Positions 1 through 64,000 of a DNA stretch of 64,000 bases are shown one piece after another. The translations under genes and the position numbers were made by a program. Below the pieces are notes generated by a model. It was given only the letters and a program-made list of their open reading frames with translations. It did no database searches and had not been told where the DNA came from. The DNA lies in assembly GCA_038245295.1 (NCBI GenBank), contig JBBRSP010000003.1:1-64000 (forward strand), written 5' to 3'. This DNA is from Candidatus Binatia bacterium (lineage in GTDB: Bacteria > Desulfobacterota > Binatia > HRBIN30). How positions within the stretch are numbered: position 1 is the first letter of the stretch; every line of letters begins with the position of its first letter.

Positions 1-202
1 CGACGCTGGATGCTCGAGCCGAGTGTAGAGGCCGCCCCGCGACGGATGGAGGACAGGTGGTAACCAACCCACGGATATCAGCAGAACAACCGCCGCTACG
101 AGACGCGACCGCCGCTCCGGCCGCATCGATCTCCATCGCTCCAACCACACTCCACACCGCCGGAGGCGGGAGACCTTCGTCCCCCATTGCAAACGTCAGC
201 CA

Positions 203-266
203 TATCAACGCTCGCGCTCAGCCGCACGGCGCCTTGGCCGCGTCGGCTGCAACGCTCTTGTTCGGC
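203..266 (-). mobile_element. attC-like integron recombination site (solitary)
   Basis: Minus strand reads GCCGAAC-AAGA-GCGTT(G)CAGCCG(A)CGCGGC-CAAGGC-GCCGTGCGGCTGAGCGC-GAGC-GTTGATA: AAC/GTT outer boxes, a paired inner stem with two extrahelical bases, directly downstream of hicB. The R' box is imperfect. Confidence 0.65.
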
Positions 267-275
267 GTTGTACCA

Positions 276-492
276 TCATGCGTAGAGCAGGCGCCCTTTA
301 GGCTCCGGATCGCCCGCCCAGCTCCCGCGCGGTTTCAACCCATTCGCGGATGACGACCTCGGCGTTGGAGAGAGCCTGCTTGTACGTTGCGCCGTCGGCC
401 GCGCAGCCCGGTAGTTCCGGCACCTCCGCGATGTAGGCGCCGTCCTCCTTGCTCCAATAGATGATAAGTTCGTACTTCCACTTACCGGCCAT
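276..492 (-). pseudogene. hicB: HicB-family antitoxin, 3' end frameshifted
   Basis: MAGKWKYELIIYWSKEDGAYIAEVPELPGCAADGATYKQAL is a typical short HicB. The ORF stops at 298, while the usual tail PEPKGRLLYA* lies in another frame ending at 276. Confidence 0.8.
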
Positions 493-646
493 AGTCTTCT
501 CCCGCCAATCGATACGCCACGAGCACACCTCGTACCTGCTTGACTTGATATGCCTTCGCGGTCCGACCTTTTGGTTGCAGGTTGAGAATCTCCTGGACCC
601 CGTTCTTCGTAAAGATATGGTGGCTGCCGCGAATCCGTTCGTCAAA
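482..646 (-). pseudogene. hicA: HicA-family toxin remnant (5' truncated)
   Basis: Manual translation gives FDERIRGSHHIFTKNGVQEILNLQPKGRTAKAYQVKQVRGVLVAYRLAGEDYGR* (GSH motif), overlapping the hicB start. There is an in-frame TGA five codons upstream and no start codon. Not in the ORF track. Confidence 0.8.
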
Positions 647-649
647 CCG

Positions 650-963
650 GCTTCGACAAGCTCATGGTTCGACGAGCTCACCATGAGCGGGGGCTTGGTT
701 GATTTCCAAAGACATGTTTCCGCTCACCCTGAGCTACTATCGCCGAAAGTCTTTGCGGTGCGCAAAGATTCCCGACTTGAGCAATTTGACAGGATGGACA
801 GGATGCACAGGATGGAGGGGTTGATCGCTTTGAAGAATGGTAGCTCGGCCTGACGGATTGTGGCGTTCCATCCTGTCTACCCTGTCCATCCTGTTGAATT
901 CGTTCTGTGGGGCGCGGGGTTGGGTTGCGGGCGAAGCCCGCGCTATGCCCGTCGAAGGGTGAG
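650..963. repeat. REP-like palindrome cluster (TTCGACAAGCTCA / CGCTCACCCTGAGC..GTCGAAGGGTGAG family) with an internal inverted repeat
   Basis: CTTCGACAAGCTCA at 651; GTTCGACGAGCTCACCATGAGCGG at about 667-690; CCGCTCACCCTGAGCT at 720; GTCGAAGGGTGAG at 951; (GACAGGATG)x3 at 788-815 inverted against 868-895. Confidence 0.65.
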
Positions 964-1035
964 TCCAAGTTTCGAGGAAGTTTCTTCAGCCTGCGGTAAC
1001 CTGGCATCAACGCATCAAAACTGACGAGGACACAC

Positions 1036-1992
1036 ATGAAAGCGATCCGTCTGCACGAACATTCCGGTCCCGCCGGCTTTGTCTACGAGGAGGCGGAGCA
1101 ACCACAGCCTGGCGAGGGTGAAATCGTGGTTCGTGTGCACGCCGTGGCGGTCACGCCAACCGAACTCAACTGGGTGCCGACATTGACGGCGCGCAGCGGC
1201 GAGCCGCGCCCGCTGCCGATTATTCCGGGGCATGAGTTTTCCGGCGTCGTCAGCGCGGTTGGTCCCAAGGTTGTTGATCTCACCACCGGCGACGCCGTCT
1301 TCGGCATGAACGACTGGTGCCGCGACGGCGCCCAGGCGGAATACTGTGTGGCGCGCGTCGACGAGGTTGCACGCAAGCCGCTCTCTGTGGATCACCTGCA
1401 TGCGGCGGTGACGCCAATCTCTGCCTTGACGGCCTGGCAAGGGCTGATCGGGCGCGCCAAGCTTGCGGCCGGGCAGCGGGTACTCGTTCACGGCGCATCC
1501 GGTGCTGTTGGCGTTTTCGCCGTGCAACTGGCCCATTGGCGCAGTGCGCATGTCATCGGCACAGCTTCAGCGAAGAATCTGGAATTCGTGCGTGGTCTCG
1601 GAGCCGATGAGACGGTCGACTACCGAGCGCAAGGATTTGAGGACGTCGTGGGGAAGGTGGACGTTGTCTTCGACACGGTTGGTGGCGACACGCTGGCGCG
1701 CTCGTGGGATGTGCTGAAGCCGGGCGGCACGGCGATCACGATTGTGTCGCCGCAAACCCGTGAGCAGCGCGTTCGAAATGCCTTCTTTATCGTTGAGCCA
1801 AGAGGCAGCGAGCTTGCGGAGATCGCTCGGTTGATCGATGCCGGTGCGATCCGTCCGGTTGTCGGCGCGGTGTTCCCTTTGGCGCAGGCGCGCCAGGCAT
1901 ACGAGCACAAGGCACTGCGGGGTAAAGTCGTCCTGCGCGTTATTGACGAGGCGGCGGCAGACGCGCCCTCCCAAGCCGAAGACGGACGCTGA
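1036..1992 (+). CDS. NADP-dependent oxidoreductase, MDR / quinone oxidoreductase-like family
   Basis: MKAIRLHE start, PGHEFSG, VLVHGASGAVG nucleotide-binding motif, GKVVL C-terminus; RBS GAGGA. Confidence 0.9.
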   Translation: MKAIRLHEHSGPAGFVYEEAEQPQPGEGEIVVRVHAVAVTPTELNWVPTLTARSGEPRPLPIIPGHEFSGVVSAVGPKVVDLTTGDAVFGMNDWCRDGAQAEYCVARVDEVARKPLSVDHLHAAVTPISALTAWQGLIGRAKLAAGQRVLVHGASGAVGVFAVQLAHWRSAHVIGTASAKNLEFVRGLGADETVDYRAQGFEDVVGKVDVVFDTVGGDTLARSWDVLKPGGTAITIVSPQTREQRVRNAFFIVEPRGSELAEIARLIDAGAIRPVVGAVFPLAQARQAYEHKALRGKVVLRVIDEAAADAPSQAEDGR

Positions 1993-2030
1993 CGGGTCTG
2001 TTGGAGGGGCTTTCACGGGAATTCGAGATT

Positions 2031-2614
2031 GCCCTTCGAGACGGGCGCCGGAAAGATGCGGGTCTCCTGCCCATGAACCCTGGTTAGTCGGTTCTCGTTC
2101 TGGATTCCGGGTTCTTGGTGCTCCATGCGTTCCGACTGCTCGCACGACTCACCGGCCCAACGCATCGAGAATGGAAAATCGAGAACCCAGAACGAGAACC
2201 GGCCATCCAAACTCGATGAGCATCCGTTCATGGACTCCCCAAGCCGGCGTTATCGTCGGTCGGGCTCTCAGGCCCAACGGCGTGAGTGTTGATATACAAA
2301 GCCCGGCCGCTGGCCGGAACCAACTCAGGCCAACCAGCCCTACCTCCGTCATTCCGGCGATGGAGACTGTCGATAAGCTGAAATGAAGCAACGTCATCCC
2401 GGCGAAAGCCGGGATCTCCTCGAGTGGAAGGCCACAAATGCTGGGGAGATACCGGCTTTCGCCGGTATGACGGGTGTTCGCGCTGCTTCAAACGATGAAT
2501 CAGGGAAAATCGACAGTCTCGAAAGCCGCGATGACAGGTGAGGGTGAGAAAATGCGGCACCGATTTCCCCGTTTGCCCTGAGGATGCCCTTCCTTGGGGG
2601 CCGTCTCGAAGGGC
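2031..2614. repeat. Mosaic intergenic repeat region between convergent genes
   Basis: GCCCTTCGAGACGG (2031) is inverted against CCGTCTCGAAGGGC (about 2601-2614); imperfect IR 2089-2123 / 2167-2201; 2301-2358 is nearly identical to 58168-58227. Confidence 0.7.
2363..2520. mobile_element. 158-bp MITE-like element carrying a REP doublet
   Basis: Terminal inverted repeats GAGACTGTCGAT / ATCGACAGTCTC; internal GTCATCCCGGCGAAAGCCGGGATC...GATACCGGCTTTCGCCGGTATGAC; colinear copy at 58285-58444. Confidence 0.7.
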
Positions 2615-2663
2615 ATTCCCAATGGATTCCGCGAACCTCCTCTAGGCGTTCTGCGTCGCGGCG

Positions 2664-5600
2664 TCAGGGCAGACAGACGAGATCGAGGATGTCACCATCC
2701 TTGCGCGCCTTCACGCCACCGGTCTTCGGTGGCATCGCATTCATGTGGATCGACTTCTTGTTGAAGCGCACGCCCGTGGTGCTCTGAAGCAGGGGTACCT
2801 TCATGATGAATGGTTGCGTGCACGTGTTGGCGCCACTCAGCGGCGGATCGAAGACGACGCGTCTTACTTTGCACAGGCCGTCGTTGCTTCCCGGCAGCGT
2901 GTTGCAGTCGGCGGAGACACCACAGGTCAGGCCATGGGTGAGGCCCGGGTTCTTGCACTTGCCGTCGGCGACACCGCCCATGGCGAGGAGAGCCGTGAAG
3001 ATGGCGTCGCGATTATCGCGATCGACCAGATTGTTGACCGACGCTGGTGCCGGCCGGCGCACCTTGATCTCGGCGACCTGCCCCGGCGAGACGCAAGCGA
3101 TGCGGGTTTCGGGAACATCGAAGCAGACCGAAACCTGGATCGAGCATGTCGTGTCACCCAGACTCCTGTCACACGTGGGATCATCGTTCTTGCACTCGAG
3201 CTGCTGGCCCGGCAGACCGATCGCGTTGAGAGGCGGCGGCGGGTTGACGCAGAACTCCTGCAAACAATCGTTGTCGAGCGAGCCGCAGTATCCCGGCACC
3301 AGGCTGTCCTGACGCAGACCGCAGCCGGCCAAGGCCGTCGGCAGGGTCGTTGGCGATGCGGTCGGGGTGAAGGTAGGCGTGTCTTGCGGCGTAGCGGTTG
3401 GGGTAACCGTGGGCGTCCGCGTCGACGTCGGTGTTGTCGTCATGGTTGCCGTGGGCGGCAGGGCCACATGCAGGCCGGCGTCGATGGTGTTGTTGACCTG
3501 TCCGGGGCCGAGGGCGACGACCGCGGTGCGCAACGACGTCGGGTTCACGTCACTATCGACGGCCCCATCGTCGCCATGATTCGGAACCGTGACGACCCAT
3601 CCGGCGGGCACGGCGAACTCGACGGCGTAGTTGCCGGCTGCCAACCCGGTAAACTGGTAGACACCGCCAACCGTCGTGGTGGTCGCCACCCGCTGGTTGT
3701 TGGAATTGTATAGATTGACGACCACGCCATCGACACCCGTCTCACCAACGCTCTGGAGGCCGTCGGCGTCCTGATCCAACCACACCCGATCGCCGATCGA
3801 ACCGAGGGCGGGGGTGCGCGTCGAGGTGCGCGTGCGCGTCGGAGTGCTCGTTTGGATGGGCGTTTGTGTGAATGATGGCGTCGTCGTCATGGTTGGGGTC
3901 GGGGCCAGTCTCACACCGGCGTCCCAGCTGAGATCGTTCTCACCAGATGTCAGGATGGTTGCGACCGTGCGGCCGCTCGCCCTGTCCGCGTCCGAGTCGA
4001 GGTCGTCGTTCCCGCCCTCGCTGGCGTCACTGAAGAGGTAGCCGCTCGGAAGAACGAACTCGACCGAATAGACACCTGGGACAAGATTGCTGAAGCTGTA
4101 GCGGCCGTTGCTGTTGGTCGTGGTTGTCGCGGTGCGCTGACCTTGGCCATCGTAGAGGTTCACGCCGACTGCCCCGAGCCCCGCTTCACCGTCATCCTGT
4201 AGGCCGTTGCCATTGGCGTCGACCCAGACGCGATCGCCGAGGCTGGCTGGCTGATAGATCCCCGCGTCCCAGGAAAGGTCGGTCTCACCGGAGATCAGCG
4301 TCGTCGTCACCGTGCGGTGCGTGATGCTGTTGGCGTCGCTGTCCTTGTTGTCGTTGCCGCCCCGATCGGACGGGCTGAGCGCGTACCCGGTGAGAGGGAC
4401 GAACTCCACCGAGTAGAGGCCCGGGGTGAGATTCGGGAAGAGATAGAAGCCCGATGTTGAGGTCGTCGTCGACGCGACGACGGCGTTGCTGCTGTTGTAG
4501 AGATTAACCTGTACGCCGCTGGCTCCCTGCTCACCCGCATCCTGTGTGCCGTTGGCATCGAGATCGAGCCACACCAGATCGCCGAGCGCGGCCAGTTGAT
4601 AGACGCCGAGGTCGACGGTGAGATTCGCTTGACCAGTGGCGACCGTGACCAATCCGCTGCGGCCGGTGATTGGATCGGCATCGCTATCTTTGCCGTTATC
4701 ATCGCCCCGCTTCGGTTCGCTTACCATGTATCCGCCGGGGAGCACGAAACCAACGACGTACTGGCCCGGCAGCAGGTTTGCAAAACGGTAGAGACCCGAG
4801 TCGTCCGTGGTCGTCGCGCGCAGGAATCGATTGCTGCCGTCGTAGAGGTTCACGGTAACGGCGCGAATGCCGGGTTCGCCGGCATCCTGAATGCCGTTGG
4901 CGTTGAGGTCATGCCACACGAGATCACCGAGGCTCCCGGGTGCCGGCGTCAGCGTTGCCGTCGGTGAGATCGTCCGCGTCGGCGTACTGGTGCTTACGAC
5001 GATCGGAGACGGCGTGCGGGTTGCCGTTGGTCTCGGCGTCCACGTCGAGGTGCGCGTCGGGGTCGCTGTCGGCAGCGCGTAGAAGTAGCTGACACAGATG
5101 CTCGCGGCCGCCTGGGTGTTGGCCTGGGTAATGACGTTGCCGGAGCCCGAAGCGTTGAAGCTGGCGGTGGCTGTGACCGGCAACGTGATGTTTCCCGGAC
5201 CCATGAAGTCGGCGAGCGGCAGATAGGGGTTCCGTTCGGCGTGATTGGTGGCGCCAAGGCCGACGTAACTGGCGCCCGATGTGCCGGCGAAATCGATGCT
5301 GCCATCGAAGCCGGTCAACGCGGCGGTGAGGGTGTTCTGCGGCAAGGAGGTCACCACCGGCAACGTAGGCGGCGACAAGGTGATCGTCCCGGTACCAACG
5401 CCGGTTACGGTCGACGACGCCGGATCGAGGCTCTCCAAGCGCAGGTCCTGCGTGATGGCGGCATCGACGCTGAGGCTGACTCTGACGAGCGCACCGTTGG
5501 CGGAGTCGTAGAGCGGCAGTGTCACGGTGGTGCTCCAATTGGTGGCTTGCATCGATACCGGCCGGCAGAAGCTAATCGACAGAGGCGGTGTCTGGGTTGG

Positions 5601-6956
5601 TGTCTGCGTGAAACTGGCTGTTGCGGTGCGTGTCGCACTCGGCGTGTTGGTGCGGCTTGCGGTGCTGGTGCTGGTTGCCGTGTTGGCCGGTGTGTTGGTC
5701 ATGCTGCTGGTAACGGTTGGTGTTGGTGTGATGGGTGTGCGGGTCTGCGTTGGTGTCAGCAACGGCGCCGGCGTATTCGTCCGCGCCGGCGAGACACTCG
5801 ACGTTGGGGTGTTGGTCGCCATGGTCGTTGCTGTGCGTGTGCTGGTTGGGGTGCGTGTCGACGTGGCGGTGGCTGTCGGTTGAGTACTTGTCGATGTCGA
5901 GCTCGCTGTGCTCGTCGCCGAGCTGGTGGGGCTCCGCGTATTGGTTGGGGCCGGGGTCGCCGTGCGCGTGTTGGATGGTGTGCGGGTGGATGTCACAGTC
6001 GGCGTCAGGGTTGGTGTGCTGGTGATACTGGCGGTCGCGGTGATCGTTGGTGTTGTTGTTGGTTGCGTGTTGGTGCGTGTCGGCGTTGTGGTCGGCGTTG
6101 GAGTAACCGTGGGCGTCAACGTCGGCGTCGAGGTGGGGCGTGTGTTGGTTACCGTCGCCGTCGAGGTTTGAGTGGCGGAGCTGGTCTGGGTCGCCCTCAT
6201 GGTAGCAGTCCCGGTCTGGCTCGGCGTTCGAGTCAGCGACGGCGTTGCGCTGGCGGTGTGTGTCGATGTTTGGGTGATTGTCGGCGTCGGAGTCGGCAAC
6301 GAATAGGTGTACGTGACGCACAGCTGTGTCGACAGCTGTGTTGCCACCTGACTAAGAACGTTCCCGGCCCCGGAGGTGTCGAAGGTCGCGACGGCGCCAA
6401 CCGGTAGGTTCACCGAGCCGCTGCCAAGAAAGTCGCTGATCGGCAGATACGGGTTGCGCGTCGAGGAGCTCGTATTGTTGAGGCCCAGATGCGTGGCGCC
6501 GGAATTGCCGGCGAAGTCCATGGCGCCGTCGAATGCTGTAAAGTTGTCGACAACAATGTTGACGCATTGGGCGACGACAGAAGGCGCCGTGGGTGTGGTG
6601 ACGGTGATGATGCCACGGCCGGTGCCGGTGACGGTCGCGGCATCGGCGTCGAGGCTCTCGAGCTTGATGTCCTGAATCATCGTCGCCGAGACACTCAGGC
6701 TGACGTCGGTGAGCAGCCCGAGACTCGAATCAAATTTGGCCAGGCTGATGCTGCCGGTCCAATCGGTAGTCGCCAAGGCGATGTTGCCGCAAACGGTCTG
6801 TGTCGCCGCGAGAGCAGGTGATCCCGAGAGGACAAAAGCGACTAGGATGGCGGCGATCGATAGCGGGTGGGGCGAAATGACGGGCAGAAGGGGAGTGCTC
6901 CCCCGGTCGTCGCCCATGAGGCGCCCGAACAAGCCTTCGAGGGCTCGTGTCCTCAT
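2664..6956 (-). CDS. Large secreted/surface protein: two choice-of-anchor-E-like domains, Thr/Pro-rich linkers, four SdrD-B/CnaB-like repeats, Cys-rich C-terminal domain
   Basis: Hydrophobic signal-like segment ending ALAA; two homologous TDW/TNW..FD..LG.L..VSLS domains; four G(D)xVWxDxxxxG repeats with DSDA/DSDV motifs. Start taken at ATG 6956 (GGAG RBS and a sigma54-like promoter upstream). Confidence 0.85.
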   Translation of the reverse strand: MRTRALEGLFGRLMGDDRGSTPLLPVISPHPLSIAAILVAFVLSGSPALAATQTVCGNIALATTDWTGSISLAKFDSSLGLLTDVSLSVSATMIQDIKLESLDADAATVTGTGRGIITVTTPTAPSVVAQCVNIVVDNFTAFDGAMDFAGNSGATHLGLNNTSSSTRNPYLPISDFLGSGSVNLPVGAVATFDTSGAGNVLSQVATQLSTQLCVTYTYSLPTPTPTITQTSTHTASATPSLTRTPSQTGTATMRATQTSSATQTSTATVTNTRPTSTPTLTPTVTPTPTTTPTRTNTQPTTTPTITATASITSTPTLTPTVTSTRTPSNTRTATPAPTNTRSPTSSATSTASSTSTSTQPTATATSTRTPTSTRTATTMATNTPTSSVSPARTNTPAPLLTPTQTRTPITPTPTVTSSMTNTPANTATSTSTASRTNTPSATRTATASFTQTPTQTPPLSISFCRPVSMQATNWSTTVTLPLYDSANGALVRVSLSVDAAITQDLRLESLDPASSTVTGVGTGTITLSPPTLPVVTSLPQNTLTAALTGFDGSIDFAGTSGASYVGLGATNHAERNPYLPLADFMGPGNITLPVTATASFNASGSGNVITQANTQAAASICVSYFYALPTATPTRTSTWTPRPTATRTPSPIVVSTSTPTRTISPTATLTPAPGSLGDLVWHDLNANGIQDAGEPGIRAVTVNLYDGSNRFLRATTTDDSGLYRFANLLPGQYVVGFVLPGGYMVSEPKRGDDNGKDSDADPITGRSGLVTVATGQANLTVDLGVYQLAALGDLVWLDLDANGTQDAGEQGASGVQVNLYNSSNAVVASTTTSTSGFYLFPNLTPGLYSVEFVPLTGYALSPSDRGGNDNKDSDANSITHRTVTTTLISGETDLSWDAGIYQPASLGDRVWVDANGNGLQDDGEAGLGAVGVNLYDGQGQRTATTTTNSNGRYSFSNLVPGVYSVEFVLPSGYLFSDASEGGNDDLDSDADRASGRTVATILTSGENDLSWDAGVRLAPTPTMTTTPSFTQTPIQTSTPTRTRTSTRTPALGSIGDRVWLDQDADGLQSVGETGVDGVVVNLYNSNNQRVATTTTVGGVYQFTGLAAGNYAVEFAVPAGWVVTVPNHGDDGAVDSDVNPTSLRTAVVALGPGQVNNTIDAGLHVALPPTATMTTTPTSTRTPTVTPTATPQDTPTFTPTASPTTLPTALAGCGLRQDSLVPGYCGSLDNDCLQEFCVNPPPPLNAIGLPGQQLECKNDDPTCDRSLGDTTCSIQVSVCFDVPETRIACVSPGQVAEIKVRRPAPASVNNLVDRDNRDAIFTALLAMGGVADGKCKNPGLTHGLTCGVSADCNTLPGSNDGLCKVRRVVFDPPLSGANTCTQPFIMKVPLLQSTTGVRFNKKSIHMNAMPPKTGGVKARKDGDILDLVCLP

Positions 6957-6983
6957 CGTGTTCTCCGCATCCCGGTCACGCAA

Positions 6984-7000
6984 AGCAAGGCCCGTGCCGT
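6984..7000 (-). promoter_or_regulatory. Sigma-54 (-24/-12) promoter candidate
   Basis: Minus strand ACGGCACGGGCCTTGCT matches GGCAC-N5-TTGC with GG-N10-GC spacing, about 30 nt upstream of the ATG at 6956. Confidence 0.65.
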
Positions 7001-7292
7001 GGCTCGCTAACTGACCGAGAGGGGGAACTAACCCATTCCGGTGGGCTGGGATGGGCTTCGACTGGCCGATATCAACCAATAGAGCCAGGTCGGCTTGAAA
7101 TGAACCGCCCCGAGAGGTGGGAACTCAGGCCCTGCATCTGCACCACCGCAACGAATCGAGTAACGCCGCACTCAATTGCGACCTTCGCGTTTGACGGCCG
7201 CGCCGGTTCGCCGGGCGGCTCCCGAACCGCCCTACCGCCATCGCCGCTTCTGGTTTGGAAGGCAGGCGATGGCGGCGGCGGGGGCGGAGGGG

Positions 7293-9575
7293 TTAGGCGG
7301 CCAGGGCTACTTCGTTTCCTTCGAGGGCGATGGCCAGCACCTCGTCGACCGAGGTGACGGGGTGGAAGCGGATCTGGTTGCGCACTTGTTCCGGCACTTC
7401 GTCGAGATCGCCACGGTTGCGTTCCGGGATGATCACGTCGGTGAGCCCCGCGGCGTGGGCCGCCAGGACCTTCTGCTTCAGTCCACCGATCGGCAGGACG
7501 CGGCCTTGCAGTGTCACCTCGCCGGTCATGCCCACCGTGTGTTTCACCGGTCGGTTGGTCAGCAGCGACGCCAGGGCGGTCACCATGGTCACGCCGGCGC
7601 TGGGTCCGTCCTTCGGGATCGCGCCGGCCGGGACGTGCATGTGGAACTGGCGGTTGGCGAACGACTCGAAGTCGATCCCCAGTCGCCGCGCGTGGCTGCG
7701 CACGTAACTCAACGCGATACGCGCCGACTCCTTCATCACGTCGCCGAGTTGGCCGGTGAGTAGCAGTCCGTCCTGGCCGGGCATCGATGTGGCCTCGACG
7801 AACAGCACGTCACCTCCGGCGCCGGTCACAGCCAGGCCGGTCGCCACTCCAGGCACCGCGGTTCGGACCGCCGATTCCTGGAAGAACTTCGGACGACCAA
7901 GCGAGGTGCGCACGAGATCCGGGTCGAGCGCCACCGGTGAGGTTGCCTTACCAGAGGCGACCTTGGTGGCGATCTTGCGCAAGGCGGTGCCAATCTCGCG
8001 CTCGAGCTGCCGCACGCCGGCTTCCTTTGTGTAGTCGGTGACAACCAAACGCAGAGTGGCATCGTCGACGACAACTTCGTCCGGTCGCAGGCCATTGCGC
8101 TCGATCTGCCGCGGCCACAGGTAGCCGCGTGCAATCGCCACCTTCTCTTCGGTGGTGTACCCGTCGAACTGAATCAGCTCCATCCGATCGAGCAGGGCGC
8201 GCGGGATGGTGTCGGCCACGTTGGCGGTGGCGATGAACAACACCTGCGACAGGTCCATCTCGACATCAAGGTAGTGATCGCGGAACGAGTGATTCTGCGC
8301 CGGATCGAGAACCTCGAGGAGCGCTGCGGACGGATCTCCACGCCAGTCGGCGCCGAGCTTGTCGACCTCGTCGAGCATGATGACCGGATTCATGGTCCCG
8401 GCATCACGCAGGGCGCGCACCAGGCGCCCCGGCATGGCGCCGATGTAGGTCCGGCGATGGCCGCGGATCTCGGCTTCGTCACGCACGCCGCCGAGCGACA
8501 TACGCACGAATTGGCGACCCGTGGCGCGGGCGATCGATTCGCCGATCGAGGTCTTGCCGGTGCCGGGAGGACCAACCAGGGCCAGGATGACGCCAGACCG
8601 ACGGTCGTCGGGGACGTTGCGTTCGCTGCGTAGCTTTCTCACCGCCAGATACTCGGTGATGCGATTCTTGACGTCGTCGAGTCCGGCATGATCGGCATCG
8701 AGAACCGAGCGCGCGTGCACCGGATCGAGGCGCTCTTCCGAGCTCTTGCTCCACGGCACGGCCAGCAGCCAGTCGAGATAGGTGCGAATGATCGACGATT
8801 CGGGGCTCTGCTCGCCCATCTTTTCGAAACGCGCCAGCTCGCGCTCTGCCTGCGCCTGCACCGCCTCGGGCATGCCGGCGGCGGCAATCTTGGTGCGGTA
8901 CTCTTCGCCTACCGAGCCGGCGTCGTCGCCCAACTCCTTACGAATCGACTCCATCTGGCGCCGCAAGTAGTACTGGCGCTGCTGATTTTGGGTGTCGGAC
9001 TCGACGTCCTCGCGGATACGCTTGCGAACTTGTAGTTCGGCAAGACGATCACGCTGGAAGGCGAGGGCGAGCGTGAGACGTTCGACGACGTCGAGCGCCT
9101 GTAGGAGCTGTTTTTTTTGTTCGAAACTGATCTCGGGCGCGTAGCCGGCAGTGTCGGCGAGGGCGCCGACATCGGTAATGGAACGAACGAAGGCGCTGAT
9201 CCGGCCGTTGTCACCGCGCAAGTCGAGAATCTCCTGCACGACGGCGCGGTAGTCACGCTCAAGGTCGGCGGTGCGACTGGCCGGCGGGATCTGGTCGGGT
9301 TTCTCTTCGACGTCGACGCGCACACCCCCAGCCGTGGTTGGGCTGGCGGCGCCGGCGCCGCCACGATGATGAGCGGTCAACACGACAGCGTTGCCGCGGC
9401 CAGGGACACTCCCCTGTTCGATGACGTCGGCGATGACGCCGACGGCGGCGTACTCGGTGCCGTGACGGGGGACAAGAAAGACACGTCGATCGTCGCCGAT
9501 ATCTACCGGCAGGGTGATCGACATGCCCGGGAACACGACGGTGTCATCCAGCGGTATGAGCCTGAGTGTGGTCAT
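7293..9575 (-). CDS. lon: ATP-dependent protease La (Lon)
   Basis: Walker A GPPGTGKT, RGHRRTYIGAMPG, catalytic PKDGPSAG and LPIGGLKQK. Start is 9575 or 9611. Confidence 0.95.
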   Translation of the reverse strand: MTTLRLIPLDDTVVFPGMSITLPVDIGDDRRVFLVPRHGTEYAAVGVIADVIEQGSVPGRGNAVVLTAHHRGGAGAASPTTAGGVRVDVEEKPDQIPPASRTADLERDYRAVVQEILDLRGDNGRISAFVRSITDVGALADTAGYAPEISFEQKKQLLQALDVVERLTLALAFQRDRLAELQVRKRIREDVESDTQNQQRQYYLRRQMESIRKELGDDAGSVGEEYRTKIAAAGMPEAVQAQAERELARFEKMGEQSPESSIIRTYLDWLLAVPWSKSSEERLDPVHARSVLDADHAGLDDVKNRITEYLAVRKLRSERNVPDDRRSGVILALVGPPGTGKTSIGESIARATGRQFVRMSLGGVRDEAEIRGHRRTYIGAMPGRLVRALRDAGTMNPVIMLDEVDKLGADWRGDPSAALLEVLDPAQNHSFRDHYLDVEMDLSQVLFIATANVADTIPRALLDRMELIQFDGYTTEEKVAIARGYLWPRQIERNGLRPDEVVVDDATLRLVVTDYTKEAGVRQLEREIGTALRKIATKVASGKATSPVALDPDLVRTSLGRPKFFQESAVRTAVPGVATGLAVTGAGGDVLFVEATSMPGQDGLLLTGQLGDVMKESARIALSYVRSHARRLGIDFESFANRQFHMHVPAGAIPKDGPSAGVTMVTALASLLTNRPVKHTVGMTGEVTLQGRVLPIGGLKQKVLAAHAAGLTDVIIPERNRGDLDEVPEQVRNQIRFHPVTSVDEVLAIALEGNEVALAA

Positions 9576-9687
9576 AGCCGCCTGAGGTAAGGCGTGATCT
9601 GTCGATGTCAACGATTTCTGTGGAGGGTGTCGCAGTTAGGGCAAGCGGAAGGCGGTCTGCGGCGTCCTCGCGGGCGATCGTTCACAT

Positions 9688-9711
9688 CGCAAGCCAAAGC
9701 TTGCGCCTACC
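9688..9711. repeat. GTAG-type REP palindrome
   Basis: CGCAAGCCAAAGCTTGCGCCTACC; related copies at 16854-16888, 24390-24407 and 62672-62735, all just 3' of genes. Confidence 0.65.
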
Positions 9712-9719
9712 AGGCTTCT

Positions 9720-10808
9720 CTAGCTGGCCTTCTTGAGTGCGGCACCTTTCTCGGCGATGCAGACGAGCAGGGCCTCCCACGACTTCACGAAGGCGGCCGC
9801 GCCGTCGGTCTGTAAACGCTGCGCCAGGGCGTCGATGTCGACACCGGCCTTCTTGATCTCGGCGAGTTTTGCCTCGGCTGGACCACCATCGTGGGCCATC
9901 ATCGCACCGATCTTGCCATGATCGGCAAGCGCCAGCAGGGTTTTCTCCGGCATCGTATTGATGGTGTGCGGCGCCGCCAGGGTTTCTACATAGAGAAGGT
10001 CGGAGGCTTTCGGATCTTTGGTTCCCGTGCTGGCCCACAAGAGGCGCTGGGCGCGAGCGCCGAAATTGACCAGGCGTAGCCAGCGATCCGAGCTGAGCAG
10101 GTTGCGATACGCCGCGTAGGTGCGCTGGGCGATCGCGTTGCCGAGTTGGTTCTCCAGCGCCGCGGGCACCACTTTGCCGACGATGGCGGCATCCCAGCGG
10201 CTGATGAACACCGACGCCACCGATGTGACGCGGGGATTCAAGCCGGCGGCGACACGGCGTTCGATCCCACGCATGTAGGCTTCGGCGGCAGCCAAATATT
10301 GCTCGCACGAGAACAGCAGCGTCACATTGATAGGCACACCGGCGAAGATCGCTTCCTCGATGGCAGGAATGCCTTCCGGCGTGCCGGGAATCTTGATGAA
10401 CAGGTTGGGCCGCGCGGCGCGCGCGAACAGGTCCTTGGCGGCTGCCAGCGTGCTGGCGGTGTCATACGCCAGCTTGGGCGAGACCTCGAGGGACACCCAG
10501 CCGTCGACATGATCCGTCGCCTCGTGAATCGGTCGGAACAGGTCGGCGGCGCGCGTCAGATCATCGAGGGCCAGGTCGAAGAACACCTCTTCACCGCTCT
10601 TGCCGGCGGAGGTGCCGGCGCCGATCGCGGCGTCGTAGTCGTTGCTGTTCTTGATGGCGTTGTCGAAGATCGTCGGGTTTGAGGTCAAGCCCGATACCGA
10701 CAGGTCCTTGATGTAGCGGGCGATGCCACCGCTGGAGAGCAGGGCGCGCGTGATGTTGTCGAGCCAGATGCTTTGACCCGCGTCGTGCAGTTGATGGGTT
10801 GCCTTCAT
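9720..10808 (-). CDS. tal: Transaldolase
   Basis: GQSIWLDN, GLTSNPTIF, FIKIPGTPEG (Schiff-base Lys), NVTLLFS, LLWASTGTK. Confidence 0.95.
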   Translation of the reverse strand: MKATHQLHDAGQSIWLDNITRALLSSGGIARYIKDLSVSGLTSNPTIFDNAIKNSNDYDAAIGAGTSAGKSGEEVFFDLALDDLTRAADLFRPIHEATDHVDGWVSLEVSPKLAYDTASTLAAAKDLFARAARPNLFIKIPGTPEGIPAIEEAIFAGVPINVTLLFSCEQYLAAAEAYMRGIERRVAAGLNPRVTSVASVFISRWDAAIVGKVVPAALENQLGNAIAQRTYAAYRNLLSSDRWLRLVNFGARAQRLLWASTGTKDPKASDLLYVETLAAPHTINTMPEKTLLALADHGKIGAMMAHDGGPAEAKLAEIKKAGVDIDALAQRLQTDGAAAFVKSWEALLVCIAEKGAALKKAS

Positions 10809-11503
10809 GATTCCTCCTGCGCCGGTGCCGCGGCGAGCAGCGCCGGCAGATCGTACTTTTGCAAATCGGCAATGTGTTCGAGAGTCACGTCTGGTGTAGG
10901 GAACGTAGCGACCTCCGGGGCAAAGGCATAGTGGCCTTGTCGCGGGAATACGGTGGTGACCCGAGAGCCCCAGATCTGCTTCACGGCGGTGAGAATCCGC
11001 ACCTTGTCGTCGACCAGGACGTAATGATCGGCCGGATAGTGTCGTTCGACATCATCCAGATCGCGTTCCTTATGGATGTAGATCAGCACGCGCCCGTGGA
11101 ACGCCTCGAACAAGCCGGAGCGTTCCACCTTGCGTGGTTGAAACACCACGTCACCGTCGGAGAGAATCACGCTTGGACCCCACGCGGTGACATGTTTGAC
11201 GACGTCTAGCGCTCCCGGGAACAGGCAGTGGGCGAACGGGTAATTCAGGAGATATGACGACGCCGCCAGAAGGTGCGGCTCGTGCGGGTGTTTGATGCGA
11301 TAACGTTGCAACGCGCCGAGATAGTCGGCGTAGCCGATCTCGGCGCGGATCTCTTCGAAGATCGTCCAGTACTCTTCGGAGCAGGAGTGACCGACGGCGC
11401 GCGCCAGGTAGTGCCGCCAGTCCGCCGCGACGCGTTCGTTGTCGAGCAGCGTATTGTCGACATCGAACAAGAAGACGACCGGTTCTCGAGCCCGACCGCT
11501 CAT
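10805..11503 (-). CDS. HAD-superfamily hydrolase
   Basis: FLFDVDNTLL motif I, LSDGD, VDDK; stop overlaps the tal start. True start is probably 11503. Confidence 0.88.
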   Translation of the reverse strand: MSGRAREPVVFLFDVDNTLLDNERVAADWRHYLARAVGHSCSEEYWTIFEEIRAEIGYADYLGALQRYRIKHPHEPHLLAASSYLLNYPFAHCLFPGALDVVKHVTAWGPSVILSDGDVVFQPRKVERSGLFEAFHGRVLIYIHKERDLDDVERHYPADHYVLVDDKVRILTAVKQIWGSRVTTVFPRQGHYAFAPEVATFPTPDVTLEHIADLQKYDLPALLAAAPAQEES

Positions 11504-11567
11504 CGGTTCTCCGCTCGGGGCGTCGGGCTCGTCGGCCGTAAATCGCAGGGGCGCGCCACGTATCGCC

Positions 11568-11966
11568 TCAACCCATTGTCGAGAAACGCAGCGGCTCGAT
11601 CTTATAGATGACGCGTTGTTCGCCGGGTTTGCGCAATGGGTACTGATCGAGGCCCATGTACTTCTTGGCGAGTGAATCGATGTGGGCGTCGGCGCCGGAC
11701 TCGGTGATCTCGACGACCTTGCCGCGGATTTCCAGATAACGATACAGATTGTCGGGATCCTGGATCGACAGGGCAACGCGAGCGTCGCGTCGCATATTCT
11801 TGTCCTTCAAACGACCCTTCGCCGAGTTCACCCAGATCAGATCGCCGTGCCGATCGACCCAGACCGGTGTGGTCTGCGGTCCCCCACCCGGCATCAACGT
11901 CGCCAGGTGTGCGAGAGCCTTCTTTTCCAAGAGATCGGCAAAGCCTGCGGGAATCTGTTCGGCCAT
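11568..11966 (-). CDS. PPOX-class putative F420-dependent oxidoreductase
   Basis: AHLATLMPGGGPQTTPVW, GRLKDKNMRRDARVALSI, YRYLEIRG; RBS GGAGG. Confidence 0.88.
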   Translation of the reverse strand: MAEQIPAGFADLLEKKALAHLATLMPGGGPQTTPVWVDRHGDLIWVNSAKGRLKDKNMRRDARVALSIQDPDNLYRYLEIRGKVVEITESGADAHIDSLAKKYMGLDQYPLRKPGEQRVIYKIEPLRFSTMG

Positions 11967-12373
11967 CGTCTGTTCCTCCTGTTCTTTAAGTCGGTTACTT
12001 GGGCTTTCGATGCAACCCCAAGAGTGTATCCGGCAACGGCATCGCGGCCGCTTGATGCTTCGGGCATCGGACGGAGTCAACCTGAACACACGGGCAGGTG
12101 GTTCCAGGGGGGTGCTGAAACGATTTGTCCAGGTCCCTAGTAGCTGCTTCGAGAGTATGCGATATAGAACGCATTGATACACCCGCTGGAGCGGTGCCGC
12201 GCTGTCTTCGTGATGGCACGACCGGCGGTCGAAAGGGCAAAGACCTCTCACACGACGATTCTTCTGGCTCCCTTGCGCGCTCTCCGAGTTCCCACCTCTC
12301 CGAGGGTTCGAATCAGTATCCTGCTGCCGCCATTTCGGGCTGCATGCGAAGTCGTCTCAAACCTTGGAGAATT

Positions 12374-13732
12374 ATGGAAACCTCAATGAATCAACTCAAC
12401 CTGGTCCCGGAGCTGGTCGATGCTGTGGCCGACATGGGCTACACCATCGCCACGCCGATCCAGGCCCAGGCGATCCCTGTGGTCTTGGCCGGCCGGGACC
12501 TGATCGGTTGTGCCTCGACAGGCACCGGCAAGACGGCCGCTTTTCTATTGCCGGTGTTGCAGATGCTGCGCGGCCGTCGACATGACGGCTGCCGTGCCCT
12601 GATCCTGTCCCCAACACGCGAGCTTGCCCTGCAGATCGACGAGCAGGCACTGGCGCTGGGCTATCACCTCGACCTGAGCGCCACTGCTGTTGTCGGCGGC
12701 GTTGAGATGGGTCCGCAAGAACGGGCCTTGCGTGAAGGCTGTGCGATCGTAGTGGCAACCCCGGGGCGGCTGCTCGATCACATGCGTTTCAACTACGTTG
12801 ATCTGACCCACGTCGAAGTGCTCGTCCTCGACGAGGCGGATCGCATGCTCGACATGGGCTTTCTGCCGGACATCAAACGCATCCTGGCCGCCTTGCCAGT
12901 CAAGCGTCAGACACTGTTGTTCTCGGCGACGATGTCGCCGCGCATCCGCCAACTCGCCGAAGAGATTCTGCATGAGCCGGTCACTGTGACCGTCGACGCT
13001 CAGAAGCCGGCGACCGGCATTGCCCAGAGCTCCTGTCGTGTCGCCTCGGAACGTAAGGTGGCGTTGCTGACCACCCTGTTGCGGCGCGACAAGATGGATT
13101 CCGTCCTGGTGTTCGTGCGACGCAAGATCGACGCCGACCGCCTGGCGCGCTCGGTTGTTCGCAGCGGCATTACGGCGACCAGTATTCACGCCGATCGGAC
13201 CCAGGCGGAGCGAGTTGCCGCCCTGGAAGGCTTCCGGAGCGGCCAGTTCGCTGTTCTGATCGCCACCGACGTGGCGGCGCGCGGTCTCGACGTCAGCGGC
13301 ATCTCCCACGTCATCAACTTCGACGTGCCGCACTCCTCCGAGGACTACATCCACCGGGCCGGCCGCACGGCGCGTGCCGGAGCGGAAGGCGAGGTCATTA
13401 CCTTCGTCTCTCCCGACGAGGAAGAACGGATGCGCGAGATCGAAAAAGCACTCGGGATGACCTTGTCACGCCGGCAGGTCGCCGGCTTCGAAGCCGGCCG
13501 GGAGTCGAATGGCCACTCTTCGGCCCCTCAACCAAGCGCGGCGTGCGCCGCCCGCGGGCCCGATCCCGCGGCGGTCGCAACCGATCGCGTCCTTCGAGCG
13601 CTGCTCCGTCGCACAGCGCCGAGTAAGCGTAGGGGCCCCTTGGGTCTATTGCTGCCCGCCCCTGTGGGGCGGTGCAGCCTCCTCCCAGGCCGATCCCGGT
13701 GCCCCTCGCGATCCGCTCGCGGCCTGCTATGA
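12374..13732 (+). CDS. DEAD-box RNA helicase (RhlE-like); C-terminal tail possibly frameshifted
   Basis: TPIQ, STGTGKT, PTRELA, TPGRL, DEADRMLDMGF, SAT, ARGLD, HRAGRTAR. The likely true stop is 13626 (see findings). Confidence 0.93.
   Translation: METSMNQLNLVPELVDAVADMGYTIATPIQAQAIPVVLAGRDLIGCASTGTGKTAAFLLPVLQMLRGRRHDGCRALILSPTRELALQIDEQALALGYHLDLSATAVVGGVEMGPQERALREGCAIVVATPGRLLDHMRFNYVDLTHVEVLVLDEADRMLDMGFLPDIKRILAALPVKRQTLLFSATMSPRIRQLAEEILHEPVTVTVDAQKPATGIAQSSCRVASERKVALLTTLLRRDKMDSVLVFVRRKIDADRLARSVVRSGITATSIHADRTQAERVAALEGFRSGQFAVLIATDVAARGLDVSGISHVINFDVPHSSEDYIHRAGRTARAGAEGEVITFVSPDEEERMREIEKALGMTLSRRQVAGFEAGRESNGHSSAPQPSAACAARGPDPAAVATDRVLRALLRRTAPSKRRGPLGLLLPAPVGRCSLLPGRSRCPSRSARGLL
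13651..13678 (+). terminator. GC-rich hairpin downstream of the probable true helicase stop
   Basis: GCTGC-CCGCCCC-TGT-GGGGCGG-T-GCAGC; no U-tract. Confidence 0.35.
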
Positions 13733-13819
13733 TAATGTCTTCTTTATCGGATCGATCGGCACCGAGCGGGCGGGCCCCCTCCGGGGTGACACGTCGCGTG
13801 TCGGGAGTAAGGAGACTCA

Positions 13820-14239
13820 TTGATGATTTCGCCGACTGTAGGGAAGAGCGTCGATGGCTGGTGTGCGCGTTGTAAGCTTATGCTGGCCCACACCATCGAA
13901 GCAGTTGTCAGCGAGAAGATCACTCGCACCCACTGCAACACGTGTGGTGCCCAGCACGCCCACCGCAAGAACCCCCCGGGAACCGTCAAGAAGCGTGCGA
14001 CGACCGGCACCCGGGCCAAATCGGCCTCGCCGGCGGTGATCGACTATCAGGCGCTGCTGCGCGGTAAAGATGTCAGCAATGCCCGCCCATATAAGATCTC
14101 TGAGCGATTTCAATCAAAAGAGCTCATCAACCACCCTACATTCGGCGTCGGTCTGGTGATGGCCGTACGTGATACCAGCAAGATCGACGTCGGCTTCGCC
14201 GACGGCATGAAGACGCTGGCACAAGGTCTGGTTCTTTAA
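13820..14239 (+). CDS. Hypothetical protein with a CxxC..H..CxxC zinc-ribbon-like N-terminus and an HPTFGVGLV C-terminal beta module
   Basis: RBS AAGGAG; WCARCK, HCNTCG; extended -10-like TGCTATGAT at 13725-13733. Confidence 0.75.
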   Translation: MMISPTVGKSVDGWCARCKLMLAHTIEAVVSEKITRTHCNTCGAQHAHRKNPPGTVKKRATTGTRAKSASPAVIDYQALLRGKDVSNARPYKISERFQSKELINHPTFGVGLVMAVRDTSKIDVGFADGMKTLAQGLVL

Positions 14240-14420
14240 GTTTCCGCGACGGAGACGGCTGCAGCACGCAGCCGTCTCGTCACGTCTCTCCTGCCTTCCA
14301 CATTCTCTCCCCTTTGACATTTTGATGATGTTCTTGCTTTTCCGACGTCAGGTCGTGCGGATCGTTTGAGCTTGCGGCGAGGGTGGTCTACAAGCGCCGG
14401 ACAACGAGGTTGAGCGTCGG

Positions 14421-15926
14421 GTGGACCAATCAGCAGTCGAGAAAGAACGGGACCTCTATCTTCGCTTACTTCAGCTTGGTCGGGAGCAAGAGATTCAGCG
14501 TCTGCTCCCGGAAGCACTGGCACTCGTCGTAGAAGTGACCGCGGCGCGGTGCGGTTATCTGCAGTTGCATGACGACGACGATCCGCCGGATGAGCCGCGC
14601 TGGTCGATCTCGCACGAGTTTTCCCCCGATGAAGTGACGACGGTGCGCGGCACCATTTCGCGGGGCATCATCGCCGCGGCGATCGCCACCGGCAAAACCA
14701 TCGTTACCCAGTCGGCGCTGCTCGACGAGCGCTTCAGCGGCCGCGAGAGCGTGCGCGGGGCGCAGATCGAGGCGGTGCTATGCGCCCCGATCGGCCGTCA
14801 TCCTCCCAAAGGTGTTCTGTATTTGCAGGGCCGTCCGGGGCGAGGTCCGTTCTCGAGCGAAGACCTCGGTCGCGCCGAAATCTTCGCCGATCATCTTGTG
14901 CCGATCATAGATCGCGTCGCGACGTCACAGCGGTTGCGACGGGAGACCGATCCGACGCAGGTCTATCGAACACGATTGACCCTCGACACGATCGTCGGGC
15001 GCAGCGCGGCGCTTGCCGATGTCTTGAAACAGGTGTCGTTGCTGGCGCCACTCGATATCACCGTCTTGCTGACCGGCGATTCGGGCACCGGCAAGAGCCA
15101 GCTTGCAAAAGCGATTCACGATAACGGCCCGCGAGCGACGCAGCCGTTCGTCGAGGTCAACTGTGCGGCCCTACCGGATAGTCTGGTCGAGCAAGAGCTG
15201 TTTGGTTCGGTCGCCGGGGCGCACTCGACGGCGACCCGTGCCATGCCCGGCAAGGTTGCCGCGGCGGAACGCGGGACCCTTTTCCTCGACGAAATCGGCG
15301 CCATGCCCATGGCGACGCAAGCCAAATTGCTGCAGGTCTTGCAGTCAAAGCAGTACTATCCGTTGGGTAGCGCCAAGCCGCACCAGGCCGATGTTCGACT
15401 CATTGCGGCGACGAACGCCGATCTCAAGCACGAAGTCGCCGAGCATCGATTCCGCGAAGATCTGTTTTTCCGCCTACACGTTCTGCCGGTGCGTCTGCCG
15501 TCCCTCGCCGAACGGCGCGACGATATCGAGGAACTCGTGCCGCATTTCTGTCTGCGCGCCAGCGAGCGCTATGGCGTGGCCCGGCTGACGCCGTCACGCC
15601 GCGCCATCCAGGCTTGCCGCGTGGCGGACTGGCCCGGGAATGTTCGCGAACTGCAGCACGCGATCGAAGCGGCTGTGATTCGCGGCGCCGGAGAAGGCGC
15701 AAGCGAGATTGGTCAGCAGCACGTCTTCCCTGAATCCCGAACCGCCGAGGTCGGGGTGATGCAACAACTGTCGTTTCAGGAAGCGACCCGTCGCTTTCAC
15801 GCTGACCTGCTGCGCGGCGCCCTGGAAGAGTCAGACTGGAATGTCGCCGAGACGGCGCGTCGTCTCGATCTCGCGCGCTCGCACCTGTACACGCTGATCA
15901 ATGTTCTCGATCTGAAGGACAAATGA
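14421..15926 (+). CDS. GAF + AAA+ + Fis-HTH enhancer-binding-protein-like regulator
   Basis: GDSGTGKS, VNCAAL, GTLFLDEIG, WPGNVREL, C-terminal HTH; the GAFTGA loop reads GAHSTA. Confidence 0.92.
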   Translation: MDQSAVEKERDLYLRLLQLGREQEIQRLLPEALALVVEVTAARCGYLQLHDDDDPPDEPRWSISHEFSPDEVTTVRGTISRGIIAAAIATGKTIVTQSALLDERFSGRESVRGAQIEAVLCAPIGRHPPKGVLYLQGRPGRGPFSSEDLGRAEIFADHLVPIIDRVATSQRLRRETDPTQVYRTRLTLDTIVGRSAALADVLKQVSLLAPLDITVLLTGDSGTGKSQLAKAIHDNGPRATQPFVEVNCAALPDSLVEQELFGSVAGAHSTATRAMPGKVAAAERGTLFLDEIGAMPMATQAKLLQVLQSKQYYPLGSAKPHQADVRLIAATNADLKHEVAEHRFREDLFFRLHVLPVRLPSLAERRDDIEELVPHFCLRASERYGVARLTPSRRAIQACRVADWPGNVRELQHAIEAAVIRGAGEGASEIGQQHVFPESRTAEVGVMQQLSFQEATRRFHADLLRGALEESDWNVAETARRLDLARSHLYTLINVLDLKDK

Positions 15927-15972
15927 GCAGCCAGAAGAATGGTCTGATGATGAGGTCTCAGAGGAGGAATCG

Positions 15973-16758
15973 ATGCGACTGAAGGATAAAGTAGCGATCA
16001 TCACCGGGGCGGGGCAGGGCATTGGCCGCGCCTACGCGAATCGTTTCGCGTACGAGGGTGCCGACATCGTGATCGCCGAGATCAACGAGGAGTGGGGACA
16101 ACGAACCGCCGAGGAAGTGAAGCAGGCGGGCCGTCAGTCGCTGTTCGTGAAGACTGACGTGTCGAACGAGGAAAGCACCAAGGCCCTGGCGGCCAAGGCG
16201 GCCGAGAAGTTCGGCCACATCGACATTCTCATCAATAACGCGGCGATCTTTTTCGGGATGAGTCGCGACGACTCGTCGCTCGCCTACTTCAATAAGATTC
16301 TGTCGGTGAATTTGACCGGCGTGTGGTTGTGTACCCGCGCCGTCGAGCCGTACATGAAGCGCCAACGCAAAGGCAAGATCATCAACCAATCGTCGACCGC
16401 CGCCTTCATGGGCAACACCGGTTTCGTCGAGACCGAAGATCCGGACAAGCCGTCGCCGCCCTTTCACTACAGCGTCGCCAAGATGGGTGTGAATGGGATG
16501 ACGAAGTATTTCGCCGGCTCGCTCGGCCCGTGGGGAATCAACGTCAACGCCATCGCCCCGGGCGTGACGATGACCGAAGCCACCAAGAGCGTCGTGCCCG
16601 AGGAGATGATCAACTCGCTGGTCATGTTTACTTCGCTGCGCAAAGCGCTACAGCCGGAAGACCTTACGGGCACGGCTACCTTTCTGGCCTCCGAAGACAG
16701 CGATCTGATGACCGGCCAGGTGCTTGTCGTCGACGGTGGAATGTTCATGCTCGGCTAG
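15973..16758 (+). CDS. SDR family oxidoreductase
   Basis: TGAGQGIG, NNAA, YSVAK (YxxxK), VDGG; strong RBS GAGGAGG. Confidence 0.92.
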   Translation: MRLKDKVAIITGAGQGIGRAYANRFAYEGADIVIAEINEEWGQRTAEEVKQAGRQSLFVKTDVSNEESTKALAAKAAEKFGHIDILINNAAIFFGMSRDDSSLAYFNKILSVNLTGVWLCTRAVEPYMKRQRKGKIINQSSTAAFMGNTGFVETEDPDKPSPPFHYSVAKMGVNGMTKYFAGSLGPWGINVNAIAPGVTMTEATKSVVPEEMINSLVMFTSLRKALQPEDLTGTATFLASEDSDLMTGQVLVVDGGMFMLG

Positions 16759-16853
16759 AAGTTGTCCGGGCGCTAAGCGCCCCTGGGGTTGCGCCTGGAT
16801 TCGCATCGGCGCGCCCCGAAGGCGGTTATGGTTCTCACCCGCGTCTTCGGAGC

Positions 16854-16888
16854 GGTAGGCGCAGGCTTCAGCCAGGCTTTAGCCTGCG
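16854..16888. repeat. GTAG-type REP palindrome
   Basis: GGTAGGCGCAGGCTTCAGCCAGGCTTTAGCCTGCG between convergent genes. Confidence 0.6.
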
Positions 16889-16907
16889 ATGGTGATGCGC
16901 GGGGTCG

Positions 16908-17711
16908 CTATATCTGACAGGTCGGGCAGTAAAAGCTGCTCCGACCGGCGTGGACGACTCGGCGGACCGTACTTGCACAGCGCTGGCATGGTTGGCCGCC
17001 GCGGTCGTATACGGCAAGCTCGAGCTGGAAGTATCCGGTGCGTCCCTCGCTATCACGATAGTCGGAGATCGAGCTGCCACCGCGATCGATGGCACGCTGC
17101 AGGGTTGCCCGCATTGCATCGAAGAGACGCTGCGCGTCGGCACGTGTCAGGCGCCGCGCCGGGCGGCTGGGGCGGATCCCCGAGGCAAACAACATCTCGT
17201 TGGCGTAGATGTTGCCGATTCCGGCAAGGCCTTGTTGGTCCATCAGCAGGTTCTTGATCGGCTTCTTGCGGCCACGCAGGAGGCCGGTGAATGTCTCGAA
17301 GTCGACGGCGAGAGGCTCGGGCCCGACCTGTCGTAGTTCTTCGAATTCATCCTCGCGGCCGACGCGGAGGACCCCGAAGCGCCGCGGATCATTGAATGTC
17401 AGCAACCGCGGTCCTGACAGGGTTAGTCGGACATGGTCATGTGTCGCCGGTGTGTTGCCGAGAGGCTGCAAAAGCAACGCCCCACTCATGCCGAGGTGAG
17501 CCAGCAGGCTGTTGCCGTCGGTTAGACGCAGCAACAGATATTTGCCGCGTCGCTCGATCGCCTCGATCGCCTGGCCAGTCAAACGCGCGCCAAAGTCGGC
17601 GGGCAAGTGGCGGCGCAAGCGCGGCTCGCGTACCTCGACCGCATCGATCGTGGCTCCGACGATGGGCAACAACGATCGCCGGACCGTTTCAACCTCGGGT
17701 AACTCAGGCAT
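16908..17711 (-). CDS. mutM: Formamidopyrimidine-DNA glycosylase
   Basis: MPELPEVE start, RRGKY, HLGMSG, DPRRFG, GIGNIY, C-terminal Zn finger. Confidence 0.96.
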   Translation of the reverse strand: MPELPEVETVRRSLLPIVGATIDAVEVREPRLRRHLPADFGARLTGQAIEAIERRGKYLLLRLTDGNSLLAHLGMSGALLLQPLGNTPATHDHVRLTLSGPRLLTFNDPRRFGVLRVGREDEFEELRQVGPEPLAVDFETFTGLLRGRKKPIKNLLMDQQGLAGIGNIYANEMLFASGIRPSRPARRLTRADAQRLFDAMRATLQRAIDRGGSSISDYRDSEGRTGYFQLELAVYDRGGQPCQRCASTVRRVVHAGRSSFYCPTCQI

Positions 17712-18561
17712 CGCGATCGGCGGCGCCGATATGTTTGGTAAGCTCGGCGAACTCGGCCAGCGACAGGGTTTCCGGCCGACGCATGGGATCAATCTTGGCG
17801 GCGGCCAAGACGATCGTCGGCTCGTCGCAAATCGACCGCAAACTGTTCCCGAGTTGCTTGCGCCGCTGATTGAAGGCGGTGCGCACGACCCGTTCAAAGA
17901 GCTCGTCGCTGACGATGGGGACGGGTGGCGTGTCGTAGGGCTCGACGAGGACGACCTCCGAGTCCACCTTCGGCGGCGGTACGAAGGCGCCCGGCCCCAG
18001 CTTCATTCCGCTGGTGACGCGCGCCTTGGATTGCGCCATCACCGACAGACCCGAGTACGCATCGGTGTTAGGCAGGGCCCTCAATCGTTCGGCTACTTCG
18101 CGCTGCACCATGATGACGAAGCGTTGGAAGGCTCCCTTGGCTTCGAGCAGGCGGAAGAGGATCGCCGTCGAAATATTGTACGGTAGGTTGGCGACAACGA
18201 TGGCAGGAGTTCCCGGGCCGAGCATTTCGACGAAGTCGACGGTCAGGACGTCGGCCTCGATGACATGAACGTGCGCGTCCGGGGCGTATTTCTCGCGCAA
18301 CGCGTCGGCGAACTGTCGGTCGACTTCGACGAGCCACAACTCGCCGGCCGTGCGCGCCAGCATTTCGGTCAACGCCCCCAGCCCTGGTCCAATCTCGACG
18401 ACGCGATCCTTGTTCGTGAGACGCGCCAGATCGACGATGCGCTGTGCCGTCTCGGCTCGGGCCAGGAAGTGCTGGCCGAGGCGCTTGTTGGGGCCGCGGC
18501 CCATTTCATGGAGGGCGTGTCGCACCTTGCCGCGCGGTGGCGGCACATCATGGTTCGGCAT
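17704..18561 (-). CDS. rsmA: 16S rRNA adenine dimethyltransferase
   Basis: KRLGQHFL, EIGPGLG, VANLPYNIS, FVPPPKVDS. Confidence 0.95.
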   Translation of the reverse strand: MPNHDVPPPRGKVRHALHEMGRGPNKRLGQHFLARAETAQRIVDLARLTNKDRVVEIGPGLGALTEMLARTAGELWLVEVDRQFADALREKYAPDAHVHVIEADVLTVDFVEMLGPGTPAIVVANLPYNISTAILFRLLEAKGAFQRFVIMVQREVAERLRALPNTDAYSGLSVMAQSKARVTSGMKLGPGAFVPPPKVDSEVVLVEPYDTPPVPIVSDELFERVVRTAFNQRRKQLGNSLRSICDEPTIVLAAAKIDPMRRPETLSLAEFAELTKHIGAADRDA

Positions 18562-19565
18562 TACAGCTCCAGATCCGCGGCGGCATTGACGCCGAGATCG
18601 TCGCGTTCGCCGCGTTGCAGCCGATAGTACCCGGCCAGGCCGATCATGGCCGCATTGTCGGTGCAGAACTGCAGCGGTGGGATATGCAACGACAAGCCAT
18701 GTTCGGTAGCAACCTCCTGGGCGCGTGCTCGCAGGCGTGAGTTGGCCGACACGCCGCCGGCGATGACCAGGCGGGTGCAATTGACGTGACGAGCGGCGGC
18801 CAGAGTTGTGTCGACCAGCATATCGATCACCGCCTCCTGAAAACTGGCGGCAAGATCCTCCTGGGTCGATTGATCCCCGAGGCCGTTGTCACGCACATGT
18901 TGCCAGACCGCCGTCTTGAGCCCACTGAAGCTGAACTCGAAGGGATTGCTGTTGCGCTGCGGCTTGAGACGGGCGCGCGGAAAACGGATGGCGGTGGTGC
19001 GGCCGCGGCGCGCCATCTCGTCGATCACCCGGCCACCCGGGAAACCCAGGCCCATCACTTTGGCAACTTTGTCGAACGCTTCGCCGGCAGCATCGTCACG
19101 CGTGGCTCCGAGCAGCTCATACTGTCGGTAGTCGCGTGCCAGATAGAGGCTCGTGTGACCGCCGGAGACCAGCAGTGCCAGATAGGGGAAGGGCACTTCG
19201 CGATCGAGGCGTGCCGACAGCAGGTGGCCCTCGAGGTGATTGATGCCGACGAAAGGGAGTCGACGGGCGTAGGCGATCGCTTTGGCGAGGGACAGGCCGA
19301 CGAGCAGCGAGCCAACCAGGCCGGGGCCGTTGGTCGCGGCGACTGCGTCGATTGCTGCGAGCGACGTGTCGGCGCGCTGCAACGTACTTTCGATGATGGG
19401 AACGATCCGCTGCATGTGTGAGCGTGAGGCCAACTCGGGGACGATGCCGCCGAACGGACGGTGCACCTCGTCTTGTGAAGCGACGATATTGGAACACACT
19501 CGACCGTCTTCGAGCACGGCCGCCGAGGTGTCATCACACGATGTTTCGATTGCCAGAAGCCGCAT
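18561..19565 (-). CDS. tsaD: tRNA N6-threonylcarbamoyltransferase
   Basis: IETSCDDT, HLEGH, VSGGHT, DDAAGEAFDK, CTDNAAMI. Confidence 0.96.
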   Translation of the reverse strand: MRLLAIETSCDDTSAAVLEDGRVCSNIVASQDEVHRPFGGIVPELASRSHMQRIVPIIESTLQRADTSLAAIDAVAATNGPGLVGSLLVGLSLAKAIAYARRLPFVGINHLEGHLLSARLDREVPFPYLALLVSGGHTSLYLARDYRQYELLGATRDDAAGEAFDKVAKVMGLGFPGGRVIDEMARRGRTTAIRFPRARLKPQRNSNPFEFSFSGLKTAVWQHVRDNGLGDQSTQEDLAASFQEAVIDMLVDTTLAAARHVNCTRLVIAGGVSANSRLRARAQEVATEHGLSLHIPPLQFCTDNAAMIGLAGYYRLQRGERDDLGVNAAADLEL

Positions 19566-19567
19566 TC

Positions 19568-20179
19568 TCAGTTTCCCGACGTCCGGGCCAGGGCGGCACG
19601 CGCCTCGTTGTTGTCCGGATTGAGCCCGAGGGCTCGTTCATAGGTGCGCCGTGCCTCGGCAAAGCGGCCGATGGCGGCGAGGACATTACCCTGCAACACT
19701 GCAAACCGCGATTGCCAGACGGAGGGGAACGGTGTCCCAAGGCTGACGGCGCGGTTGGCGAAGGCATGGGCCTGATCGTATTGTTGACGGTCGAAATACA
19801 TCTTGCCGAGGAAGAAGTAGCCGACGGCGTTGTTCGGGTCGACCTCGATGGAGCGCTCGTAGGCTTCGACGGCTTCGGGAAGCTGACCGCGCTGCAGAGC
19901 CTTACGTCCCTCTTCGACGAGCTTGAGCGAGCTACTGCGTTGCAACGCCGGCGACGTGCCGAGCAGATCCAACGGTGATTCATTGGTTGACGAGTTGCTG
20001 TTTCCCGGCCGCGGCGTCGTCGCCGGCGCGGCGACGGTCGCGGCCGGCGTGGTGGCCAACGTGGGGGCGCGACTGGGTGGCGGCTCGTCGGTGAGAACCT
20101 CTTCTTCGAGGCGGTGTTCCTGGGCCAAAGCGACTCCGCGCCAAACGAGGACGCAGCAAATCAAAGCGCGATACCCCAT
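19568..20179 (-). CDS. Exported tetratricopeptide repeat protein
   Basis: Signal-like N-terminus; TPR patterns AYERSIEVDPNNA and YERALGLNPDN. Confidence 0.82.
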   Translation of the reverse strand: MGYRALICCVLVWRGVALAQEHRLEEEVLTDEPPPSRAPTLATTPAATVAAPATTPRPGNSNSSTNESPLDLLGTSPALQRSSSLKLVEEGRKALQRGQLPEAVEAYERSIEVDPNNAVGYFFLGKMYFDRQQYDQAHAFANRAVSLGTPFPSVWQSRFAVLQGNVLAAIGRFAEARRTYERALGLNPDNNEARAALARTSGN

Positions 20180-21537
20180 CAGTACTTGAGCCCCGTGAGT
20201 TCGTGGCCGACGGCGCGGCTCAACTCGCCGATCGAAACGTTGTAGTCGTGCACCGAGCGCAAATAGTCGGCGCTGGCTTCGGTGTAGAGGCCCAGTCCTT
20301 TGAACAGCTCCTCGGCCTCACCGATACCGAGGTCGAAATTGCTGACGGTGAGGACGATCAGGCTGCGACCGGCGCGTCGGCCCTCTTCGGTGGCCTTCAT
20401 CGTGTCGCGTGCTTGCACCACCTGCGCGTAGGCCTTGCGGATCTCCAGCTGCAGGCCACTCGTAGCGCTGCGTTGTTGAGCCTGTAGCTTCGCCAACTCG
20501 GCGCGCGCCTGATCGACCTTGGCCCCGGTATGGAAGAAGTTGAGGTCCCAACGCACACCAACGATGCCGACCGGGCGCGTGTAGTTGAAATCGTCGCTGG
20601 CGAAAGGATTACGCTGCCGTGTGCGGTTACCCGCTTCGGCGTATTGGAATCCGGTGGAGAGGAAGATTGACGGATAGTACTCGGCTTCTTCGAGCTCGAC
20701 TTTCGCAGTTTGCGCCGCGATTCCGGTGTGAATCTGACGCGTCTCGGGGCGCTGCACCTTACCGTCATTCAGATACTGCTCCAGCGGCCCGAGCTCGAAG
20801 GTCGTCGCGGTCAGCTTTGTTTCAGCAATGGTGAAGCCGTCGAGCGACTCCCGTCCGATGGCGCGTGCCAGGGCACTCGACGTCAGCGTTTGCGCCGCGT
20901 CGATTTCGTAGACGCCCTTGGCAAACTTCGAGCGGCCCGTCTTGAGCTTCAGCAGGTCGATCTCGGTGACGGTCTTCGAGTTCTTGTCGAGCCGCTCCTG
21001 TACCTGACGCAGCGCCGTATCCAGGTTGTCGAGCATCTCATGCAGGGTGCCCGAGAGCTGCTGGGTAAGGAGCAGCCCGTAGTAGAGGCGCTTGACGGTG
21101 AGAATCACTTCGGCGCGTTTGGCTTCGCCGCCGGCGCGCTGCGCTTCGATGCCCTGGCGCGCCGCCTCGAGAGCCGAGCTGAGTTTGCCGAACGTATACA
21201 GGGGGACGCTGAACATGATCTCCAGGCGAGTAAAAGGGCCGAGGCCGTTGAAGATCGCATCCTTGTTCTCCTTGGGTGGATCAAGGATGTCACCCTTCGC
21301 CCGGTTCACGAAGCCGAGGTACTGGGTGTACTCTGCTTGCCCGAGGCGGCCGGCGTTCGCCTCTTCGAGTTGAGCATTGGCGGCCGCGAGGTCAGCCGCC
21401 GCGGCGGTGAGGTCGGGGTCGGAAGCGAGGGCGGAGCTGATACACGTTGCCAGGTCGTAGGATGCCGGCTCATCGGCGGGCGCGCGCCCAGTCGCGAGTA
21501 ACGTTGCCGTGATCAGAATCGCCAGAATCCGCCGCAT
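20179..21537 (-). CDS. TolC-family outer membrane protein
   Basis: Signal peptide; two OEP halves (PLYTFGK, YYPSIFL..WDLNF); RBS GAGGAGG before ATG 21537. Confidence 0.88.
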   Translation of the reverse strand: MRRILAILITATLLATGRAPADEPASYDLATCISSALASDPDLTAAAADLAAANAQLEEANAGRLGQAEYTQYLGFVNRAKGDILDPPKENKDAIFNGLGPFTRLEIMFSVPLYTFGKLSSALEAARQGIEAQRAGGEAKRAEVILTVKRLYYGLLLTQQLSGTLHEMLDNLDTALRQVQERLDKNSKTVTEIDLLKLKTGRSKFAKGVYEIDAAQTLTSSALARAIGRESLDGFTIAETKLTATTFELGPLEQYLNDGKVQRPETRQIHTGIAAQTAKVELEEAEYYPSIFLSTGFQYAEAGNRTRQRNPFASDDFNYTRPVGIVGVRWDLNFFHTGAKVDQARAELAKLQAQQRSATSGLQLEIRKAYAQVVQARDTMKATEEGRRAGRSLIVLTVSNFDLGIGEAEELFKGLGLYTEASADYLRSVHDYNVSIGELSRAVGHELTGLKY

Positions 21538-21660
21538 CTCCCACCTCCTCACTAGCCGCGATCGCGACCGATTTGTTCCTTTGTCCGTCGACGCGTGACC
21601 TTCGGCTCTTCCTTCGCCGAAACAAATTTGCTTGAACGTGGACGTTACAACAAAAGCAAA

Positions 21661-22674
21661 ATGAATACCGCCGCTGTCAGTGCTCCGCCAAGTACGCCCG
21701 AATCGTCATCTCCGATACTACAATCGGTCGATCGTCGCACGGGGATCGTCGCACTTCGCGTCGACTCCCTGGTGAAGCGCTACGGAAGACTCGAGGCGGT
21801 CAAGGGTTTGAGCTTTGAGATCCGTGCCGGCGAGGTGTTCGGCCTGCTTGGACCAAATGGCGCCGGCAAGACGACGATCATTTCGGTTATTGCCACGCAG
21901 CTGCGTCCAACTGCCGGGGATGCCTTCGTCTTCGACCTGAGCGTCCAACGCGATGTGGCTGCCGTCCGCCAGATCATCGGTGTTGTGCCACAAGAGATCT
22001 CCCTATACCCGCAGTTGTCGCCCGTGGAGAACATCAAGTTCTTCGGGCGGATGTACGGCGTTCCAGAGCCCGAGCTGTCGTCGCGTGTGGACGAACTGTT
22101 GTCGCTGGTTGGTCTCGAAGGGCGCCGCAACGATAGCGTCGACACATTCTCGGGCGGCATGAAGCGGCGCCTGAATCTGGCTGTGAGTCTGGTCCATCGC
22201 CCGAAGCTGATGCTACTGGACGAACCTACGGTCGGTGTGGACCCCCACTCGCGCGAACACATCTTCTCCATCGTCGAAGACCTGAAACGCTCCGGTGTCG
22301 CCATGCTCTATACCACTCATTATATGGAGGAGGCGGAGCGGCTTTGTGATCGCCTCGGGATCATGGACGAGGGACAGATCATTGCCATCGGTCCCCTCGA
22401 GGTGTTGTTGCGCGATGCCGAGTGTTCCGAGGTCGTTGAATTGCGCGGGTTGCCCGCCGATTTTGACCTCGCGCGTCTGGAAGCGATTCCGAATGTTTGC
22501 CGCGTCGAACGGCTCGGTGCCCTGGTGCGCCTGTTTGTCATCCGCGCCGGGACGATGTTGACGAGTTTGCAGCAGACGCTGGGGGCGAGTGCCGAGACGG
22601 TGAGCGTGCAAATCGCGCCCGTTAGTTTGGAGAACCTCTTCTTGCGACTCACAGGGAAGGACCTGCGCGACTAA
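21661..22674 (+). CDS. ABC-2 type exporter ATP-binding protein
   Basis: GPNGAGKTT, FSGGMKRR, LLDEPT, TTHYMEEAE, SLENLFLRLTG. Confidence 0.93.
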   Translation: MNTAAVSAPPSTPESSSPILQSVDRRTGIVALRVDSLVKRYGRLEAVKGLSFEIRAGEVFGLLGPNGAGKTTIISVIATQLRPTAGDAFVFDLSVQRDVAAVRQIIGVVPQEISLYPQLSPVENIKFFGRMYGVPEPELSSRVDELLSLVGLEGRRNDSVDTFSGGMKRRLNLAVSLVHRPKLMLLDEPTVGVDPHSREHIFSIVEDLKRSGVAMLYTTHYMEEAERLCDRLGIMDEGQIIAIGPLEVLLRDAECSEVVELRGLPADFDLARLEAIPNVCRVERLGALVRLFVIRAGTMLTSLQQTLGASAETVSVQIAPVSLENLFLRLTGKDLRD

Positions 22675-23280
22675 ATGCGTGCTTGGGCTGTGTGGCTTGG
22701 CGCCATCGTAGGCGCGCTGGTGTTGTGTCAGTCGACCGCCGCGTCGGCACTGACCGCGTTGGAGCAAACGAAGCAGACACTCGAGGCGACTCGTGTCATC
22801 GTCGACGATGCCCAGGCGCACGATGGCAAGCTGAAGGCACTCTCCGAGCTGCTGAAGACGTTCCTCGATACGGACGTCATGGCGCGCGGTGCTCTCGATA
22901 AGAATTGGGACAAGTTTTCCGCCGCCCAGCAGAAAGAGTTCCTGGGACTCTTTCGCGAGCTGTTCCAGCGAACGTACGTGCAAAAGCTACTCCTCTTCGA
23001 CAAGCCGGACTTCGGTTACGTCGGAGAAGAGAAGCAGGGCGATACGACGCGCGTCGACACCAAGATTATTACCCCGCGTGACGAATTCGCGGTGACCTAC
23101 ACCATGCGTCTCACCGGTAATCGCTGGATGGCGACCGACATCAAGATCGAGGACCTCAGCCTGACGACGAACTTCCGCCGTCAGCTCGATCGACTGCTCA
23201 GCAAGTCGGGCGTCGAAGATCTCCTCAATCGCATGCGCAAGAAATACGGACCGGGCGGCAAGGATGAGGACGAGCTGTGA
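22675..23280 (+). CDS. MlaC/Ttg2D/HpnM-family periplasmic lipid-binding protein
   Basis: Signal peptide; D..MARGAL..W..FSAAQQKEF..LF, W..DIKIEDLSL..NFRRQ pattern. Confidence 0.85.
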   Translation: MRAWAVWLGAIVGALVLCQSTAASALTALEQTKQTLEATRVIVDDAQAHDGKLKALSELLKTFLDTDVMARGALDKNWDKFSAAQQKEFLGLFRELFQRTYVQKLLLFDKPDFGYVGEEKQGDTTRVDTKIITPRDEFAVTYTMRLTGNRWMATDIKIEDLSLTTNFRRQLDRLLSKSGVEDLLNRMRKKYGPGGKDEDEL

Positions 23281-24371
23281 AGCTCCTGCGTATTGCGCTC
23301 AAAGATCTGCGCTTGATCGTGCGCGATCGGTCCGCCCTGGCCTCGCTGCTGATCGTGCCGTTGATCATCATTCTGGTGGTGGCCGAGACCCAATCGGGCG
23401 AAGGTACGAACAGCATCATCTTCCCGATTGTGAATGAAGATCAGGGGCCGGTTGCCAATGTCCTCATCAAGACGTTTGCCAAGCACCTCAGTGTGCGTCA
23501 GGTTGACCGCGCCACGGCCGAGCGCCTGGTGGCTGTCGAGAATCTGGCGCCGGCCATGCTCGTGCTGCCGAGCGGCCTAAGCAAACGCTACCTGACCGAG
23601 AAGCCTTCGAGCATCGAGCTCCTCACCGATCCGGCGCAGTGGACCGAGTTGCAGGCGATCAAGGTGATCTTCCTGTTAGCGGATCGTGACGCGTCATCGC
23701 TCGGCGACCCGTTCGGCGAAGAGCTGCTCAAGCTCGAAGAACGCAGCTTGACCGGCAAGCGTCTTAAGTTCTCGTCGCTCGAGCAGAACATCCCCGGATT
23801 CAGCGTGATGTTCGTGCTGCTGAGTTTGATCTTCAGTGTTTCGTTCGGGCTTCGCGACGAGGAGGTCTGGGGCACCAACGTCCGACTTTCCATGGCTCCG
23901 GTGTCGCAAGCCACGGTGTTGGGGGGCAAGCTCTTGGCGCGTCTCCTCGTTGGTACGGTGCAGCTGATCGTCCTGTTGGCGTTCGGGCACCTCACCTATG
24001 GCTTGACCCTGGGGAAGTCGCCGATCGCCTTGTTGATCGTTTCCCTGGTGATCGTCTTTGCCATGGCGTGTTTCAGTGTCATCGTCGCGGCGTTGGCCAA
24101 GACGCGTGAACAGATCATTCCGATAGGGCTCTCGGCCCTGTTCATCCTGGCGGCGATCGGCGGCCTGTGGTGGCCGTTCTACGAGCAGCCGAAGTGGATG
24201 CAGACAGTGGGGCAGGGCGTTCTGACGACGTGGTCGATGTTCGCGATTCAGGATGTGATGCTGCGCGATCGCACCCTGCTCGAAGTGGCACCCAAGCTTT
24301 TGTTCCTGACAGTCTACGGCGTCGTGTCGTTCTTCATTGGTTTGCGTCTATTCCGCTACACCGAGAACTGA
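23277..24371 (+). CDS. ABC-2 type transporter permease
   Basis: KDLRLIVRDR N-terminus, periplasmic loop IVNEDQG, multiple TM helices, GGLWWP. Confidence 0.9.
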   Translation: MKLLRIALKDLRLIVRDRSALASLLIVPLIIILVVAETQSGEGTNSIIFPIVNEDQGPVANVLIKTFAKHLSVRQVDRATAERLVAVENLAPAMLVLPSGLSKRYLTEKPSSIELLTDPAQWTELQAIKVIFLLADRDASSLGDPFGEELLKLEERSLTGKRLKFSSLEQNIPGFSVMFVLLSLIFSVSFGLRDEEVWGTNVRLSMAPVSQATVLGGKLLARLLVGTVQLIVLLAFGHLTYGLTLGKSPIALLIVSLVIVFAMACFSVIVAALAKTREQIIPIGLSALFILAAIGGLWWPFYEQPKWMQTVGQGVLTTWSMFAIQDVMLRDRTLLEVAPKLLFLTVYGVVSFFIGLRLFRYTEN

Positions 24372-24428
24372 GGCTTTGCCGCGGAACTCCGCAGGCTTCA
24401 GCCTGCGACGTGTGGCGGGATCGGCTGA

Positions 24429-24465
24429 GAATGGTGAGGGGTGCGTTGCGCACCCCTCACCATTC
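24429..24465. terminator. Perfect 17-bp stem hairpin between convergent genes (possible bidirectional terminator or REP)
   Basis: GAATGGTGAGGGGTGCG-TTG-CGCACCCCTCACCATTC. Confidence 0.6.
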
Positions 24466-24471
24466 GAGAGG

Positions 24472-25443
24472 TTACTTTTCGACCGCGGTCGGCGTGCCAC
24501 CCTTGGGGGCGGTCGGCGTTCCTTGCGGCTTGGGTGTTTCCTTGGCGGTCGGCTCGGTTTTCGGCGTTCCTGTCTTGCCTGCTTCGGGAGTCTTCTTGCC
24601 GGGAGTTCCGGAAGTCTTCGCTGCCGGTGTTGTGACCGGTGTTGCGACGGGGGTGATTCCGGCCGTGGCGGCGGCAGCCGCTGCGGCATTTTCGAGCCCT
24701 TGTTGCATGTTCCCCATGCCCTGTTGAACAGCAGCCGGCAGTCCGCCGAGCGCACCCGCCGCGGCCGGCGCGGCCGCCTTCGGGGCGGCTGGAGCCGCTG
24801 GTGCAACCGGTGCGACACCACCGACAGCCGGTGCGGCCTGAGGAGCCGGCGCTGCTGGAACGACCGGGGCCGGGGCTTGTGCTCCGGGGATGGTCACGGC
24901 ACCGGGGTTGATGCCAGCGCCACCCATCGAACCACCGCGGTCACCGAGACCGGAGCCGCTCACCTGGACACTGATGATGCCACCGGTCGGTGTCGTATTG
25001 AGGCGGTTGCCCTTGGAATCGGACGTGATCACGTTACCGAGATTGATCGAGCAGCTCTTGGAGCTGGCGGCTTCTCTCACCGTGAAAGCGCAACAGAAGA
25101 GCTCACCGTCGTTGGCAATCGGGTCGGTGTCTTGCAGGCTGAACAGCAGGGCCCGGAAACTGTTGCCGGCTGGCATCTTCTTCGTCTGCAGGGTCTTCTG
25201 CACGTTGACGTCGCACTGAACCTTGTCGCCCTGGCTGAGCTCGGCGTTGAGGCAATTGGTGTCCCAGTTGGCGTCCAGCTGAAGGCCCGCCACTTGCCCG
25301 GCACCGCCGGTCATCGAGAAGCAGACGTTGATCGAAGAGTTGGGCACCGCCGATAGGCTGGTCACGCCGATCGTGACCGCTGCCGCCGGTTGTGCCACGG
25401 CAATTGTGCTGATGAGGCTCCAGACGATTCTTGATCGCACCAT
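24472..25443 (-). CDS. Secreted protein with a cohesin-like beta domain and an Ala/Pro/Thr/Lys-rich tail
   Basis: Signal peptide ending AAA; VAGLQLD..W, DGELFCCAFTV, SDSKGN..GIISV pattern; RBS GGAGG. Confidence 0.7.
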   Translation of the reverse strand: MVRSRIVWSLISTIAVAQPAAAVTIGVTSLSAVPNSSINVCFSMTGGAGQVAGLQLDANWDTNCLNAELSQGDKVQCDVNVQKTLQTKKMPAGNSFRALLFSLQDTDPIANDGELFCCAFTVREAASSKSCSINLGNVITSDSKGNRLNTTPTGGIISVQVSGSGLGDRGGSMGGAGINPGAVTIPGAQAPAPVVPAAPAPQAAPAVGGVAPVAPAAPAAPKAAAPAAAGALGGLPAAVQQGMGNMQQGLENAAAAAAATAGITPVATPVTTPAAKTSGTPGKKTPEAGKTGTPKTEPTAKETPKPQGTPTAPKGGTPTAVEK

Positions 25444-25584
25444 GTGTTCTCCTCCAAGTTGCTAACGCAGTTCACACCGCACTCTAGACAGATCACTCCG
25501 CTTCGCCAACCCGATGCCCCAATTGCTCTGGCCAATTTCCCCGTACTTTGCCAAGGTGCGGCCGTCCCGGAAAGGAGCTGGCGA

Positions 25585-26430
25585 ATGAAATTCGGTGTTC
25601 TGATGTTTCCCGCCGATTACGCGATCCGTGTCGACGAACTGGCGCGCGAGGCCGAGGTGCGCGATTTCGAATCGCTCTTCTTCCCCGAGCACACGCACAT
25701 TCCAACATCGCGCAAAACGCCGTGGCCCGGCGGTGGCGATCTCCCGGAAGAATATTGGCACACCCACGATCCGTTCGTCTCTCTTGCCGTCGCCGCTGCC
25801 GTCACCAAGAAGCTGCGCATCGGCACCGGGATCTGTCTGCTGATCGAACGCGATACGATTACGACGGCCAAGGAAGTGGCGAGTCTCGACTTCCTATCCA
25901 ACGGCCGATTCATCTTCGGTATCGGCGGCGGTTGGAATGTCGAAGAGATGAACCACCACGGCACCGAGTTCAAAACGCGCTGGAAGAAGCTGCGCGAGCA
26001 GGTGGCGGCGATGAAGCGCATCTGGACCGAGGACGAAGCCGAGTTCCACGGCGAGCTCGTCAACTTCGACAAGTTGTGGTCATGGCCAAAGCCGGTCCAG
26101 AAGCCACACCCGCCGATCCTGCTGGGCGGCCACTCGCCGCAGATGCTCAAGCGTGTCGTCGACTATTGCGACGGCTGGATGCCAATCGGCGCCCGCGCGC
26201 CGCAATTGATCGCCGGAGTGAAGGAATTGCGGCGCATTGCCGAAGAGAGTGGCCGCGATCCGAAGTCGATTTCGATCACCATCTTTGGTTCCCCGGCAGA
26301 CGAAGAGATGGTGGCGCAATATCGCGAGCTCGGTGTCGAACGCGTCACCTTCGGTTTGCCGCCGGCGCCGCGTGACAAGGTGCTGCCGTTGCTCGACCAC
26401 TATGCCGAGTTCATGCGGAAGGTCGGCTAG
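25585..26430 (+). CDS. LLM-class putative F420-dependent oxidoreductase
   Basis: PEHTHIP, DPFVSL, SLDFLSNGRFIFGIGGGW, PKPVQKPHPPILLGG, DGWMP. Confidence 0.9.
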   Translation: MKFGVLMFPADYAIRVDELAREAEVRDFESLFFPEHTHIPTSRKTPWPGGGDLPEEYWHTHDPFVSLAVAAAVTKKLRIGTGICLLIERDTITTAKEVASLDFLSNGRFIFGIGGGWNVEEMNHHGTEFKTRWKKLREQVAAMKRIWTEDEAEFHGELVNFDKLWSWPKPVQKPHPPILLGGHSPQMLKRVVDYCDGWMPIGARAPQLIAGVKELRRIAEESGRDPKSISITIFGSPADEEMVAQYRELGVERVTFGLPPAPRDKVLPLLDHYAEFMRKVG

Positions 26431-26483
26431 TCCACGTCCCGTTGCGTCGTTCGTCAGCGTAGAATCCAAGGAGTGTCTTTTCT

Positions 26484-28544
26484 ATGAAGCCTCAAGGCCG
26501 TCATCTCGGTGTCGTCTTCCTCGCTTTCGCGCTCGCCGCTTGCGGCGAGAACAACATTCAGCCGCAGGATAGCGCTGCGACGGCAACGTCGACGCCGCAT
26601 GCCGTGGCGACAAACACGCCCGCCGCGGTGCCGACGTTTACGTCGACCGTGCGTCCGCTTGCCACGGCTACGGCCACGGCCACGTCGACGACGCAAGCGG
26701 TGGCGACAGCGACTCGTACGAGCATTCCTGCGTCGACACCGACGACCGGTCCCGCGGCGGCATTATTTGATCTCGACTCGAGCAACCCGACGAATCCGTT
26801 TCCCAGCAATCGCCTGCTCGGCAGCGACGGGCACGTGCACGTTCCTGCGGGTTACCTGCAGAGTGAGTTGCCCGCGACCGCCGAGTTCAATGCCGCGCGC
26901 GCCTATGCGCAGACCGTGTCGCACCAACTTGCGGCCTTCACCGGATTCGGTACCTTCTCCCCGATTCGAGTGCGCTTCGACCATCCAATGGTGGTGGATG
27001 CCGGCCGCAATCCGAACGGCATCCTGGTGCTGAACGCGGACAATCTGGAAGAGGCTCCGGTGCTGATCACCGCGACGGCGTACGAACCCGACCAGGCCCT
27101 CGAGATCCAGCCGGTCTATCCGCTCAAACCGAAGACGCGTTACGCCTTCATCCTGACCAACACCCTGGTGGACGCGGACGGCAATCACGCGCAGCCGTCG
27201 GAGGCTTTCACCAATCTGCTCAACGGCGTCGGTCTCGATGCAACGCAGATGGCGTGGCGCGAGCAATTGATGCCGGTCCTCAACTACGCCAACGACGCGT
27301 ATGACATCAAACCGGAGCAGATCATTGTTGCCGATCTGTTCACGACGACGCCGACGACGGACGATCTGATCGCCATCAAGAACCGCATCACCAGCGGCGA
27401 TTTGACGCCCGGGCTGCCGGTCTTCGACCAACCACTCGGAACCCTGGCGACCGGCATCTTCGCCGAAGGCACGCCGCAGTATCGCGACCTCATCGGCTCC
27501 AACACATCGCCCAACGTGAAGGCCGTCGCCATCGGCTACTTTGAATCCTTCGACTTCCGCGACAAGCCGAACGGCTCGTTCGAGGCGGGTCGCGTCAACG
27601 GCCCGACCATTCCGTCGACGAACAAGGTCGATTTCTACGTGACCATCCCCAAGGCAGCCAAGCCGGCGGCAGGTTATCCGATCGCCCTGTTTGGTCACGG
27701 GCTCGGTGGTTCGGGCCGCGACGTCGGCCAGGTCGGCAGGGTCGACACGGATGAGCCGGTCATGGGTATTGCGATCTCCGCCTTGCAACATGGACGACGC
27801 GGATCGGTGACCAACTTCTTCGTCCTCAACAATGTCGCCACCACGCGCGAGTATTTCCGACAGACGGCGGCGGACTTCCTGCAGGTCATCAAGATGGTCC
27901 AGAGAGCCAAAGCCGCGGGGATTGCGCCGTTCGACATGGTCGATACCGATCACCTGCTGTACCTCGGCGGTTCGCTCGGCGGCATCATGGGTACCTTGTT
28001 CATGGCGACCGAGCCTGACGTCACGGTCGGTATGCTGAGTGTGCCCGGCGGTGGTCTGCCGAACATTCTCGCGTCGAAAGACATCGGTGGTCTGCTCGAG
28101 CCGTTGCTGTCGTTGACGACTGGCATTGCGCCGAACAGTCCGTACTTCCGTCCGTTTTTGCACCGCTTCCAGCAGAGCTCGCAGTGGGCGCTCGATCCGG
28201 CTGACCCGATCAACTACGCGCCGTATATAACCATCCCGGGAACGCAGCTGCCCGGCGTGCCGGTGAAGCGTATCTTGATGCATGAAGGCATCGTCGACAG
28301 CGTCATCCCCAACCGCGCCACCGACGATTTGGCGCTGGCGATGCGGTTGCCGGATCTGAAGGCGACACGTGGTTGCAACAATCCATTGGGATGCAGCGGT
28401 ATCTGGCGCTTCGTCATGGCCGACTACGGTCAGGATGAGTTGTCGGGTCACGGCGTGACATTGGAGATCCCGCAGGCAACCCAACAGGCGTTCCGTTACC
28501 TCACCAGCAACGGCACGGTCGTCGACGACGCGAGTCCGAACTAG
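26484..28544 (+). CDS. Lipoprotein: Thr-rich linker, Ig-like domain, alpha/beta-hydrolase (lipase-like) domain
   Basis: Lipobox LAAC; PFPSN, PLKPKTRY; FGHGLGG and GGSLGG nucleophile elbow; DSVIPN. Confidence 0.8.
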   Translation: MKPQGRHLGVVFLAFALAACGENNIQPQDSAATATSTPHAVATNTPAAVPTFTSTVRPLATATATATSTTQAVATATRTSIPASTPTTGPAAALFDLDSSNPTNPFPSNRLLGSDGHVHVPAGYLQSELPATAEFNAARAYAQTVSHQLAAFTGFGTFSPIRVRFDHPMVVDAGRNPNGILVLNADNLEEAPVLITATAYEPDQALEIQPVYPLKPKTRYAFILTNTLVDADGNHAQPSEAFTNLLNGVGLDATQMAWREQLMPVLNYANDAYDIKPEQIIVADLFTTTPTTDDLIAIKNRITSGDLTPGLPVFDQPLGTLATGIFAEGTPQYRDLIGSNTSPNVKAVAIGYFESFDFRDKPNGSFEAGRVNGPTIPSTNKVDFYVTIPKAAKPAAGYPIALFGHGLGGSGRDVGQVGRVDTDEPVMGIAISALQHGRRGSVTNFFVLNNVATTREYFRQTAADFLQVIKMVQRAKAAGIAPFDMVDTDHLLYLGGSLGGIMGTLFMATEPDVTVGMLSVPGGGLPNILASKDIGGLLEPLLSLTTGIAPNSPYFRPFLHRFQQSSQWALDPADPINYAPYITIPGTQLPGVPVKRILMHEGIVDSVIPNRATDDLALAMRLPDLKATRGCNNPLGCSGIWRFVMADYGQDELSGHGVTLEIPQATQQAFRYLTSNGTVVDDASPN

Positions 28545-28576
28545 AAAGTCTCGGGCGGAGGACCACGAAGGATCCG

Positions 28577-29128
28577 ATGGGCAAGACCTACGAGACAATC
28601 GAAGCGCCGCTGCGCCAGTTCATCGAGAAACAGCATGTGTACTTCGTCGCCTCAGCTCCGCTGGGGCGCGAAGGACACATCAATCTCTCCCCCAAAGGCC
28701 TGGCGAGTTTCGCGATCCTCGACGATCGAACCGTCGCCTATCTCGACCTCACCGGCTCCGGAGTCGAGACCATCGCCCACCTGTGCGAGAACGGTCGTAT
28801 CGTCATCATGTTCTGCGCCTTCGAAGGGGCGCCGAAGATTGTCCGTCTGCACGGTCGCGGCGAAGTCGTGTTGCCCGAATCTCCCGACTTCGCGGATCTC
28901 CAGCGTTGTTTCCCCCGGTATCTCGGCGCGCGTAGCGTGATCCGTGTGCATATCGCCCGCATCTCGGACTCCTGCGGCTACGGCGTCCCAGTCTATCGTT
29001 ACGAAGGCGAACGCCCCCAGTTGCAAGAGTGGGCCGAGCGCAAAGGCGAAGCGGGCGTGGTCGAGTATCAAGCGAAGAACAACGCCAGGAGCATCGACGA
29101 CCTCCCAGGCCTGGCGACGAAACCGTAA
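28577..29128 (+). CDS. Pyridoxamine 5'-phosphate oxidase-family FMN-binding protein
   Basis: FVASAP, NLSPKG, DLTGSGVETIAH, MFCAFEG, SCGYGVP. Confidence 0.88.
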   Translation: MGKTYETIEAPLRQFIEKQHVYFVASAPLGREGHINLSPKGLASFAILDDRTVAYLDLTGSGVETIAHLCENGRIVIMFCAFEGAPKIVRLHGRGEVVLPESPDFADLQRCFPRYLGARSVIRVHIARISDSCGYGVPVYRYEGERPQLQEWAERKGEAGVVEYQAKNNARSIDDLPGLATKP

Positions 29129-29519
29129 ATCCCAGGGGACTCATGACCAGCCTCAGCGTCGAGACAATGAGGCTGTCGCCTGACTCCAACGTTCGGCTTC
29201 CCGGCGATGAACGAAACCGGGTATTGCCCGCGCCAAGACAACTCCAGGATGTCGGTTCGCGCCCGCTTGTCGCCTGGCTGAGAATTGCTCCACCGGGGAT
29301 GGGGAATCGGCAGTAATCGCGACGGCCCGGTCATTCACGTTTGTGTTCCATCCTAACCGCAGAGTTAACCCAACCGCCATCGCTCTTAACCGCACCGACT
29401 CTTACTCTCTGTCCGCATGAGACTCCGAACGACCGCGACGCGCGACGGCCGCCGACGAGTCAGGGATCGAGCCGGACCGGCGACGGTCGCCCGTCCGCAG
29501 ACAGAGAAGGAGGAGCACG

Positions 29520-30329
29520 ATGTCTAAACTTTTCACGGTCATTTACGGTCTCGCGGCGTACCTGGTGTTTTTCGCATGGTTCCTTTACGCGGTCGGCTTC
29601 ATGGCGAACTTCGTCGTTCCAAAATCGATCGATTCGGGTCCGACCGCGCCCTTGGGGCAGGCGCTCTTCGTCGATCTGCTGCTCGTTGGCCTGTTTGCCG
29701 TGCAGCACAGCGTGATGGCGCGACAGGGCTTCAAAGCGTGGTGGACCAGGATCATCCCTGCCGTCGTCGAGCGCAGCACCTATGTCCTGCTCTCCAGTGC
29801 TCTCCTGTTCTTCATCTTCTGGCAGTGGCAGCCGCTGCCAGGCGTCGTCTGGTCGATCGAGAGTCGCATCGTCAGTACGGCGCTGTGGGCCGTGTTTTGC
29901 GTCGGCTGGGCGACGGTCTTCCTGTCGGCCGTGATCATCGATCACTTCGATCTGTTTGGCCTGCGGCAGGTGTACTTGTATGCCCGCGGTAAGCAGTACA
30001 CTTCGCCGGTATTCAAGGTTGCGGCGTTCTACAAATACGTCCGCCACCCACTGCTTGTCGGATTCATAATCGCCTTCTGGGCGACGCCGCTTATGACCAT
30101 CGGCCACCTCCTCTTCGCAATCGCCACGACCGCGTACATGCGACTCGCCATCCAGTTGGAGGAACGCGATCTAGCCCAGGTCCACGGCGGCGCGTATGAG
30201 GCGTACCGGCGCCAGGTGCCGATGTTGGTTCCCCGGATGCGAGCCGGGGGCTGCCCGATCCGGCAAGTCGGATCGAACGTAGGATACGACCAAGGTCCTC
30301 CATCTCACGCGTCCGTTGGGGAGAAATGA
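29520..30329 (+). CDS. mddA: Methanethiol S-methyltransferase (MddA/ICMT-like membrane methyltransferase)
   Basis: LFAVQHSVMAR..FK.WW, ERSTYVL, HFDLFGLRQV, YVRHP, FWATP, EERDL; RBS AGGAGGAG. Confidence 0.8.
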   Translation: MSKLFTVIYGLAAYLVFFAWFLYAVGFMANFVVPKSIDSGPTAPLGQALFVDLLLVGLFAVQHSVMARQGFKAWWTRIIPAVVERSTYVLLSSALLFFIFWQWQPLPGVVWSIESRIVSTALWAVFCVGWATVFLSAVIIDHFDLFGLRQVYLYARGKQYTSPVFKVAAFYKYVRHPLLVGFIIAFWATPLMTIGHLLFAIATTAYMRLAIQLEERDLAQVHGGAYEAYRRQVPMLVPRMRAGGCPIRQVGSNVGYDQGPPSHASVGEK

Positions 30330-30334
30330 CATGA

Positions 30335-30904
30335 ATGATCGCACGCCAAACTCGTCAGCAACAACTCTTATCCGCCGGCAGAGTGACCGTCGTTTGGTGT
30401 GCGCTCATTCTCTTCTTCGCCGGAGTCGTTCTGTGTCCTTTCGTGTCGGCGTCGAAGGCGGCGCTGGCGAGCGCCAACGTGGATAGGACCTGCGTCGGTG
30501 ATTGTGAAGGTGGCGGGTTTGTCACCGTCGACGAGCTCGTCAGCGGTGTGAACATCGTCCTGGGCTCGTTGTCGCTCGACCGTTGCCAGCAATTCGACTG
30601 CAACGGCGCGAGGCAGGCTACGGTCGACTGCTTGCTAGAGGGAGTGAACGCCGCCCTGAACGGTTGCGCTCCGGGACCAACCGCGACGGCGACGCCCACC
30701 AGCGGGGCTGCGACAGCAACGATCCCCCCAACGACGACGCCGACTACGGCGACGCGCGCGTGTGGCATCTTCCTCGGCAAGTTCGGCAGCCTGGGCAACC
30801 ACGACGGGCAATTCAATTCCGCCGTCGCAGTTGGCGTCGACGGACATGGCACTGTCCTGGTCGCCGAGGAGAATCATCGGGTCCAGAAGTTCGCCTGCGA
30901 ATGA
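30335..30904 (+). CDS. Small exported protein: dockerin-like module, Thr-rich linker, single NHL repeat
   Basis: CVGDC..VTVDELVSGVNIVLG..C..FDC..VNAALNGC; KFGSLG..DGQF..VGVD..NHRVQKF. Confidence 0.7.
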   Translation: MIARQTRQQQLLSAGRVTVVWCALILFFAGVVLCPFVSASKAALASANVDRTCVGDCEGGGFVTVDELVSGVNIVLGSLSLDRCQQFDCNGARQATVDCLLEGVNAALNGCAPGPTATATPTSGAATATIPPTTTPTTATRACGIFLGKFGSLGNHDGQFNSAVAVGVDGHGTVLVAEENHRVQKFACE

Positions 30905-30922
30905 ACAGCCGACGATCCGCCG

Positions 30923-31666
30923 TCAACCAGGACCGCCTAAGCGCCGCCTGTCTTCTGGCACGCGGCGCAGCACAGCCTCGAGCCGCTGCACGTCGTCGGC
31001 TGTCGTGACTTCCCATCGCTCGGTCATCTCGTGGGCGTGCACTTCACCGCCGGCGTCGATGAAGCAACCGAGGGCCGTGGTGACGTAGGTTTCGCTGCCG
31101 TCGCCGGTGTCGGTGAGGTGTCGACGCATGGCGGACGGCAACACATAGAGGGGCAGGGCGACAAGGCCGGTGTCGGCGCTACCCGGAGGCGGCTTCTCGA
31201 TGATCTGTTCCACCAGGCCATGGCGGACGCGGACGGCGCTGCGGCTTGCGGTCGCCTCGATGCCCATATCGAGTGCGGCAACGTGTGCGGCGGCCGGCGC
31301 CTTGGCGGCGCTTTCCAGGAAGACTTGGAGTTCGTTCGACGGATAGAGACTGTCACAGGCGCACGCGACGAAGGGGAGCTCGTCACGCAACAGGGGGAGA
31401 GCACAGGCGATAGCGGCGGCGATGCCCAGCCGCTCGGCCTGCGGCACCAGCGCCGCGGAGGGATGCTCGGCGGCGAGAAAGTCGGCGAGCCGCGCATCGC
31501 TCGGATGGCCAACGACGATCAGTTCGGAGACGCCGGCATCCTGTAGTGCGTCGATCACCCAGGCGATCAAAGGACGGCCAGCGACGGGGACGGTTGGCTT
31601 GGAATACTGCCGACCGAGAGCACCAAGGCGACTGCCGGCACCGGCGGCGAGGATGATACCGAGCAT
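30923..31666 (-). CDS. Sugar-phosphate nucleotidyltransferase family protein
   Basis: IILAAGAGSRL, KP..PVAGRPLI, Q.ERLGIA, IEKP. Confidence 0.85.
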   Translation of the reverse strand: MLGIILAAGAGSRLGALGRQYSKPTVPVAGRPLIAWVIDALQDAGVSELIVVGHPSDARLADFLAAEHPSAALVPQAERLGIAAAIACALPLLRDELPFVACACDSLYPSNELQVFLESAAKAPAAAHVAALDMGIEATASRSAVRVRHGLVEQIIEKPPPGSADTGLVALPLYVLPSAMRRHLTDTGDGSETYVTTALGCFIDAGGEVHAHEMTERWEVTTADDVQRLEAVLRRVPEDRRRLGGPG

Positions 31667-31685
31667 GGTTCAGCTCAAGGCTATC

Positions 31686-31771
31686 AACGCAGAGACGCCG
31701 AGGCGCAGAGAGGTCGACGCGGTGCTTTCGTTCGGACAAGCATGCTCTGTGGGCCTCGGCGGGTCTGCGGT
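31686..31771. repeat. Imperfect inverted repeat built from ~9-bp units
   Basis: AACGCAGAGACGCCGAGGCGCAGAG versus CTCTGTGGGCCTCGGCGGGTCTGCGGT. Confidence 0.6.
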
Positions 31772-31780
31772 CATTCAGGG

Positions 31781-32854
31781 TCAGGGCCTGACTTCGTAAT
31801 ACGCGTTCACTGGATTGCCGAAGTCGTGTTGCTTGAAGCGCGTGAAGCCGGCGGCGCTGGACATGTCTTGCGCCACCTGTGCCGTGAATCCCAGGGTGCC
31901 GAGGCCGAGGCCGTCTGGTTCCGACAGCGCGGACGACATACAACTCATCACCGAGAAGCCGTACATCATGGCAACCATCGGATTGCCGGCGAGGTTCTCT
32001 TCAAAGCTCGGCTTGGCGTTGATGTCGGCGATCAACCACGTGCCGTCCGCCGCGATGGCGGCGCGAATCGCGTGCATGACGCGATCGGGATGGGTCATGT
32101 CGTGCAAGCAATCGAACGTGGTGATGAAGTCGAAATCGCCGCTGGGTGGCAGCGGATCGTTCGTCGGGTTGTGAAACTGTACGTTGCTCAAGCCAGCCTG
32201 TGCGGCGTTTTCGGTGGCGCGATGCAGAGCATGGTTCGAAATGTCGTAGCCGTGGAACTGCGATTGCGGATAAGCCTTTGCCATTTCGATCAACGCCACG
32301 CCGGTGCCGCAGCCGATGTCGGCTACCTTTGCCCCACGTTCGAGCTTGGTAACGACACCGTCGAGTTGCGGCAGCGCCAACGGAACAAGGATGGTGCGAA
32401 ACCACGGTGCGAAGCCGCGTTCGATGCCGACCGCACCTTCGGGCCCGAAGGCGTCATAGGGTAGGCCGACTCCGCTTTTGAAGGATTCGGGGAGACGTTC
32501 GATGACAGCGAACTGGGCCGGCAGCGAAGAGAACACGCCGGCCGCGAAGAACGGGCTGTCTTCGTTCGCCAGCACCAGCTCGGCTTCGGGACCAAGCTCG
32601 AACCGACCCTCGCCACGGTATGCGATGACATGCGCCGCCGCTTGTTGGCGCAACCATTCACGCACCCAGCGCTCATGCAGGCCGCTCTTGGATGCGAGCT
32701 CGTCGCTAGTCATCGCGCCGGCACCGTGCATCGACTTGTAGAGACCGAGACGGTCTCCGAGGTAGATCATGCCGGCGGTGGCGGCGCCGCTCATGTGCGA
32801 GAAGACGCTGAACAGGAAACCTTTGAGGCGATCAGGATCGAGTGCTTCGGCCAT
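31781..32854 (-). CDS. Class I SAM-dependent methyltransferase with N-terminal wHTH
   Basis: GDRLGLY, ERWVREWL, VADIGCGTG, FDCLHDM. Confidence 0.9.
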   Translation of the reverse strand: MAEALDPDRLKGFLFSVFSHMSGAATAGMIYLGDRLGLYKSMHGAGAMTSDELASKSGLHERWVREWLRQQAAAHVIAYRGEGRFELGPEAELVLANEDSPFFAAGVFSSLPAQFAVIERLPESFKSGVGLPYDAFGPEGAVGIERGFAPWFRTILVPLALPQLDGVVTKLERGAKVADIGCGTGVALIEMAKAYPQSQFHGYDISNHALHRATENAAQAGLSNVQFHNPTNDPLPPSGDFDFITTFDCLHDMTHPDRVMHAIRAAIAADGTWLIADINAKPSFEENLAGNPMVAMMYGFSVMSCMSSALSEPDGLGLGTLGFTAQVAQDMSSAAGFTRFKQHDFGNPVNAYYEVRP

Positions 32855-32976
32855 GGGCCGACCCTACCGTCTTGGTTGCAGAGCGGCAAGCACGCCGGGC
32901 TGGATGCATCGACCGCCCCCTTTGGTCGGTGACGTCCTTTCGATTTGTCTTTGGTGTGGTATGACGCGCACGCCCG

Positions 32977-35367
32977 ATGGAGTCTCTCGCCATAGTCTTG
33001 CGGCGTATTCCGCTCTTCGCCACGCTTCCGCCGGGGAGTTTCGCCAAAATCATCGCCGACCTACGTGAGGAGACCTATGAAGCGGGGGCAGTGATCTGCT
33101 TCGAGGGCGACGAAGCGAGCGATTTCTACATCATCAAATCAGGACAGGCTGACGTCTACGTCAATCGCGGTGGCAACGAGCGCGAGCTCGTGGCTGTGAA
33201 CGGCCCGAACGAGTGGTTCGGCGAACGCGCCCTGTTTTCCGATCGACCGCGCTCGGCCACCGTGGTGGCGCGCAGCGCGATGACGGTCTGGCGTCTGACG
33301 AAAGAGAAGTTCGACGGGCTGATGGAGGAAAATCCACGGCTCATCATGCAGTTTACCCAGGTTCTCAGCGATCGCTTGTATCGCGGCAATCAGGAACTTT
33401 CGAAGGTCAACGCGGCGTTCGTGCAGCAGATCTCGTGTCTGATCGATGCCGAGCCGCCGGAGATGTGTTCGCTGCTTCTCCAGGGCGCCGCCTTTCGAGC
33501 ACTCGATCCTGGCATGCTGCGCGCCGTCCTCGGTGAAGGAGCGGCCGATACGCTTCTCCGGCACGCTGCGGAGTTGCCGGCGGTTACCAGTCGTCGCGAT
33601 GGCAAACTGGTTTTCTCGGATGCGGTACGTGAATTTCTGCTGGCGCGCGCCAAGAGGGATCTAGGCTTCGAGTCGGTGCATGACCTGCAGGCACGCGGCG
33701 CTGCCTATTTCGAGCAGGCGGGGCAGTGGGATCATGCCGTCGATCTATTCATCCACGCCGAGCGCTTTCATGATGCGGCGCGTCTCGTAGCGGCGCACGC
33801 CGACGAGATTTTTCGCGACGAGCGTTTCGACGCGTTGCAAGCATGGATCGCCGAGCTGCCGCCGGACGTCTCATGGGCGTTTCTCGCCGACGTACGCCGA
33901 CGTTTCGACGAACGCCAGGCGGCTCGCTCGTTGGCGAGCCAAGGGCCGGTAGCTCGCAAAGCGCGCATTCCAGCCGAGGCCTGGACTCTCCTTGGCGGGA
34001 TCATCGGCGTCGTTGGTGGCGTGGCCTTGTGGCTAACTCCTCCGCCCGAGGGGCTCGACCTGGCCGGCATGAAGATGCTCGGCTTGCTGGCCTGGGCCGC
34101 GGCGTTCTGGGCCTTCGATGTTCTGCCCGACTATGTTGTCGGACTTGGCTTGATCATCGGCTGGATCGTCTTCGGCGTCGTGCCGGCCGAGGTTGCGGTG
34201 TCGGGCTTTACGACGAGCCCGTTCTTTTTGATCATCGGCGTTCTCGGCATCGGCGCGTCGTTACAGAGCTCCGGTCTACTGTTTCGCTTGGCGCTGCAGG
34301 TTTTGCAGCGCTTTCCGCTGACACATCGCGGCCAATGGCTCGGCCTGGCGCTGAGCGGCACGGCGATCACGCCCGGAATTCCGGACGTGACGTGTGGCAT
34401 CGCCATCGCGAGCCCGATTATTTTGGCCCTCTCCGATTCGCTTGGGTACAAACACCGCAGCAACGGGTCGGCGGGTATCGCCATGGCCGCGGTGCTCGGC
34501 TTTGGTCAGATGAGCCCATTCTTTCTCACCGGCGCCGCCGAGAATCTTCTCGCCTGGGGGCTCTTGCCCGAGGCAACACGCGCCGGAATCTCGTGGGTCG
34601 GCTACTTCGAGGCCGCCTTGCCGTTGGCGATCGTTACCTTCGTTCTCGCCTTCATCAGTACGATGCTGCTGCTACCCACGGAGATCCAGCCGACGGTATC
34701 GCGTGGGCTCATTGCGACACAGATCGAGGCCCTCGGGCCGGTGTCGCGCGCCGAGGCGGTGAACGGCGCCGTGCTGCTTGGCGCGATCATTGGTTGGGTG
34801 ACGGCGCCTTACCATGGAATCGACGTGGCCTGGGTCGCGATGATCGGCTTGGCGGTTCTGTTGTCGGCGAACTACCTCGATCGTGGCTCGTTCCGCGCCG
34901 GTATCTATTGGGACTTCATCTTCTACCTCGGCGCCGTGCTCAGCTTGACCAGTGTCGTGCACACGGTCGGCGTCGACAAATGGGTTGTTGGTCTGCTGAC
35001 ACCGATTCTCGCGCCGCTCGCCCAGAATCCGAAGATGTTCTTGTTCTTCGTCGCGATCGCCGTCATGGCCGCACGCTTCGTGCTTCCCAGTTTTCCGCTG
35101 GTATCGGTGCTGGTGTTGACGCTCGCACCCATCGCCATGCCCGCCGGGATCGACGCCTTGGCGCTCATTCTGGTGATCTGCACCTGTGTGTGCGTCTGGT
35201 TCCTGCCCTACCAGAGCCCCTACTACCTGGCTCTCTACTTCGGCACCAAGGAGAAAGCCTTCACCCATGGGCAAGTGCGCCCCGTGGCCTGGAGCTACGG
35301 TCTCATCTATTTGATCGCTATCGTCGTTGCGCTGCCCTACTGGCACTGGCTCGGCCTCATACAGTAA
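32977..35367 (+). CDS. Fusion: cyclic-nucleotide-binding domain + MalT-like helical region + DASS/SLC13 permease
   Basis: IPLF..FGERALF..PRSATV (cNMP); LQARGAAYF..WDHAV..DAARLV..WIAELP (MalT-like); many TM helices with LTPPPEGL, FFLTGAAEN, FLPYQSP. Confidence 0.85.
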   Translation: MESLAIVLRRIPLFATLPPGSFAKIIADLREETYEAGAVICFEGDEASDFYIIKSGQADVYVNRGGNERELVAVNGPNEWFGERALFSDRPRSATVVARSAMTVWRLTKEKFDGLMEENPRLIMQFTQVLSDRLYRGNQELSKVNAAFVQQISCLIDAEPPEMCSLLLQGAAFRALDPGMLRAVLGEGAADTLLRHAAELPAVTSRRDGKLVFSDAVREFLLARAKRDLGFESVHDLQARGAAYFEQAGQWDHAVDLFIHAERFHDAARLVAAHADEIFRDERFDALQAWIAELPPDVSWAFLADVRRRFDERQAARSLASQGPVARKARIPAEAWTLLGGIIGVVGGVALWLTPPPEGLDLAGMKMLGLLAWAAAFWAFDVLPDYVVGLGLIIGWIVFGVVPAEVAVSGFTTSPFFLIIGVLGIGASLQSSGLLFRLALQVLQRFPLTHRGQWLGLALSGTAITPGIPDVTCGIAIASPIILALSDSLGYKHRSNGSAGIAMAAVLGFGQMSPFFLTGAAENLLAWGLLPEATRAGISWVGYFEAALPLAIVTFVLAFISTMLLLPTEIQPTVSRGLIATQIEALGPVSRAEAVNGAVLLGAIIGWVTAPYHGIDVAWVAMIGLAVLLSANYLDRGSFRAGIYWDFIFYLGAVLSLTSVVHTVGVDKWVVGLLTPILAPLAQNPKMFLFFVAIAVMAARFVLPSFPLVSVLVLTLAPIAMPAGIDALALILVICTCVCVWFLPYQSPYYLALYFGTKEKAFTHGQVRPVAWSYGLIYLIAIVVALPYWHWLGLIQ

Positions 35368-35397
35368 CGCACCGTCGCCGGAATCCCGTTGCCGCAT

Positions 35398-35480
35398 CGT
35401 AGGGGCGGCTCGCGAGCCGTCCGGTTCGGCCCGCCGGCATCAAGCGCCGGCCGCCGTCTCTCTCGCGAGGCACCCCTACG
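35398..35480. repeat. GTAG-type REP pair
   Basis: CGTAGGGGCGGCTCGCGAGCCGTCC ... CTCGCGAGGCACCCCTACG between convergent genes. Confidence 0.6.
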
Positions 35481-35491
35481 ACGAGATCCAA

Positions 35492-36697
35492 CTACGCTAC
35501 GGCCTGCATTCCGTCGCGTGAGCCGATCGCCACGAACCGCCGATCATGCGGCCCTTCGTACAAACAGTCGGGGCGGATGAGGCGGCCGTGTTCGAGGTGC
35601 TCCAACACATGCGCGGTCCAACCGGCGCTGCGGCCGATGGCGAAGGTCGGCGAGAACAAGTCGGTGCTCAAGCCGATACCGTGTAGGAGGAGCGCCGTAT
35701 AGAACTCGACGTTCGTCGCCAGCGCGCGCTCCGGCTTGAGCTCGGCGAGTACCCGTAGGACAGCATCCTCGACGACGCGCGCATTGTCGTAAAGCTCGCG
35801 TTCACCGGCATCCTGGAACAGCTTGTCGGCCGCCGCGCCGAGCACGTCGGCACGGGGATCGCGAACTTTGTAAACGCGATGCCCGAATCCCATGATGCGG
35901 CCGCCCTGAGTGACGACGTCCCGCACATACGCATCGGCCTCCTCGGCGAGTGAGCGGCCGCTGCTGCGGGCTCTGCCGGCGATGGCGAAAACCATGTCCA
36001 ACGCCGGGCCCGGGGCGCCACCGTGCAGCGGTCCCTTGAGTGCACCGATGGCGCCGGTGATCGCCGAGACGATGTCGGACTGCGTGCTGATGATGACGCG
36101 GGCCGTGAACGTCGAGGCGTTCATGCCGTGGTCGGAGACCGTGTTGAGATACGTCTCGAGTGCGCGCGCCTCGGCGGCGTGTGGTTCGGAGCCGCGCAGC
36201 ATGTAAAGGTAATTGGCGGCGTGTCCCAGGTCGGCGCGCGGTGTCACCGGCTCCAGCGCCGCACGCAGTCGCGCGTGACTGGCAACGAGGGCGGGCAAAC
36301 GAGCCACGATCGTCGCAGCCTGATCGCGAGGCGTGCTGCCGGCAGGCATGTCGAGGCTCAACGTTGCCGCTCCCATGCGTAAGGCATCCATGGGAGCAAT
36401 CTGCGCCGCCGCCGCGGCGCGCAGCAGCGTCGCGGTCGCCGCCGGCAGGGTTCGCTGATTCGCCATCTCCTCACGCAGGGCGGCGAGCTCGGCGCGTCCC
36501 GGCAAGCGATCGTGCCAAAGGAGATAGAGAACCTCCTCGAAGGACGCCTGCGGCGCGAGGTCCTCGAGCGGGAAACCGGCAATCGTCAGATGGCCGCCGA
36601 GCCCATCGACGTCACTCAAGCGTGTACGAGTGGCGACGACGCCCTCGAGGCCTTCGGCGACGCGGCGCAGAGTGGATGGAGTTTGTTTTCGTGCCAT
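35492..36697 (-). CDS. Citrate synthase / 2-methylcitrate synthase family enzyme
   Basis: GLEGVV, DHGMNASTF, GPLHGGA, MGFGHRVY..DPRA, NVEFY, RLIRP; RBS AAGGAG. Confidence 0.92.
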   Translation of the reverse strand: MARKQTPSTLRRVAEGLEGVVATRTRLSDVDGLGGHLTIAGFPLEDLAPQASFEEVLYLLWHDRLPGRAELAALREEMANQRTLPAATATLLRAAAAAQIAPMDALRMGAATLSLDMPAGSTPRDQAATIVARLPALVASHARLRAALEPVTPRADLGHAANYLYMLRGSEPHAAEARALETYLNTVSDHGMNASTFTARVIISTQSDIVSAITGAIGALKGPLHGGAPGPALDMVFAIAGRARSSGRSLAEEADAYVRDVVTQGGRIMGFGHRVYKVRDPRADVLGAAADKLFQDAGERELYDNARVVEDAVLRVLAELKPERALATNVEFYTALLLHGIGLSTDLFSPTFAIGRSAGWTAHVLEHLEHGRLIRPDCLYEGPHDRRFVAIGSRDGMQAVA

Positions 36698-36742
36698 GGC
36701 TGAATCTCCTTTCGTCGGCACGGATTCAAATAACAGCATGAC

Positions 36743-36789
36743 ATTGTCAATCTTGATCAATGCATCAATATATGGAGCCGCGAATCAAT
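36743..36789. promoter_or_regulatory. Candidate operator: clustered TCAAT repeats and palindromes
   Basis: TCAAT at 36747, 36757, 36765 and 36785; palindromes ATTGTCAAT and TTGATCAA in an AT-rich divergent spacer. Confidence 0.55.
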
Positions 36790-36807
36790 ATGGTGTACAG
36801 GCGTCGT

Positions 36808-38010
36808 ATGTCGACGTTTCTGAGTGCGGCGGAAGCCGCCGCCGAGTTGGGCATCAACGTCCCAACGTTGTATGCGTATGTGAGCCGCGGCCTGCTGCGA
36901 TCGGAGGCGGAGCGCGGTTCGCGTCGCCGCCGTTATCTTGCCGACGACGTCTGGACGCTGAAGCAGCGCAAGGTGCACCGGGCCGACCCCGCGGCGGCGG
37001 CGCAGGGGGCGTTGCACTGGGGCTTCCCTGTTCTCGAGTCGCGGCTCTCCGTCATTCAAGGTGGACGCCTGTTCTATCGTGGTCGCGACGTCGTGGCGCT
37101 GGCGCAGACGGCATCGTTGGAGCAGGCCGCCTGTCTTCTGTGGTGTGGTGATCCGAATTGGCCGTTTCCGGAAGATGTCTTGGTTCCGGCGGACTGGAAG
37201 AACATCGTACGCACGGCGCATCTGTTGCCGCCGCTCGAAGCCCTGCAGGTATGCCTGGCATTTGCGGCAGCGGCGGATTCGCACGCGTTCGATTTGCGCG
37301 CCGCCGCGGTGCAGCGAGCGGGAGCACGTATCCTGCGCCTGTTGGCGGCGGCGGTGGCGGGTGTGCGGCCGGCAGCGATCCCGGTGGCGCGTGTCTTGCG
37401 CCAGCGCTGGTGCGGTGCCGACGAATCGGCCGAACGTCTGTTGCAGGCGATGTTGGTGCTGTATGCCGACAATGGACTCAATCCTTCGAGCTTTACCGCG
37501 CGCTGCGTTGCCTCGGCAGGTTCAACGCCGTATGCCGTGGTGTCGGCCGGCCTTGCGGCGTTGCAGGGATCGAAACACGGTGGGGCCTGTGAACGCGCCG
37601 CCGGCGTCATCGACGAGCTGAAAGATGCGCGGGCGGCGACGCGTCTGGTGACGGCGCGGCTGCGGCGCGGGGAGTCGATCCCCGGCTTCGGCCACCCGCT
37701 TTATCCAGCCGGTGATCCGCGCGGGGCGTTCTTGATGGAGTTGTTGCGCGAACACCGGGCGCGCTCGCCGGAAGTGCGGCGGGCGATGGCGTTGGTCAAT
37801 ACGGTTGGCGACCTGATGGGTGAGAAGCCGACCATCGACTTTGGTGTCGTGGCGGTCTGCCGAGCTCTCGAGTTGCCGCCATCGGCCCCTTTGGCGTTGC
37901 TCGGGATCGCGCGCGTTGTGGGCTGGATTGCCCATGGGCTCGAGCAGTACGAAGAAGGGCGCGAAATTAGGCCACGGGCGCGGTACGCCGGCGAAATGCC
38001 ACGCGCTTAG
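36808..38010 (+). CDS. HTH-citrate synthase-like fusion (probable regulator)
   Basis: N-terminal AAEAAAELGINVPTLYAYVSRGLL HTH followed by a citrate-synthase fold (KHGGA, GFGHPLY); DH is replaced by DN. Confidence 0.88.
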   Translation: MSTFLSAAEAAAELGINVPTLYAYVSRGLLRSEAERGSRRRRYLADDVWTLKQRKVHRADPAAAAQGALHWGFPVLESRLSVIQGGRLFYRGRDVVALAQTASLEQAACLLWCGDPNWPFPEDVLVPADWKNIVRTAHLLPPLEALQVCLAFAAAADSHAFDLRAAAVQRAGARILRLLAAAVAGVRPAAIPVARVLRQRWCGADESAERLLQAMLVLYADNGLNPSSFTARCVASAGSTPYAVVSAGLAALQGSKHGGACERAAGVIDELKDARAATRLVTARLRRGESIPGFGHPLYPAGDPRGAFLMELLREHRARSPEVRRAMALVNTVGDLMGEKPTIDFGVVAVCRALELPPSAPLALLGIARVVGWIAHGLEQYEEGREIRPRARYAGEMPRA

Positions 38011-38034
38011 CGCGCGATGAGAAGGATGGGACAA

Positions 38035-39558
38035 ATGATCGTTGAAACGAGTTGCGGCAAGTTGGAAGGAACGAACGAAGCGGGGCTCGATGTGTTTCGC
38101 GGCATTCCCTACGCCGAGCCTCCCGAGCGCTTTCGGGCGCCGCAACACAAGCAACCCTGGGCCGGGGTGCGCGATGCATCCCGCTTTGGTGCCGGGGCGC
38201 CGCAAAACCCCAGCCTGCTTGGGCCGATGCTCGGCATCGAAGTGGGGGACGCCAGCGAGAATTGCCTGTTCCTTAACGTCTGGACACCGGCAGCCGACAG
38301 CGGTCGGCGGCCGGTCATGGTTTGGATCCATGGCGGCGCGTTCGTCATGGGCGCCGGGTCGCAGTCGATGTATGACGGCGCGGCCATGGCGCGACGTGGC
38401 GATGTGGTGGTGGTGACGATCAACTACCGTCTCGGTGCGTTGGGGTATCTGCATCTGGGCGAGCTCGCCGATGGCAGCGAGTTGTTCGCCGACAACCTCG
38501 GCCTGCGTGATCAAGTTGCGGCGCTCGAATGGGTACAGACGGAAATTGCCGCGTTCGGTGGCGATCCGCACAATGTCACGATCTTCGGCGAGTCGGCCGG
38601 ATCAATCAGTGTCGCCAACCTGCTCGGCACACCGTCGGCGCGCGGGTTGTTTCAGCGTGCCATCCTGCAGAGTGGGGCGGCGAACTTTGTGTCGTCGCGG
38701 GCGCAGGCGACAAAGGTTGCCGAGGCGTTCTGCACGGCGTTGGATATCCACCCGCGTGAGATCGAGCGCCTCCGCGATGTTCCGGTGGCGCAGCTCCTCG
38801 ACGTGCAACAGCGCATCCTGGTGAGTTGGGCCGGCCGCGTGCGCGGCATCACCTACCAGCCCGTGATCGATGGCGACATCCTGCCGCGCGCACCCTTCGA
38901 GTCGATCGCCGCCGGAGAGGCGCGCGACATCAGCCTCATCGTCGGCACCAACCTCGACGAAATGAAACTCTTCTCCTTCATGGACCCGGAAGCGCGCGAT
39001 CTCGATCTGGATCGGCTGCGGGGGCGCTGCGAGAAGCGAATTCCGGGAGCCGACAGCCACGGACGAAGCCACGCCGCGCGGCTGATCACGACATACACCG
39101 AGGCGCGTCAGAGCCGCGGCGAGAAGACGACGGCGCCCGAGTTGTGGTTCGCGATCGATTCGGATCGCATGTTCCGCGTCCCGGCGATGCACTTGGCCGA
39201 AGCTCAGGCGCGGCATCAGGCCAATACCTATGCGTATCTCTTCACCTGGCCGTCACCGTTCATGGACGGCGCCCTCGGCGCCTGTCACGCGCTGGAGTTA
39301 CCGTTCGTCTTTGGCAGCATCGGCCAACCCATGCTCGCCTCGTTCGCTGGGAGTGGCCCACCGGCGTTGCGACTCAGCGAACGGATGCAGGAGTCGTGGG
39401 TGTCGTTTGCCCACAGTGGTCGGCCGCAAAGCGCCGATCTAGGGGCGTGGCGCGGCTACGACGGCGCGGCGCGCGATACGATGATCTTTGGTGCCGAGTG
39501 CGGCATCGAGTCGGCGCCACGTGAAGCGGAGCGACAGGTTTGGAATTCGATTGGCTAG
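38035..39558 (+). CDS. Type-B carboxylesterase/lipase
   Basis: FRGIPYA, SENCLFLNVW, WIHGGAF, GESAG, GACHALEL. Start is 38017, 38026 or 38035. Confidence 0.93.
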   Translation: MIVETSCGKLEGTNEAGLDVFRGIPYAEPPERFRAPQHKQPWAGVRDASRFGAGAPQNPSLLGPMLGIEVGDASENCLFLNVWTPAADSGRRPVMVWIHGGAFVMGAGSQSMYDGAAMARRGDVVVVTINYRLGALGYLHLGELADGSELFADNLGLRDQVAALEWVQTEIAAFGGDPHNVTIFGESAGSISVANLLGTPSARGLFQRAILQSGAANFVSSRAQATKVAEAFCTALDIHPREIERLRDVPVAQLLDVQQRILVSWAGRVRGITYQPVIDGDILPRAPFESIAAGEARDISLIVGTNLDEMKLFSFMDPEARDLDLDRLRGRCEKRIPGADSHGRSHAARLITTYTEARQSRGEKTTAPELWFAIDSDRMFRVPAMHLAEAQARHQANTYAYLFTWPSPFMDGALGACHALELPFVFGSIGQPMLASFAGSGPPALRLSERMQESWVSFAHSGRPQSADLGAWRGYDGAARDTMIFGAECGIESAPREAERQVWNSIG

Positions 39559-39565
39559 GCCGTGC

Positions 39566-39610
39566 CGACCAGTCGGACCGGCCGGACCGATCCGACCAGT
39601 CCGACCGATC
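39566..39610. repeat. Five degenerate 9-bp tandem units
   Basis: CCGACCAGT CGGACCGGC CGGACCGAT CCGACCAGT CCGACCGAT. Confidence 0.65.
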
Positions 39611-39623
39611 GAAACGGTTCATC

Positions 39624-40394
39624 CTACTTCGGAGGCATACGGATCGCGCCGTCGAGGCGGATCGTTTCACCGTTGAGGTAGGTATTCTCGACGATGTGCA
39701 CCGCCAGGGCGGCGAACTCGGGCGGTTGTCCGAGGCGCTGCGGAAACGGGATGTTGGCGGCCAACGCCTGGCGCGCCGGCTCGGGTAGCATCGCGAGCAT
39801 GGGCGTGTCGAACGTGCCCGGCGCGATTGTCAGGCAACGGATGCCGTCACGTGACAGGTCACGGGCGATCGGCAGCGTCATGCCGACGACGCCGCCCTTC
39901 GAGGCGGAGTAGGCCGCCTGGCCGATCTGACCGTCGAAGGCGGCGACCGACGCGGTGTTGATCAACACGCCGCGCTCGCCGTCGCTGCTCGGCGTGTTCT
40001 TCAACATTTCGGTAGCGGCGAGGCGGATGACGTTGAAGGTGCCGATCAAGTTGATGCGGATCACCATCTCGAACATCTCGAGCGGCATTGGGCCACCCTT
40101 GCCGGTGGTCTTCATCGCGGCGCCGGTACCGGCGCAGTTCACGGCGATCTGTAGACTGCCAAATTTGGCGACGGTCGCCTGAATCGCTTGTGTCACCTGG
40201 TCGCTGTTGGTGACGTCGGCGACGGCGAACAGGCACTTGTCCTCGCCAAAACTCTTGGCGAGTTCAGCGCCGGCCGAATTTGGCCGGTCGAGGATGGCGA
40301 CGCGTGCCCCCTTGTCGATCAATGCCTTCACCGTGGCTCCGCCGAGGCCCGAGGCGCCGCCGGTCACCAACGCTACCGCTCCGTCGATCTTCAT
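39624..40394 (-). CDS. 3-hydroxyacyl-CoA dehydrogenase type II (SDR)
   Basis: TGGASGLG, NCAG, TASVAAFDGQIGQAAYSASKGG, LNGETIRLDG. Confidence 0.93.
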   Translation of the reverse strand: MKIDGAVALVTGGASGLGGATVKALIDKGARVAILDRPNSAGAELAKSFGEDKCLFAVADVTNSDQVTQAIQATVAKFGSLQIAVNCAGTGAAMKTTGKGGPMPLEMFEMVIRINLIGTFNVIRLAATEMLKNTPSSDGERGVLINTASVAAFDGQIGQAAYSASKGGVVGMTLPIARDLSRDGIRCLTIAPGTFDTPMLAMLPEPARQALAANIPFPQRLGQPPEFAALAVHIVENTYLNGETIRLDGAIRMPPK

Positions 40395-40525
40395 TGCATG
40401 GTCTCCTTGTCTGCTGATGTGCCCGCTGCGGGGCGACGCCTGATGTAACATCTGAGGGGCTCCGGTCAACGCGGGTGGAGCGGGGTGAGTTGCAAAGGGA
40501 ACCCATCCTTTGCCAAGCTGTGGGC

Positions 40526-41332
40526 ATGCATCCAAATCGCAAGCTGGTTCCGTGGGGCCTCTTCCTCGTGTGCGCGATGGGCGCGGCGTGTTCGACGGTG
40601 CCCTACACCAATCGCTCACAGTTCGTCATGGTCGATGCGGCGCAAGAAAACTCGATGGGCGCCGCGGCGTACAAGCAGGTGCTCGCCAAGGAGACGCTGA
40701 GTAAGAACGCGGCCGCCGTGAGCATCGTGCGTGAGGTTGGCGAACGCATCGCGCGCGCTGCCAATCGGCCCGACTTTCAGTGGGAGTTCAATGTCATCGA
40801 AAAGGACGAGGCCAATGCCTGGGCGCTGCCGGGTGGCAAGGTGGCGGTGTACACGGGCCTGTTCCCGATCGCCAAAGACACGGCTGGTCTGGCGGCGGTT
40901 ATGGGGCACGAGGTGGCGCACGTGCTGGCGCACCACGGCGCCGAGCGCCAAAGCCAGGGGGTGTTGGCCGAGATGGGCGGCGTGTTGCTCGGCGTCGGGC
41001 TGTCGACGCAAGGCATGAGCCCTGGGGCCGTGAATGCGGCGATGCAGGTCTACGGTGCAGGCGCCGCGGTCGGCATCATGCTGCCGTTCAGTCGGGAGCA
41101 CGAGTCGGAGGCCGACCACATCGGCATGATCCTGATGGCCAAAGCCGGCTACGACCCGGAGGCAGCCCTGCAATTGTGGCGTCGTTTCGAGTCGGCTGGT
41201 GGCGCGGCGCCGCCGGAGTTCCTGTCGACGCATCCAAATCCGTCGACACGCCAAGAAGATATTCAGAAGTGGCTACCCGAGGCACGCGGCTACCTGCGCC
41301 CCGACTACAAGGCCCCGGTGAAGACGCTGTAG
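40526..41332 (+). CDS. M48-family zinc metallopeptidase lipoprotein
   Basis: Lipobox GAAC, NAWALPGG, HEVAH, E.EAD, FLSTHP. Confidence 0.92.
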   Translation: MHPNRKLVPWGLFLVCAMGAACSTVPYTNRSQFVMVDAAQENSMGAAAYKQVLAKETLSKNAAAVSIVREVGERIARAANRPDFQWEFNVIEKDEANAWALPGGKVAVYTGLFPIAKDTAGLAAVMGHEVAHVLAHHGAERQSQGVLAEMGGVLLGVGLSTQGMSPGAVNAAMQVYGAGAAVGIMLPFSREHESEADHIGMILMAKAGYDPEAALQLWRRFESAGGAAPPEFLSTHPNPSTRQEDIQKWLPEARGYLRPDYKAPVKTL

Positions 41333-41334
41333 GC

Positions 41335-42042
41335 CTAGGACGAATGCGCCGCCGGTAGGCGGAAGTGGGCGTAGAACGAAAGGCCCATGTAATAGGCCGG
41401 AAAGAGCAGCGACAGCCACGCCAGCAGGCTCGATGGGGCCGGCATCTGGAACATCAGCGTAAACATGGCAACACCCCACAGGCCGCCGAGGATGTAGGTC
41501 GTTTTCTGCGCGAACGGGTTGCGACTGGGGTAAAGGTAACGAATCGGCACGAAGACCATGATGGCGAAGAGGATGAGCAGCGCAACGTTGAACCATGGCG
41601 GGGTGCCGAGCACGTAGTAGTAAAAGACGACGATGTTCCAGTACGACGGGAAACCGGTAAAGAAGTGGTCCGGCGTTTTGGCCGAGGTTTGGCCGAAGCC
41701 ATAGCCGCTGGCTAGAAGAGGCGCGCCGCAGGCGACCAGGCCAATCCAATTCGGTGGCACGAGGCCGGCGTGGTAGGCGAGCACGACCGGTACAAGGACA
41801 TAGTTCATGTAGTCGACGATGTCGTCGAGACGTGCCCCGTCGAACTGCGGCAGGACTTCCTTGACCCGAACGCGCCGCGCCAACGTCCCGTCGGTGGCGT
41901 CGATGAACGTCGCAACCGCCATCCAGATGAAAGCCAGCGAGTAGTGACCTTCGTAGATGGCAATCAGACCCAGAAAGGCGAGAACGCTCCCAATCCCCGT
42001 GTAGACGTGGACCCCCCACGCCAAGCGCTCACGCAAGGTCAT
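41335..42042 (-). CDS. pcs: CDP-alcohol phosphatidyltransferase, phosphatidylcholine synthase-like
   Basis: AWGVHVYT, DATDGTLAR..FDGARLDDIVDY, FTGFPSYWN. Confidence 0.8.
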   Translation of the reverse strand: MTLRERLAWGVHVYTGIGSVLAFLGLIAIYEGHYSLAFIWMAVATFIDATDGTLARRVRVKEVLPQFDGARLDDIVDYMNYVLVPVVLAYHAGLVPPNWIGLVACGAPLLASGYGFGQTSAKTPDHFFTGFPSYWNIVVFYYYVLGTPPWFNVALLILFAIMVFVPIRYLYPSRNPFAQKTTYILGGLWGVAMFTLMFQMPAPSSLLAWLSLLFPAYYMGLSFYAHFRLPAAHSS

Positions 42043-42141
42043 TCGAACTCCGCTGCCGGATTGCTGCACCGATCGTACGGCGACGCGGCAACGCGGTACG
42101 GTCGGGGCGGGCGCTGGGGCCCGCCCGGTCTCCGTAAAGGT

Positions 42142-42342
42142 CTAGATCTTGTTGACGTTCGAAGCCTGTAAGCCCTTCGGCCCCTGGCCGACCTCGAACT
42201 CGACGCGTGCGCCTTCCTCCAGAGATCGGTATCCCTGGCCGTTGATGGCGGAGTAGTGGACAAACACGTCCTGCCCGTCATCCTGCGTGATGAAGCCATA
42301 GCCCTTTTGTCCATTGAACCACTTCACTGTTCCTTGAACCAT
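42142..42342 (-). CDS. Cold-shock protein (CspA family)
   Basis: GTVKWFN, KGYGFI (RNP1), VFVHYSAI (RNP2). Confidence 0.95.
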
Positions 42343-42629
42343 CACTGACCCCCGAACTTCGGTGTGTGTTGCCTGGATTCCCGGCCCGGAAAACTTCGGA
42401 ATGTGGGGACCCGTCCCCGCGCGGCACTCGTGTGACTTCCCGTATCCAAGGTCATTCCCAGAAACACCGCGCGCCCCTTACCACGGGTTCTTGTTCTTGC
42501 GCAAATGTCGCGACGCGGTTTGCGCAGAATCCTGAAAATGGCCAGGGCGCGGTCCTGAGCTCGCTGCGGCGCGGTTGCCTTTACTCCCTCTGGAGCGGGT
42601 GTTATTCGCCGCTTCTTCTTTGGCTGGGG

Positions 42630-43229
42630 ATGACAAGACGAACTTTGCAGGCTGTAGTCGCGTTGAGCCTTGTTCTCGTTCTTGGGGGCATCCTGGTTTT
42701 GGTTGGACGCAGCCTGTGGGAACAGCGCAAGCATCATCTGCTGGATCTGATCGACGTGATTCCGGGTGTTTCGCAGCACATCCGCGACTTCCATCGCACC
42801 AAGATTGTTGACGGGAAGAAGGTTTGGGAAGTGGCGGCGCAGGATGCTCAATATCTCGAGGAGACCAAGACCGTCAGCGTCCGCGGCGTGAATTTGCAGT
42901 GGTATATGAAGGATGGGCGCTCGGTGGGTCTGAAAGGCAACGAAGGCCGAATCACCCTCGATGGGCGCGAAGTCAGCAACATCGATCTACAGGGCAATAT
43001 TGAAGTTTCTTTGGGCGACTACCATGTGCGGGTGGCCAGTGCGAGCTACGAGCAAGCCAAGGAGGCGATCCACGCGCCCGGCCAGGTCGAGATCAGCGGC
43101 CGCGCCATGGAACTGCGCGGTGTCGATATGACGATTGACGTGCAAGGCGAGCGCATGGTGCTCAATCAGGTCAACATGAACCTGCACCCGGCGGATTTCC
43201 CTCAGGGGGGCGGTGATGCACCCTTGTGA
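42630..43229 (+). CDS. lptC: LPS export protein LptC
   Basis: Single N-terminal TM helix plus beta-rich domain; first gene of lptC-A-B-rpoN. Confidence 0.75.
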   Translation: MTRRTLQAVVALSLVLVLGGILVLVGRSLWEQRKHHLLDLIDVIPGVSQHIRDFHRTKIVDGKKVWEVAAQDAQYLEETKTVSVRGVNLQWYMKDGRSVGLKGNEGRITLDGREVSNIDLQGNIEVSLGDYHVRVASASYEQAKEAIHAPGQVEISGRAMELRGVDMTIDVQGERMVLNQVNMNLHPADFPQGGGDAPL

Positions 43230-43791
43230 CGCCCGTTTGCCTGGTCGCGTCTTGATGGTGGCGATCGCCGTGCTCTGTTCGCTGCACGCGGCATTTGCCG
43301 AGCCAGCCAAGAAGGCCGACACGGCGAGCCCGGAGACCATGCTCGGCGCGTTGTCGTTCAGTTCCAGCAAGGATCCGATCGCGATCAGCGCCGACACTCT
43401 GGAGTTCGACTACAAAGGCCGTGTTCTCTCCTACAAGGGGAACGTCATTGCCATCCAGGGCGACATGAAACTGCAGGCCGACAAGGTGAATGTCACCCTC
43501 AACGCCACCGGGCAGAGTCAGCAACTGCGCGAGGTCACGGCGATCGGCAAGGTGCGGCTGGAAAAGGGGGCGCGCTGGGCGACCGCGGGCCGCGCTGTTT
43601 TCGATCAAACGCAACGTCGAGTGGTGTTGAGCGAGAACGCTGTATTGCAAGACGGGTTGAATCAGGTCCGCGGCGATCGCGTGATCGGTTATCTCGACGA
43701 GGCTCGTTGGGTGGTTGAAGGTGGCAGCCAGCGGGTGCAAGCGATTCTCGTTCCGCCGCAGCACGAGGCAACGCCTGAGGCGAAGCCGTGA
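43216..43791 (+). CDS. lptA: LPS transport periplasmic protein LptA
   Basis: [13 protein letters not shown]...QG..LQADKV, GDRVI; start uncertain. Confidence 0.85.
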
Positions 43792-44528
43792 CAACCGTTG
43801 CCACGCAAACCTCGCTGCGGGCCAGCGGCCTGTGTCTGCGCCTCGGTGGGCGCGAGATCTTGAAGTCGGTGCACTTGGACGTGCAAGGCGGGCAGGTCGT
43901 CGGACTGCTTGGCGCCAACGGCGCGGGCAAGACGACGACGTTCTACACGATCGTCGGTCTTCAGCGGCCCGATCAGGGCAAGATCGAGCTCAACGGTGAC
44001 GACATCACGCGTCTGCCGATGTTCCAGCGTGCCCGCCGCGGCGTCAGCTACCTGCCTCAGGAGCCCTCGGTGTTTCGGAAATGGACCGTCGAAGAAAATA
44101 TTCTGGCGATCCTCGAGACACTGCCGCTGAGCGTCAACGAACGTCGCGAGCGCCTGGCGCAGTTGCTCGATGAGCTCAGTATCTCGCATCTGGCGCGCAA
44201 TATGGCGTACTCGCTTTCAGGCGGCGAGCGACGGCGCGTCGAGATCACACGTGCGCTGGTGACCGAACCAACTTTCATGTTGCTCGACGAACCTTTTGCA
44301 GGCATTGATCCGATTGCTATTCTCGACATCCAGAATATCGTAAGCCAGTTGAAGGGCAGAGGGATCGGAATTCTGATTACAGACCATAACGTGCGCGAAA
44401 CGCTCGGCATCTGCGATCGCGCCTATATCCTTCACGAGGGTTCGGTTCTCGAAGAAGGAACGCCCAGCGAGATCGCTCAGAGCCGTCGTGCCCGCGAACT
44501 TTATCTAGGCGAGAACTTCAGGCTCTAG
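43788..44528 (+). CDS. lptB: LPS export ABC ATPase
   Basis: [47 protein letters not shown]. Confidence 0.95.
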
Positions 44529-44532
44529 GTCC

Positions 44533-46017
44533 ATGGCTCTCGAAACCAAGCTCTACCAGAAGATGACGCAGCAGCTCGTGATGACCCCGCAATTGCGGCA
44601 GGCCATCAAGATTCTGCAGGTGTCGCGCGCCGAGCTCGAGACCCTCATCGATGAGGAGATGGCGCAGAATCCCGTCCTTGAAGAAGAGGTCGAGGAGCGT
44701 CCGCGCGATATCGAGCAGATGCGCAGCGAATCAACCGGGCAGGATGAGCGCGCCACCGATACCGAGTGGCCCGAAACGCCGGTGGAGCGCGATACGACCA
44801 CCGAGGTCTCCAGCGATAAGATGGGCGAGATCGACTGGAAGGAATATCTCGACAACTACAGCAACGATTGGCACGAGAGCAGCGCGGCCTCGGCGGAAGC
44901 GGAAGACGACGAAGAACGGCGTCCTCTCTACGAAAATACCCTGACCCGCGAAGCCTCGCTGACCGAGCACCTGGTTTTCCAGCTGCGCATGAGTGGCCTC
45001 GACCCTATCGAAGAATCGATTGCGGCCAACCTGATCGGCAACATGGACAAGGACGGCTACGTTAAGGTCGAGATCGAGGACATCGCCTTCCAGTGCAACT
45101 ATGCCTTCGATGCCGTCGAATCGGTTCTGAAGCGGATTCAAGCGCTCGACCCGCCCGGAGTCGGGGCGCGTGATCTGCGCGAATGCTTGCTGCTGCAATT
45201 GACGATCCTGGGTGAGGAAGACGGTCTCGCGGCCAGGATAATCCGCGATCACCTCTCCTTGCTCGAGAATAAACGCTACGACCGTATCGCTAAGGAACTC
45301 GGGGTGACGATTCCCGAGGTGGTGGCCGCGGCGGGGTACATCGCCACACTCGAGCCCAAACCAGGGCGCAATTTTGGTGACGGCGACGTGCGCTACATCA
45401 CGCCCGATGTGTTCGTCTATAAAATCGGCGAAGAGCTGCTCGTAACACCGAACGACGATGGCCTGCCGCGTCTGCGCGTAAGCAACTTCTATCGCCGCGT
45501 TCTCGGTGACGGCGAGGCGAGTGATGCCAAACGTTACATCCAAGAGAAGATGCGCGCCGCTTCGTGGCTGATCAAGAGTATTCAGCAGCGCCAGCGTACT
45601 CTGCTGCTGGTGACCGACAGCATCGTGCGTTTTCAGAAAGAGTTCTTCGAGCACGGAATCTCGCATCTCAAGCCGCTCGTGTTGAAGGACGTGGCGCTCG
45701 ACATCGGTATGCACGAGTCGACGGTCAGCCGCGCTACCGCCAACAAGTACGTTCACTGCCCGCAGGGTACCTACGAGTTGAAGTTCTTCTTCACGTCGAG
45801 CCTGCAGACCGATTCCGGCGACGACATTTCCGCCGAGACCGTGAAAGAACGCATCAAGGAAATCATCGCGGCCGAAGATGCGCGCAATCCTCTCAGCGAT
45901 CAGCATATCGCCAAGATGCTTGCCGGAGAGCATGTCGGCATCGCCCGCCGCACGGTTGCCAAGTATCGCGAGATGATGGGTGTGTTACCGTCGTCGAAAC
46001 GACGTCAGGTGTTTTGA
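44533..46017 (+). CDS. rpoN: RNA polymerase sigma-54 factor
   Basis: MTPQLRQAIKILQ, HESTVSRAT, RpoN box ARRTVAKYRE. Confidence 0.97.
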   Translation: MALETKLYQKMTQQLVMTPQLRQAIKILQVSRAELETLIDEEMAQNPVLEEEVEERPRDIEQMRSESTGQDERATDTEWPETPVERDTTTEVSSDKMGEIDWKEYLDNYSNDWHESSAASAEAEDDEERRPLYENTLTREASLTEHLVFQLRMSGLDPIEESIAANLIGNMDKDGYVKVEIEDIAFQCNYAFDAVESVLKRIQALDPPGVGARDLRECLLLQLTILGEEDGLAARIIRDHLSLLENKRYDRIAKELGVTIPEVVAAAGYIATLEPKPGRNFGDGDVRYITPDVFVYKIGEELLVTPNDDGLPRLRVSNFYRRVLGDGEASDAKRYIQEKMRAASWLIKSIQQRQRTLLLVTDSIVRFQKEFFEHGISHLKPLVLKDVALDIGMHESTVSRATANKYVHCPQGTYELKFFFTSSLQTDSGDDISAETVKERIKEIIAAEDARNPLSDQHIAKMLAGEHVGIARRTVAKYREMMGVLPSSKRRQVF

Positions 46018-46036
46018 GGGAGGCTGAGGGTCAACC

Positions 46037-46549
46037 ATGGATGTAACGGTTACGTTTCGCCACGTGAGTCCTTCTGTAGTCTTGCGACGTTATGCCGAGT
46101 CGAAGGTCGCACGCCTCGATCGGTTCATTCACAAGCCGGTCCAGGCGCATGTCATCTTGTGCGTCGAGAAGCAGCGCCACACGGCGGAGATCCAGATTTC
46201 CGGACACCAGTTGCATGTGACGGCAAAGAACATCACCGCCGATCTTTATGCAGCGATCGATGGATCCATCGACAAGGTGGAGCAGCAGCTGCGCAAACAC
46301 GTCACCAAACACCGTCGCGGTAAGGGCGAGATCAGTACCGCGCATGCGCTCGATGAAGCCCCAGCCAAGGTGCCGGCGTTGCGACCGCGCAAGACGGTGG
46401 TGCGAGCCATGGCAGTGGACGAAGCGCGCACGACACTCGAGACGACCGAGGTCAGCTTCGTGCTGTTCCGCAACACGGCCAACGACAGTGTCTACCTGAT
46501 GTACCGCCGCACCGACGGCCAACTCGCGTTGCTGGCGCCCGAACTATAG
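46037..46549 (+). CDS. hpf: Ribosome hibernation promoting factor (long form)
   Basis: VTFRH, DLYAAID..DKVEQQL, C-terminal MAVDEA..YRRTDG; position after rpoN. Confidence 0.9.
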   Translation: MDVTVTFRHVSPSVVLRRYAESKVARLDRFIHKPVQAHVILCVEKQRHTAEIQISGHQLHVTAKNITADLYAAIDGSIDKVEQQLRKHVTKHRRGKGEISTAHALDEAPAKVPALRPRKTVVRAMAVDEARTTLETTEVSFVLFRNTANDSVYLMYRRTDGQLALLAPEL

Positions 46550-46561
46550 AGAGACTCGACC

Positions 46562-47023
46562 ATGCGCATCGTCGACATTCTTCGCGAAGACGCCGTCATC
46601 GCCGAGCTCAGCGGCCGCACCAAAGATGCGGTCTTGCGTGAGTTCGCCGATCACATCGCCAGCATCTATTCCGAGATCGATGCGGCTCGCCTGCTCGAAG
46701 TGTTGTGGGAACGCGAAAGGCTTGGCAGCACGGCGATCGGTGATGGCATCGCGATTCCGCACGGCAAGCTGAGCAGCGTCACCGGGGTCGTCGCCGCCTT
46801 CGGCCGGCATCGGGATGGGGTCGAGTTCGAATCACTCGACGGCAATCCGTCGCGGATCTTCTTCGTGCTCATCGCGCCGGCCGACTCGGTGGGCTTGCAT
46901 CTGAAGGCCCTGGCGCGCGTCTCGCGTTTGCTCAAGGAAGACTCCTTCCGTAAGGCTCTCCTGGTGGCGGGCGATCGCAGCGATCTGTACCGCATCATCC
47001 GCGAAGAAGACGAGAAGTACTGA
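46562..47023 (+). CDS. ptsN: PTS EIIA (Ntr/Fru type)
   Basis: RERLGSTAIGDGIAIPHGK, HLKALARVSR. Confidence 0.9.
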   Translation: MRIVDILREDAVIAELSGRTKDAVLREFADHIASIYSEIDAARLLEVLWERERLGSTAIGDGIAIPHGKLSSVTGVVAAFGRHRDGVEFESLDGNPSRIFFVLIAPADSVGLHLKALARVSRLLKEDSFRKALLVAGDRSDLYRIIREEDEKY

Positions 47024-47060
47024 GAGCCGCGCTCGAGCTGCTCGGCACGAGAAGACCGGT

Positions 47061-47339
47061 ATGTCGGAAGAGGCAACGACAAAGGTACTCACCATCAAGA
47101 ACCGCCTTGGCTTGCACGCGCGCGCCGCGGCGCAACTGGTGCAAACCGCCAACAAATTTCCGGCGGATATTACGGTGAGCAAGGACGGCCAGGCGGTCAG
47201 CGCCCGTAGTATCCTCGGCCTCATGATGCTCGCCGCCGGCATCGGCAGCACAATCGAAGTATCGATCACCGGCGAGCAGGCAGCCGAGGCGATGGCGGCT
47301 GTCGAACAGCTGATCGACGCCAAGTTCAACGAAGAGTAA
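47061..47339 (+). CDS. ptsH: HPr/NPr phosphocarrier
   Basis: GLHARAA (phospho-His), RSILGLMML (regulatory Ser). Confidence 0.92.
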   Translation: MSEEATTKVLTIKNRLGLHARAAAQLVQTANKFPADITVSKDGQAVSARSILGLMMLAAGIGSTIEVSITGEQAAEAMAAVEQLIDAKFNEE

Positions 47340-47360
47340 GGCAAGGTCCGCAAGCGGCCG

Positions 47361-48611
47361 CTACGACGGCCGGGGCACGCCAACCGGCACAACCGCGGAA
47401 TGGCGCCGCAGTAGCGAGTTGACGATTGCCGTCATCTGATCACAGAGCTCCTGGGCATGCTGCAGCTTCTGCGCCGACTCCTGGCGCATTCCCGTGTCGG
47501 TGAGGCCAATCAGCTCGAGATATCCGGCCGCCGCGGCGAGCGGGTTCTTCAAGTCATGGGCGACCGTCCGGGCATACGCATCGAGCTCGCGGATGAGCCG
47601 TACACGTTCGGTGACGTCGTGTAGGACGATGAGCTGACCGACCGACCGTTGCCTGTCATCACGAATGAGCGAACAGCGCACGTCGACGACCATCGTGTCG
47701 TGGGCCACTTCGCTCGTACTGCCGTCGGCGGCTTCAATGGTGCCTTGCACTCGTTCCCAAAAGGGCAGGAGTGCGGCGACGGGGTCGCCCGGCTGGCCGT
47801 TGCGGTGGATGAGATTTCGCGCCGCGGGATTGAGGTCGAGAAGACGATACTCGTCATCGATCACGATGACGCCGTCGCGATGTTGTTGGAACAACAAGCT
47901 GCGCACGGTCGGCATCACGTCGAGCAGGCGATCATGCAGGGTGACCCACGCTACCGTGACCATCGCGACGAGCAGGGCCACCGGCGTGAGGTCGATGCCG
48001 CGCGTGAGCTGCGTCAGGACCATCGCGTTGACGATGAGCGGCGTCGCCAGGCCGAGGCTCAGCACCACGATGCGGCGAATGTAGAACGTCTGCGATCCGG
48101 ATGTGTGGGCGAAGAGGGCGCCGAGAGCGCCGACGATCAGGCCGTAGGTCAGCGGCAGTTGCAGCCAGTAGAACCCTGGACCAAGCACCATGACGGGGAC
48201 GCGGGCGAAGCCGAGATCAACCCAATCGGAGGGGAGCCAGATGAGTTGGTGATAGGGGTTCGTGACAATCAGCAACAGGTTGACGGTCAACGCCGCCGTT
48301 ACGGGAAAACGGGCGATGCGCCACCACGCCGTGCGCCGCGCGTAGCGACAGGCGAAACGAAAGAAGCAGTAGGTTGCGCCAAGGATGGCCGGGGATGCGG
48401 CGCGCCGCAGCAGATCCTGCAGTGGTGGGTCGTTGATCAGGTAGGACAGCGCGTCTTCCAGGATCCACACGGCACAGCCGACAAGGCAGGCACTCATCCA
48501 TACCGCCGCGGGTTGCCGTCGCTGCCGCCAGAAGTAGATCGCCAGCGCCAGCGCCACAGCGGTGGTGGCGAGTAGGCCGTAAGGCAAGATCCAGGTCGGG
48601 TCGCGCGTCAC
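47361..48611 (-). CDS. HisKA_7TM + PAS + DHp protein lacking the ATPase (CA) domain
   Basis: 7TM region (TNPYHQLIW, DLTP), PAS (DGVIVID..LNPAA), H-box VAHDLKNPL; ends shortly after DHp helix 2. Confidence 0.88.
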   Translation of the reverse strand: MTRDPTWILPYGLLATTAVALALAIYFWRQRRQPAAVWMSACLVGCAVWILEDALSYLINDPPLQDLLRRAASPAILGATYCFFRFACRYARRTAWWRIARFPVTAALTVNLLLIVTNPYHQLIWLPSDWVDLGFARVPVMVLGPGFYWLQLPLTYGLIVGALGALFAHTSGSQTFYIRRIVVLSLGLATPLIVNAMVLTQLTRGIDLTPVALLVAMVTVAWVTLHDRLLDVMPTVRSLLFQQHRDGVIVIDDEYRLLDLNPAARNLIHRNGQPGDPVAALLPFWERVQGTIEAADGSTSEVAHDTMVVDVRCSLIRDDRQRSVGQLIVLHDVTERVRLIRELDAYARTVAHDLKNPLAAAAGYLELIGLTDTGMRQESAQKLQHAQELCDQMTAIVNSLLRRHSAVVPVGVPRPS

Positions 48612-48720
48612 GGTTGTGAGTTATTCTGCCGTCGAGCCGGAAGTGCAAGCGTTGTCGACAACAAGACCCGGGGGCACGGAAGATTGCGTAGGACATCCTA
48701 CAACCGGTAAGCAGGGCGGC

Positions 48721-50436
48721 GTGTCGGCTTCGACCATTTACGAGACGGTGCCGTGGATTCTAGGCGTCGCAACCGTCGGCGCGCTGTTGCTCGGCGGGTA
48801 TGCATGGACCCAGCGGCAACAGCCTGGCGCCCGTTGGCTGGCGTTGATGCTGTTGATCGCCGCCCTGTGGGCGGCATGTGACCTCGTCAGCTTCGTTGCC
48901 GAGATGCCGACACTCGAAGGCATGCTCAAGCGTTTCACGTGGTGGCTGATTCTCGGCGGCGGGTACACATTTTTGCGTTTCGCCGGCGTTCACGCGCGTC
49001 ACGAAGCCTGGTGGGAGCGCGTGCGTCTGCCGGTACACGCGCTGATTGCCGTCAACCTGTTGCTGATGCTCACCAATGGGCAGCACAATCTCATGTGGGC
49101 CAGCGAAAAGATCGTCGACCTCGGCTTTGCGCGGCTGCCATGGCTCGAGCCGGGGCCCGCCTTCTTCTGGATCTTTCGCCCGCTGGCCGCGGGCCAGCCC
49201 CTGGCTGGAGTCGTCGTCCTGCTGATCAGCGCCTTCGGCTCCCCGGGAATCTACATCCGGCAGATCGTTACGCTAGCGATCGGTGCGGCGATTCCGGTGG
49301 TGGTCAATGTGCTGTTCGTGTCGACCTCGGCGCCCGAGCTCGACACGACTCCGGTAACCGTGGTGATCGTCGTAACTGCCTTTGCTCTATCCACCTTCCG
49401 GTTCGGCCTTCTCGACGTGATGCCGGTGGCGCGTGGAATGCTTCTCGACCAGCTCGAGGACGGGGTGATCGTCCTCGACGCGCAATGCCGTGTCGTGGAT
49501 CTCAACCCGGCGGCGCAACGTCTGCTCGGCGGCGCGGGCTTCACGCCAGGTTCACCGGTCGAGCAGCTCGTACCGTTCTGGAACGAAGTACGTGAGGGGC
49601 TCGAGAACGGTGACCAGCCAACCGTCGAAACGGCCCTCGGCGGCGAGAGCGGGAGGTTCATCGAGTTGCGTGCGTCGCGCCTCGGCGGTGAGGATGGCGG
49701 CGCAACGGGACGCGTCCTCGTGTTGCACGATGTCAGTGCGCGTGCCCGCTTGATTCGCGAGCTCGACACCTATGCGCAAACCGTGGCGCGCGATCTAAAA
49801 GCGCCGCTGCAGTCGGTGATCCAGTCGCTCGACGAATTCGCCGGGAGCGAGGTGTGCGGCGCCGACGCCACCAAATATTTGCAGGGTGCCGACCGCGTTT
49901 GCCGCCAGATGACCGGTACGATCGACGCGTTGTTGTTGTTCGCGCAGTTGCGGTCGACGGACGAAGTGCAGCTCGAGGTCGTCGACATGGCCAAGGTCGT
50001 CGAGGCGGCGCTGCATCGCTTGTCCAGTGCCATCGCTGGCGCCGGCGCTGAAATCGTCGTGCCCGAGAGGTGGCCGGTGGTGCCCAGCCGACCGCTGTGG
50101 GTCGAGGAGATATGGACGAACTACCTTTCAAACGCGATCAAATACGGCGGTCGCCCACCGCACATCGAGATCGGCGTATCGACCGAGCAAGCCGAGGTGG
50201 TGCGCTACTGGGTGCGTGATGACGGAGCCGGTCTGAATGAGCAGCAACGCGCTCAGCTGTTCCGCGAGTTCACCCGCCTTGACCCGGGCCGCAGCGAAGG
50301 CCACGGGCTCGGCCTGTCGATCACGCGGCGCATCGTCGAGAAACTCGGCGGCGAGGTCGGCTGCGAAAGTTACCCGGGGCGCGGCAGTACGTTCTGGTTC
50401 ACTCTACCCATGGGAGGCTTGGGAGGAATGGGATGA
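48721..50436 (+). CDS. HisKA_7TM + PAS + DHp + HATPase kinase with H-box His replaced by Arg
   Basis: H-box reads VARDLKAPL; N (NYLSNAIKY), G1 (DDGAG), F and G2 (GHGLGL) boxes are intact. Start GTG 48721 is inferred. Confidence 0.9.
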   Translation: MSASTIYETVPWILGVATVGALLLGGYAWTQRQQPGARWLALMLLIAALWAACDLVSFVAEMPTLEGMLKRFTWWLILGGGYTFLRFAGVHARHEAWWERVRLPVHALIAVNLLLMLTNGQHNLMWASEKIVDLGFARLPWLEPGPAFFWIFRPLAAGQPLAGVVVLLISAFGSPGIYIRQIVTLAIGAAIPVVVNVLFVSTSAPELDTTPVTVVIVVTAFALSTFRFGLLDVMPVARGMLLDQLEDGVIVLDAQCRVVDLNPAAQRLLGGAGFTPGSPVEQLVPFWNEVREGLENGDQPTVETALGGESGRFIELRASRLGGEDGGATGRVLVLHDVSARARLIRELDTYAQTVARDLKAPLQSVIQSLDEFAGSEVCGADATKYLQGADRVCRQMTGTIDALLLFAQLRSTDEVQLEVVDMAKVVEAALHRLSSAIAGAGAEIVVPERWPVVPSRPLWVEEIWTNYLSNAIKYGGRPPHIEIGVSTEQAEVVRYWVRDDGAGLNEQQRAQLFREFTRLDPGRSEGHGLGLSITRRIVEKLGGEVGCESYPGRGSTFWFTLPMGGLGGMG

Positions 50437-50518
50437 ATCGGCAGGGTTGCCTGTTTCCCGCCACATTTGTGTGCTGGGGGGGCCGCCGGCCGGTTCCCGA
50501 ACCGCCTCTACGATCCGA

Positions 50519-51070
50519 CTACACGGATGCGGGCAGCGGAAACCGGCGCGCCGCTTCGTACAACACGATGGCGGCGGCGGTGGTGATGTTGATTGAACCG
50601 CCGACGCCATCGGTGGGGATCTCGATGCACTGATCGGCGAGATCGATGACCGCTTCGGAGACGCCGTCGCGCTCGGCGCCCAGAACCAGGCACACAGGCG
50701 CGTTGCTGTTCAATTCGTGCGGCGGGATGCTGCCGTCGGTGAGCTCCACGGCGGCGATCGAGTAGCCGGCTTCTTTGCTCCGGCGTACGATGGTCAGGGC
50801 GTCGACGCCCGACTCCCACGGCACCCAGGCGATGGTTCCGGTCGAGGCTTTCACGAGCTTGTGTTTGCTCGTGACGAGATCGAAACCGCAGATGTAGAGG
50901 CGCTCGACGCGGAACGCATCACACAGGCGGAACATGGTGCCGATATTCGGTAGATGAGTGACACCGTCGAGGACGACACGAATCGGCCGCCGCGGCAAGG
51001 TCGGGAAGATGTGCCGGTCGGGGCGCGCTGGGCGCGAGGTTGGGGGAGTGGTGCCGCCGATGCGCCGCAT
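50519..51070 (-). CDS. TrmH/SpoU-family RNA methyltransferase
   Basis: VLDGV..PNIGTMFRLCDAF, LVLGAERDG, IEIP..GSINI..AA. Confidence 0.88.
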   Translation of the reverse strand: MRRIGGTTPPTSRPARPDRHIFPTLPRRPIRVVLDGVTHLPNIGTMFRLCDAFRVERLYICGFDLVTSKHKLVKASTGTIAWVPWESGVDALTIVRRSKEAGYSIAAVELTDGSIPPHELNSNAPVCLVLGAERDGVSEAVIDLADQCIEIPTDGVGGSINITTAAAIVLYEAARRFPLPASV

Positions 51071-51147
51071 CAGGGAGCTCCGGCCAGCGAGTCGCCCCGG
51101 TATGGCGGCACCCAACCGAGGCGGAAGGCGAGCGCCCCCACGCGCGG

Positions 51148-52320
51148 CTACGACGCCACTTCCGCCGCCGGAGCGCGCCAGCGTGGGTTCTTGGACGACA
51201 TGTCGACGGCGTAGAACGAATCCCGGCGCGCCATCTCCGGGCCGTATTGGGTGCGCAGATAACGGGCGATCCACTTTTCGATCTTCAGAACGACAAGCTT
51301 GCGGCGCAGTCGCCCCTGCGTGTCGCGGTTGAGGATCGTTGGTAGGGTGTTCAAGGTGAGAATCTCGTCGATCGCCGGCACGGCCATGTTCTCGCGGCCT
51401 TCCTCGCTCGAGTAGAAGTGGCTGACACAGAACAACACGCGGCGCGGATGACCTTGGCGCAACGCCTGACAGGCCTTCACGATCGTCGAGCCGGTACGCA
51501 CCATATCGTCGAACACAACGACGTCTTTGCCTTTGAGGTCGCTGAGCGACACGGGCGAGTCGGCGGCGACCTGGATTTCGACCTGACGCTCGCCCGTTCG
51601 CTCCTTCGACAGCTTGCAAACCCCGGCGGCCGGCAAGGCCAACCGGGCATACATCTGTTCGACGAATTCCACGGCACCCTTGTCCGGCGCACACAAAACG
51701 AGGTTGGCGCCCTGTTTGCCGCATTCAACCACGTCGGAGTTCAACAGGTAGTGCGCATACACCTCGGCGGGAACGAGATTTTCGAAGCTGCCATCGAAGG
51801 TGCTGCGGAAGACGTCCTGCACGGAGCGCGAATGATTATGCACGGTGACCACAGCATCGACGCCGGCCGCCTTCAAGAGCTGCGCGTAGAGCAGGGCGCT
51901 GAACGGTTGACCGTCGAACTTCTTGAAGTCGGCGCTGTCGCGGACGTGGCTTGTCTTGCCCTGATGCGTCTGTGGGCCGCGATCCTGAGCCGAGTAGAAT
52001 AGGTCGGGCTCGACCAAGACCACTTTGGTAGCACCATTGTCCTTGGCGGCACGGGCAATCAAGAAGTTGCGCGTCGCCAGCGATTGGCGCCGATGATTGT
52101 CGCTGTCGACCGAGACGATGATGACCGTTGCGCCGGTCAGGCTGCCGCCGACATTGGTGCGATCGTGCTCGTCCGAGATGAAGCGCGGACAGAACTCGCC
52201 GTTGGCGAAGCTCTTGAGCGAGATGATGTCGGAGAGGTCGGCTGCCTGCCCGAACGAGTGGCCAACATCGATTGCGAAGGGATCCTCGGAGACGTTGCCG
52301 ACGATGATGACTCGACTCAT
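51148..52320 (-). CDS. Ribose-phosphate pyrophosphokinase-like protein (divergent)
   Basis: [29 protein letters not shown] (PRPP-binding loop). Confidence 0.8.
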
Positions 52321-52484
52321 GGCGCGGTAGTAGCCAAGCCAGGGGCTTCCTCAAGGTGCGGGCGTCGCATTGCGTTCCAACGACCTTGACCGGGCTCGTG
52401 CCCGTGTATTATGAGCCAAGGAGCGGGACGCGAAGCGTTTCCCCACCAGTCGTTGACCGGCGGTGTCGCGGCGAAGGAGTTTTT

Positions 52485-53699
52485 ATGGCTTTGAAAGATT
52501 ACTTGTTTACCTCGGAGTCCGTCTCCGAAGGTCATCCGGACAAGATGTGCGACCAGATCTCGGACGCCATCCTTGATGCTCTGCTCGAGCAGGACCCGAC
52601 GAGCCGCGTCGCCTGCGAGAGCCTGGCCAAGACCGGCATGGTTGTTGTCGCCGGTGAGATCACCACCAATGCCAAGATCGACTACGCCCAAATCGTTCGC
52701 AAAGCCGTGCGCGACATCGGTTACACCTCGTCCGACATGGGCTTTGATGCGGATACCTGCGCCGTCCTGACCGCCGTGGATCGACAGTCGCCGGACATCT
52801 CGCAGGGTGTTACCGAAGGGGAGGGGCTGCACGCCGAACAGGGCGCCGGCGACCAGGGTCTGATGTTTGGCTTTGCCTGCGACGATACGCCGGAGCTCAT
52901 GCCGATGCCCATCATGATGGCGCATCAGCTGGTCAAGCACCTGGCCGACATCCGCAAGTCCGGCAAGTACGACTACCTGCGGCCCGACGCCAAGTCGCAA
53001 GTTACGGTAGAATACCGCGACGGCCGCCCGGCGCGTGTCGATGCGGTTGTCGTGTCGAGCCAGCACAGCCCGAGCGTCGAGCACAAGACGCTCGAAGCGA
53101 TGATCATCGAAGAAGTGATCCGCAAAGTCCTGCCCGCCGAATACATCGACAAGAATACCAAGTTTCACGTCAATCCGACCGGACGTTTCGTCGTTGGTGG
53201 CCCGATGGGTGACTGTGGTCTGACCGGCCGCAAGATCATTGTCGACACCTACGGCGGTTACGGCCGCCATGGTGGCGGCGCCTTCTCCGGCAAGGATCCG
53301 ACAAAGGTCGATCGCAGTGCCGCCTACATGGCGCGCTACATCGCCAAGAACATCGTTGCCGCCGGCTTGGCGAGCAAATGTGAAGTGCAGCTCGCCTACG
53401 CCATCGGCGTCGCCGAGCCGTTGTCGGTTCTGGTCGACTCCTTCGGCACCGGAACGGTGTCGGATACCAAGCTTGCCGAGTTGGTGCGTCAGCACTTCGA
53501 GATGAAGCCTGCCGGCATCATCAAGACTCTCGACCTGCGGCGTCCGATCTACCAGCCCACCGCGGCCTACGGCCACTTCGGCCGCACCCCGGAAGGTAAG
53601 CTGTTCAGCTGGGAACGCGACGACAAGGCGGAAGCATTGCGCAAGGCCGTCGGCGAGACCGCGGCACCGAAGCGCGTCGCCGCCGCGGCGGCAATGTAG
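52485..53699 (+). CDS. metK: S-adenosylmethionine synthetase
   Basis: [43 protein letters not shown]. Confidence 0.97.
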
Positions 53700-53803
53700 G
53701 GCACACCCGTCGATTTGAACTTGAACGCCAACGAGAGCGTCCCACCCATGTGGGGCGCTCTCGTCATTTGTACCCTCGAGAATCAAAACGCGAGGTAGCT
53801 GGT

Positions 53804-55219
53804 TTGACTTCGTTCTCATCCATGTCTGCCCGTGAGCGGGCGCTCGGCCTTCTCGACCCGGGAAGTTTTGCGGTGATCGGTGAAGCTGGCGAAGCCTCGC
53901 CCTTGCTGACGGTTGGTGGCTTGATCGCCGGAGTACCGGTGACGTTGGCGCTGCTGGACGGGCACAAACATGGCGGCACGATCGGGCTCGACGAAGCGAC
54001 ACGGTTCGTCGAGGCGGCGGAGGCGATGAGCGCGGCGGCGGCCGCGTCGCGCGTGTTGATCCTCGGCTTCGACACCGGTGGCGTGCGTGTCGAAGAAGGT
54101 CCGCGAGCCTTGGCCGCGGCATCGGCCGCGGGAGTCGCCCTGGCGCGACTTTCGGTTCAAGGGATTCCACTGGTGTCGATCATCAGCGGCCCGCGTGGCT
54201 GTTTTGGCGCGCCGGCCGTGATGGCGGCGCTCCCCGAGCTGGTCATCATGACCGGTGATGCGAACTGGGGCATGACGGGGCCCCGGCTTTTTGGGGGCGA
54301 AGCCGGTGCGCCGCTCGCCGACGAGGCCAAGGCGGCGACCTCGGCGGCGAGTCGCCTGCGCAACGGTGATGCCCACGTGATTGTCGACGATTCGGCGGTG
54401 ACGATCCGCCGGCGGCTGAGTGAATTTGTCGACCGGCTGACCCAGCCACGGCCGCATCGGAGCCCGAAGGAATACATTGTCGCGAGTGCGTTGGCGACGA
54501 CGGCGATGCGCTCACGGCTGCGCGAGTATCATTTGCAACGACAGGAGCCGGTTGTTTCTCCGTCGCGCCGCAAACCGCGCGACATGCTGCGTTATTCGTT
54601 TCGTGGGCTGTGGGATCCGTCCGGTACGGTTCAGCGCGCCGGGTTGATTCATGCAGCGCTCGGGACCTTGGGCGGTCAGCGAGCCCTGGGATTGGTCATC
54701 GGTAGCGAGGCATCGGCGACCAAAGGGATCGGCATCGAAGAGGCGGCGGTTGTTACCGACATGTTGCGGCTGGCGGTCACGGAGAGCTCCGAACGCGCCG
54801 CCGTTCTGACGTTTCTATTTTGTCAGGGGCACGCCTTCGATGTCGATCAGGAACGTTTCGGTTTGCACCGCGCGCTTGCCGAGTGCCTGCGGGCACACAC
54901 GGCAGCTCGTGTGCTCGGCTATCCGAGTGTCGCCGTGCTCGGCGGCGGAACCTATGGCGCCGCATACCTGGCGTTGGCGGCGCCCAGCCATCGGATTCTG
55001 GCCATGCGTGGTACGTCGATTGCGCCCATGGCACCGCAGGTGTTGCGCGCTTTCCAGTCGCTGCGAGGCGCCAAGTCGGGCCACGAAGCGGGTAATCAAC
55101 TCGCCGAGCTGATCCCGGAGATACGCATCGTCGAAAGTGTCATCCGTCTGCCGCGCGTGCTGCGCGAGGAGCTCGAGGGTTTGCTGCGAACGGTGCAGGC
55201 CGACAACGCAGCGGCGTGA
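53804..55219 (+). CDS. Fused malonate decarboxylase beta/gamma-like (MdcD-MdcE) carboxyltransferase
   Basis: N-half SARERA..LLDPGSF, DTGGVRVEE, GCFG, GMTGP; C-half QGH..ERFGLHRALA..AR..GYP, GAAYLA. Start TTG 53804 or ATG 53822. Confidence 0.75.
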   Translation: MTSFSSMSARERALGLLDPGSFAVIGEAGEASPLLTVGGLIAGVPVTLALLDGHKHGGTIGLDEATRFVEAAEAMSAAAAASRVLILGFDTGGVRVEEGPRALAAASAAGVALARLSVQGIPLVSIISGPRGCFGAPAVMAALPELVIMTGDANWGMTGPRLFGGEAGAPLADEAKAATSAASRLRNGDAHVIVDDSAVTIRRRLSEFVDRLTQPRPHRSPKEYIVASALATTAMRSRLREYHLQRQEPVVSPSRRKPRDMLRYSFRGLWDPSGTVQRAGLIHAALGTLGGQRALGLVIGSEASATKGIGIEEAAVVTDMLRLAVTESSERAAVLTFLFCQGHAFDVDQERFGLHRALAECLRAHTAARVLGYPSVAVLGGGTYGAAYLALAAPSHRILAMRGTSIAPMAPQVLRAFQSLRGAKSGHEAGNQLAELIPEIRIVESVIRLPRVLREELEGLLRTVQADNAAA

Positions 55220-55277
55220 ACGCGGACAACGGTGTTGGGGTGTGACGCGTTCCCTAACCCCGTGTCCCATGGTGCTG

Positions 55278-56126
55278 TCATGGTGCCAATTCCGTGGCGA
55301 CGCGACCGGCGCCCGGGCGTATCGGAGTGCTGCCGTCCGGCAGCACCCATTGCGACGGCTGGCGGCGGAACGGCTGCGTCAAAATTGACAGAAGGCTGAG
55401 TTGGTTCGGCTCGCGATAGGCTGGTACGCCGATATCAATCTCTTGTTGCGGCACGTCGAGGCGTAGGGTGCCGTGTATCCGGTCCCACAACGTCAAGCCG
55501 CTTGACCAGTTGGAATCAGTTTCGTCGCGAATGATCGAGTGATGGATTCCGTGCAGGCGCGGCGTCACGATCAGCCAGCTGAGGCGGCGCTCGATCGCAA
55601 CGGGCAGGCATATGTTCGAATGGTGGAAGACGATTTCCAGAAAGAGCATGGTCTGCCACAGCGCCAGTGTGCTTGGCCCGATGCCGATCAAAGCAATCTG
55701 CGCCGCGCGCCACGGCACGGAGAGCACGTGTTCGCCGAAATGAAAACGGATGGCGGTCGACGCATCCATGTCGCGGTCGAGGTGATGGACGACATGAAAG
55801 CGCCATAGGAATGCGGCACGGTGATTGAGGCGGTGCCAAAGGTACAGGCTGTAGTCCATGAGCAGAAGGCCAACCGGCACGGCGAGTATGGGCGGCAGAC
55901 CGAGCCAACCAATCAACCCCGATCGGTGATCGGCTACCGCAACCGACAGCGGGTAGACGAGCGGTAGCTCGCAAAGCTGCACGGTGAGTGCGCCTAACCA
56001 ACCAAGCGCGACGTTGCGGCCGCTGCGAAGCCAGACCGACTCAAGGCGTTGCCGGAGCGGCCAACGCCACTCGGCCCAGACGATCAGTGCCGCGGCGAGG
56101 CCAATCAGTGGAAAACTCGCAGACAT
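55278..56126 (-). CDS. Sterol desaturase / fatty acid hydroxylase family protein
   Basis: His boxes WHRLNH, FHVVHH, FHHSN, HGIHH. Confidence 0.9.
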   Translation of the reverse strand: MSASFPLIGLAAALIVWAEWRWPLRQRLESVWLRSGRNVALGWLGALTVQLCELPLVYPLSVAVADHRSGLIGWLGLPPILAVPVGLLLMDYSLYLWHRLNHRAAFLWRFHVVHHLDRDMDASTAIRFHFGEHVLSVPWRAAQIALIGIGPSTLALWQTMLFLEIVFHHSNICLPVAIERRLSWLIVTPRLHGIHHSIIRDETDSNWSSGLTLWDRIHGTLRLDVPQQEIDIGVPAYREPNQLSLLSILTQPFRRQPSQWVLPDGSTPIRPGAGRVATELAP

Positions 56127-56282
56127 GGCCTGCGCATATCACGTGGGAAGTATTTGGCCATTCAGTCGCCTGCCTTAACTCTGCCCCCTGCCTAAGCCTT
56201 GCCTAAGCCTGCGCCGCAGGCGCAACGAAGAATCGCGTTGACAACTGGGATGTTAGGACGTTTCATGCCGCACAGAGGTTTC

Positions 56283-58100
56283 ATGTCGATTTTGAGAGTA
56301 TTGCGGATCGCGACGATCATGATCTTGTTCGTCGCGGCACCGGTCCGTGCATCCTCCTACCGTCCCCACATCGTCAATGGCGTGGTCAGTGGCCAATTCC
56401 CCAGTGCCGGAGCATTGCTGATGGGCACGAGTGCCAATACGGCCCAGCTCGAATGTTCAGGGACGTTGATCGGGTGCGACACCTTCGTCACGGCGGCGCA
56501 CTGTGTTTGCAATGGTCTTGGTAGCCAATGCCAGGGCATTAATTCTCCCGCTTCCTATTTCGTCTTCTTCCAGAATGCAGGGTTCTTCAGCGTCACCAGT
56601 GTCACGGTGCGTTCGGACTTCAATTTCCCGGTCGGCGACGTGGCCGTGCTGAAGCTCGGCGCGCCGGTAACCGGGATCACGCCCATGCCGCTCAATACCG
56701 CCGCGACACCCGCGTTCGGCATGGCGGGATACATTGCCGGGTTTGGACGCACGGGCGGCAGCAACAATGACTACGGGGTCAAACGGATGGGTAGTGTCAC
56801 GACGGCGGAGTGTTCGACGGAATCGAATGTCACCTCCGTTTGCTGGGCGTTCAATGCGCCGCTTGGCGCGCCGGGGGCCCATTCCAATACCTGCAATGGC
56901 GATTCCGGCGGACCGCTCTTCGTCGACAACGGCAGCGGCCTGGTGCTCGCCGGTACCACCTCCGGGGGCTACCGTGACGACTGTCTCCTCGGTGATGAAA
57001 GCTACGACGCCAACATGTTTCACTATCACTCATGGGTTGAAAGCATCGGCGGCGCGGATGTCGGCACGACGGTCTGCAGCGACCTTCCGGTCGTCGGGTC
57101 GAGTGGCGCACGAGTGAGCTCGTTTGCCGGAACCTTGTCGACGAATCAAACAGCGACGCATATCTTCACGCTGCCATCGGGCATGAGTGACCTGCGCGTT
57201 ACGCTGAATGCCGAAGCCGACGTCGACCTCTACCTCAAGGCCGGAAGTGCCCCGACGACGAGCGACTACGATTGCAAGCAAGACGGCCCAACCGGTTTCG
57301 GCGCCTGCGCGATCAGCAGCCCGGCTGCCACGACATGGTACGCGATGGTCGTGCAGTACAGCGGCAGCGGCGTCTACCAGGTGACGGCGACGGCGTTTGG
57401 TTCGGATTGCTCTGATCCGATGAATGCCGGTCAGCCATGCGACGACGCCAATGCGTGCACGACCGGTGACGTCTGCAACGGCGGCGTCTGCAGCGGCAGC
57501 AACGTCGCCGACGGTTTGCCGTGTGACGACCGCAATGCCTGTTCGAACCCCGACGTTTGTCTCGCGGGCGCCTGTAGCGGTGGCACGGCGCCACGTGTTG
57601 GCTGTCATGCTCCGTTTGCCGCGCCGGCCGGCGTGGTGCGTTTGCGCCAGCCACTCGTGGGCGTGCCGCATCTGAGCTGGCGCTGGGTCAAGGGCGAAGC
57701 CACCAGCATTAGCGAGTTTGGCGCCCCGACGGTGTCGACGGCGTATGACCTATGTCTCTATTCCACGTCTGGTGCCTCGAGCTCGATCCTGTTGCAACAC
57801 CACGTCGCGCCGGGCGGCTTGTGCGGATCACGGCCGTGCTGGAAGACGACGCGTCATGGATTTCGCTACACGGATCGTGCGGCTGCCAATGGCGCTGTGA
57901 CCAACATCGAGCTGCACGATGGCAGTGACGGCAAAGCCATGGTCACCGGGCTCGGCAAAGGGGCGTTGAACCTACCACCGCTGCCGCTCGCAGGAACTCC
58001 GGCAATCACGATGCAGCTGACCAACGGCATCGCCTGCTGGGAAGCGAGCTACGGAGCCGGGATCAAGAATACGACCACTGAGTACCGCGCGCATCCCTGA
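56283..58100 (+). CDS. Secreted trypsin-like serine protease with PPC domain, Cys-rich repeats and a C-terminal domain
   Basis: Signal peptide, IVNG, TAAHC, DVAVL, GDSGGP; DVDLYLK (PPC); CDD.NAC..DVC twice. Confidence 0.9.
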   Translation: MSILRVLRIATIMILFVAAPVRASSYRPHIVNGVVSGQFPSAGALLMGTSANTAQLECSGTLIGCDTFVTAAHCVCNGLGSQCQGINSPASYFVFFQNAGFFSVTSVTVRSDFNFPVGDVAVLKLGAPVTGITPMPLNTAATPAFGMAGYIAGFGRTGGSNNDYGVKRMGSVTTAECSTESNVTSVCWAFNAPLGAPGAHSNTCNGDSGGPLFVDNGSGLVLAGTTSGGYRDDCLLGDESYDANMFHYHSWVESIGGADVGTTVCSDLPVVGSSGARVSSFAGTLSTNQTATHIFTLPSGMSDLRVTLNAEADVDLYLKAGSAPTTSDYDCKQDGPTGFGACAISSPAATTWYAMVVQYSGSGVYQVTATAFGSDCSDPMNAGQPCDDANACTTGDVCNGGVCSGSNVADGLPCDDRNACSNPDVCLAGACSGGTAPRVGCHAPFAAPAGVVRLRQPLVGVPHLSWRWVKGEATSISEFGAPTVSTAYDLCLYSTSGASSSILLQHHVAPGGLCGSRPCWKTTRHGFRYTDRAAANGAVTNIELHDGSDGKAMVTGLGKGALNLPPLPLAGTPAITMQLTNGIACWEASYGAGIKNTTTEYRAHP

Positions 58101-58167
58101 AGCGCATCTGAGCCGTGACAGTGATCCATCTCGATGCATGCTAGCGGGTTGTCCGCAGATGAACGCA

Positions 58168-58503
58168 GCCCGGCCGTTGGCCGGAACCAACTCAGGCCAA
58201 CCAGCCCTTCACCTCCGTCATTCCGGCGAAAGCCGGAATCTCCCAAGCATTCCACAGTTTCCAATCGAGGATATTCCGGCTTTCGAGACTGTCATAAAAC
58301 CAAAGCGGAGCAACGTCATCCCGGTGAAAACCGGGATCTTCGCTTGCTGGAAGCCTCGAAAGCTGGCGAGATACCGGCTTTCGCCGGTATGACGGAAAGG
58401 TCTGCTCGGTTTCAAATTTGGCTTCCGAGTAGATCGACACACTCTTTCGCCGGGATGACGTTGCTTCAGGTCAGTTTATCGACAGTCTCTTTCGCCGGGA
58501 TCC
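58168..58503. mobile_element. Nested MITE-like/REP composite
   Basis: Inner 160-bp unit 58285-58444 (GAGACTGTC...ATCGACACACTC) flanked by TTTC on both sides, lying inside an oppositely oriented related unit ending GACAGTCTC at 58489. Confidence 0.7.
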
Positions 58504-58514
58504 ATGTCAAGATT

Positions 58515-59894
58515 CTACAGAAACGGCAGATCGAAGTCCGGCACCGTCCAATAGGTATTCGGACTGCCAATATCGGCAGGGAAGATGACCGAGGGGTCGG
58601 CAACGCTGAGCCAATGCTTGAGGATGGTGCCGAAGACGTCGCGGAAATCGGTCGAGCGGTACGGATCGGCAGAGTTCTGCGAGTACACCGTGTTCCCCTG
58701 GCTGTCGAGCGACGCGATGTTCGGGTGGTTGCCGTAAACGCTGCCGTTGACGCCGCCGCCGATGACGAACATCGGCGCCTGTGAGCCGTGGTCGGTGCCG
58801 GTGTCGTTTTAATTAACGCGACGACCGAACTCGCTCCACCAGACGACCAATACCTTATTGGCGATGCCCATGTTCTCGACGTCGGCATAGAATTGCTCGA
58901 CGGCGCGGCTGATCTCTTTGAACAGATTTGCCTGTCGCCCGGTTTCGGCGCCCTGGTTGGAATGCGTGTCGAATCCGCCTTTCGTGAGTTGGAAGAATCG
59001 CGCACAGACGTTCGTGTCGAAGCCATTCTCCACCGCGTAGATGATCTTGGCGATTTCGCGCAGGTTGTCGGCGGTGGCGCTGTTGAGCGATTCGTAGCCG
59101 TTGTTCCAGGTTGGGCGGTCGGCCAGGTAGATCGGTTCGATCGGTGGGTAGTGCTCCGATGCCGTCAGCGTCGCAGTGCCGGCATTGCCGATGAACTGGC
59201 GCGTCGCTTCTGCCGACAGCGAGGCGTCCTCGTGGAGCGCGGCGTAGGCGGCGCGCTTGTACGAGTCATCCGAGCTGTAGGCGCTGTCGTACGGGAAATC
59301 GAACGAGGCCAGGCTGCTCATGGCGATGACATTGGTGGTGCTCTGACTGAACTCGCGAGCAATCGACGTGCGCAGATTGACCGAACTGATGTCGGCCGCT
59401 CCATAGCCGGCGTTGACCAAGAAACGTCCAACCCAACCGGCGTTGCCGCCCAGCGTGTTGGTCGGATCCCCGATCGCCCACTTCTTGCGCGCTTCGTCAT
59501 GCGACAGGTTGGGGTTCGGATAGCCGCAGCCCTGGAAGACGGCGACCCTGCCCAGGTCATAGAGAGACTTGAAACCGTCGAGAGCCGGATGCAGAGCCAG
59601 CGCGTTCCCTGTGCCGGGGTCGTTGCTAATGCTCGACGCCGCCAGCGACGTCGTGGGAATCTCGAGCGTGTTGCGCACTGCCTGATAGGTGGCCCGCAGA
59701 GACCCCGAAGTTGGGATCACCGTGTTCAGTCCATCGTTGCCGCCGTCGGCGTTCAGGATGATCAAGTACTTGCCGCCCAACGCGTCGGCCATGGCGCGAC
59801 GCAGGAACGGGTTGCGCGCCAGAGCCGGGCTGAGAAAACTTCCCGCCGTGAGAAGGCTGGTACGCTTGAGGAACTGTCTTCGTGAAAGTGACAT
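58515..59894 (-). pseudogene. Tat-exported DUF1501 protein with an in-frame TAA at 58809-58811
   Basis: SRRQFL Tat motif, GGNDGLNT, LHPAL, GGFDTH, SEFGRRVN*NDTGTDHG; the same frame continues to 58515. Confidence 0.85.
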
Positions 59895-59911
59895 GACGTT
59901 TCTCCTGCCCT

Positions 59912-61495
59912 TCACTGCAGCTGGTACGCCGGCGACTCGAGCACCAGGCAAAACAGGCCGCGCAACTTCTTGTCGACGGTTGTCGGATCGTTGAGATTGA
60001 TTGGCGGTGCGATGCTGCCGGCTTCGGTGAGGTAGTCGATCAACGCTTGACGCGACGCTGAACCGTTGGGGAACTGATCCTGGACGTGCAGGGCGGCGGT
60101 GACGGCATCGACGATGTCGCCGGGATCGGTCAGAGCTCTGTTGATCAGGCGTTCCGGTCGGAAGGCTTTGCTGCCGACGCCACGCGCCTGGGCGATGATG
60201 ACGGCGAAATCGTTGCGCTCGAGCAACGTGCCACTGTTCGTCCAGGCCGTCTCCCAGTCCCAACCGAACACCGTCGGCGGCTCGAACAACGCCTGTCCCA
60301 TGTCGGTGAGTTGTTGCTGAATCCCGACTGTCGTGCTGATCGCGTTCAGCACGTGGTAACGCTTGACGGAAATAGTTTCGTTGATGCCGTCGTTGTTGAT
60401 GTCGACGCTGGCGGTGAAATTCGTATAGTCGAGGTTCATGTTCAGCTGGCGCAGCGTCGAGACGACGTAGTGCACCGGCCACTTCACCGAGTGGGGCTGC
60501 GCCACCGCCGCGTAGAAGAAGTCGTCGACGAGAATTTCGCGCAGCAGCGGCGCCAGTTGCCAGGCTGTTAGCGGGTCGGTCGAGCCGTCGAAATTCGAGC
60601 GTGCGATGATAGCGTCGATCGTCGCCTTGGTGGGGTTGGCGTTCGCCAGGTACGAGATCAACTTCCCCGTGATGTAGCGAGCAACGGTGCCCTGTCCGTC
60701 GCTGTCCGTATGATCGAAAAGGATGTCGATGACGTTGTCGATTTCGGCGGCGCCGATGCTCGTGCCCCCGAGGGTGATGTCGCGGCCGGCCGCCCCGAAT
60801 CCGCCCACCGTGGTGAAGACCGGCTTCGGAGTGGTGTTGTCGTGTTTGGTCGTGTCCAGATAGGCGTCGCCGTACTTGTGACCCGCCGACGTGTCTTTGT
60901 AGAAGCGCCAGCCGCTGAACGCCTTGGCAATCTGCACAATGTCGGCCTGCGTGTAGTTGGCGACGCCGTTGATGTCGTAGACGCCCAGCGTGAACAGCTC
61001 TTGCAACTCGCGCCCGTAGTTCTCGTTCGGCTTGGTTTTGGTGTTCTTGTTGGTGTCGAGGAAGTCCATCATCGCCGCGTCGCGGTTGATCGACTTGACG
61101 AAGGTCTTGAAGCTTTCGTTCTTGACGTTGCCTTTGCAGTGGCGGCGCAGGAGTTTGTTTTGATTCGCCATCAGCGTGAAGTCCTTCACGTCGATGACGC
61201 TGCAAGCGAAGTGATCGTGCCAGAAGAGCACCATCTTCTCCTGGAACTGCTTGCCGGTCTTGAGCATGTAGTTGAGCCAACTGTCGTGCACCTCGCGACG
61301 CAGATCGGCCTGGTAGACGTTGTAGCGCACCTTCGGTTTGAAGGTGGTGCCCTTGCCGCGCGTCAGCGCGTCGGCGGCGTAGCCGCGCGACTTGCCGGTG
61401 TAACGGTGCAGATCCCGCGTCGAGATTTCGAAGCCAACGCGACGCAACAGATGGCGCGCCTCCGCTTCGTCTAGGAGTGTGTTTTCGTCGCCCAT
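59912..61495 (-). CDS. DUF1800 family protein
   Basis: ARHLLRR.GF, EKMVLFWHDHF, PNENYGRELQELFTLG, PPTVFGW, SPAYQL; adjacent to DUF1501. Confidence 0.9.
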   Translation of the reverse strand: MGDENTLLDEAEARHLLRRVGFEISTRDLHRYTGKSRGYAADALTRGKGTTFKPKVRYNVYQADLRREVHDSWLNYMLKTGKQFQEKMVLFWHDHFACSVIDVKDFTLMANQNKLLRRHCKGNVKNESFKTFVKSINRDAAMMDFLDTNKNTKTKPNENYGRELQELFTLGVYDINGVANYTQADIVQIAKAFSGWRFYKDTSAGHKYGDAYLDTTKHDNTTPKPVFTTVGGFGAAGRDITLGGTSIGAAEIDNVIDILFDHTDSDGQGTVARYITGKLISYLANANPTKATIDAIIARSNFDGSTDPLTAWQLAPLLREILVDDFFYAAVAQPHSVKWPVHYVVSTLRQLNMNLDYTNFTASVDINNDGINETISVKRYHVLNAISTTVGIQQQLTDMGQALFEPPTVFGWDWETAWTNSGTLLERNDFAVIIAQARGVGSKAFRPERLINRALTDPGDIVDAVTAALHVQDQFPNGSASRQALIDYLTEAGSIAPPINLNDPTTVDKKLRGLFCLVLESPAYQLQ

Positions 61496-61538
61496 GATAC
61501 CTCCACTAGTCCTTGGTCCCGCTGCCTTAATGCCACGC

Positions 61539-62552
61539 CTAGTCGGTCCCCGGCACCCAGCCGACGTCGGGAACCCCGGCATCGATCCACAGTCGAATGA
61601 TCTCGCGACTCGAAGCGGGCAGCATGCGCCGTCCCGGCGGCCGCGGCATGCGCGAACCCAGGCCGACGGCGTCGGTCAGGTCGTTGTCGATCTTGTGCAT
61701 CAGAAAACTGGTGGCCGAATTGCCCGGCTGAATGCGCCTCCATCCAAGCCCGAGTGCGGCCGGGTTCTGCGGATCCTGATTGACGGTGTTGTTGAGAGCG
61801 GCGCCTGGCTCCAGGAGCAGGCCGCCGGAGTTGTCGTGGCTCTCGGAGTCGTGACAGGTGGCGACGGCACAACTGGCGCTGAAGACCTGCTTTTGAATCC
61901 GGTCGTAGGTACCCGAAAACAGCTGCTGAGGCTCGCAGCCATGCGCCTCAGCACTGGCCGGAATACAGGTCAATTTCAACTTGTCGGCATCACTCGGCCC
62001 GACCAGTGGCTGTGGTTGGGTGAACAGGCGGACGACCTTGTAGTTGCTCTGGCAGCGGTTCGAGTTGGTGAGGGGCTTGCCGGTCGGCCCTTTGATGCGG
62101 ACACGCACCTGGCTGGTAGAGCTGCACAGGTTCTGGGTCGTCGTGGGCAGGACGATGTCGTTGTCGACGACGGCTTGCAGAGCCTGCATGTCGGGATCGA
62201 ACGCCGGATCGACACCATCATCGAGGCCATGCTCGACCGTGAGGGTTTCGATCCCAGTCGACGTGCAGGCAGTCGGATTGAACGTGCTGTTGGCACAAAC
62301 GGTAACAGCAAACGAGCAGACGCCGTTGACGGTGGCATCACCGTCACATGTCGGATCGCCGTCGACACAACGCACACTTCGCGGGTTGCTCTTCGGCGCG
62401 TTGACGTTGGCTTTGAGCGTGGCGTAGCAATCGGTACGCGCCGGGCGACCGCCGCCGACCTCGACCAGGGGGTCGACGCCAAAGGCAGGGTTTGCGAGCA
62501 AAAACGAGCCGAGTGTGAAAACTGCTCCCGTCAGCTGATTCGCTAGCTTCAT
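61539..62552 (-). CDS. Secreted protein: Cys-rich domain + putative c-type cytochrome domain (CX4CH)
   Basis: Signal peptide; CVDGDPTCD; IQKQVF..SCAVATCH..GLLL..PGNSATSFL..K..RMP..IRLWIDAG. Confidence 0.75.
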   Translation of the reverse strand: MKLANQLTGAVFTLGSFLLANPAFGVDPLVEVGGGRPARTDCYATLKANVNAPKSNPRSVRCVDGDPTCDGDATVNGVCSFAVTVCANSTFNPTACTSTGIETLTVEHGLDDGVDPAFDPDMQALQAVVDNDIVLPTTTQNLCSSTSQVRVRIKGPTGKPLTNSNRCQSNYKVVRLFTQPQPLVGPSDADKLKLTCIPASAEAHGCEPQQLFSGTYDRIQKQVFSASCAVATCHDSESHDNSGGLLLEPGAALNNTVNQDPQNPAALGLGWRRIQPGNSATSFLMHKIDNDLTDAVGLGSRMPRPPGRRMLPASSREIIRLWIDAGVPDVGWVPGTD

Positions 62553-62671
62553 TTCACCTCGTCTTTCTCGGCCCTGCGTTACTACTCTGCTCCGGTGGGA
62601 TGCATTGTCGAGAAATAAAATTGCGAAAAGCGGGAAAAGGTTGGGAGTTTTCGTTGATCTGAACAACGCGC

Positions 62672-62735
62672 CGCAAGCTGAAGCTTGCGCCTACCAGGCA
62701 AGCCGGACTGCGGTAGCCGCAGGCTTTGGCCTGCG
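62672..62735. repeat. Inverted pair of GTAG-type REPs
   Basis: CGCAAGCTGAAGCTTGCGCCTACC ... GGTAGCCGCAGGCTTTGGCCTGCG. Confidence 0.65.
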
Positions 62736-62746
62736 CGGCCCAGGCT

Positions 62747-64000
62747 TCAACAGCCCGACAGCGCTCGCGTGACGGCGGCGAGAATCTCGTCGATGGTGAT
62801 CGTCTGGTCGGAGTTCGTGTCACCCGCGTGGCACGCCGCAGGGGCGGACCCTTCGAGCGCCGCCTGTACCAGGGTGACGAGCTCGTCAATCGTTACCTCG
62901 TGGTCACCGTTGCAGTCGCCAGGGCAGGGCTGGGCCACGGTCGTTGGTGTCGCGGTGTCTGCTTGCGTTGCCGTCGGGCTCGGCGTCGCCGTTGCCGAGA
63001 ATGTTGGGACCGAGGTCGAGGTCGGCGGCGTGGTTGTCGTCGGCGTAAGCGTGGGAAGGGCGGTCGGCAAGCGTGTCGCCGTGATCGTCGGGGTTGCGGT
63101 GGGCCGCGCCGATTGGGTGCGGGTTGGTGTGAAGGTGACGGGGCCGAGGTCGACGGTGATGGTGAACACTTTCGTGTGCGAGTCACCATTCGTATCGGTG
63201 ACCGTGGCGCGCACGAAACCGTTGCCGGCGAAGGAAGGCGTACCCGACAGGAGGCCGTTGGTGCTGAGCTGCAGACCGGTGACATTGGTGCTGGCAAGAG
63301 TCCACTGAAACGAGCTGCTGCCGCCGGTGGCATCGAGCTGCTGGCTGTATGGTTTGCCGCTTTTGCCTTTCGGTAGTTGGGCGGCGGTCGTAATCGTTGG
63401 GGGCAGCGTCGCCGGATACAGGAACTGCACGCCGGCGATATCGTCATCGCGCACCGAAGCACAACGGCCATCGAAGTGGGCGCGGTAATACATGGTGGCG
63501 TCGCGTAGGCTCGCATCGGGCTCGGGGCTGCGCTCGGAGGAGTGGCCGAGGCCCAGTGTGTGTCCGAGCTCGTGTGTCGCAATCTCGGCGACGTTGCATT
63601 CATTCCATACGCCACACTCGGCCCAGCCATTGGCGAAGGTCAGGCTGGCGCAGCGGGTGCGCACGAAGTTGGTGCCGTCAAAGTGTTTGGTCTCCGACGT
63701 CGCGAATTGGAATCCGCCGAGAGCCAGCACACCCATGCAGTTGGTCGGTGGTGGAATGCGATCCGACGGATCGTTGAAGATGACGCGGTTGGGTCCGGGG
63801 CAGTCGAGTGTGACGGTCGCGTCGAGCCCACCATCACTAAGGTCGATTGTTCCGCCGGCGCCGTTCCACTTGCCGAAGGCGCTGTTCACGAGTCGCCGCG
63901 CTGTCGCCAGGCCGAGCAGCGCGTCGCCGTGCCCGTCGATGAGGAACGGTACACTGATGCCCTCGTCAGGCTCGAAGAAGCGTCCGTGACTCGGCCCGCT
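62747..64000 (-). CDS. Matrixin-like (metzincin) metalloprotease + Ig-like domain + Thr/Pro linker + dockerin-like C-terminus; 5' end outside the window
   Basis: HELGHTLGLGH and Met-turn ATMY; GLLSGTP Ig repeat; CPGDCNGDHEVTIDEL..GDTNSDQTITIDEI. The frame is open to the window edge. Confidence 0.88.
   Translation of the reverse strand, partial: SGPSHGRFFEPDEGISVPFLIDGHGDALLGLATARRLVNSAFGKWNGAGGTIDLSDGGLDATVTLDCPGPNRVIFNDPSDRIPPPTNCMGVLALGGFQFATSETKHFDGTNFVRTRCASLTFANGWAECGVWNECNVAEIATHELGHTLGLGHSSERSPEPDASLRDATMYYRAHFDGRCASVRDDDIAGVQFLYPATLPPTITTAAQLPKGKSGKPYSQQLDATGGSSSFQWTLASTNVTGLQLSTNGLLSGTPSFAGNGFVRATVTDTNGDSHTKVFTITVDLGPVTFTPTRTQSARPTATPTITATRLPTALPTLTPTTTTPPTSTSVPTFSATATPSPTATQADTATPTTVAQPCPGDCNGDHEVTIDELVTLVQAALEGSAPAACHAGDTNSDQTITIDEILAAVTRALSGC

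What the first reader, a model, noticed from the sequence alone, without database searches (positions are those of the whole stretch)
47361..50436. Divergent pair of complementary half-dead 7TM histidine kinases: candidate split, obligate-heterodimer kinase
Seen in sequence: two head-to-head paralogs (about 110 bp apart) share HisKA_7TM-PAS-DHp architecture and motifs (VDLGFAR, LLDVMP, DGVIV, LNPAA, VLHDV..R.RLIRELD.YA.TVA.DLK.PL). The minus-strand gene keeps the H-box His (AHDLKNP, codon 47556-47558) but ends after the DHp, 21 bp from the HPr stop, so there is no room for a frameshifted ATPase domain. The plus-strand gene has intact N, G1, F and G2 boxes but its H-box is ARDLKAP (CGC at 49789-49791). 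Established: HKs dimerise through the DHp and many phosphorylate in trans. Inference: neither homodimer can autophosphorylate, but a heterodimer could, giving a two-sensor AND gate. No response regulator lies in the window.
Basis: partly seen in the sequence, partly recalled or inferred. Interest (0 to 1): 0.85.

Follow-up and report, generated by a model that had tools for sequence, protein, structure and literature searches.

The report
Split sensor kinase from duplicated genes
Two back-to-back copies of a membrane sensor kinase have each lost a different half of the catalytic machinery and are kept together in related sediment and soil bacteria, so they most likely work only as a mixed pair.

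Summary
Observation confirmed. Gene A (47361-48611, minus) is HisKA_7TM-PAS-DHp with the phospho-His and no ATPase (CA) domain. Gene B (48721-50436, plus) has an intact CA but Arg at the His site.

This is neither an error nor recent decay. The divergent pair is intact on DNA in 6 distinct loci. All 12 full-length A orthologs keep HDLKNP and lack CA; B has Arg in 10, Gln in 2 and His in 1 of 13. A and B are sister clades from one duplication of an intact kinase, with dN/dS about 0.2 (B's CA 0.10).

A conserves the regulator-docking face of helix 1 and B has lost it; B tends to conserve the matching face of helix 2. That fits one shared active site in an A:B heterodimer in which B phosphorylates A in trans (about 0.62).

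Cis versus trans is unresolved, the complex prediction is weak, the response regulator is unknown, and the AND-gate claim has no support. It works like streptococcal FasB/FasC, but the losses are hard-wired. This scan noted the same logic earlier in a pair on other DNA (e1-2835434).

The parts
47361..48611 (-). Gene A: HisKA_7TM-PAS-DHp, 416 aa, phospho-acceptor half, no CA domain
   Evidence: 12 of 12 full-length orthologs of 405-436 aa lack PF02518
47910..48575 (-). HisKA_7TM (PF16927) sensor of A
   Evidence: E 4.7e-32
47598..47885 (-). PAS domain of A (residues 243-338)
   Evidence: PAS_4 E 1.9e-4 (below curated cut-off); aligns with B's PAS
47406..47573 (-). HisKA/DHp of A; H, H+1 D, H+4 N and H+11 G invariant in 12 orthologs
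47556..47558 (-). His352 codon, predicted phosphorylation site
48612..48720 (.). 109-bp divergent intergenic region with two conserved blocks, one near each start
   Evidence: no sigma-70 consensus hit, so promoter function is inferred
48721..50436 (+). Gene B: HisKA_7TM-PAS-DHp(His to Arg)-CA, 571 aa, catalytic half
   Evidence: AlphaFold model mean pLDDT 89.7
48760..49425 (+). HisKA_7TM (PF16927) sensor of B
   Evidence: E 6e-35
49444..49749 (+). PAS domain of B
   Evidence: PAS_4 E 3.4e-8
49789..49791 (+). Arg codon CGC in place of the H-box His
   Evidence: CGC in 6 of 6 loci examined
50095..50412 (+). HATPase_c/CA domain of B with N, G1, F and G2 boxes
   Evidence: dN/dS 0.10-0.18 in four pairwise comparisons

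Best explanation
A and B are the two halves of one sensor kinase. An orphan 7TM-PAS-HisKA kinase duplicated head to head; copy A lost the CA domain and copy B lost the phospho-His (shown by comparison). In the membrane they form an A:B heterodimer through the DHp four-helix bundle (inferred). B's CA binds ATP and phosphorylates A's His352 in trans, and a response regulator encoded elsewhere docks on A helix 1 plus B helix 2 and takes the phosphate (inferred). The dimer has one live and one dead site. Neither homodimer can autophosphorylate (follows from HisKA chemistry). A keeps the HDxxN phosphatase motif, so A without B may reset the regulator, and the A:B ratio could tune output (speculative). 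Ligand and regulator are unknown.
For: Intact divergent pair seen on DNA in G000, G026, G029, G037 (=L116), L117 (=L118) and L119, in unrelated neighbourhoods. A: 12 of 12 HDLKNP and no CA. B: 10 Arg, 2 Gln, 1 His of 13. Outside the clade, 203 of 205 motif-matching relatives have His (303 examined, 98 no regex match). A and B are sister clades (SH-aLRT 100; A 99, B 98; quick tree). A and B distances co-vary over 10 pairs (rho 0.94), which shows co-inheritance. dN/dS 0.22 (A) and 0.23 (B) for G026 v G029; A DHp 0.10, B CA 0.10. At helix-1 specificity positions mapped from EnvZ (PMC2991266), mean identity is 0.71 in A and 0.30 in B (P 0.0005); H+4 is 1.00 v 0.04. At helix-2 specificity positions the trend reverses, 0.20 v 0.53 (P 0.068). 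Complex prediction: weak pass, 0.32 v best control 0.00; the mark was reached by 116 of 157 solved and 2 of 215 mismatched pairs, but at 0.60 or under by only 18 of those 157 and by both mismatches; runs agree in at least 81% of contacts, partner pLDDT at least 67; it may reflect likeness to solved DHp dimers. Precedent: FasB/FasC (PMC12675982).
Against: The model needs a trans-handed bundle, which is not established. Hairpin length equals that of a WalK structure (its cis mode is recalled), and the B model aligns about as well to cis HK853 as to other kinases. B keeps the H+1 Asp in 13 of 13 and mostly Arg at the His site, which a wholly dead helix would not need. P0006 has His and an intact CA, beside an A-type gene judged by equal contig length. 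P0128 and L120 show A without most of its 7TM, and L120's B is truncated. The helix-2 signal is not significant at the a-priori positions and could reflect packing against B's own CA. The sequences are related, so the P values are overstated. No feature favouring hetero- over homodimers was shown.
Confidence: 0.62

Rival explanations
1. Split kinase without a stable DHp heterodimer: B homodimers phosphorylate A homodimers in a transient dimer-to-dimer encounter, as CheA4 does to CheA3.
For: Same reciprocal loss and linkage. Would work even if the bundle is cis-handed (hairpin length). CheA3/CheA4 precedent (PMC3591291, passages).
Against: B's helix-2 face is more conserved than A's, as expected if B helix 2 lies next to A helix 1. 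Both keep near-identical N-terminal DHp helices. In HisKA kinases the CA acts within the dimer (PMC6798134).
Confidence: 0.12
2. Not a composite kinase: A is a sensor-phosphatase or His phosphotransfer adaptor for a regulator of another pathway, and B is a DivL- or RetS-like pseudokinase that modulates A or a third kinase.
For: A keeps the phosphatase Asn at H+4 (12 of 12; PMC3510030 abstract). CA-less HisKA proteins have been proposed as phosphatases (PMC5847659). G026, G029 and G037 carry a further intact 7TM kinase. B's Arg and H+1 Asp are conserved.
Against: B's N, G1 and G2 boxes are almost invariant and its CA is its most constrained domain. No intact close 7TM paralog was found in G000 (genome 96.6% complete). 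The two halves complement exactly.
Confidence: 0.16
3. The heterodimer is real but is a product of constructive neutral evolution: one damaging change per copy locked both in, and it does the ancestral job with no new logic. This rivals the AND-gate purpose, not the chemistry.
For: Single duplication. Most invariant 7TM residues are shared by A and B. Experimental demonstration of this route in a yeast homodimer (PMC10888846, abstract). Possible reversion in P0006; possible loss of A's sensor in P0128 and L120.
Against: Both 7TM domains stay under equal purifying selection (dN/dS 0.20-0.30) and differ at clade-invariant sites such as 70 R/K, 81 T/G, 152 H/F and 181 R/Q. Arg is kept rather than drifting.
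Confidence: 0.45
4. Sequencing error or independent pseudogenisation of two genes.
For: A single base separates CGC from CAC; two related loci look broken.
Against: CGC in 6 of 6 loci and in contigs of three samples; no stops or frameshifts in 6 intact pairs; dN/dS well below 1; A ends at a similar place in all orthologs.
Confidence: 0.02

Closest known systems
FasB/FasC of Streptococcus pyogenes (PMC12675982; abstract, passages and first part of Discussion read)
   Same: Two paralogous membrane kinases that interact as a heteromer and not as homomers in two-hybrid tests; one gives the His (FasC H246), the other the kinase domain.
   Different: FasC still carries a (dispensable) kinase domain and FasB still has His residues in its DHp; six TM helices, an operon with regulator FasA. 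Here CA is physically deleted, the His is replaced, the sensor is HisKA_7TM-PAS, the genes diverge and no regulator is linked.
CheA3/CheA4 split kinase of Rhodobacter sphaeroides (PMC3591291, passages)
   Same: Neither protein autophosphorylates alone; the His-bearing half also carries phosphatase activity.
   Different: Class II CheA with an HPt-type P1 domain, cytoplasmic, transient contact. Here class I HisKA, and both halves keep a full sensor and DHp.
RetS-GacS heterodimer of Pseudomonas aeruginosa (PMC8498467, passages)
   Same: Shows that two different HisKA proteins can form a DHp-DHp heterodimer like the homodimer.
   Different: It is inhibitory and GacS is self-sufficient. Here the heteromer is predicted to be the only active form.
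Rv0600c/Rv0601c/TcrA of Mycobacterium tuberculosis (PMC3544749, one passage; the domain split is recalled)
   Same: Two kinase-like genes serving one regulator.
   Different: Recalled as one kinase cut in two pieces, not two duplicated full receptors with reciprocal losses.
Evolved ChrS pseudokinase with HrrS in Corynebacterium glutamicum (PMC9491836, abstract)
   Same: A CA-defective paralog that heterodimerises with an intact paralog.
   Different: Laboratory-evolved frameshift; the partner keeps its own His.
Intact orphan HisKA_7TM-PAS-HisKA-HATPase kinases of Anaerolineae, Bacteroidota and Binatia (e.g. P0188, P0014)
   Same: Same architecture and CA signature; the ancestral state.
   Different: They carry both His and CA in one chain.

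Membership tests
HisKA (class I) sensor histidine kinase, gene A | HisKA DHp with phospho-His | tested here: met
   PF00512 37.4 bits over cut-off 26.9; HDLKNP
HisKA (class I) sensor histidine kinase, gene A | HATPase_c domain in the same chain | tested here: not met
   No PF02518 hit; stop 65 codons after the His; same in orthologs
HisKA (class I) sensor histidine kinase, gene B | HATPase_c with N, G1, F, G2 boxes | tested here: met
   PF02518 80.6 bits; boxes conserved in 11 orthologs
HisKA (class I) sensor histidine kinase, gene B | Phospho-His in the H-box | tested here: not met
   Arg; 12 of 13 orthologs Arg or Gln
HisKA_7TM receptors (PF16927) | N-terminal PF16927 domain over cut-off | tested here: met
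   111 and 119 bits v cut-off 28.6; seven helices in the model
FasB/FasC-type heteromeric kinase | One partner supplies the His, the other the kinase domain | tested here: met
   By sequence only; activity not assayed
FasB/FasC-type heteromeric kinase | Heteromer forms, homomers do not | tested here: inconclusive
   Weak complex prediction, 0.32 v 0.00; homodimers not modelled
FasB/FasC-type heteromeric kinase | Operon with a ComE-like regulator; six-TM sensor | tested here: not met
   Divergent genes, 7TM-PAS sensor, no conserved neighbouring receiver gene
CheA3/CheA4 split kinase | CheA domains (HPt P1, P5) in a chemotaxis cluster | tested here: not met
   Neither protein has such Pfam domains
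Trans-autophosphorylating HisKA kinases | DHp hairpin handedness that places the His beside the partner's CA | tested here: inconclusive
   E. coli ArcB (cis per PMC5956149) and BarA (trans per PMC8498467) have equal hairpin length, so length does not decide; fold search does not separate the classes
Split kinase (general) | His phosphorylation only when both proteins are mixed | not testable with these tools
   Needs an in vitro kinase assay

The most novel reading that the evidence does not exclude
A hard-wired heterodimeric receptor kinase in which two different 7TM sensors with a GPCR-like predicted fold feed one shared active site, so that output needs both ligands, while free A acts as phosphatase and sharpens the switch. 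This would be a natural bacterial coincidence detector built from the classic His-minus plus ATPase-minus complementation pair.
Probability: 0.2. Interest if true: 0.85.

Novelty: new variant of a known kind. Interest (0 to 1): 0.66.

Why it matters
Sensor kinases are taught as self-sufficient homodimers. Heteromeric ones are rare, and in the best example (FasB/FasC) both partners still carry both parts. Here both losses are fixed in the sequence and kept across orthologs as distant as 44-52% identity, with intact relatives and a possible revertant for comparison. That makes three things directly testable with small soluble fragments: whether a one-active-site asymmetric dimer is enough for signalling, how a homodimer turns into an obligate heteromer after duplication (neutral lock-in or new logic), and whether conservation on the DHp faces can predict cis or trans phosphorylation. 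It also suggests that database entries for CA-less or His-less 'incomplete' kinases should be checked for a complementary neighbour. It offers a scaffold for two-input synthetic receptors. The clade is small and uncultured, which limits its reach.

Tried and rejected
Expression: no RNA holder listed.
Link to HPr or the PTS: rejected. In 7 of 7 family relatives checked, HPr is followed directly by metK, and other copies of the pair sit in unrelated neighbourhoods.
Linked regulator: receiver-domain hits lay near the pair in L031 (partial, converging), L117 (3-5 kb away) and L032 (weak, about 5 kb away), and not in the window, L030, L116, L119 or L120. Intact relatives are orphans too (0 of 17 loci). 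G000 has 60 receiver ORFs and none could be assigned.
Hairpin length and fold search as cis/trans predictors: inconclusive.
First fold from 11 sequences was low-confidence (pLDDT 57) and was not used.
Genome-collection scan with the B alignment returned only intact Chloroflexota-type relatives because the patterns were generic.
Longer fused forms of A: none at E 1e-40 among 8000 candidates, weak evidence.
A partner for the outside His-to-Arg protein P0312 was not found: the 7 motif-matching loci among the 10 best in 401 Anaerolineae-class genomes all had His.
Sigma-70 promoter scan: 0 hits.
Atlas search of the 7TM gave only HisKA_7TM clusters.
Literature searches for this system or for a HisKA_7TM ligand found nothing; the library lacks most subscription papers, and the key paper on loop handedness was not held.
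Tree: 5 of 52 rows dropped for lack of a motif match, one outgroup row (P0129) was cut at a wrong motif, and only the quick tree finished.
Full report
Observation. Gene A (47361-48611, minus, 416 aa) has HisKA_7TM, a PAS fold and a HisKA domain with His352 (codon 47556-47558), and stops 65 codons later, 21 bp from the HPr stop. Gene B (likely start 48721, end 50436, plus, 571 aa) has HisKA_7TM, PAS and a HATPase_c domain, but Arg (CGC, 49789-49791) at the His position. They are 41% identical over 398 residues. Contigs from three samples of one study cover the codon with no differing letter; one may be the source of this DNA, and none are raw reads. No receiver domain was found in the window.

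Conservation. The intact divergent pair, about 100-150 bp apart, is seen on DNA in six distinct loci: the window, G026, G029, G037 (=L116), L117 (=L118) and L119. Five more pairs are inferred only from equal contig lengths. Source names for orthologs read Candidatus Binatia or Deltaproteobacteria. The pair was found in 4 of 401 genomes sampled from the class, all in one order: 0 of 25 other genomes of the window's family and 3 of 5 of another family. Neighbours differ at every locus. In 7 of 7 family relatives checked, HPr is followed directly by metK, so here the pair sits in an insertion and the HPr adjacency is incidental.

Reciprocal loss. All 12 full-length A orthologs keep HDLKNP and end without a CA domain. 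Of 13 B orthologs, 10 have Arg, 2 Gln and 1 His; the codon is CGC in 6 of 6 loci. Outside the clade, 203 of 205 relatives that matched the motif have His (303 examined, 98 unmatched), as do 72 of 72 motif matches in 153 loci. A quick maximum-likelihood tree of 47 rows (5 of 52 dropped) makes A and B sister clades (SH-aLRT 100; 99 and 98 each) against intact kinases, and nests the His-bearing P0006 beside Arg-bearing P0002, so it is a reversion or an error. A and B distances co-vary over 10 pairs, 4 of them inferred (rho 0.94, 0 of 5000 shuffles); this shows co-inheritance, not contact. dN/dS is below 0.45 in all 30 whole-gene comparisons; for the least saturated one (G026 v G029) it is 0.22 for A and 0.23 for B, 0.10 for A's DHp and B's CA, and 0.26-0.27 for both 7TM domains.

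Footprint on the DHp. EnvZ specificity residues (PMC2991266, passages) were mapped through E. coli EnvZ. On helix 1 (H+7, 8, 11, 12, 14, 15), mean pairwise identity is 0.71 in A and 0.30 in B (P 0.0005 against 326 sensor-region positions). The phosphatase position H+4 (PMC3510030, abstract) is Asn in 12 of 12 A and random in B (0.04). On helix 2 (H+32, 35, 36) the trend reverses, 0.20 in A and 0.53 in B (P 0.068); a stripe chosen after seeing the data gives P 0.006. One conserved groove made of A helix 1 and B helix 2, and one relaxed groove, is what a trans-handed heterodimer predicts. Related sequences inflate these P values, and the helix-2 pattern may partly reflect packing on B's own CA.

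Mechanism. Shown: architecture, reciprocal loss, linkage, purifying selection, asymmetric conservation. Established: in HisKA dimers the His lies beside its own CA (cis) or the partner's (trans), depending on hairpin handedness (PMC6798134, passage), and His-minus and ATP-binding-minus mutants of a trans kinase complement each other (GacS, PMC8498467, passages). Inferred: A and B form a DHp heterodimer, B's CA phosphorylates A His352, and a distant regulator collects the phosphate. I put this at 0.62, and some form of B-to-A phosphorylation at about 0.75. A complex prediction gave only a weak pass: 0.32 against a best control of 0.00, contacts agreeing in at least 81%, partner pLDDT at least 67. 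The mark was reached by 116 of 157 solved and 2 of 215 mismatched pairs, but at 0.60 or under by 18 of 157 and both mismatches, and it may come from likeness to solved DHp dimers.

Against this reading. Handedness is open. The hairpin has the same length as a WalK structure, but ArcB (cis, PMC5956149, passage) and BarA (trans) have equal lengths, and the B model (pLDDT 89.7) matches HK853, CpxA, RetS and others without separating the classes. A cis-handed heterodimer would be dead. B keeps the H+1 Asp in 13 of 13 and usually Arg, which is unexplained. P0006 would be self-sufficient if its His is real. P0128 and L120 have lost most of A's 7TM, and L120's B breaks at a low-complexity repeat; these may be decay or misassembly. 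G026, G029 and G037 also encode an intact 7TM kinase that could be a partner, though none as close was found in G000.

The AND gate. Both sensors are conserved equally, and a few positions are fixed differently between clades, but most invariant residues are shared. No ligand for HisKA_7TM turned up. In FasB/FasC only one partner's membrane domain is needed. Duplication plus one damaging change per copy can lock in a heteromer with no new function (PMC10888846, abstract). So coincidence detection is possible but unsupported.

Comparison. It works like FasB/FasC of group A Streptococcus (PMC12675982; abstract, passages, first part of Discussion) and, more loosely, CheA3/CheA4 (PMC3591291, passages), whose authors count 711 CA-less HisKA proteins with the phosphatase motif as possible split kinases. 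It is a member of neither family: it fails their architecture and operon features. Neither gene alone passes the test for a complete HisKA kinase. Searches found no description of this pair; supplements were not read and most subscription papers are not held. An earlier, unchecked note of this scan (e1-2835434) reports the same reciprocal loss in an overlapping gene pair in another genome; a sequence look-up with A found no look-alike, so it is probably a separate origin. I did not test that note and do not count it as support.

Verdict. A real, conserved, reciprocally split sensor kinase: a new variant of a known but rare design, easy to test in vitro. Interest 0.66.

Noticed in passing
window 48721-49425 (model residues 1-235): The predicted HisKA_7TM domain aligns with GPCR-type seven-helix bundles: designed GPCR-like folds Z 16-17, a class T GPCR Z 15.5, mGlu5 7TM Z 15.1, rmsd 3-4 A over about 205-220 residues at 4-9% identity. 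Helical bundles score high by chance, and the domain was not folded alone.
   Followed up: partly
P0071 and P0312 (outside the A/B clade): Two more distant 7TM kinases also have Arg at the His site; P0071 has a degenerate N-box too, P0312 a near-intact CA. Possible independent splits; partners not found.
   Followed up: partly
window 47340 to about 52400: The kinase pair, a SpoU-family methylase and a PRPP-synthetase-like gene lie between HPr and metK, which are adjacent in 7 of 7 family relatives checked.
   Followed up: partly
window 48612-48720: Two conserved blocks in the intergenic region of six orthologous loci, one near each start codon, that do not fit the sigma-70 consensus scan.
   Followed up: partly
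L120:921-2624 and P0128: A-type genes lacking most of the 7TM domain, both resuming at the same motif just before PAS; in L120 short tandem repeats lie at both breaks. Decay or misassembly.
   Followed up: partly
L038 (G401:C141:2059-3768 and 6539-8236): Two 7TM kinase paralogs in tandem in an Anaerolineae genome; the first has His and CA, the second's H-box was not read.
   Followed up: no
G000:C16:16853-17494: A third, distant HisKA_7TM domain in this genome, in a 776-aa frame.
   Followed up: no
window 56199-58100 (-): ORF that reads like a secreted trypsin-type protease with cysteine-rich repeats (from the translation; no family search run).
   Followed up: no
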